The notes: generated from the letters alone by a model not told the origin. Counted from the first letter of the stretch, positions 1 to 26,647 are shown. The stretch is DNA of 26,647 bases from Flavobacteriaceae bacterium (GCA_008081325.1 VMCO01000177.1:1-26647); one strand, 5' to 3'. Numbers and translations are program-made.

Positions 1-2
1 TT

Positions 3-668
3 TCTATTGAAGGTTTTATTAAGAGATATTTTGATTTCCCTGTTTCGATACTTGATGGTGTTTCACTGGCGAATAAAGGTGCTGACTTTGAAGTACTTGG
101 GAATGAAGACATAGTAACAACAGGGGAAGGTAGAACTAAAGGCATTGAATTTTTATTTCAACAAAAACTGACAAGAAATTTTTACGGAATTTTCTCATAT
201 ACTTTTTTCAAAAGCGAATTTACCGATATTAATGGTGATTACCTTCCATCGGTTTGGGATAGCAAGCATTTGTCTTCCTTTAGTGGTGGATATAAACTCA
301 AAAGGAATTGGGAAATAAGCTCCAGATGGCGCTTTGCAGGAAAAACCCCTTTCGTACCATACGATTTAGAGGCCAGCTTAAATAATTACCCCAATATGGT
401 CTTAGACTATTCCCAACTAGGAAATGTAAAACTTGGCAATTTTTCTCAGATAGATGTAAGATTTGATAAAAAGTGGAACAAGGAAAACTTGTCAATAAAT
501 TTATTCATAGAAATATTAAATCTTTTAGCTCAAAAAATACCCTCTCCAACTGAGTTCGGACTAGAAAGAGATGATTTTGGAAATATTTTAACCCCTTTAA
601 ATCTTGTTGAAGTTGATGTTAACAGGGAATCAATTATCCCATCATTTGGATTTTCGATAGATTTTTAG
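3..668 (+). CDS. TonB-dependent receptor, C-terminal beta-barrel fragment (5' partial)
   Basis: Frame 3 is open from base 3 (SIEGFIKRYFDFPVSILDGVSLANKGADF...GEGRTKGIEFLFQQKLTRNFYGIFSYTFFKSEF...WDSKH) and runs into the listed ORF 270..668. It has amphipathic beta-strands, a GxExxxQ motif and a terminal Phe (FGFSIDF). Confidence 0.85.
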   Translation, partial: SIEGFIKRYFDFPVSILDGVSLANKGADFEVLGNEDIVTTGEGRTKGIEFLFQQKLTRNFYGIFSYTFFKSEFTDINGDYLPSVWDSKHLSSFSGGYKLKRNWEISSRWRFAGKTPFVPYDLEASLNNYPNMVLDYSQLGNVKLGNFSQIDVRFDKKWNKENLSINLFIEILNLLAQKIPSPTEFGLERDDFGNILTPLNLVEVDVNRESIIPSFGFSIDF

Positions 669-833
669 TCTATTTTCACTCATATAAAAATATCGGATTA
701 AAATTGTTAATTCTTTAAGAATATGACAATTTTTTTAGCAAAACACTATAATATTAATTACAATTAATGCAAAAATTAGATAATATTTTTAATAAAATTT
801 TATTTTTAAAGGCTATTTTTTTACAATAATGCA

Positions 834-863
834 TTGTGTTAACAGATTATTAACATATATTTA
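834..863 (+). promoter_or_regulatory. Putative Bacteroidota housekeeping promoter (-33 TTG, 19-bp spacer, degenerate -7 TATATTTA)
   Basis: TTG at 834-836, a 19-bp spacer, then TATATTTA at 856-863 (one mismatch to TAnnTTTG), 29 bp upstream of the ATG at 893. Confidence 0.45.
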
Positions 864-866
864 ACC
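839..866 (+). repeat. Three direct repeats TTAAC(A/C) with exact 11-bp period
   Basis: TTAACA 839-844, TTAACA 850-855, TTAACC 861-866. An additional inverted copy TGTTAA lies at 705-710. Confidence 0.6.
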
Positions 867-892
867 CAATTAAAATTAAACATAAACAAATT

Positions 893-3673
893 ATGAAAAC
901 AATTCTTAAGATTTTAATAATGTTAGTTGGTGTTTTTTCTTATGCTCAGACAACAGTTTCTGGAAGCATAACTGATCAAAACAACCAACCATTATCAGGC
1001 GCTACTGTTATTGTAGTTGGAACATCAAGTGGTGTTGCAGCTGACTTTGACGGTAATTACACAATTACTGTTGATATGGATGCACCTTTTAGCATCGAAG
1101 CTAGTAGTGTTGGTTTCAAGCCTGCAACTGTAGAGGTTACAGGAACTTCAACAGTGAATATTGTTTTAGAAGATAACACAGCATTAGACGAAGTTGTTGT
1201 GTCTGCTTCAAGAACTCCTCAAAGAGTTTTTGAATCTCCGGTTACTGTTGAAAGATTTGGAACAAAAGACATCAGAACTACTGCATCAGCAGATTTTTAC
1301 GATGGTCTTGAAAATTTAAAAGGTGTTGATATTAACGTAAACAGTTTTACGTTTAAATCAATTAACACAAGAGGTTTTGCTACTTTTGCAAATACTCGAT
1401 TTGTACAATTAGTTGACGGAATGGATAATTCAGCTCCTGCCCTTAACTTCCCACTTGGTAACCTATTGGGGATGGTAGAGACTGATGTATTAGATGTTGA
1501 ATTAGTTCCTGGAACTTCTTCAGCTCTTTACGGAGCAAATGCATTCAATGGTATTCTTTTAATGAGAAGTAAAAATCCATTTGACCATCAAGGTGTCAGC
1601 GGTCAATATAAAAGAGGTGTAACTGTTCAAGACGCAGCAGGAACAAACGAATACCAAGACCTTCAAATTAGATGGGGTCATAAATTCAGTGACAAGCTAG
1701 CTATGAAAGTTAACTTTGGTTACTTAACAGGTACTGACTGGATTGCTAATAGTGAAAAAGATAAATTAAATAGATCTGTATTCCCTGGTGATTATAACCA
1801 TGATGGAATTAACATCTATGGAGATGAAGTTGCTACTAACATTTATGGTGTAGCTCAAGCTATGGTAGGTTTAGGTCTTTTACCAGCTGGTGCTGAAGCA
1901 CTTGTTCCTTCTACTGTAGTTAGTAGAACTGGATACAATGAAACTGATATGGCTGATCCAGATGCGACAAGCAAAAAGGCTGACTGGGGTGTATACTACA
2001 GACCTATTGAAGGAAGTAACCTAGAAATTTCATATGTTGGAAAATGGGGTACTGGTAAGACTTTATACCAAGGTATAAACAGATATGCAATCAAAAACTT
2101 TACAATGAACCAACATAAGCTTGAAGTTACAAACGATAACTGGTTTGCAAGAGCTTATATGGTTGAGGATAATGCAGGTGACTCATATGATATGACGTTT
2201 GCTGCGATTAATGTAAACAGAAGATGGAAGCCAGATTTAAATTGGTTTGCTGAATATGTTGGAGGAATAGTAAATGGTCAATTAGCAGGAATGACAATTG
2301 ATCAAGCTCACGTATTAGGAAGACAGATTGCTGATACAGGTAGATGGTTACCTGGCTCTCCAGAATTTGAATCAAATTTAGCTGAAGTAATTCAAGATCC
2401 TGATCTAACAACAGGAGCTAGATTTACTGATAACTCTAAATTTTATCATTTAGACTACAATTATAATTTTGGTCATATGTGGGATTGGGCTGAAGTACAA
2501 GTTGGTGGATCTGCTAGAAGATACTCTCTAAATTCAGGTGGAACTATATTTACAGATGTAGATGGTCCAATTGAATACCAAGAAACAGGTTTCTACACTC
2601 AAGCGGTTAAGAAAATGATGGATGATAGACTTGTTGTAACTGGTGCTATCAGATATGATAAATCAGAATATTTTGATGGTCAATTTTCACCTAGAGGTGT
2701 ATTAAGTTATACGGCTGGAGAATACAAGAATCATAATTTTAGAGTTTCTTACCAAACAGGATTTAGAACTCCAACAACTCAAGACTTATTTATTGGATTA
2801 GATGCTGGACAAGCTAGATTAGTTGGTTCTGGTGTCGGTAACCCTGAAAGATATGTTAGAGATTATGGAATTAGTGCAGCTGGTCAAGCATTAGGAATTC
2901 CAGCAAGTGTAACAATTACTGGTGCTTCTGCGTATAATAATGCATACGAGGCAAGTTCAGTTCAAGCTTTTGCCGCTGCTGGTGATCCATCACTACTAAA
3001 AGTAGCTGATGTTGACTATGTTAAACCAGAACAAATGCAATCTATGGAATTTGGATATAGAGGTAAATTAACAAGAACATTCACGATTGATGCTGCTGTT
3101 TACAGAAACGATTTCCAAGATTTCATCAATACTCAAGTAGTTCTTTCTCCTCTTTATGGAGAAGTTGGTGATGGTGGTTTATCAGTGTTAGCAATGGCTA
3201 ACGGTGATTTTGAAACATGGAGTTCATACACAAACTCTCCAGCTGAGATTTCTTCTTGGGGTGTTTCTATTGGTGCTCAAACCAAGATTTTCGGAAATTT
3301 CGATTTATCAGCAAACTACACTAAAGCTAAGTTAGAGTTTGAGCAGTCATTATATCCTGATTTTAGAACAAACTGGAATACACCTGAGCACAAAATCAAA
3401 GCTCAATTTGGAAACACTGAATTGTTTAAGAATTTTGGGTTTAATGTTGCTTGGAGATACTGGAGTGAATATTTATGGCAAGCATCTTTTGGAGATGGTA
3501 TGGTGCCAGAAACTCATGTTATAGACGCACAATTTAACCTTACAGTTCCTAAGTGGAAATCAACTATCAAGGTTGGTGCAACTAACCTAGGTGGTGAGGA
3601 ATACTTTACTGCGTTTGGTTCAGGATTTATCGGAACTCAGTACTATGTTTCATGGACTGCTAATAACTTTTAA
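893..3673 (+). CDS. TonB-dependent receptor with N-terminal carboxypeptidase-regulatory-like domain
   Basis: Signal peptide ending AYA/SYA-Q, an N-terminal domain (VSGSITDQNNQPLSGATVIVVG..ADFDGNY), a TonB-box-like LDEVVVSASR, plug motifs (INTRG, VDG, G.SSALYGANAFNG) and a C-terminal aromatic strand. Confidence 0.95.
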   Translation: MKTILKILIMLVGVFSYAQTTVSGSITDQNNQPLSGATVIVVGTSSGVAADFDGNYTITVDMDAPFSIEASSVGFKPATVEVTGTSTVNIVLEDNTALDEVVVSASRTPQRVFESPVTVERFGTKDIRTTASADFYDGLENLKGVDINVNSFTFKSINTRGFATFANTRFVQLVDGMDNSAPALNFPLGNLLGMVETDVLDVELVPGTSSALYGANAFNGILLMRSKNPFDHQGVSGQYKRGVTVQDAAGTNEYQDLQIRWGHKFSDKLAMKVNFGYLTGTDWIANSEKDKLNRSVFPGDYNHDGINIYGDEVATNIYGVAQAMVGLGLLPAGAEALVPSTVVSRTGYNETDMADPDATSKKADWGVYYRPIEGSNLEISYVGKWGTGKTLYQGINRYAIKNFTMNQHKLEVTNDNWFARAYMVEDNAGDSYDMTFAAINVNRRWKPDLNWFAEYVGGIVNGQLAGMTIDQAHVLGRQIADTGRWLPGSPEFESNLAEVIQDPDLTTGARFTDNSKFYHLDYNYNFGHMWDWAEVQVGGSARRYSLNSGGTIFTDVDGPIEYQETGFYTQAVKKMMDDRLVVTGAIRYDKSEYFDGQFSPRGVLSYTAGEYKNHNFRVSYQTGFRTPTTQDLFIGLDAGQARLVGSGVGNPERYVRDYGISAAGQALGIPASVTITGASAYNNAYEASSVQAFAAAGDPSLLKVADVDYVKPEQMQSMEFGYRGKLTRTFTIDAAVYRNDFQDFINTQVVLSPLYGEVGDGGLSVLAMANGDFETWSSYTNSPAEISSWGVSIGAQTKIFGNFDLSANYTKAKLEFEQSLYPDFRTNWNTPEHKIKAQFGNTELFKNFGFNVAWRYWSEYLWQASFGDGMVPETHVIDAQFNLTVPKWKSTIKVGATNLGGEEYFTAFGSGFIGTQYYVSWTANNF

Positions 3674-3692
3674 AAATTAAAATTTAATCATT

Positions 3693-5132
3693 ATGAAAAT
3701 TAAATATTTATTACTTTCTGTTTTTATGTTAGCTCTATGGAGCTGTGAAACAGATGTTGTTAACCCAGATGAGGTTTATCCAGACCCTTATTTAGATATA
3801 GACTCTGGAGATACAGATTTTAGCACTTATGTTTCTTTAGGTGCAAGTATCACAGCTGGTACTACTGATGGATCAACATTTTTATTGGGTCAAGCTAACT
3901 CTTACCCAAATATGTTAGCCAATGTAATGTCAATGGCAGGCGGTGGTGAGTTTACTCAACCATATGTTAATGATAATGTTGGAGGATTAACTTTATTTGG
4001 AAATGTGATTGCAGGTCCTAGACTATATTTTAACGGTGCTGGACCAGTGCCAGTAGATGGAACTCCTACTACTGAAGTTTCTAATATAATGCCTGGGCCT
4101 TATAATAATTTAGGTGTTCCTGGGATGCAAGCAATTCATGCTTTAGCTCCTGGTTATGGAAGTCTTGAAGGACTTCTTGCAGGTCAAGCGAATCCATATT
4201 TTGTAAGAATGGCGTCGAGTCCTGGAACAAGCATTTTGCAAGATGCGTTGGCACAATCTCCAACGTTTGTATCTGTTTGGTTAGGCGGTAATGATGCATT
4301 AGGGTTTGCAACTTCTGGTGGAACTAGTACCCTTACACCTCCTTCAGAATTTGACTTTGCAATTGGATCTACTATAGGAGCATTAGCAGGGTCTGGAGCT
4401 GACGGAATATTAATTAATGTTCCTGATGTTACAGCAATTGCTTTCTTAAATACAGTGCCTTACAACGCAATCCCTTTAGATCAAGCTACTGCTGATTTAT
4501 TAAACGGAGGTTTTGCAGCATACAATGGCGGCTTACAATTGGTTCAAATGATGGGCTTAATATCTGCAGAAGAAGCTGCTGCTAGAACAATTGTATTTGT
4601 AGCTGGACAAAATGCAGCAACGATTGAGGATACTGACCTTACTGATTTATCAGTTTTAGGCTTACCTAATTGGAGAATGGCTACTGCAGCAGATAAAATT
4701 GTTTTACCTGCCATGACTGTTTTAGGAACTACGGTTGGTGGAGATCCTACACAGATAAATGGAGTTAGTGTGCCACTTGCAGATAATCTTGTTTTAACTG
4801 CTGATGAAGTAATGGAGGCTCAAGCAGCTATTTCTTCATACAATGCAACAATTTCTGCATTAGCATCACAGTATGGATGGGCTCATTGGGACTCACATGC
4901 TGTGTTAAACCAAGTTGTAAATACTGGTTATCCAATGGATACTTTCACTTTAACTGGGGATTTAGTATTTGGTGGACTTTTCTCACTTGATGGAGTTCAT
5001 CCAACAGCTAGAGGAAATGCTTTCATTGCCAAGTTATTGATGGCTGAAATTGATGCTACATACGGATCAAATCTTTCTGACGCCGGAATAGATATTGGAG
5101 ATTACCCAACTAATTATCCAAATGGCTTATAA
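3693..5132 (+). CDS. SGNH/GDSL-family hydrolase lipoprotein
   Basis: SpII lipobox LWSC (Cys18) followed by acidic residues. Block I variant GASITAG, block II NLGVPG, block III WLGGNDAL and block V DGVHP are present. Confidence 0.88.
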   Translation: MKIKYLLLSVFMLALWSCETDVVNPDEVYPDPYLDIDSGDTDFSTYVSLGASITAGTTDGSTFLLGQANSYPNMLANVMSMAGGGEFTQPYVNDNVGGLTLFGNVIAGPRLYFNGAGPVPVDGTPTTEVSNIMPGPYNNLGVPGMQAIHALAPGYGSLEGLLAGQANPYFVRMASSPGTSILQDALAQSPTFVSVWLGGNDALGFATSGGTSTLTPPSEFDFAIGSTIGALAGSGADGILINVPDVTAIAFLNTVPYNAIPLDQATADLLNGGFAAYNGGLQLVQMMGLISAEEAAARTIVFVAGQNAATIEDTDLTDLSVLGLPNWRMATAADKIVLPAMTVLGTTVGGDPTQINGVSVPLADNLVLTADEVMEAQAAISSYNATISALASQYGWAHWDSHAVLNQVVNTGYPMDTFTLTGDLVFGGLFSLDGVHPTARGNAFIAKLLMAEIDATYGSNLSDAGIDIGDYPTNYPNGL

Positions 5133-5155
5133 GCTTTAGAAAACAAACTAAAAAT

Positions 5156-5190
5156 AAAAAAAGTCTAGATTTATTCTAGACTTTTTTTTT
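5156..5190 (+). terminator. Intrinsic (potentially bidirectional) terminator
   Basis: Perfect 14-bp stem AAAAAAAGTCTAGA (5156-5169), loop TTTAT, TCTAGACTTTTTTT (5175-5188), ending in a 9-T run. Confidence 0.9.
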
Positions 5191-5224
5191 GTTCAAAATA
5201 TTTGATTAAATCTTAAAAAATGTA

Positions 5225-5255
5225 TTGAATATATTTCATAAAAAATCTATATTTG
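5225..5255 (+). promoter_or_regulatory. Bacteroidota sigma-A promoter of atpD-atpC
   Basis: TTG at 5225-5227, a 20-bp spacer, then TATATTTG at 5248-5255 (exact TAnnTTTG). Confidence 0.75.
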
Positions 5256-5272
5256 CGACTTAATTGAATTAG

Positions 5273-6802
<1,530 letters not shown>

Positions 6803-6813
6803 ACTTTCTACAA

Positions 6814-7089
6814 ATGATATTAGAAATAATTTCCCCAGAAAAAATAATCTTTACAGGTGACGTAGATTCTGTTGCGGTCCCTGGGGTTGACGGTGAATTT
6901 GAAATGTTAAATAATCACGCAGCTATTGTATCAAACTTAAAAAAGGGTGCTATTAAAGTATATGGAAATATTACTCTTGATGATACGCAGAAAGAGATTT
7001 TTCAAAAAGGTGACAGAGGGTATCATTTAGATATTAACTCAGGAACTGTTGAAATGAAAAATAACAAGGTTACAGCATTAGTTGAATAA
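6814..7089 (+). CDS. atpC: F0F1 ATP synthase subunit epsilon (short, beta-sandwich only)
   Basis: LEIISPE, V.VPGVDGEFEMLNNHA and SGTVEM motifs, located 11 bp after atpD. Confidence 0.95.
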   Translation: MILEIISPEKIIFTGDVDSVAVPGVDGEFEMLNNHAAIVSNLKKGAIKVYGNITLDDTQKEIFQKGDRGYHLDINSGTVEMKNNKVTALVE

Positions 7090-7093
7090 GACT

Positions 7094-7528
7094 CTATAGC
7101 TTCTTTATAACATTTGTGACTATCCCCCATATAATTAATTGATCATTATCTTTTACTTCTATTGGTTTATAACTTGAATTTTCAGGCTTTAACCAAATTT
7201 TGTTTTTTTTGACAATCAATCTTTTTACCGTAAACTCCCCTTCTATAAAGCAAACTGCAATTTTATTATTACTTGGCTCTATACTTCTGTCGATTACGAT
7301 TAAATCTCCATCCTCTAAACCTGCGTTAATCATTGATTCACCTGAGACTCTAGCAAAAAATGTAGCTTCTTTATTTTTAATCAATTCCTGATCAAGACTT
7401 ATTCTTTCTTGTTTAAAATCTCCAGCAGGTGAAGGAAACCCTGCTGATATACCAGCGTTGATTAAAATCGTATCAAGATTATTATCTGTACTTGGTGTAA
7501 AAAAATTTAGACTTTTTTTATTTTTCAT
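7094..7528 (-). CDS. umuD: UmuD-like peptidase S24 (Pol V autoproteolytic subunit)
   Basis: Cleavage-site motif SAGFPSPA, catalytic Ser in VSGESM and catalytic Lys in FTVKRL. At 144 aa it has no HTH domain, so it is not LexA. Confidence 0.93.
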   Translation of the reverse strand: MKNKKSLNFFTPSTDNNLDTILINAGISAGFPSPAGDFKQERISLDQELIKNKEATFFARVSGESMINAGLEDGDLIVIDRSIEPSNNKIAVCFIEGEFTVKRLIVKKNKIWLKPENSSYKPIEVKDNDQLIIWGIVTNVIKKL

Positions 7529-8778
7529 TTGAGCTTAATAATATCATTAATTTTAGTTGTATAACAAGGCGATAAAAATTCCTGTTTCATTTTCCATTTT
7601 CTTTTTAAATCTTGATTAGCCAATTTGATTTTTTCTCCGTACTTAGAATTAATATAATCCATTGTCTTCATCAAAGGCTTATGTCTGTAATCTTCATTTT
7701 CAAAAATACCAAGTTGATAGCTATTATTAGGCACAAGACTAGTCACAATTACACCAGCCTTCTTATAATCTATTTTAGATTGAAACATCGTTTCAATTGC
7801 TTTTAAAGCGTAGCTGTTTAAAACAAATGAAGAGTTTGTTGGGTATGGCAATGTTACAACCCTAGAGCAAGAATGTTGTTGTAAATCTTTTCTGAAATAA
7901 TTACTTCTTATAAATACAATCATAACATTACAAAGAGAATTCTGTCTTCTTAACTTTTCAGCACAGGAGAGTGAAAAAGTTGAAACCCTTTCTTTTAATC
8001 TACCCAAATCTGAAATAGGTTTTTCAAAAGATCTTGTGGTGGCTATAGATTTCTTAATTTTTAAAGAATCTAGATCTAAATTTGATATACCTTTTAATTC
8101 TTGTTGAATCTTTAATTCGACAATTGATAAATTTGATTTCACCCATTGTTCCGGAAGTTCAACAAAGTCTAATGCGTTTTTACATCCTATATTCTGAAGA
8201 CGCTTAGTCAATCTTTTGCCTATCCCCCAAATATCGTTTAAAGGGAAATAGTTTAATGCTTTAGATCTTTTATAACCCGTATCTAAAACATATACATGCT
8301 TTGTTTGATGTGGAAACTTTCTTGCTATTTTATTAGCAATCTTTGCTAATGATTTTGTAGGAGCAACACCTACAGAAGTTGGTATTCCAGTCCATTTCAA
8401 AATTGTGTTTCTCATTTTTGAAGCATAGCTAAAGAGATCGTAATTTTCATATCCTTCAAATTTTAAAAAAGCCTCATCAATACTATAAATTTCAACGTCT
8501 GGAATAAACTTTGAAATTGTTGTCATTACACGATTACTCATATCTGCATATAAAGGATAATTTGAAGATAGAACAATTACATTATGCTGATTGATGATTG
8601 ATCTATATTTAAAAATAGGAGCTCCCATAGGAATTCCTAATCGCTTAGCCTCGTCACTTCTAGAAATAGCACAGCCGTCATTATTCGATAATACTACTAC
8701 AGGCTTACCATTTAAATTTGGATTAAACACCCTCTCACAAGAGACATAAAAATTATTACAATCTATTAAAGCAAACAT
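7525..8778 (-). CDS. umuC: Y-family DNA polymerase UmuC (Pol V)
   Basis: ALIDCNNFYVSCERVF, VVVLSNNDGC, YSIDEAF, GWGIG-like DIWGIG, and the C-terminal UmuC-type tail WKMKQEFLSPCYTT. Confidence 0.95.
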   Translation of the reverse strand: MFALIDCNNFYVSCERVFNPNLNGKPVVVLSNNDGCAISRSDEAKRLGIPMGAPIFKYRSIINQHNVIVLSSNYPLYADMSNRVMTTISKFIPDVEIYSIDEAFLKFEGYENYDLFSYASKMRNTILKWTGIPTSVGVAPTKSLAKIANKIARKFPHQTKHVYVLDTGYKRSKALNYFPLNDIWGIGKRLTKRLQNIGCKNALDFVELPEQWVKSNLSIVELKIQQELKGISNLDLDSLKIKKSIATTRSFEKPISDLGRLKERVSTFSLSCAEKLRRQNSLCNVMIVFIRSNYFRKDLQQHSCSRVVTLPYPTNSSFVLNSYALKAIETMFQSKIDYKKAGVIVTSLVPNNSYQLGIFENEDYRHKPLMKTMDYINSKYGEKIKLANQDLKRKWKMKQEFLSPCYTTKINDIIKLK

Positions 8779-8902
8779 GATATAAATATAGTTTTTTAAA
8801 GATTTAAAAATTATAATATTTCAGAACTTATTTAACAAAAAAATAGTTTGATAAGTATAGGCAAATAAGTACTTTTAAAAAATCAATTTTTGATTCAAAA
8901 TC

Positions 8903-10765
8903 ATGAAAAAAACCCTCCTAATAATATTAATTTTTCAAGCAATTACAACACACATAAATGCGCAGGAAAATAAATCAGAAATAGAACTTGATCAAGTTGA
9001 ATTGATTTCTAGTCCAAGAATAGAAATTAAAAATACAGATAATTCAATTAGTGTTTTAACAATCTCAAGAGAAGAAATTCAAAAAAGTACAGCCACAAAT
9101 GTTAGCGATTTACTACAACAAATAGCAGGAATAGATATAAGAAGAAGAGGTGCAGAGGGAATGCAAGCAGACCTTTACATAAGAGGAGGCTCGTTTGATC
9201 AAACTTTATTATTGATTGACGGGATAAAAGTTGAAGACCCACAAACCGGCCATCACACAATGAATATGACACTACCTTTAGAGGTAATAGAAAGAATAGA
9301 AATCACAAAAGGATCGGCAGGAAGAATATACGGACAAAATGCATTTACAGGAGCTATAAATATTATTACAAAACAGAATATTGAAAATAATTTAAGCGTA
9401 GAGCTTGCAGGTGGTTCTTTTGATCAAAAAAGAGGAAGCTTAACAGCTCAAAGAAAACTAGAAAACTCAGATATACTATTTAATTATAGCAGAAAAGAAT
9501 CGGAAGGTTATAGATATAATACAGACTTTAAAAATGATGAATTTTTCGTTAAAAGTAATTTTAAAATAAAGAACCAGAATATCTCAGCTATTGGAGCATT
9601 TAATGAAAGAAAATTTGGTGCAAATGGATTCTATGCAAGCCCTGCAGCAATTGATCAATATGAAGAAACGCAAGCCAGTATAATTGGACTAAGCACAACC
9701 TATAAAAAAAATGAATTAATCATTAAACCTAAACTTTATTGGAAGAGAAATCAAGACATGTATGTATATTTAAGGCAAGACCCTTCGGTTTACAGAAACC
9801 TGCATATCTCTGATAAAGTTGGAGTTGAAGTTAATGCGTCTACCCCAAACTCTCTGGGTAATTTAGGGATAGGTTTTGATTTGTCAAAAGTTTCCTTAAG
9901 CAGTAACAATCTTGGTAATAGAAATAGAACCATGTTTAATATGTTTATTGAACAACAAATTAAATTTCAAAATGATAAAATCGATTTTACCCCTGGAGTT
10001 GCTATTTCATATTTTTCAGATGTTTCCACAAGACTAAATTATCAAAGTAATTTTTTCAATAATTTATTTTTCTATCCAGGAATAGATTTCGGATATAGAT
10101 TTAACAAAAACCTGAAAATATATAGTAATGTTGGCTATACATACAGAATGCCTACCTATACAGATTTATTTTATTCAAGCCCCACTACTTTAGGAAATGA
10201 AAACTTGAAGCTTGAAAAAGCCCTTACTAAAGAATTTGGATTAAAATATTTAAAAAATAATTTTAATCTTAGTATGTCTTTATATCAAAGAGACGCATCA
10301 GATATAATTGATTATGTAAAAAATGATGAGGCTGACCCTTGGCAAGCAAGTAATATAAGAGAAATAATCACCAATGGCTTTGAATTAAACATGGGTTACA
10401 AATTCTATTTGGGTGCTTTTAGACCGCAAAGTATAAATATCGGATACAGTAATATTAATGATGATCTTTTAGAAACTGATTTTACTTTTTCTAGGTATGC
10501 TTTAAATTCGTTAAAAAATCAAATAACGGCTACATATATGTTTCAAGTTAGAGACTTTATTTCCTCAACTCTAACTTTTAAAAATTCTAAAAGGCTAAAC
10601 GATGAAAGTTATACGGTAATAGATTTTAGAACCTCTTACATGTATGATAAATTTACAATATCTGTTATTTTAAATAATATTTTAGATGCTGAATATTCAG
10701 AGACAAACCTGGTTCCTATGCCTGGGTTTAATTCTTTGATTGGAATAAAATACTCTATTAACTAA
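8903..10765 (+). CDS. TonB-dependent receptor (short, BtuB-like size; substrate unknown)
   Basis: Signal peptide, LDQVELIS TonB-box-like motif, plug motifs (IRGG, LLIDG, ERIEITKGSAGRIYGQNAFTGAINII) and C-terminal GIKY. Confidence 0.93.
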   Translation: MKKTLLIILIFQAITTHINAQENKSEIELDQVELISSPRIEIKNTDNSISVLTISREEIQKSTATNVSDLLQQIAGIDIRRRGAEGMQADLYIRGGSFDQTLLLIDGIKVEDPQTGHHTMNMTLPLEVIERIEITKGSAGRIYGQNAFTGAINIITKQNIENNLSVELAGGSFDQKRGSLTAQRKLENSDILFNYSRKESEGYRYNTDFKNDEFFVKSNFKIKNQNISAIGAFNERKFGANGFYASPAAIDQYEETQASIIGLSTTYKKNELIIKPKLYWKRNQDMYVYLRQDPSVYRNLHISDKVGVEVNASTPNSLGNLGIGFDLSKVSLSSNNLGNRNRTMFNMFIEQQIKFQNDKIDFTPGVAISYFSDVSTRLNYQSNFFNNLFFYPGIDFGYRFNKNLKIYSNVGYTYRMPTYTDLFYSSPTTLGNENLKLEKALTKEFGLKYLKNNFNLSMSLYQRDASDIIDYVKNDEADPWQASNIREIITNGFELNMGYKFYLGAFRPQSINIGYSNINDDLLETDFTFSRYALNSLKNQITATYMFQVRDFISSTLTFKNSKRLNDESYTVIDFRTSYMYDKFTISVILNNILDAEYSETNLVPMPGFNSLIGIKYSIN

Positions 10766-11225
10766 TATCTCTTAACTTTTGGTAGATAAGATTATTTTCC
10801 CAGCCTCTGTATGTAAAGTAGTTTATAAAAGATCTTTTCTTTTGATCTTTTGTCCCTTTTAAAAATTTAATCTTGCTTGTCGAAAACTCATTGAAGTAGT
10901 TCATATAATCCTCTTCGTTAATTTGATTAATATGTTCGTTAATTGTTTTTATATCAATACCTTTTGATCTTAACTCATACTTTAACTTAATTCTTCCCCA
11001 CTTTTTTATTCTAAGCTTTCCTTGAATAAACATCTTAGTATATCTTTCTTCATTTAGGTAATCATTATCAATCAAATATTCAACTATATTTTCGACTAAT
11101 TGTGAACTTACTTTAAATGAATATAATTTGTTTTTTACTTCCATAACACATCTATCTTGATAAAGACAATAAGATTGAATTTTTTCAATTATTATCTTTT
11201 CATCTTTAGTAAAACTAATAGGCAT
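10758..11225 (-). CDS. recX: RecA regulator RecX
   Basis: Bacteroidota RecX pattern YCLYQDRCVMEV, YLNEERY, KKWGRIKLKYELRSKGI and YRGWE. Confidence 0.88.
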   Translation of the reverse strand: MPISFTKDEKIIIEKIQSYCLYQDRCVMEVKNKLYSFKVSSQLVENIVEYLIDNDYLNEERYTKMFIQGKLRIKKWGRIKLKYELRSKGIDIKTINEHINQINEEDYMNYFNEFSTSKIKFLKGTKDQKKRSFINYFTYRGWENNLIYQKLRDIS

Positions 11226-13617
11226 AGTTCAGAGAAAAAATAAAGTTTAAGCCAGGTGCTGAAATTCCTGATGAATAGGGTCTATATAATTTATTTGTTA
11301 TATTCTCAACAGTAAAATTGATGTTTAGCATTTTGGAAAAAGAATATTTTGATCTAATGTTAAATGTCATCCATGATGGTGAATATGGATTGCCATTTTC
11401 ATCTAATGCATACATATAAGGTTTTGCCCTTTCAGACTCTGCAAGATTACTAAATGATATTTTTGAATTATAATTTAAGTACGAGTCAATTGTAAAATCT
11501 CCATTATTATAAATAAAATGAAAATTGCCATAATTGGGTGGTATATGCCTAACTGGCATTGAAAATGGTAATTGATTTAATTCATATCCAGCAATTAAAT
11601 TATGTTGGGATTTGATACTAAAATTTTTGTTTAAAAACATGTTTATCCCCAATTCCATTCCGTAAATAAAAGACTTTGAACTGTTTTGAAGTGCTTGAAT
11701 TTGAGATAGTTCCCCGTCATAAATTATTTCTGATACCCCGTTACTCAATGTAAAATCATCTCTTATGAATGAGTTATATAAATATGTCACATATGATGAA
11801 AAATCTAATTCGATATTATTCTTTGTTCTAAAGTAACCTCCAAACTCTAGTCCAAAAGATCTTTCTGGTTTTAAGTCAGGGTTTGGAACAACCACGCTTC
11901 CAGGTTCAGAATCAAAAACCTTAGCAAGATCGTCTATGTTTGGAGATCTAAAAGCTGTATTGATATTAAACTTCCAATTATTGTAAATATTTCTAACCCA
12001 ACTTAGTCCAATTCCACCAACAAATGCTCCATTTTTTAATGTTGTATTTTCATACATAAAATCATAATACAGATTGTTTTGTGATAAGTCCGCTTTTAAT
12101 TCCGTTAAACTATATCTTACTCCACTTTGAAAAAACACATCTTCGATGACTTTAGTTTTGTAGTTAACATATAAGCCTAGGGAGCTTAAAGATGAATCAT
12201 CTGGATATCTGGTTGAAATTAAGGTTTCTGTTAAATCATTTATGTCAGTTCTTTTAGCAAATGAACCCACATTGTTTTCAATTAATTCAAACCCATATGT
12301 AATATTAGATTTTTCTGATATTTTTTTATAAAAATCTAAGTTTACCGAAAATATACTTAAATCTTCTTCTCTAGAATTTAAATAGCTATTATTAAATTTT
12401 CTACTATTTCTGCTCTCCGAAAATTTCTGAAAAGAAGAAACAAACTTTAATTCGTCATAAAATTTAGATTGTATTGGGCTAAAAGTTAATTGGCTATTGA
12501 TTAACAGCCATTCCTGTGGTCCATAATACCATTCAGAATAATAGAGTCCTTGATTTTCATCATTTCTGATTAATCTATCATACCTGGGAATATCTCCCGT
12601 TCTAGAAAAATGTATACCCAGATCAATATTTAAATTTTCTCTAGGCTGATAAAAAACTTTTTGCATAAAATTAGTTTGGTTATATGCTGTGTTTCTTTGA
12701 ATCCTTGAATTAGGATTTGTTACAATTATATCACCACCTAAGGAATTTTGACCCACATAATTAGGTCTTAAATAGTCTGATGGTCCGTGAACACCCATAA
12801 TTAAATCCCCAAAATCTGATTTTGAGAAACTTGATAAAAATGCTATCTTCTTTAATCCATAGTTTAGATCTACATGATACATTTTTTCACTTGAAGCTGA
12901 TGAGTACCTTGTATTTAGGTTGATTTTGATGTTTGGTTTTGACCCCGTAGCTAACCTAGCTTTTTTTGTATAGAAGTTCATTACTCCTCCGATAGCATCA
13001 CTTCCGTACAACACAGATGCCGATCCCATAATTACTTCTGTATTTTCGATATTCAAGGGAGAAATAGAAATTACATTATGTATGTTTCCTCCTCTAAAAA
13101 TTGCATTATTTAATCTAACACCATCAACCGACAAAACTAATCTGTTAGTTGAAAGACCTCTAATCATTGGGCTTCCTCCTCCTAATTGACTTTTTTGTAT
13201 AAACACATAACCACCCCTCTCTAGTAAATCAGCACTAGTCATTGGGTTAGTAAATTCAATAGTAGATCTATTAATTTGTGTAACTTTTTTTGGAACTTCC
13301 CTAAACTTCTGTGAAAACTTAGAAGCTGAAATTACCACTTCATCTAATAATTCATTGTCATAAATTAGAGTAAGACTTTCGTTTAGTTTAGATTTAATAA
13401 GTTTTTGCTCCTTAAACCCGTATTGATTTATAGTTAAAGTATCCTTGTTTGAAAATTTGTTCAAGCTTACAAAACCATTCTTATCTGTTGTTGCAAAATT
13501 ACTTACATCACTAAAAACTGAAGCTCCGATTACAGGTTTCTTGTTTTCATCAATTATTAGCAGATCTTGTGAAAAAGATGTAATTGTAAATAATAAAAAG
13601 AAATAAAATTTATTCAC
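11215..13617 (-). CDS. TonB-dependent receptor (heme/hemoglobin-receptor-like group; substrate unproven)
   Basis: GTG start, signal peptide, degenerate N-terminal extension domain, LDEVVISASK, QLGGGSPMIRG, VDGVRLNN, SVLYGSDAIGGV, FRSPN and ENITN..Y motifs. Confidence 0.93.
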   Translation of the reverse strand: MNKFYFFLLFTITSFSQDLLIIDENKKPVIGASVFSDVSNFATTDKNGFVSLNKFSNKDTLTINQYGFKEQKLIKSKLNESLTLIYDNELLDEVVISASKFSQKFREVPKKVTQINRSTIEFTNPMTSADLLERGGYVFIQKSQLGGGSPMIRGLSTNRLVLSVDGVRLNNAIFRGGNIHNVISISPLNIENTEVIMGSASVLYGSDAIGGVMNFYTKKARLATGSKPNIKINLNTRYSSASSEKMYHVDLNYGLKKIAFLSSFSKSDFGDLIMGVHGPSDYLRPNYVGQNSLGGDIIVTNPNSRIQRNTAYNQTNFMQKVFYQPRENLNIDLGIHFSRTGDIPRYDRLIRNDENQGLYYSEWYYGPQEWLLINSQLTFSPIQSKFYDELKFVSSFQKFSESRNSRKFNNSYLNSREEDLSIFSVNLDFYKKISEKSNITYGFELIENNVGSFAKRTDINDLTETLISTRYPDDSSLSSLGLYVNYKTKVIEDVFFQSGVRYSLTELKADLSQNNLYYDFMYENTTLKNGAFVGGIGLSWVRNIYNNWKFNINTAFRSPNIDDLAKVFDSEPGSVVVPNPDLKPERSFGLEFGGYFRTKNNIELDFSSYVTYLYNSFIRDDFTLSNGVSEIIYDGELSQIQALQNSSKSFIYGMELGINMFLNKNFSIKSQHNLIAGYELNQLPFSMPVRHIPPNYGNFHFIYNNGDFTIDSYLNYNSKISFSNLAESERAKPYMYALDENGNPYSPSWMTFNIRSKYSFSKMLNINFTVENITNKLYRPYSSGISAPGLNFIFSLNYAY

Positions 13618-13619
13618 AA

Positions 13620-14324
13620 TTAAAATAATTTTCTTAGAACCTCAAGTGACTTTAAAGAAACAAAATTTTCAATGTGTAGCTTATAATACAAAATAATATT
13701 ATCGAGTAGTTTTTTTCTTTGCACAGGATTAAAGGTTAGCAAACTTAAGTCATCAAAATTTATGCCTAAAATCATATTAAAACAATTCAATTCATCATCA
13801 TAAATAGTATAATTTGAATCTTTAGTATTTGTATAACAACCCTGCTGCAAATCAAAGTATTTATATTCACTGTTTTCCGTTTCAGGGTAAAACCCTAAAA
13901 ACTTAGATAACTGTATAAGAAATAGTAGATGAAAAGACGGGTTAAATTTTGCTTCGTCATAGTATTTAATTGATCCCTCAATAAAATCAAATAGTTCAAA
14001 ATCCTTTTCTTGATGAATTAAAATTTTGGAGAGTATTTCGGATAGAAAAATAATAACTCCCATTTTTATAAAATCGGTGTGGATTGTTTTTAAATTGAAT
14101 TTATATTCAAAATCTTTAAAGTAATGAAGATTTCTTTTACTGTTAAAATCAAATTCAATTTCAAGAAATGAAAGTTGTTGAAAATAATTTGATTTATTCT
14201 TTTTAGACCCTCCTCTTACTATGAATGAGGTGACGCCTAATTCTCTTACCAATAACTTGACAATTAAATCATTGTCTCTGTATTTGAGTTTACTTAAAAC
14301 AATTGCAGTTGAAGAAATAATCAT
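13620..14324 (-). CDS. recO: DNA repair protein RecO
   Basis: N-terminal OB-fold pattern AIVLSKLKYRDNDLIVKLL..LG, FQQLSFLEI, FLSEIL, LSKFLGFYP, and the LKSLEVL C-terminus. Confidence 0.93.
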   Translation of the reverse strand: MIISSTAIVLSKLKYRDNDLIVKLLVRELGVTSFIVRGGSKKNKSNYFQQLSFLEIEFDFNSKRNLHYFKDFEYKFNLKTIHTDFIKMGVIIFLSEILSKILIHQEKDFELFDFIEGSIKYYDEAKFNPSFHLLFLIQLSKFLGFYPETENSEYKYFDLQQGCYTNTKDSNYTIYDDELNCFNMILGINFDDLSLLTFNPVQRKKLLDNIILYYKLHIENFVSLKSLEVLRKLF

Positions 14325-16699
14325 TAGCGAATAATCATTAGTTTCAAAATTTTTGTTTCATAAGAATCTAGATCAGAAAGCATTATAATATAAACTCCTG
14401 AAGCAACATTTTGATTTCTTAAATTTTTTCCATTCCAAAATGCAGTTCCTCCGTCAATTTCTAAATTAAAATTTCTGTATCTGGGGTTTATATTAGATTG
14501 TGCTTCAGCCACTAAATTTCCTGCAATATCTGTAATCTTAAGGTTTACATTTTCAGTTAAACCATTAATTTTAATCTTATCTGATTGAGAATTGAATTGT
14601 GGTCTAACCGGATTAGGATAAACAAAAGCATCCGAAAAATTATCTGAACTTGAGGTGCTGCCCGTATCAAAACTTACTAATCCCTGATCGGTTGCGAAAT
14701 ACACTTTACCATTTGTAAAATTTATGGAAATATCATTTATATTGTTTGAAGGCAAAGGGGAATTATCTTTCGTAAAGTGATAAATTGTTTGTTGACCATT
14801 AGGCGAAAAATAAAACACTCCAGAACCAATAGTCCCAACCCATTTATTATTTGCTCCATCCACCTCAATATTAGTTATATACTGTTGTTCTAACAACTCC
14901 CTTGGGATACCATCTTCTAAAATAACTATCTTCTGAGTTGTAACAATAGGGGTTTCAAAAAAACTAGATGTATTATATAAAACCCTTAGACCCTGAACTG
15001 TTCCAATCCACAGATGATTATTATTATCAACTGCAATTGATTTTACATAAGATGATGGCATATCTGATTGGTCTTGACTAAAAACTTTTCTAAGTTGTAT
15101 GTTGCCTGATTCATTATTAAAACCAATTAAACCCGATCTTAAACCAGCTATCCATTTATTACCATAATCGTCTATTTCAATGTCGTTAAATCCAAGTTCA
15201 TCCTGAAAACCATCATTTATAATTTCAGTAAAATCATAACTATTCCAGCTATTATTATCTAGGTTATATGATTTTAAAGGGCTGTCTATTCTGCAATTTA
15301 AAACCCATAAATCTCCATTTTGATCAAATTCGATGTCAGAAATTCTTAAACTTTCATATTCAGGATCACTGGTAGATAAAGATTCTAGTTCGCTGTTATT
15401 ATTGTTATAAAATTCAACAAAATTGAAATTATCCATCTCCATTAAGCCTCCATGAAAAGAACTGATAAAAACATTATTATTATTAAATGGATTTATGGAA
15501 ATATTATTTAGGTTAACTGATTGGTTAGGAATTGAGTCTTTACTTACATTTAGCCATCTATCTAAATTTTCATCGTAGTTGCTAATTCCACTAAATTTTA
15601 AAGGATATGGATTAAAATATTCAGTGTAATTTCCAAATGAAACCCATGTTTGATTGTTTAGTGTTTCTACAGAAAATATATTATTTTCCAACGGACCATC
15701 AGGCTTCAAATAAGAATAATCGTTGGTATTATTATTAATTAGCAGCACTCCTTTTTCGGATGTTGCTATATATATTTTATTATTTTTTATAATTCCATCA
15801 TTAAAAGTTGTCAAATATTTTTGAGATTCAAAAACATCTAATAATTGTGATAGTTGATCATTATAGATTAGGCAGTTTTCACCAGAAATAATTACAATTT
15901 TAGAGTCTGATGTACTTACGTTTTTAATCTGATTATCCAAGGTCAGTAAATTAATTATTTCTTCATTTTTAAAACCCATTACATTGTAATCGTCATAAAA
16001 AAATATGTTATTATCGTTAAGAAATAATTCATTAACACTGCCATTATAAATTGTTTGCCAATTATTAAATTCTATTAAATTTGAATCTAAATTTGCTCTT
16101 AAAATGCCTAGCTCTGAACTCGATGCAAAAATGAAATTTTCATTGACAACAGTACTACTAATATCTAACATAGATGCAAAATCTCCTATATAATAAGTGT
16201 CTCCAAATTCAAATTCATTTAAATCAAAAACGGAAATACCATAACCTGTTGAAATCAATATTTCATCACCATTTTGATTAAAATGGTTGATTATTTTTCT
16301 GTCTGCAGGAATTGAAGGTTTATTTAAAATGTCATAGACATTAATTATCGTATTTGAGTTTAAATCAATTAGCTGTAAAAAGCCACTACTGTAACCTATA
16401 GCTATAATGTTATTATTTATAGAATGATAAAAAGCTGAAATTTCATCTCCGGACAATTCATTTAAAGTATCAAATTTCTCTATTTGAAATGAAGATGTAT
16501 CGTATGAGAAAATTGCATTATAAGATGCGAAATAAATTATCCCTTCACCATCACCAATTGAAGATATTGAATTAAAAGAAAAATATGTGTCCCAACCGTT
16601 ATATATCGTCGAGTTATTTTCTATAGAGAGCTTATTTTGTTGACTGTACGAAATGCATACGGAAAAAAACAGAAATAAAAACAGTCGAATTTTTAACAT
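14324..16699 (-). CDS. porZ: Type IX secretion A-LPS shuttle PorZ (beta-propellers plus T9SS C-terminal domain)
   Basis: Repeated propeller motifs (IEFDQNGDLW, IEIDDYGNKW, IAVDNNNHLWIGT, IEVDGANNKWVGT, PLPSNNINDI) and a CTD (FVYPNPV..., WNGKN...VASGVY), directly upstream of recO. Confidence 0.85.
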   Translation of the reverse strand: MLKIRLFLFLFFSVCISYSQQNKLSIENNSTIYNGWDTYFSFNSISSIGDGEGIIYFASYNAIFSYDTSSFQIEKFDTLNELSGDEISAFYHSINNNIIAIGYSSGFLQLIDLNSNTIINVYDILNKPSIPADRKIINHFNQNGDEILISTGYGISVFDLNEFEFGDTYYIGDFASMLDISSTVVNENFIFASSSELGILRANLDSNLIEFNNWQTIYNGSVNELFLNDNNIFFYDDYNVMGFKNEEIINLLTLDNQIKNVSTSDSKIVIISGENCLIYNDQLSQLLDVFESQKYLTTFNDGIIKNNKIYIATSEKGVLLINNNTNDYSYLKPDGPLENNIFSVETLNNQTWVSFGNYTEYFNPYPLKFSGISNYDENLDRWLNVSKDSIPNQSVNLNNISINPFNNNNVFISSFHGGLMEMDNFNFVEFYNNNNSELESLSTSDPEYESLRISDIEFDQNGDLWVLNCRIDSPLKSYNLDNNSWNSYDFTEIINDGFQDELGFNDIEIDDYGNKWIAGLRSGLIGFNNESGNIQLRKVFSQDQSDMPSSYVKSIAVDNNNHLWIGTVQGLRVLYNTSSFFETPIVTTQKIVILEDGIPRELLEQQYITNIEVDGANNKWVGTIGSGVFYFSPNGQQTIYHFTKDNSPLPSNNINDISINFTNGKVYFATDQGLVSFDTGSTSSSDNFSDAFVYPNPVRPQFNSQSDKIKINGLTENVNLKITDIAGNLVAEAQSNINPRYRNFNLEIDGGTAFWNGKNLRNQNVASGVYIIMLSDLDSYETKILKLMIIR

Positions 16700-16729
16700 A
16701 TTATACTAGCAATTATGTCTAATAAACGA

Positions 16730-16737
16730 CAAATATA
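16730..16737 (-). promoter_or_regulatory. -7 element for the porZ-recO-TBDR-recX operon
   Basis: CAAATATA on + equals TATATTTG on -. No matching -33 TTG was found. Confidence 0.55.
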
Positions 16738-16764
16738 CCAGTATAATATGTATAAAATAAAAAA

Positions 16765-18108
16765 TTAGATTACTCCTTGAGCTAGCATTGCATCAGCGAC
16801 TTTAACAAAACCAGCTATATTTGCTCCTTTGACATAATTTACATATCCATTTTTTTGCTTTCCATGTTCAATACATGAATTATGAATATTTAACATTATC
16901 TCGCGTAGTTTTTGATCTACCTCTTCCCTAGTCCAATTATATCTTAAAGAATTTTGGGTCATTTCTAAACCTGAAGTAGCTACCCCGCCAGCATTAGCAG
17001 CTTTTCCGGGTGCAAATAAAATTTTAGATTTAAGAAAAACTTCAATTGCGTCTTTTGTAGAAGGCATATTTGCTCCTTCACTTACACATTTACATCCGTT
17101 GTCAACAAGCGTTTTTGCATCTTTACCATTTAATTCATTTTGTGTAGCACATGGTAAAGCAATATCACATTTTACAGACCATGGTGTCTTTCCTTTTTTG
17201 AAAACTGCTTTTGGATATTTTTTTACATATTCACTGATTCTTCCTCGTTGAATATTTTTTAAATACATGATAAATTTCAATTTTTCTTCGTCAATTCCTG
17301 AAGAATCATAAATAAACCCTGAAGAATCAGACATTGTTAATACTTTGCCTCCAAAATGTAGTATTTTTTCAGCTGCATATTGAGCAACATTACCTGATCC
17401 TGATATTACAACTTTTTTACCTTTAATACCATCATTTTGCTGAGCTAGCATGTCTTGAACAAAGTATACCGCACCATACCCTGTCGCTTCAGGTCTAATT
17501 AAAGAACCACCCCATGACATACCTTTACCGGTCAAAACTCCTGTAAATTCATTTGCAAGTTTTCTATATTGACCATACATGTATCCAATTTCTCTACCTC
17601 CAACTCCAATATCACCAGCAGGAACATCAGTATTTGGTCCTATATGTCTGTATAACTCAGTCATAAAAGCCTGACAAAATCTCATTATTTCATTTTCACT
17701 TCTGCCCTTAGGATCAAAATCACTACCCCCTTTACCTCCACCCATAGGTAAGGTTGTTAAACTATTTTTGAAAACTTGCTCAAAAGCCAAAAATTTCAAA
17801 ATACTCATATTTACTGAAGGATGAAATCTTAGTCCTCCTTTGTATGGCCCAATTGCAGAATTCATTTGAATTCTATAACCTCTATTTACCCATATTTCTC
17901 CCTTGTCATCTACCCATGAAACCCTAAATGCAATAGCTCTTTCTGGCTCACACATCCTCATCAAAATGTTTTTACCGTGATAAATGTCATTTTCTATTAT
18001 ATAAGGAATAACTGTTTCTGCGACTTCTTCAACAGCCTGCATAAATTCTGGTTGATGTCCGTCTCTCTTTCGAACAATGTTTAAAAAAGCGTCAATCTTT
18101 CTTTTCAT
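16765..18108 (-). CDS. gdhA: NADP-specific glutamate dehydrogenase
   Basis: GPYKGGLRF, GGGKGGSDF, VPAGDIGVG, RPEATGYG, GSGNV and EGANMP motifs. Confidence 0.97.
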   Translation of the reverse strand: MKRKIDAFLNIVRKRDGHQPEFMQAVEEVAETVIPYIIENDIYHGKNILMRMCEPERAIAFRVSWVDDKGEIWVNRGYRIQMNSAIGPYKGGLRFHPSVNMSILKFLAFEQVFKNSLTTLPMGGGKGGSDFDPKGRSENEIMRFCQAFMTELYRHIGPNTDVPAGDIGVGGREIGYMYGQYRKLANEFTGVLTGKGMSWGGSLIRPEATGYGAVYFVQDMLAQQNDGIKGKKVVISGSGNVAQYAAEKILHFGGKVLTMSDSSGFIYDSSGIDEEKLKFIMYLKNIQRGRISEYVKKYPKAVFKKGKTPWSVKCDIALPCATQNELNGKDAKTLVDNGCKCVSEGANMPSTKDAIEVFLKSKILFAPGKAANAGGVATSGLEMTQNSLRYNWTREEVDQKLREIMLNIHNSCIEHGKQKNGYVNYVKGANIAGFVKVADAMLAQGVI

Positions 18109-18125
18109 AATTAATAATTTTCTTA

Positions 18126-18166
18126 ACCCTAATGAGGGTGAAATTAAATATTAATTAAAATTAGGG
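18126..18166 (-). promoter_or_regulatory. Candidate structured RNA or operator upstream of gdhA
   Basis: On the mRNA strand, AUUAGGGU (18133-18126) can pair with ACCCU (18139-18135, 5 bp) or with CCCUAAU (18166-18160, 7 bp). An inner AATTAA-ATA-TTAATT inverted repeat lies at 18142-18156. Confidence 0.35.
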
Positions 18167-18213
18167 ATTTAAAATTTTTATTTTACCAAAAAAAAGTAGA
18201 ATAATTAACAATT

Positions 18214-19353
18214 TTATAAAAAAGCATTTTTTAAATCATCGATTAAATCATCGGCATCTTCAATTCCAACGCTCAACCTTATCAAAGAGTCAGTAACTCC
18301 AGATTTTTCTCTTTCTTCTTTCGGTATGCTAGCGTGAGTCATAGTTGCAGGATGCCCGCATAATGACTCAACTCCACCAAGAGATTCAGCTAAAGTAAAT
18401 AAATGAAGTTTTTCTAAAAATTTAATTGTTTGTTCTTTGCTATAATCTTTAATTCTAAAAGAAAGCATTCCTCCAAAATCAGACATTTGTTTTTTTGCAA
18501 CTTCATGATTTTTATGAGACTCTAATCCTGGCCAATATACTTTCTCAACCATCTTATGATCGTTTAAAAAATGTGCAACTTTATGTGCATTTTCACAATG
18601 TCTCTGAATCCTCACATGCAATGTTTTAATTCCTCTTAAGGTCAAAAAACAATCTTGTGGTCCAGGGACTGCGCCACTTGAATTTTGAATAAAGTATAAT
18701 TTTTCAGCAAGTTCATCATCGTTTAACATTAAAGCGCCCAAAACAACATCACTGTGACCAGCTAAATATTTAGTAGCAGAATGCATTACTATGTCGGCAC
18801 CTAAATTTAAAGGGTTTTGTAAATAAGGAGAAGCAAATGTGTTGTCAACAACCAAGATTAAATTATTGGACTTACTAATATTTGAAAGTGCTTCAATATC
18901 AAAAACATTTATCATCGGATTTGTCGGTGTTTCAGCCCAAATGACTTTGGTGTTTTCGTTTATTAGTGATTCCACATCAGCTATATTGTGTAGTGATGTG
19001 AAATGAAATTTTACTCCATATTTTTCAAAAATCTTGGTGAATAAACGAAATGTGCCTCCGTATAAATCGTTCGTACTTATTACTTCGTCTCCAGGACTCA
19101 GCAGTTTTATAATTGCATCAATGGCTGCTAAACCAGACGAAAATGCCACTCCGTGTTTAGCATTTTCAAGACTTGCAAATGAATTTTGTAAGGCAGTTCT
19201 TGTAGGATTATGAGTTCTTGAATATTCAAAACCTTTGTTAACACCAGGGCTTTTTTGAGCATAGGTTGATGTTTGATATATTGGCTGCATAACAGAATTA
19301 AATGCAGGATCAATTTTTTGACCTCCGTGAATTGTTTTGGTGTTAAACTTCAT
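18214..19353 (-). CDS. Cystathionine gamma-synthase/gamma-lyase family PLP enzyme (Cys/Met metabolism)
   Basis: PIYQTSTY, YSRTHNPT, DLYGGT, ETPTNP, VDNTFASP, the PLP-Lys motif HSATKYLAGHSD, and AESLGGVES. The specific activity (MetB, MetC or CGL) cannot be resolved from sequence. Confidence 0.93.
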   Translation of the reverse strand: MKFNTKTIHGGQKIDPAFNSVMQPIYQTSTYAQKSPGVNKGFEYSRTHNPTRTALQNSFASLENAKHGVAFSSGLAAIDAIIKLLSPGDEVISTNDLYGGTFRLFTKIFEKYGVKFHFTSLHNIADVESLINENTKVIWAETPTNPMINVFDIEALSNISKSNNLILVVDNTFASPYLQNPLNLGADIVMHSATKYLAGHSDVVLGALMLNDDELAEKLYFIQNSSGAVPGPQDCFLTLRGIKTLHVRIQRHCENAHKVAHFLNDHKMVEKVYWPGLESHKNHEVAKKQMSDFGGMLSFRIKDYSKEQTIKFLEKLHLFTLAESLGGVESLCGHPATMTHASIPKEEREKSGVTDSLIRLSVGIEDADDLIDDLKNAFL

Positions 19354-19390
19354 GATTTGATAAATTAAATTAGAGCATATTAGCTACAAA

Positions 19391-19419
19391 CAAATGTATG
19401 GATTATCTTTAGAATTCAA
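19391..19419 (-). promoter_or_regulatory. Sigma-A promoter of the PLP lyase gene (possibly also gdhA)
   Basis: On -: TTG (19419-19417), an 18-bp spacer, then TACATTTG (19398-19391). Confidence 0.6.
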
Positions 19420-19428
19420 TTTATTGAA

Positions 19429-20322
19429 ATGAACAAAAGAATCCTTGCTCTGCTTGCTGCATTATTAGCAACTTCAATTTTTGGATTTAATCATACAATT
19501 GCTAAGGAACTCATGCCAGATGTGTTGTCCCCCAATGCATTATTGTATTGTAGGGTAGTTGGTGCTGCGGTTTGTTTTTGGTTTATTTCATTATTTGTTG
19601 AAAGAGAGAAAGTAGAGCTTAAAGATTTTAAGTTAATTTTTATTTGCGCAATTTTTGGAATGGGTTTGAATATGATCACAGCATTAAACGGACTTTACAA
19701 TTCAACACCAATCAATAGCGCAATCATTACTACACTCGCACCAATATTTATTTTTCTTATTTCAGTAATTATTCTAAACGAAAAAATTACTAAAAGAAAA
19801 TATGTTGGGGTATTTATTGGATTTTGTGGGACATTAACTTTAATTCTTTTAAATGAAAAATCAGTCTCTACTGCTCCAAATATTAACTTGGGTAATTTTT
19901 ATCTTTTTATAAATAGTATTGCATATGCACTATATTTTGTTTTAGTAAAACCTCTTACCAAAAAATATAATATGATTACTATTATGAAATGGCTATTCTT
20001 CTTTTCAATATTTATAAATATGCCATTTGGATTGGTTGAGTTTAGTAAGATTAACTGGGTTGAAATTTCTGGAAATTCTTTGCTTAAAATTTCTTACGTT
20101 GTTATCTGTACAACATTTCTTGTTTATCTATTGAACTTATATGCCCTGAAAAACTTAAAGGCTTCAACTGTTGGGATGTTTATTTATCTTCAACCCGTTA
20201 TCGGAATTCTATTTGCAATTTACAGAGGGGCTGATAAACTAACACTTGCTGATATAACATCGGTAATTCTTGTTTTTACAGGTGTTTATTTAGTTTCTAA
20301 AAAAACCAGCAAAGCAACTTAA
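19429..20322 (+). CDS. DMT/EamA family transporter
   Basis: About 10 hydrophobic segments in two repeats, with EamA-like PIF.FLISVIILNEKIT..KY.G.FIG..G and YLQPVIG..FA motifs. Confidence 0.9.
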   Translation: MNKRILALLAALLATSIFGFNHTIAKELMPDVLSPNALLYCRVVGAAVCFWFISLFVEREKVELKDFKLIFICAIFGMGLNMITALNGLYNSTPINSAIITTLAPIFIFLISVIILNEKITKRKYVGVFIGFCGTLTLILLNEKSVSTAPNINLGNFYLFINSIAYALYFVLVKPLTKKYNMITIMKWLFFFSIFINMPFGLVEFSKINWVEISGNSLLKISYVVICTTFLVYLLNLYALKNLKASTVGMFIYLQPVIGILFAIYRGADKLTLADITSVILVFTGVYLVSKKTSKAT

Positions 20323-20333
20323 AAATCTATTCA

Positions 20334-20341
20334 TATATTTG
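20334..20341 (+). promoter_or_regulatory. -7 element for the yicC-gmk-nadD-gpsA operon
   Basis: TATATTTG, 16 bp before the ATG at 20358. No -33 TTG was found. Confidence 0.6.
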
Positions 20342-20357
20342 CTAAATATATCATAAA

Positions 20358-21263
20358 ATGATTAAGTCAATGACTGGCTATGCCAGTGAATCTTTTATAA
20401 TTAATTCAACAAAATTTATTGTTGAAATAAAGTCTGTTAACAGTAAAACATTAGACTTAAACATAAGATGTCCACATTTTCTAAAATCCTATGAAAATGA
20501 CTTAAGAAAGGAGATTTCAAGTAAACTTTTTAGGGGTAAGATTGAGCTTAATGTTACTTCTGAAATAGGAAAAAACTTAGATGAAATAAGCATAAATCAA
20601 GAAATTGTAAGCAACTACATTAAACAACTTAAGGAATTCAACAACATTGATTCAAAAGATTTTTCCGAGTCGACAAATCAATTCCTAAATATTTCCAGTG
20701 AAAAAGACTATTTGAAGATTGCAATGAGACTGCCAAATGCATACTCATCAAAATCTATAGATTTAAGTGCTTCTGAGATTACAAGTATTATTGACAAAAT
20801 TTCAATAGCTACGAAAAACCTTAATGATTACAGGGCCAAGGAAGGTTCAGAAATGGAAAAAGATTTTAGAAATAAAATTTCTCTAATTAAAAAGTTATTA
20901 GGCAATATTGAAAAAATTGAAAAAGAAAGAATTTCAAAAAAAAGAGAAAAACTGCTTGAAGAACTTAAAAAGATAGATTTAGAAATCGATAATAATAGGC
21001 TTGAGCAAGAAATGATATATTATTTAGAAAAATTTGATATAAATGAAGAAATAATAAGACTAAAAAGCAATATTTTAATTTTTGACGAGGCACTAGAGTC
21101 AAACAATCCGGTTGGCAAAAAACTTGGGTTTATTTGTCAAGAAATAGGGCGTGAAATAAACACAATAGGCTCTAAAGCTAATGATGCAAATCTCCAAAAA
21201 TATGTTATTGAAATGAAAGATAACTTGGAAAAAATTAAAGAAAACATCTTAAATATTCTGTGA
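20358..21263 (+). CDS. yicC: YicC/YloC family endoribonuclease
   Basis: MIKSMTGY, EIKSVNSKTLDL, RGKIE, DINEEIIRL, GKKLGFICQEIGREINTIGSKAN and EKIKE motifs. Confidence 0.96.
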   Translation: MIKSMTGYASESFIINSTKFIVEIKSVNSKTLDLNIRCPHFLKSYENDLRKEISSKLFRGKIELNVTSEIGKNLDEISINQEIVSNYIKQLKEFNNIDSKDFSESTNQFLNISSEKDYLKIAMRLPNAYSSKSIDLSASEITSIIDKISIATKNLNDYRAKEGSEMEKDFRNKISLIKKLLGNIEKIEKERISKKREKLLEELKKIDLEIDNNRLEQEMIYYLEKFDINEEIIRLKSNILIFDEALESNNPVGKKLGFICQEIGREINTIGSKANDANLQKYVIEMKDNLEKIKENILNIL

Positions 21264-21829
21264 TGAGTAATTCAAAATTCATAGTTATTGCAGCCCCTTC
21301 TGGATCAGGAAAAACTACTATAGTTAATAGGCTTCTTAAAGACAAAAGCTTAAGTTTATCTTTTTCCATTTCAGCAACATCAAGAGCTCCAAGAAACAAT
21401 GAAGTTGACGGAATTAATTATTTCTTTTTAACAAAAGATGAGTTTATTAAAAAGATTGAAAACAAAGAATTTATAGAGTGGGAAGAAGTTTATAAGGATA
21501 ATTTTTATGGAACACTTACTACTGAATTAGAAAATGCCATTAATAAAAATTTAGTTTTTGATGTTGATGTTATTGGAGGTTTAAATATTAAGAAAAAATT
21601 TCCAAAACAAACTATCACAATTTTTATTAAACCCCCAAGCATTGATGAGCTTGAAAATAGATTACGAAATAGAAATTTAGATTCAAATGCTAGTATAAAA
21701 ATCAGAATCGAAAAGGCTAAAGATGAAATGTCACAAGCTGATAAATTTGATCATATTGTTGAAAACAATATCCTTGAAAATAGTTTTAATGAAGTTTTAG
21801 AATTAGTTCAAAATTTTATAAATGAGTAA
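21260..21829 (+). CDS. gmk: Guanylate kinase
   Basis: P-loop APSGSGKTT, SATSRAPR..EVDG..YFF and YGT. The true start may be the ATG at 21263 rather than the GTG at 21260. Confidence 0.97.
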   Translation: MMSNSKFIVIAAPSGSGKTTIVNRLLKDKSLSLSFSISATSRAPRNNEVDGINYFFLTKDEFIKKIENKEFIEWEEVYKDNFYGTLTTELENAINKNLVFDVDVIGGLNIKKKFPKQTITIFIKPPSIDELENRLRNRNLDSNASIKIRIEKAKDEMSQADKFDHIVENNILENSFNEVLELVQNFINE

Positions 21830-22406
21830 AAAAAAGGTTGGTTTATTTTTTGGAACTTTTGACCCCATTCACAATGGACATATAAAAATTGCCGAATACA
21901 TAACTGAGAAGAAATTAACAGATGAAGTTTGGTTAGTTGTAACACCTGAAAATCCAATTAAGCTGAAGAGTAAAATATCAAATTTTAAACATAGATTTAA
22001 TATGGCTAAAATTGCAACTGAAAAATACGAGAATATAATGCCAAGTGATTTGGAGGTAAACTTAAAAAAACCAAATTACACTATTGATACTTTAGAGTAT
22101 ATATCAAATAAATTAAAAGAAATCGAATTTAGTTTGATTATAGGGGAGGACAATTATAAGATTTTTGATACTTGGAAAGACTATGAAAAAATTCTCGACA
22201 ATTATAAAATTTTCATCTATCCAAGAAAAGGAACGCTTAAAGAAAGTCCTTATATAATTAACCAAAATGCAATGTATATAGGGGGTCCAAGAATTGATTT
22301 AAGCTCAACTAATATTAGAAATATTGTCTCAAAAAAAACTGAACCTAAAGATTTGATTTCAGCTAAGGTTATGGAGTATATTAATATTAATAAATTATAT
22401 CAATGA
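21822..22406 (+). CDS. nadD: Nicotinate-nucleotide adenylyltransferase
   Basis: GTFDPIHNGH (HIGH-like), YTIDTL, LIIGEDN and LSSTNIR motifs. Confidence 0.95.
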   Translation: MSKKKVGLFFGTFDPIHNGHIKIAEYITEKKLTDEVWLVVTPENPIKLKSKISNFKHRFNMAKIATEKYENIMPSDLEVNLKKPNYTIDTLEYISNKLKEIEFSLIIGEDNYKIFDTWKDYEKILDNYKIFIYPRKGTLKESPYIINQNAMYIGGPRIDLSSTNIRNIVSKKTEPKDLISAKVMEYININKLYQ

Positions 22407-23407
22407 AAGAAACTAAATTAAAATTTGGAGTTATTGGTAGTGGAAGCTGGGCAACCGCTCTGATCAAAATTCTTTCTGAAAACAATAATGACATAAACTG
22501 GTACATTAGAAACAGTGAGAATATTGAATTCATTAAAAGTAATTTTCATAATCCAAACTATTTAAGTTCTGTAGAGCTTAATCTCAACAAATTAAATATG
22601 TCTTCAGATATAAATAAAGTTGTAGAGAATTCAGATGTAATTATAATTGCGATTCCATCAGAATATGTAAATAATGAAATGAATAAAATTGAAGTTAATC
22701 TTTCCGACAAAATAATAATGTGTGCCCTTAAAGGTCTTGTTCAAGAAACAAATCTTTTATTTGGAGAACACATGCATAAATATTTTGATGTTTCTAAAGA
22801 TAACTTTCTGGTTATTGGGGGACCATGTCATGCTGAAGAAGTTGCATTGGAAAAATTATCATATTTAACCATAGGCTCCTCAAACTTAAATTTATGTAAA
22901 GTTGTTTCTGATAAATTTAAATGTAAGTATATCAATGTTAAGACATCTGATGACGTGTTCGGAATTGAATATGCTAGCATGTTAAAAAATATATTTGCTT
23001 TGGCTGTTGGTATTTCTAACGGATTGGGTTATGGAGATAACTATCAAAGTGTCTTGATGAGTAATTCAATTAAAGAAATGAAAAGATTTATTTCAAAAAG
23101 ACATAAGATTAAAAGAAATATAAATAATTCAGCCTACTTAGGGGATTTACTAGTAACTGGGTATTCATCTTTTTCAAGGAATAGAATGTTTGGAAATATG
23201 ATTGGAAAAGGATATACGGTGAAGGCAGCTCAACTTGAAATGAAAATGGTAGCTGAAGGATATATCGCTACAAAAAAAGCATTTTTACTTAATAATAATG
23301 CAAAGAAAAAAGCTAAAACACCAATAATTGACGCAGTCTATAAAATTTTATATGATAAAAGAAGTGCTAAAAAGGTGTTTAAAGATCTAAGTGATATAAT
23401 TTCTTAA
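22403..23407 (+). CDS. gpsA: NAD(P)H-dependent glycerol-3-phosphate dehydrogenase
   Basis: [38 protein letters not shown] and SRNR..G..IGKG motifs. Confidence 0.96.
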
Positions 23408-24420
23408 AACGAAGATTTAAACTGATCCAGAAATCTGACATCATTTTCACTTAACAATCTGATGTCATCAATTTGATGAAGTAATAAAGCAATTCTATCA
23501 ATGCCTAATCCAAAAGCAAAACCTGAGTATTCGCTAGAGTCAATTTTACAATTTTCTAAAACATTAGGGTCAACCATTCCACATCCCATAATCTCAAGCC
23601 ATCCAGTACCCTTAGTCATTTTATAATCAGTTTCATTGTTTAAACCCCAATAAACATCTACCTCAGCACTAGGCTCAGTAAAAGGAAAATAAGAGGGTCT
23701 TAGTCTTATTTTTGATTTGCCAAAGAGTTGAGTTGTGAAATATTCTAATGTTTGTTTTAAATCTGCAAAACTTACATCTTTATCAATACATAAGCCTTCA
23801 ATCTGATGAAAAAAACAGTGTGAACGAGCAGAAATTGCTTCATTTCTGTAAACTCTTCCTGGTGAAATAGTTCTGATAGGTGGCTTGTTATTTTCCATGT
23901 ATCTGACCTGAACTGAACTAGTATGGGTTCTAAGTAAATAGTCCGGATCTTTTTCAATGAAAAAAGTATCCTGCATATCTCTTGCAGGATGATGTTCAGG
24001 AAGATTTAAAGCACTGAAATTGTGCCAATCATCTTCTATTTCTGGCCCTTCACTTATTGTAAATCCAATATTCGAAAAAATGTCAATTATTCTATTTTTG
24101 ACGACTGAAATAGGGTGGCGAGAACCAATACCAATAGGGTCCCCAGGCCTAGAAGTATCATTAATTTCAATCTTCTCAGATGATTTAGAGCTATTTGATT
24201 TTAAAGCCTCAACTTTTTCTTGAGCTAAGTTTTTTAATTCATTTAACAGACGTCCAACATTTTTCTTTTCATTACTATCTAATGATTTAAATTCAACAAA
24301 ATATGAATTCAATAAACCTTTTTTCCCAAGATACTTTACCCTAAACTCTTCTATTTCAGTAATTGAGTCAGAAGTAAAATTTTCAATTGCTTCTAAATCT
24401 TTTTTTATTTTATCCTCCAT
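23404..24420 (-). CDS. pheS: Phenylalanine--tRNA ligase alpha subunit
   Basis: [50 protein letters not shown] and FAFGLG motifs. Confidence 0.99.
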
Positions 24421-24433
24421 AATAATCTATTGC

Positions 24434-24441
24434 CAAATTTA
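24434..24441 (-). promoter_or_regulatory. -7 element for pheS (very short leader)
   Basis: CAAATTTA on + equals TAAATTTG on -, 13 bp upstream of the ATG. Confidence 0.5.
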
Positions 24442-24448
24442 TGAAATC

Positions 24449-24799
24449 TTAATTAATATAGTCTGATTTAATAAAATAGTTAATGATTGCTTTTTTCATA
24501 AGAATTGTTTGTTCACCTGGCTTTAAGTTTGGTAGCTTTTTGATTAACTTATAATGTGGCCAACCATCTTCATCTTTAAAATCAAATTCATAATATCCAT
24601 AATCAGTTAACAACTTACATACAGCTATATGTATAACCTCCATTTTTTTTTGCTTATTCAGTTTTTTCTGAAATTGACCTAGCTCCTGTAATCCGATTAA
24701 AAAAATTATCGAGTCTAAATCAATGATATCATCTTCAGAAAAATCAGCCGAAAGTTTATTTTTCAAATTATCCCACTTTGTTTTTAGCTCAGATTTCAA
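24449..24799 (-). CDS. Hypothetical protein (looks like a conserved Bacteroidota family)
   Basis: TTG start, 116 aa, filling the gap exactly. Motifs IFLIGLQELG, HIAVCKLL..YGYYEF and DGWPHY look conserved (from recollection, not searched). Confidence 0.7.
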   Translation of the reverse strand: MKSELKTKWDNLKNKLSADFSEDDIIDLDSIIFLIGLQELGQFQKKLNKQKKMEVIHIAVCKLLTDYGYYEFDFKDEDGWPHYKLIKKLPNLKPGEQTILMKKAIINYFIKSDYIN

Positions 24800-24880
24800 T
24801 TAATAATTTTATTAGAAATTTTTCTATACTAAGATAAAGAAGTTAATATTTATTAAATTAACATCACCTAATAATTTATT

Positions 24881-25378
24881 ATGAGCTATCTCGATCTTTT
24901 TTTTGGTTTGACAATAGCCTGGGGAGCTTATAGTGGTTTTTCAAAAGGACTAATTAAAGAATTAGCATCTATATTAGGGGTAATTATTGGGGTATTCTTA
25001 GCCAAGAATTACTACCCATATCTTGATATAAAACTAAAACCAATTTTTGAATCTGAAGCAGGTTTTATTTCTATTCTATCGGCAATATTGATATTCTTAT
25101 TAACCATAATGGTATTCAAAATTATTGCTAAGTTTTTGACAAAATTCTTAAAAATAATTGCTCTTGGATTACTAAACAGAATTATCGGATCTGTTTTTGG
25201 TATTTTTAAAACGGTTCTGCTTTTGTGCATTTTAGTTTTTATTTTTTCGAATATAAATAATGTGACAGGAATTATAAAAGCTGAAAAACTTAGTCAATCT
25301 TTTTTTTACTCAAAAATTGAAAAAATTAATAGTTTTATAATTGAAAGTAACTACAATGAAAACGGTAATGAGGAATGA
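24881..25378 (+). CDS. cvpA: CvpA (colicin V production) family membrane protein
   Basis: D......AW.AY.GFSKGLIKE, four hydrophobic segments, and LNRIIGSVFG.FK. Confidence 0.9.
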   Translation: MSYLDLFFGLTIAWGAYSGFSKGLIKELASILGVIIGVFLAKNYYPYLDIKLKPIFESEAGFISILSAILIFLLTIMVFKIIAKFLTKFLKIIALGLLNRIIGSVFGIFKTVLLLCILVFIFSNINNVTGIIKAEKLSQSFFYSKIEKINSFIIESNYNENGNEE

Positions 25379-25812
25379 TGAAGATCGATAACTAATTTAT
25401 CGTTCATGAGCTTATAGCCAAATGTAAATTCAACTTTAACTTCGTTATTTGATAAGTCTTTAAAAAAATAATTACCCATTGCAATTGCTCTATCATTTTC
25501 AATTATAAAACCTGAGTTTTCAAATTTAACTTCAACCCAGGGCTTCATAGCAAAACCATCATCTTCAGAACAATAGGAGTGATCCCCACCTAAAAAATAT
25601 GACAAAGCCATTTCAAATGTTGGCCTGAATTGTTGAGCGGATGCTTTTGTAGGTTTAAATAACACATTATTATTTTTAAAATCATACATTTCATTTAAGA
25701 ATGAAGTGGTATATTGAATACATTCTGATTTGTTTTCCTTTAGGCTTCCTATTCTTACAATTCCGCTACCCCATTTATTTTGAGCTTCTTTAATTAAATC
25801 TTCTGTTATCAT
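25351..25812 (-). CDS. COG4337-like NTF2/SnoaL-fold protein, candidate iota-class (metal-independent) carbonic anhydrase
   Basis: Motif series LFKPTKA, FRPTFEMALSYFLGG, EDDGFAMKPW, VKFEN, AIAMGNYFF, KVEFTFGY and the terminal LHHSSLPF. Single domain, no signal peptide. Confidence 0.8.
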   Translation of the reverse strand: MITEDLIKEAQNKWGSGIVRIGSLKENKSECIQYTTSFLNEMYDFKNNNVLFKPTKASAQQFRPTFEMALSYFLGGDHSYCSEDDGFAMKPWVEVKFENSGFIIENDRAIAMGNYFFKDLSNNEVKVEFTFGYKLMNDKLVIDLHHSSLPFSL

Positions 25813-26600
25813 ATTATTTTAATTTCATTATTATTAATCCAACCTTCTTGACCATTTACTAATTTGATTTTCACCCATTTATCGTTGAAACTATCAATAA
25901 TCTTTACTTTAGTACCCATGTGCAAAATAAGTAAATTCTCACTTCTTTCATTTGGTTCGGACTTAATTTCAATTTTTGAAGAAAAAATAATCGCATATTT
26001 TTCAAGATGATTTTTTTCGTAAGCATGTAAACTAATCTTTGTTGTAATTCCAATCAAGAAAAGTAAAACTAATAATAGTGTAAATGAAGTTCTTTTAACA
26101 ATTGGTTCTTTTGAAAAGAAATAAAAAATAAATAATAAAAGAAAGAGAAAAGATATAATTAAAGATATCAAGCCCCAGTTAGAATAACTTAAGTTGTTTG
26201 ATATTTTGTTTAATTGATTATCAAAAAATGGCTCTGGTATTTTAGTTATATCATCAATGATTGCATTGTTAACCATTTTTAAATTATTGATTATATCTTT
26301 ATCTGTAGGATTAAGCTTTAATGATTTTTCATAAAACAAGATACTGTTTGGAATATCATTTAATTTATAAAATGAATTCCCAAGATTATAATATAACTCT
26401 GATGAATGAACTCCTGAATCCAAAATTTCAAAATAAACCTCAATTGATTTTTCGTATTTTGAATCATTATAAAGATTGTTTGCCTTTGTAAATTTATCGT
26501 CAAAAACAGAGAAATTTAAATTCTCTTCACTAAGAAGATTAGTCGAAAACATCGCCAAGATAATTAAGATTATAGTGTGAAAAAGTGGGGTCTTCAGCAT
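25809..26600 (-). CDS. batE: BatE-type TPR protein with two TM helices and a C-terminal SH3b domain
   Basis: F.KAN.LY..KYE..I..Y, ELYYNLGNSFYK, YEKSLKLNP.D.DI.NNL, TM segments, and an SH3b domain (SEPN..S..L..LH.GTKV, WVKIKL.NG.EGW). The frame stays open upstream to the window edge. Confidence 0.88.
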   Translation of the reverse strand: MLKTPLFHTIILIILAMFSTNLLSEENLNFSVFDDKFTKANNLYNDSKYEKSIEVYFEILDSGVHSSELYYNLGNSFYKLNDIPNSILFYEKSLKLNPTDKDIINNLKMVNNAIIDDITKIPEPFFDNQLNKISNNLSYSNWGLISLIISFLFLLLFIFYFFSKEPIVKRTSFTLLLVLLFLIGITTKISLHAYEKNHLEKYAIIFSSKIEIKSEPNERSENLLILHMGTKVKIIDSFNDKWVKIKLVNGQEGWINNNEIKII

Positions 26601-26647
26601 CGAATTTGTTTCAAGCAGTGCGATAAATCGTTTGGCCGTGGCATAAT

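Follow-up and report, generated by a model that had tools for sequence, protein, structure and literature searches.

To our knowledge, the only metal-free carbonic anhydrases (CAs) characterized so far come from two phototrophs, and what purpose they serve physiologically is a matter of debate. The best match to the protein described here is Bn86287 of Bigelowiella natans (PDB 7C5X/7C5Y), with 42-43% identity per domain and a TM-score of 0.93. The two share the Thr/Tyr/His/Ser active site and the HHSS motif, and neither the algal domains nor the present protein carry a bacterial signal peptide; the algal enzyme, however, carries a plastid-targeting signal and consists of three domains in tandem (PMC8132391), whereas the present protein is a single cytoplasmic domain from a heterotroph. 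Like the present protein, all2909 of Anabaena sp. PCC 7120 (7C5V/7C5W; NF047901) is a single-domain bacterial protein, and it is structurally very close (TM 0.94, rmsd 1.4-1.5 Å), but the identity is only 33-34% and the NF047901 model has about 50 more N-terminal positions. Alanine mutants of all2909 at T106, Y124, H197 and S199 were inactive, and most bacterial COG4337 proteins carry signal peptides (Hirakawa et al., PMC8132391). Iota-CAs of the COG4875 type (LCIP63 of Thalassiosira pseudonana and BteCA-iota of Burkholderia territorii) have an NTF2/CaMKII-AD-like fold and a C-terminal HHSS motif in common with the present protein but are reported to be Mn- or Zn-dependent, and in sequence the COG4875 structure 3H51 shows negligible similarity to the present protein. 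Metal requirements within the iota class disagree.

In its proposed role, cytoplasmic bicarbonate supply for carboxylations, the protein resembles Can of Escherichia coli, which is required for growth at air-level CO2. Can differs in being a zinc-requiring beta-CA of unrelated fold, the kind of enzyme that was seemingly displaced here. Zur regulons are typified by COG0523, FolE and enzyme substitutes that do without zinc, and the alternative CA in them is of the gamma class (Haas et al. 2009, PMC2770081). These Zur-regulated gamma-CA (Cam) paralogues of proteobacteria (PMC2770081) are alternative CAs found with COG0523, FolE and a Fur-family regulator, as is the iota-CA in relatives of the organism studied here. 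The Cam paralogues are gamma-class, probably iron enzymes that serve as back-ups beside the zinc enzyme, whereas the present CA is of the iota class, occurs in Bacteroidota and, in its genus, appears to be the only CA and lies outside any such cluster.

The gene, its neighbors and the identity of its product

The window, meaning the whole stretch of DNA analyzed (26,647 nt), is an entire contig of a Flavobacteriaceae assembly of 1.15 Mb in 202 contigs, 66.7% complete and with 30.5% GC. The features of the locus are as follows.

25351-25812, minus strand: iota-class (COG4337-type) CA gene, an ORF of 153 aa with a single NTF2-like domain and no signal peptide
25809-25812, minus strand: ATGA overlap of the batE stop and the iota-CA start, present in the sequence and suggesting translational coupling
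25648-25650, minus strand: codon ACA for Thr55 (KPT motif), the counterpart of all2909 Thr106, a residue that enzyme requires for activity
25597-25599, minus strand: codon TAT for Tyr72 (SYF motif), the counterpart of Tyr124 in all2909, proposed there as the proton shuttle
25369-25380, minus strand: HHSS motif, His145-His146-Ser147-Ser148, with His145 and Ser147 corresponding to all2909 His197 and Ser199
25809-26600, minus strand: batE (TPR, transmembrane and SH3_3), the last canonical gene of the Bat (MoxR/DUF58/vWA) operon
24881-25378, plus strand: cvpA (Colicin V production protein family; Pfam PF02674, E 1e-28)
24449-24799, minus strand: conserved ORF of 116 aa with no known function (hyp116)
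23404-24420, minus strand: pheS, with hyp116 the far flank of a family-wide block

The 153-aa ORF, its overlap with batE and the motifs reported in the preliminary description are all present (KPT at residue 53, SYF at 71, GFA at 86, MGNYFF at 112, EFTFGY at 128 and HHSS at 145). The frame is open for 155 codons only, which leaves 2 codons upstream of the ATG and makes a signal peptide or other N-terminal extension impossible; the cytoplasmic location proposed in that description agrees with this. In the AlphaFold model the N-terminus, MITEDLIKEAQNKW, is the first helix of the fold. The Bacteroidota relatives examined also lack a signal peptide and start at the same Met.

When the protein was compared with all PDB chains using phmmer, it matched the two characterized COG4337 enzymes and essentially no others. 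The E-value for 7C5X was 6e-87 over the whole sequence, with the three domains at ~1e-27 each, and that for 7C5V (Anabaena all2909) was 3e-20 over residues 2-152. An AlphaFold (AF2) model built on 25 homologues (pLDDT 92.4, pTM 0.89) was matched by Foldseek to 7C5X and 7C5V at TM 0.93-0.94 and rmsd 1.4-2.0 Å, and the next-best NTF2 folds reached a TM of at most 0.66. Residues T55, Y72, H145 and S147 align with T106, Y124, H197 and S199 of all2909 and are invariant across the 25-sequence alignment of flavobacterial homologues. The COG4875 structure 3H51 gave a TM of 0.60-0.66 and a sequence match of only E 1.1, which assigns the protein to the COG4337 type and not to the type for which a dependence on Mn or Zn has been reported.

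Judged from its sequence and modeled structure, the 153-aa protein is clearly a COG4337-type iota-CA, as first suggested: sequence similarity, the NTF2-like alpha+beta cone fold and the catalytic Thr/Tyr/His/Ser with HHSS all agree, and the N-terminal signal peptide that it lacks is typical of bacterial members but does not define the type. By homology, at 33-43% identity, it would be expected to hydrate CO2 and to do so independently of metal. The NCBIfam model NF047901 ("metal-independent carbonic anhydrase") matched with 85.4 bits (E 3.2e-24, model positions 51-204 of 205) against a curated equivalog cut-off of 350, and the protein is therefore a relative, not a member, of this narrow cyanobacterial group. 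No match to the 153-aa protein was obtained with the Pfam copy used, which is uninformative because PF27546, the family with which relatives are tagged in a large protein database, is newer than that copy.

The batE product contains Pfam TPR_1 and SH3_3 domains and hydrophobic segments, and the remaining bat operon genes fall beyond the contig end. The name is justified by a congener locus (L074) in which the copy follows, on the same strand and with abutting genes, DUF58, a 543-aa protein with no known function, BatA (vWA), BatB (a second vWA), a TPR protein and BatD, and is itself followed by the iota-CA gene. On the other side, cvpA is convergent with the iota-CA gene, and their 3' ends share 28 nt (25351-25378). 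The cvpA gene marks the downstream edge of what we call the CA slot, and its position is the same in congeners and in other genera.

The junction of batE and the iota-CA gene is crossed by metatranscriptome contigs from three studies, each with at least 44 nt on either side (X1, 25017-25871; X3, 25187-25919; X4, 24946-25856). These contigs, which are strandless and for which DNA carry-over is possible, are compatible with co-transcription from bat. The RNA runs were labelled "freshwater", "aquatic" and "marine". In three runs the region upstream of cvpA had no coverage, which is no evidence of transcript ends.

The carbonic anhydrase slot downstream of batE

The genus consists of uncultured surface-ocean flavobacteria with small genomes (~30% GC in the window's genome), and the named relatives are uncultured marine single-cell and metagenome assemblies (AG-313-I08, AG-894-C03, AG-333-B03, MED-G126 and NAT90). 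An iota-CA gene was found in 18 of 21 species genomes of the genus and abuts batE every time; the remaining three have no batE locus either. All 16 congener loci examined share the order batE - iota-CA - cvpA (convergent) - 116-aa ORF - pheS, which persists down to 61% CA identity and ~50% BatE identity. The ATGA junction is kept in 23/23 other batE-context loci (24 with the window), and this conservation, together with the RNA contigs from three libraries that cross the junction, speaks for the coupling to batE that had been proposed.

Approximately 6 kb downstream of batE was mapped in 16 other genera of the Flavobacteriaceae, and in 11-12 of these the interval from batE to cvpA/pheS contains a beta-CA and/or SulP gene in the orientation of batE. 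The family-wide block is batE-(CA/SulP)-cvpA-hyp116-pheS. Genome G010, with batE - beta-CA - convergent cvpA - hyp116 - pheS, has the arrangement of the window with the other enzyme class and ~40 bp between batE and beta-CA, and in genome G007 batE is followed directly by convergent cvpA, the slot being empty. A larger collation was made from the best-scoring matches listed from family-wide searches, a sample unselected for adjacency. In 63 of the 76 genera that had both positions among the matches listed, a beta-CA follows batE on the same strand at a distance of 0.15-6.4 kb, and in two more of those genera direct maps revealed a second beta-CA in the slot. The preliminary description had mentioned, as unverified, a beta-CA or SulP gene near batE in some flavobacteria; this was right, and the pattern is far more general than "some". 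A CA next to batE is also not peculiar to one genome, relatives having beta-CA/SulP or iota-CA there. In 18 genomes that belong to this order but to other families, no beta-CA, SulP or iota-CA gene was found within ~6 kb of batE. Since the slot gene order is common in the family and was found in 0/18 genomes outside it, it is a trait of the Flavobacteriaceae. No description of the family-wide batE-SulP-betaCA gene order was found in the literature searched.

The other CA classes were then considered in the genus. Beta-CA (PF00484) was found in 0/21 genus genomes, and alpha-CA (PF00194), gamma-CA (NF050158) and SulP (PF00916) were each found in 0/5 of the most complete congeners; because the genus genomes are incomplete (56-86% each), each CA absence is statistical and none is proven singly. 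A chance miss of a universally present beta-CA in all 21 genomes is very unlikely. The iota-CA appears to be the sole CA of the genus. The search of the congeners with the gamma-CA model gave weak cross-hits only, and two short hexapeptide-repeat ORFs considered as gamma-CA were NeuD/LpxA-like acyltransferases.

Given the family slot pattern, with the iota-CA occupying the slot and no beta-CA detected in the genus, independent lines of evidence support, as they do for the enzyme assignment, an in-situ non-orthologous displacement of beta-CA by iota-CA, as had been conjectured. Coexistence with a zinc-dependent counterpart, which would be expected of a zinc-sparing paralogue, is not seen in the genus; the iota-CA here is a replacement and not a back-up, and large-genome relatives keep both enzymes.

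Carbonic anhydrase classes and zinc-type gene clusters in the family

The family survey comprised 301 genomes from 300 genera. Iota-CA was found in 21/301 and beta-CA in 283/301 (18 without). Beta-CA was missing from 10/21 iota-CA-positive versus 8/280 iota-CA-negative genomes, a difference that overstates the association because related genomes are not independent. Small genomes (1.15-1.8 Mb) make up the ten iota-CA carriers without beta-CA, together with one complete genome of 2.7 Mb where SulP is located immediately before the iota-CA gene. The eleven carriers that retain beta-CA are mostly 3-5.5 Mb.

The cluster that recurs in these beta-CA-retaining genomes contains a divergent Fur-family regulator, a MerC-like membrane protein, FolE (GTP cyclohydrolase I), a COG0523 CobW-type GTPase, the iota-CA, a conserved 165-aa protein with no known function, and PhoX. 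Cultured relatives with the cluster belong to Tenacibaculum (for example T. ovolyticum DSM 18103 and T. soleae), Aquimarina (for example A. longa), Winogradskyella and Psychroserpens. Neighbors of iota-CA were counted at the best 80 Bacteroidota loci, drawn from species-representative genomes: the 165-aa partner was present at 36, COG0523 at 22, MerC at 21, a Fur-family regulator at 20, FolE at 15, PhoX at 14, SulP at 11 and batE at 7. The 165-aa partner had no PDB or NCBIfam match. In 14 loci the spacer between the regulator and MerC carries the palindrome TTGCAACTnAGTTGCAA or close variants, mostly in two copies. It is an inverted repeat about one central base, an arrangement known from Fur-family operators, and thus a candidate operator.

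The cluster in the larger-genome relatives looks related to zinc starvation, and this gene context supports the zinc-sparing role for the iota-CA that the preliminary description had suggested, with the cluster standing around the gene in relatives and not around the gene in the window. In the literature searched, no paper placed an iota-CA in a COG0523/Fur-family-type cluster. The zinc-economy idea itself is an extension of an earlier published idea and not a new concept.

The cluster and its operator-like palindrome, present in many relatives, were not found in the window, and the exact TTGCAACTnAGTTGCAA palindrome does not occur anywhere on its contig. The few exact matches to the core of the palindrome elsewhere in the window's genome lie on other contigs and number about the chance expectation. 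A tblastn search of that genome (67% complete) revealed no cluster-type Fur-family regulator, COG0523, MerC, 165-aa partner, SulP or beta-CA; from the cluster set, only a FolE and a PhoX-like gene were found. Across the genus there is one Fur-family gene per genome, and COG0523 occurs in some species. Because the palindrome is missing on the contig and some congeners retain COG0523, zinc economy in the genus would be a conclusion drawn from relatives and not a direct one.

Origin of the position and role of the enzyme

The explanation that we consider likely is that the gene encodes a cytoplasmic, single-domain COG4337-type iota-CA which is the sole CA of the genus, has replaced beta-CA in the bat slot and performs a housekeeping function without a zinc cost. 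Three other explanations were weighed against it.

In the first, the position is a historical accident: the gene would have arrived by one move or acquisition in the ancestor of the genus, settling at the 3' end of an operon as an insertion site that a compact genome tolerates, beta-CA and SulP would have been lost separately through streamlining, and zinc would be irrelevant. A quick maximum-likelihood tree of 103 Bacteroidota iota-CA sequences, whose deep branches are weak, grouped the batE-context genes with those of two other small beta-CA-less genomes (SH-aLRT 81), and the batE-context sequences clustered, with 3 label changes versus 16.8 with shuffled labels. This is compatible with a single relocation of iota-CA to batE and counts for the accident; the tree names no donor lineage. 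Other small beta-CA-less genomes have iota-CA at unrelated sites, and overlapping genes are common in reduced genomes. Landing in the very slot of an analogous enzyme would nevertheless be a marked coincidence, and the recurrent COG0523/Fur-family/PhoX clusters suggest that metal economy is part of iota-CA biology. The division between large genomes, with the zinc-type cluster and beta-CA, and small genomes, with iota-CA alone, fits a back-up turned replacement, and we regard the accident as rather unlikely.

The second explanation gives the CA a function within the Bat (MoxR/vWA/TPR) system, which would need local control of CO2/bicarbonate or pH. Such a need would account for the retention of a CA of one class or the other at the end of the operon in Flavobacteriaceae and for the arrival of the replacement in precisely this slot. 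The Bat system would then be tied to inorganic-carbon or pH handling, with CA, with or without SulP, as a true terminal component, important enough for a metal-free CA to be recruited to its place after loss of the zinc enzyme and coupled translationally to batE. Such a link had been hinted at in the preliminary description, and the gene order is suggestive: a CA follows batE in most of the family (co-directional beta-CA in the 63 of 76 genera among the matches listed, sometimes as close as the ~40 bp of G010), and its place was taken over by a CA of non-homologous type, with the ATGA kept in 24/24 batE-context loci. The iota-CA gene is contiguous with the bat genes on their strand, as the ATGA overlap and the layout of L074 demonstrate, but it is not kept as a member wherever Bat operons occur, following batE only in a genus-level clade. 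The synteny is limited to the family (0/18 genomes of other families), and the block also includes a small ORF with no known function and two unrelated housekeeping genes, cvpA and pheS, and may be merely a stable stretch of chromosome. In G007, G009 and others the slot is empty or the CA is elsewhere, most iota-CA-bearing genomes have the gene away from bat, and no link of Bat proteins with CA was found in the literature searched. We therefore hold a functional part in the Bat system to be improbable.

The third explanation, that a protein with the iota-CA fold has another main activity (hydratase, isomerase or binding) or requires a metal like the COG4875 enzymes, can draw on the many chemistries of NTF2-like folds seen among the Foldseek matches, the conflicting metal requirements within the iota class and the score under the NCBIfam equivalog cut-off, but we give it very little credence, as neither the four catalytic residues nor the cavity motifs vary, identity to the characterized enzyme domain is 42-43%, the gene pairs with SulP in relatives and substitutes for beta-CA in position and occurrence, and 3H51 matches only at E 1.1.

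Genes for bicarbonate-using enzymes were compared in five congeners. One biotin carboxylase was present per genome (5/5), which leaves no sign of a separate pyruvate carboxylase; a gene for PEP carboxylase was detected in 1/5 congeners and was not found in the window's genome. The argument from anaplerotic CO2 fixation made in the preliminary description is weak on these counts, and the role of the enzyme is read instead as general bicarbonate supply.

Returning to the displacement of a beta-CA, the following sequence of events is proposed. The ancestral Flavobacteriaceae slot between the Bat operon and convergent cvpA would have been occupied by a beta-CA that depends on zinc, in many cases accompanied by a SulP anion transporter. 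Within the genus, beta-CA and SulP would have been lost and the slot filled by an iota-CA fused to the operon through the ATGA. With this fusion the iota-CA is probably made constitutively from the bat transcript, on which it would be co-transcribed. By homology, CO2 would be hydrated in the NTF2-like cavity, where Thr55, Tyr72, His145 and Ser147 may activate water without a metal ion. The role would be like that of E. coli Can, providing bicarbonate for acetyl-CoA carboxylase, carbamoyl-phosphate synthetase and other enzymes at air-level CO2, here without the zinc cost. In large genomes the iota-CA may be a regulated back-up for beta-CA, and in the genus this back-up would have become the only CA. 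It would there have left the regulated cluster, as the contig has no operator-like site and the gene no neighbors from the cluster, and joined a housekeeping operon; saving zinc may have been the selective reason.

The protein adds a member to a known family, and the novelty lies in its evolutionary and regulatory setting. The large-genome cluster beside beta-CA and the replacement in the same slot make the idea of a zinc-sparing CA experimentally specific. With a heterotroph genus that seemingly relies on a metal-free-type CA alone, nature offers a test of whether metal-free CO2 hydration is favored by selection where zinc is very low.

The batE-to-cvpA interval

The distances from batE to the downstream beta-CA gene in other Flavobacteriaceae genera fall into classes of ~0.15, 0.6-0.8, 2.2-2.5 and 6.3 kb, the last of which recurs (genomes G212, G209, G073, G070, G204 and G169). 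This suggests that the interval has a few fixed layouts in which one or two SulP-like genes separate batE from the beta-CA gene. A small ORF lies beyond cvpA in the window:

24449-24799, minus strand: 116-aa ORF with a TTG start, between cvpA and pheS

The ORF is conserved at 48-59% identity across several Flavobacteriaceae genera, and neither Pfam nor NCBIfam gave a match; it probably encodes a genuine small protein.

Unusual iota-CA records

Flavobacterial-type iota-CAs were found in records filed under a Chloroflexi MAG, TMED70 (L077, NHDX01000044.1; 70% identity), and a Methanobacteriota MAG, SP189 (L102, PBNL01000007.1; 57% identity). The L077 sequence was nested within the batE-context clade, and both contigs are probably mis-binned. 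In the small genome G088 (contig C33: 455-994; L021/L023), the iota-CA match was split into two segments of a single open frame of 198 codons (37% identity, 188 aligned positions) and may represent a variant with an internal insertion.

The zinc-type cluster

An ORF of ~165 aa was directly 3' of the iota-CA gene at 36 of the 80 best Bacteroidota loci (L003, L015 and 34 others among L074-L153), mostly within the Fur-family/COG0523 cluster:

L003:983-1477, minus strand: ~165-aa conserved ORF, directly downstream of iota-CA
L015:953-1486, minus strand: ~165-aa conserved ORF, directly downstream of iota-CA

Its N-terminus reads M..LFLLCPTDCLE.., sequence searches of Pfam, NCBIfam and PDB returned no match, and tblastn detected no copy in the window's genome. 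The large genome G234 carries iota-CA and beta-CA genes 1.8 kb apart (contig C38, 12736-13191 and 15028-15480), in a neighbourhood shared with COG0523, FolE and PhoX.

The palindrome TTGCAACTnAGTTGCAA or close variants occurred in 14/14 divergent regulator-MerC promoter regions examined, with two copies in most of these spacers, for example:

L082:6840-6970: regulator-MerC spacer with palindrome
L093:6838-6969: regulator-MerC spacer with palindrome
L152:6838-6968: regulator-MerC spacer with palindrome

In Flavobacteriaceae the palindrome is a candidate operator through which the cluster's Fur-family regulator, probably Zur, would act. The cluster's GTP cyclohydrolase, which adjoins the COG0523 gene, belongs to the FolE-IA family (PF01227):

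L004:1953-2618, minus strand: GTP cyclohydrolase
L016:1956-2693, minus strand: GTP cyclohydrolase
L007:3200-3451, minus strand: GTP cyclohydrolase

Unlike the usual swap to FolE2, this arrangement of FolE-IA beside COG0523 resembles the ZagA-FolE chaperone-client pairing of B. subtilis.
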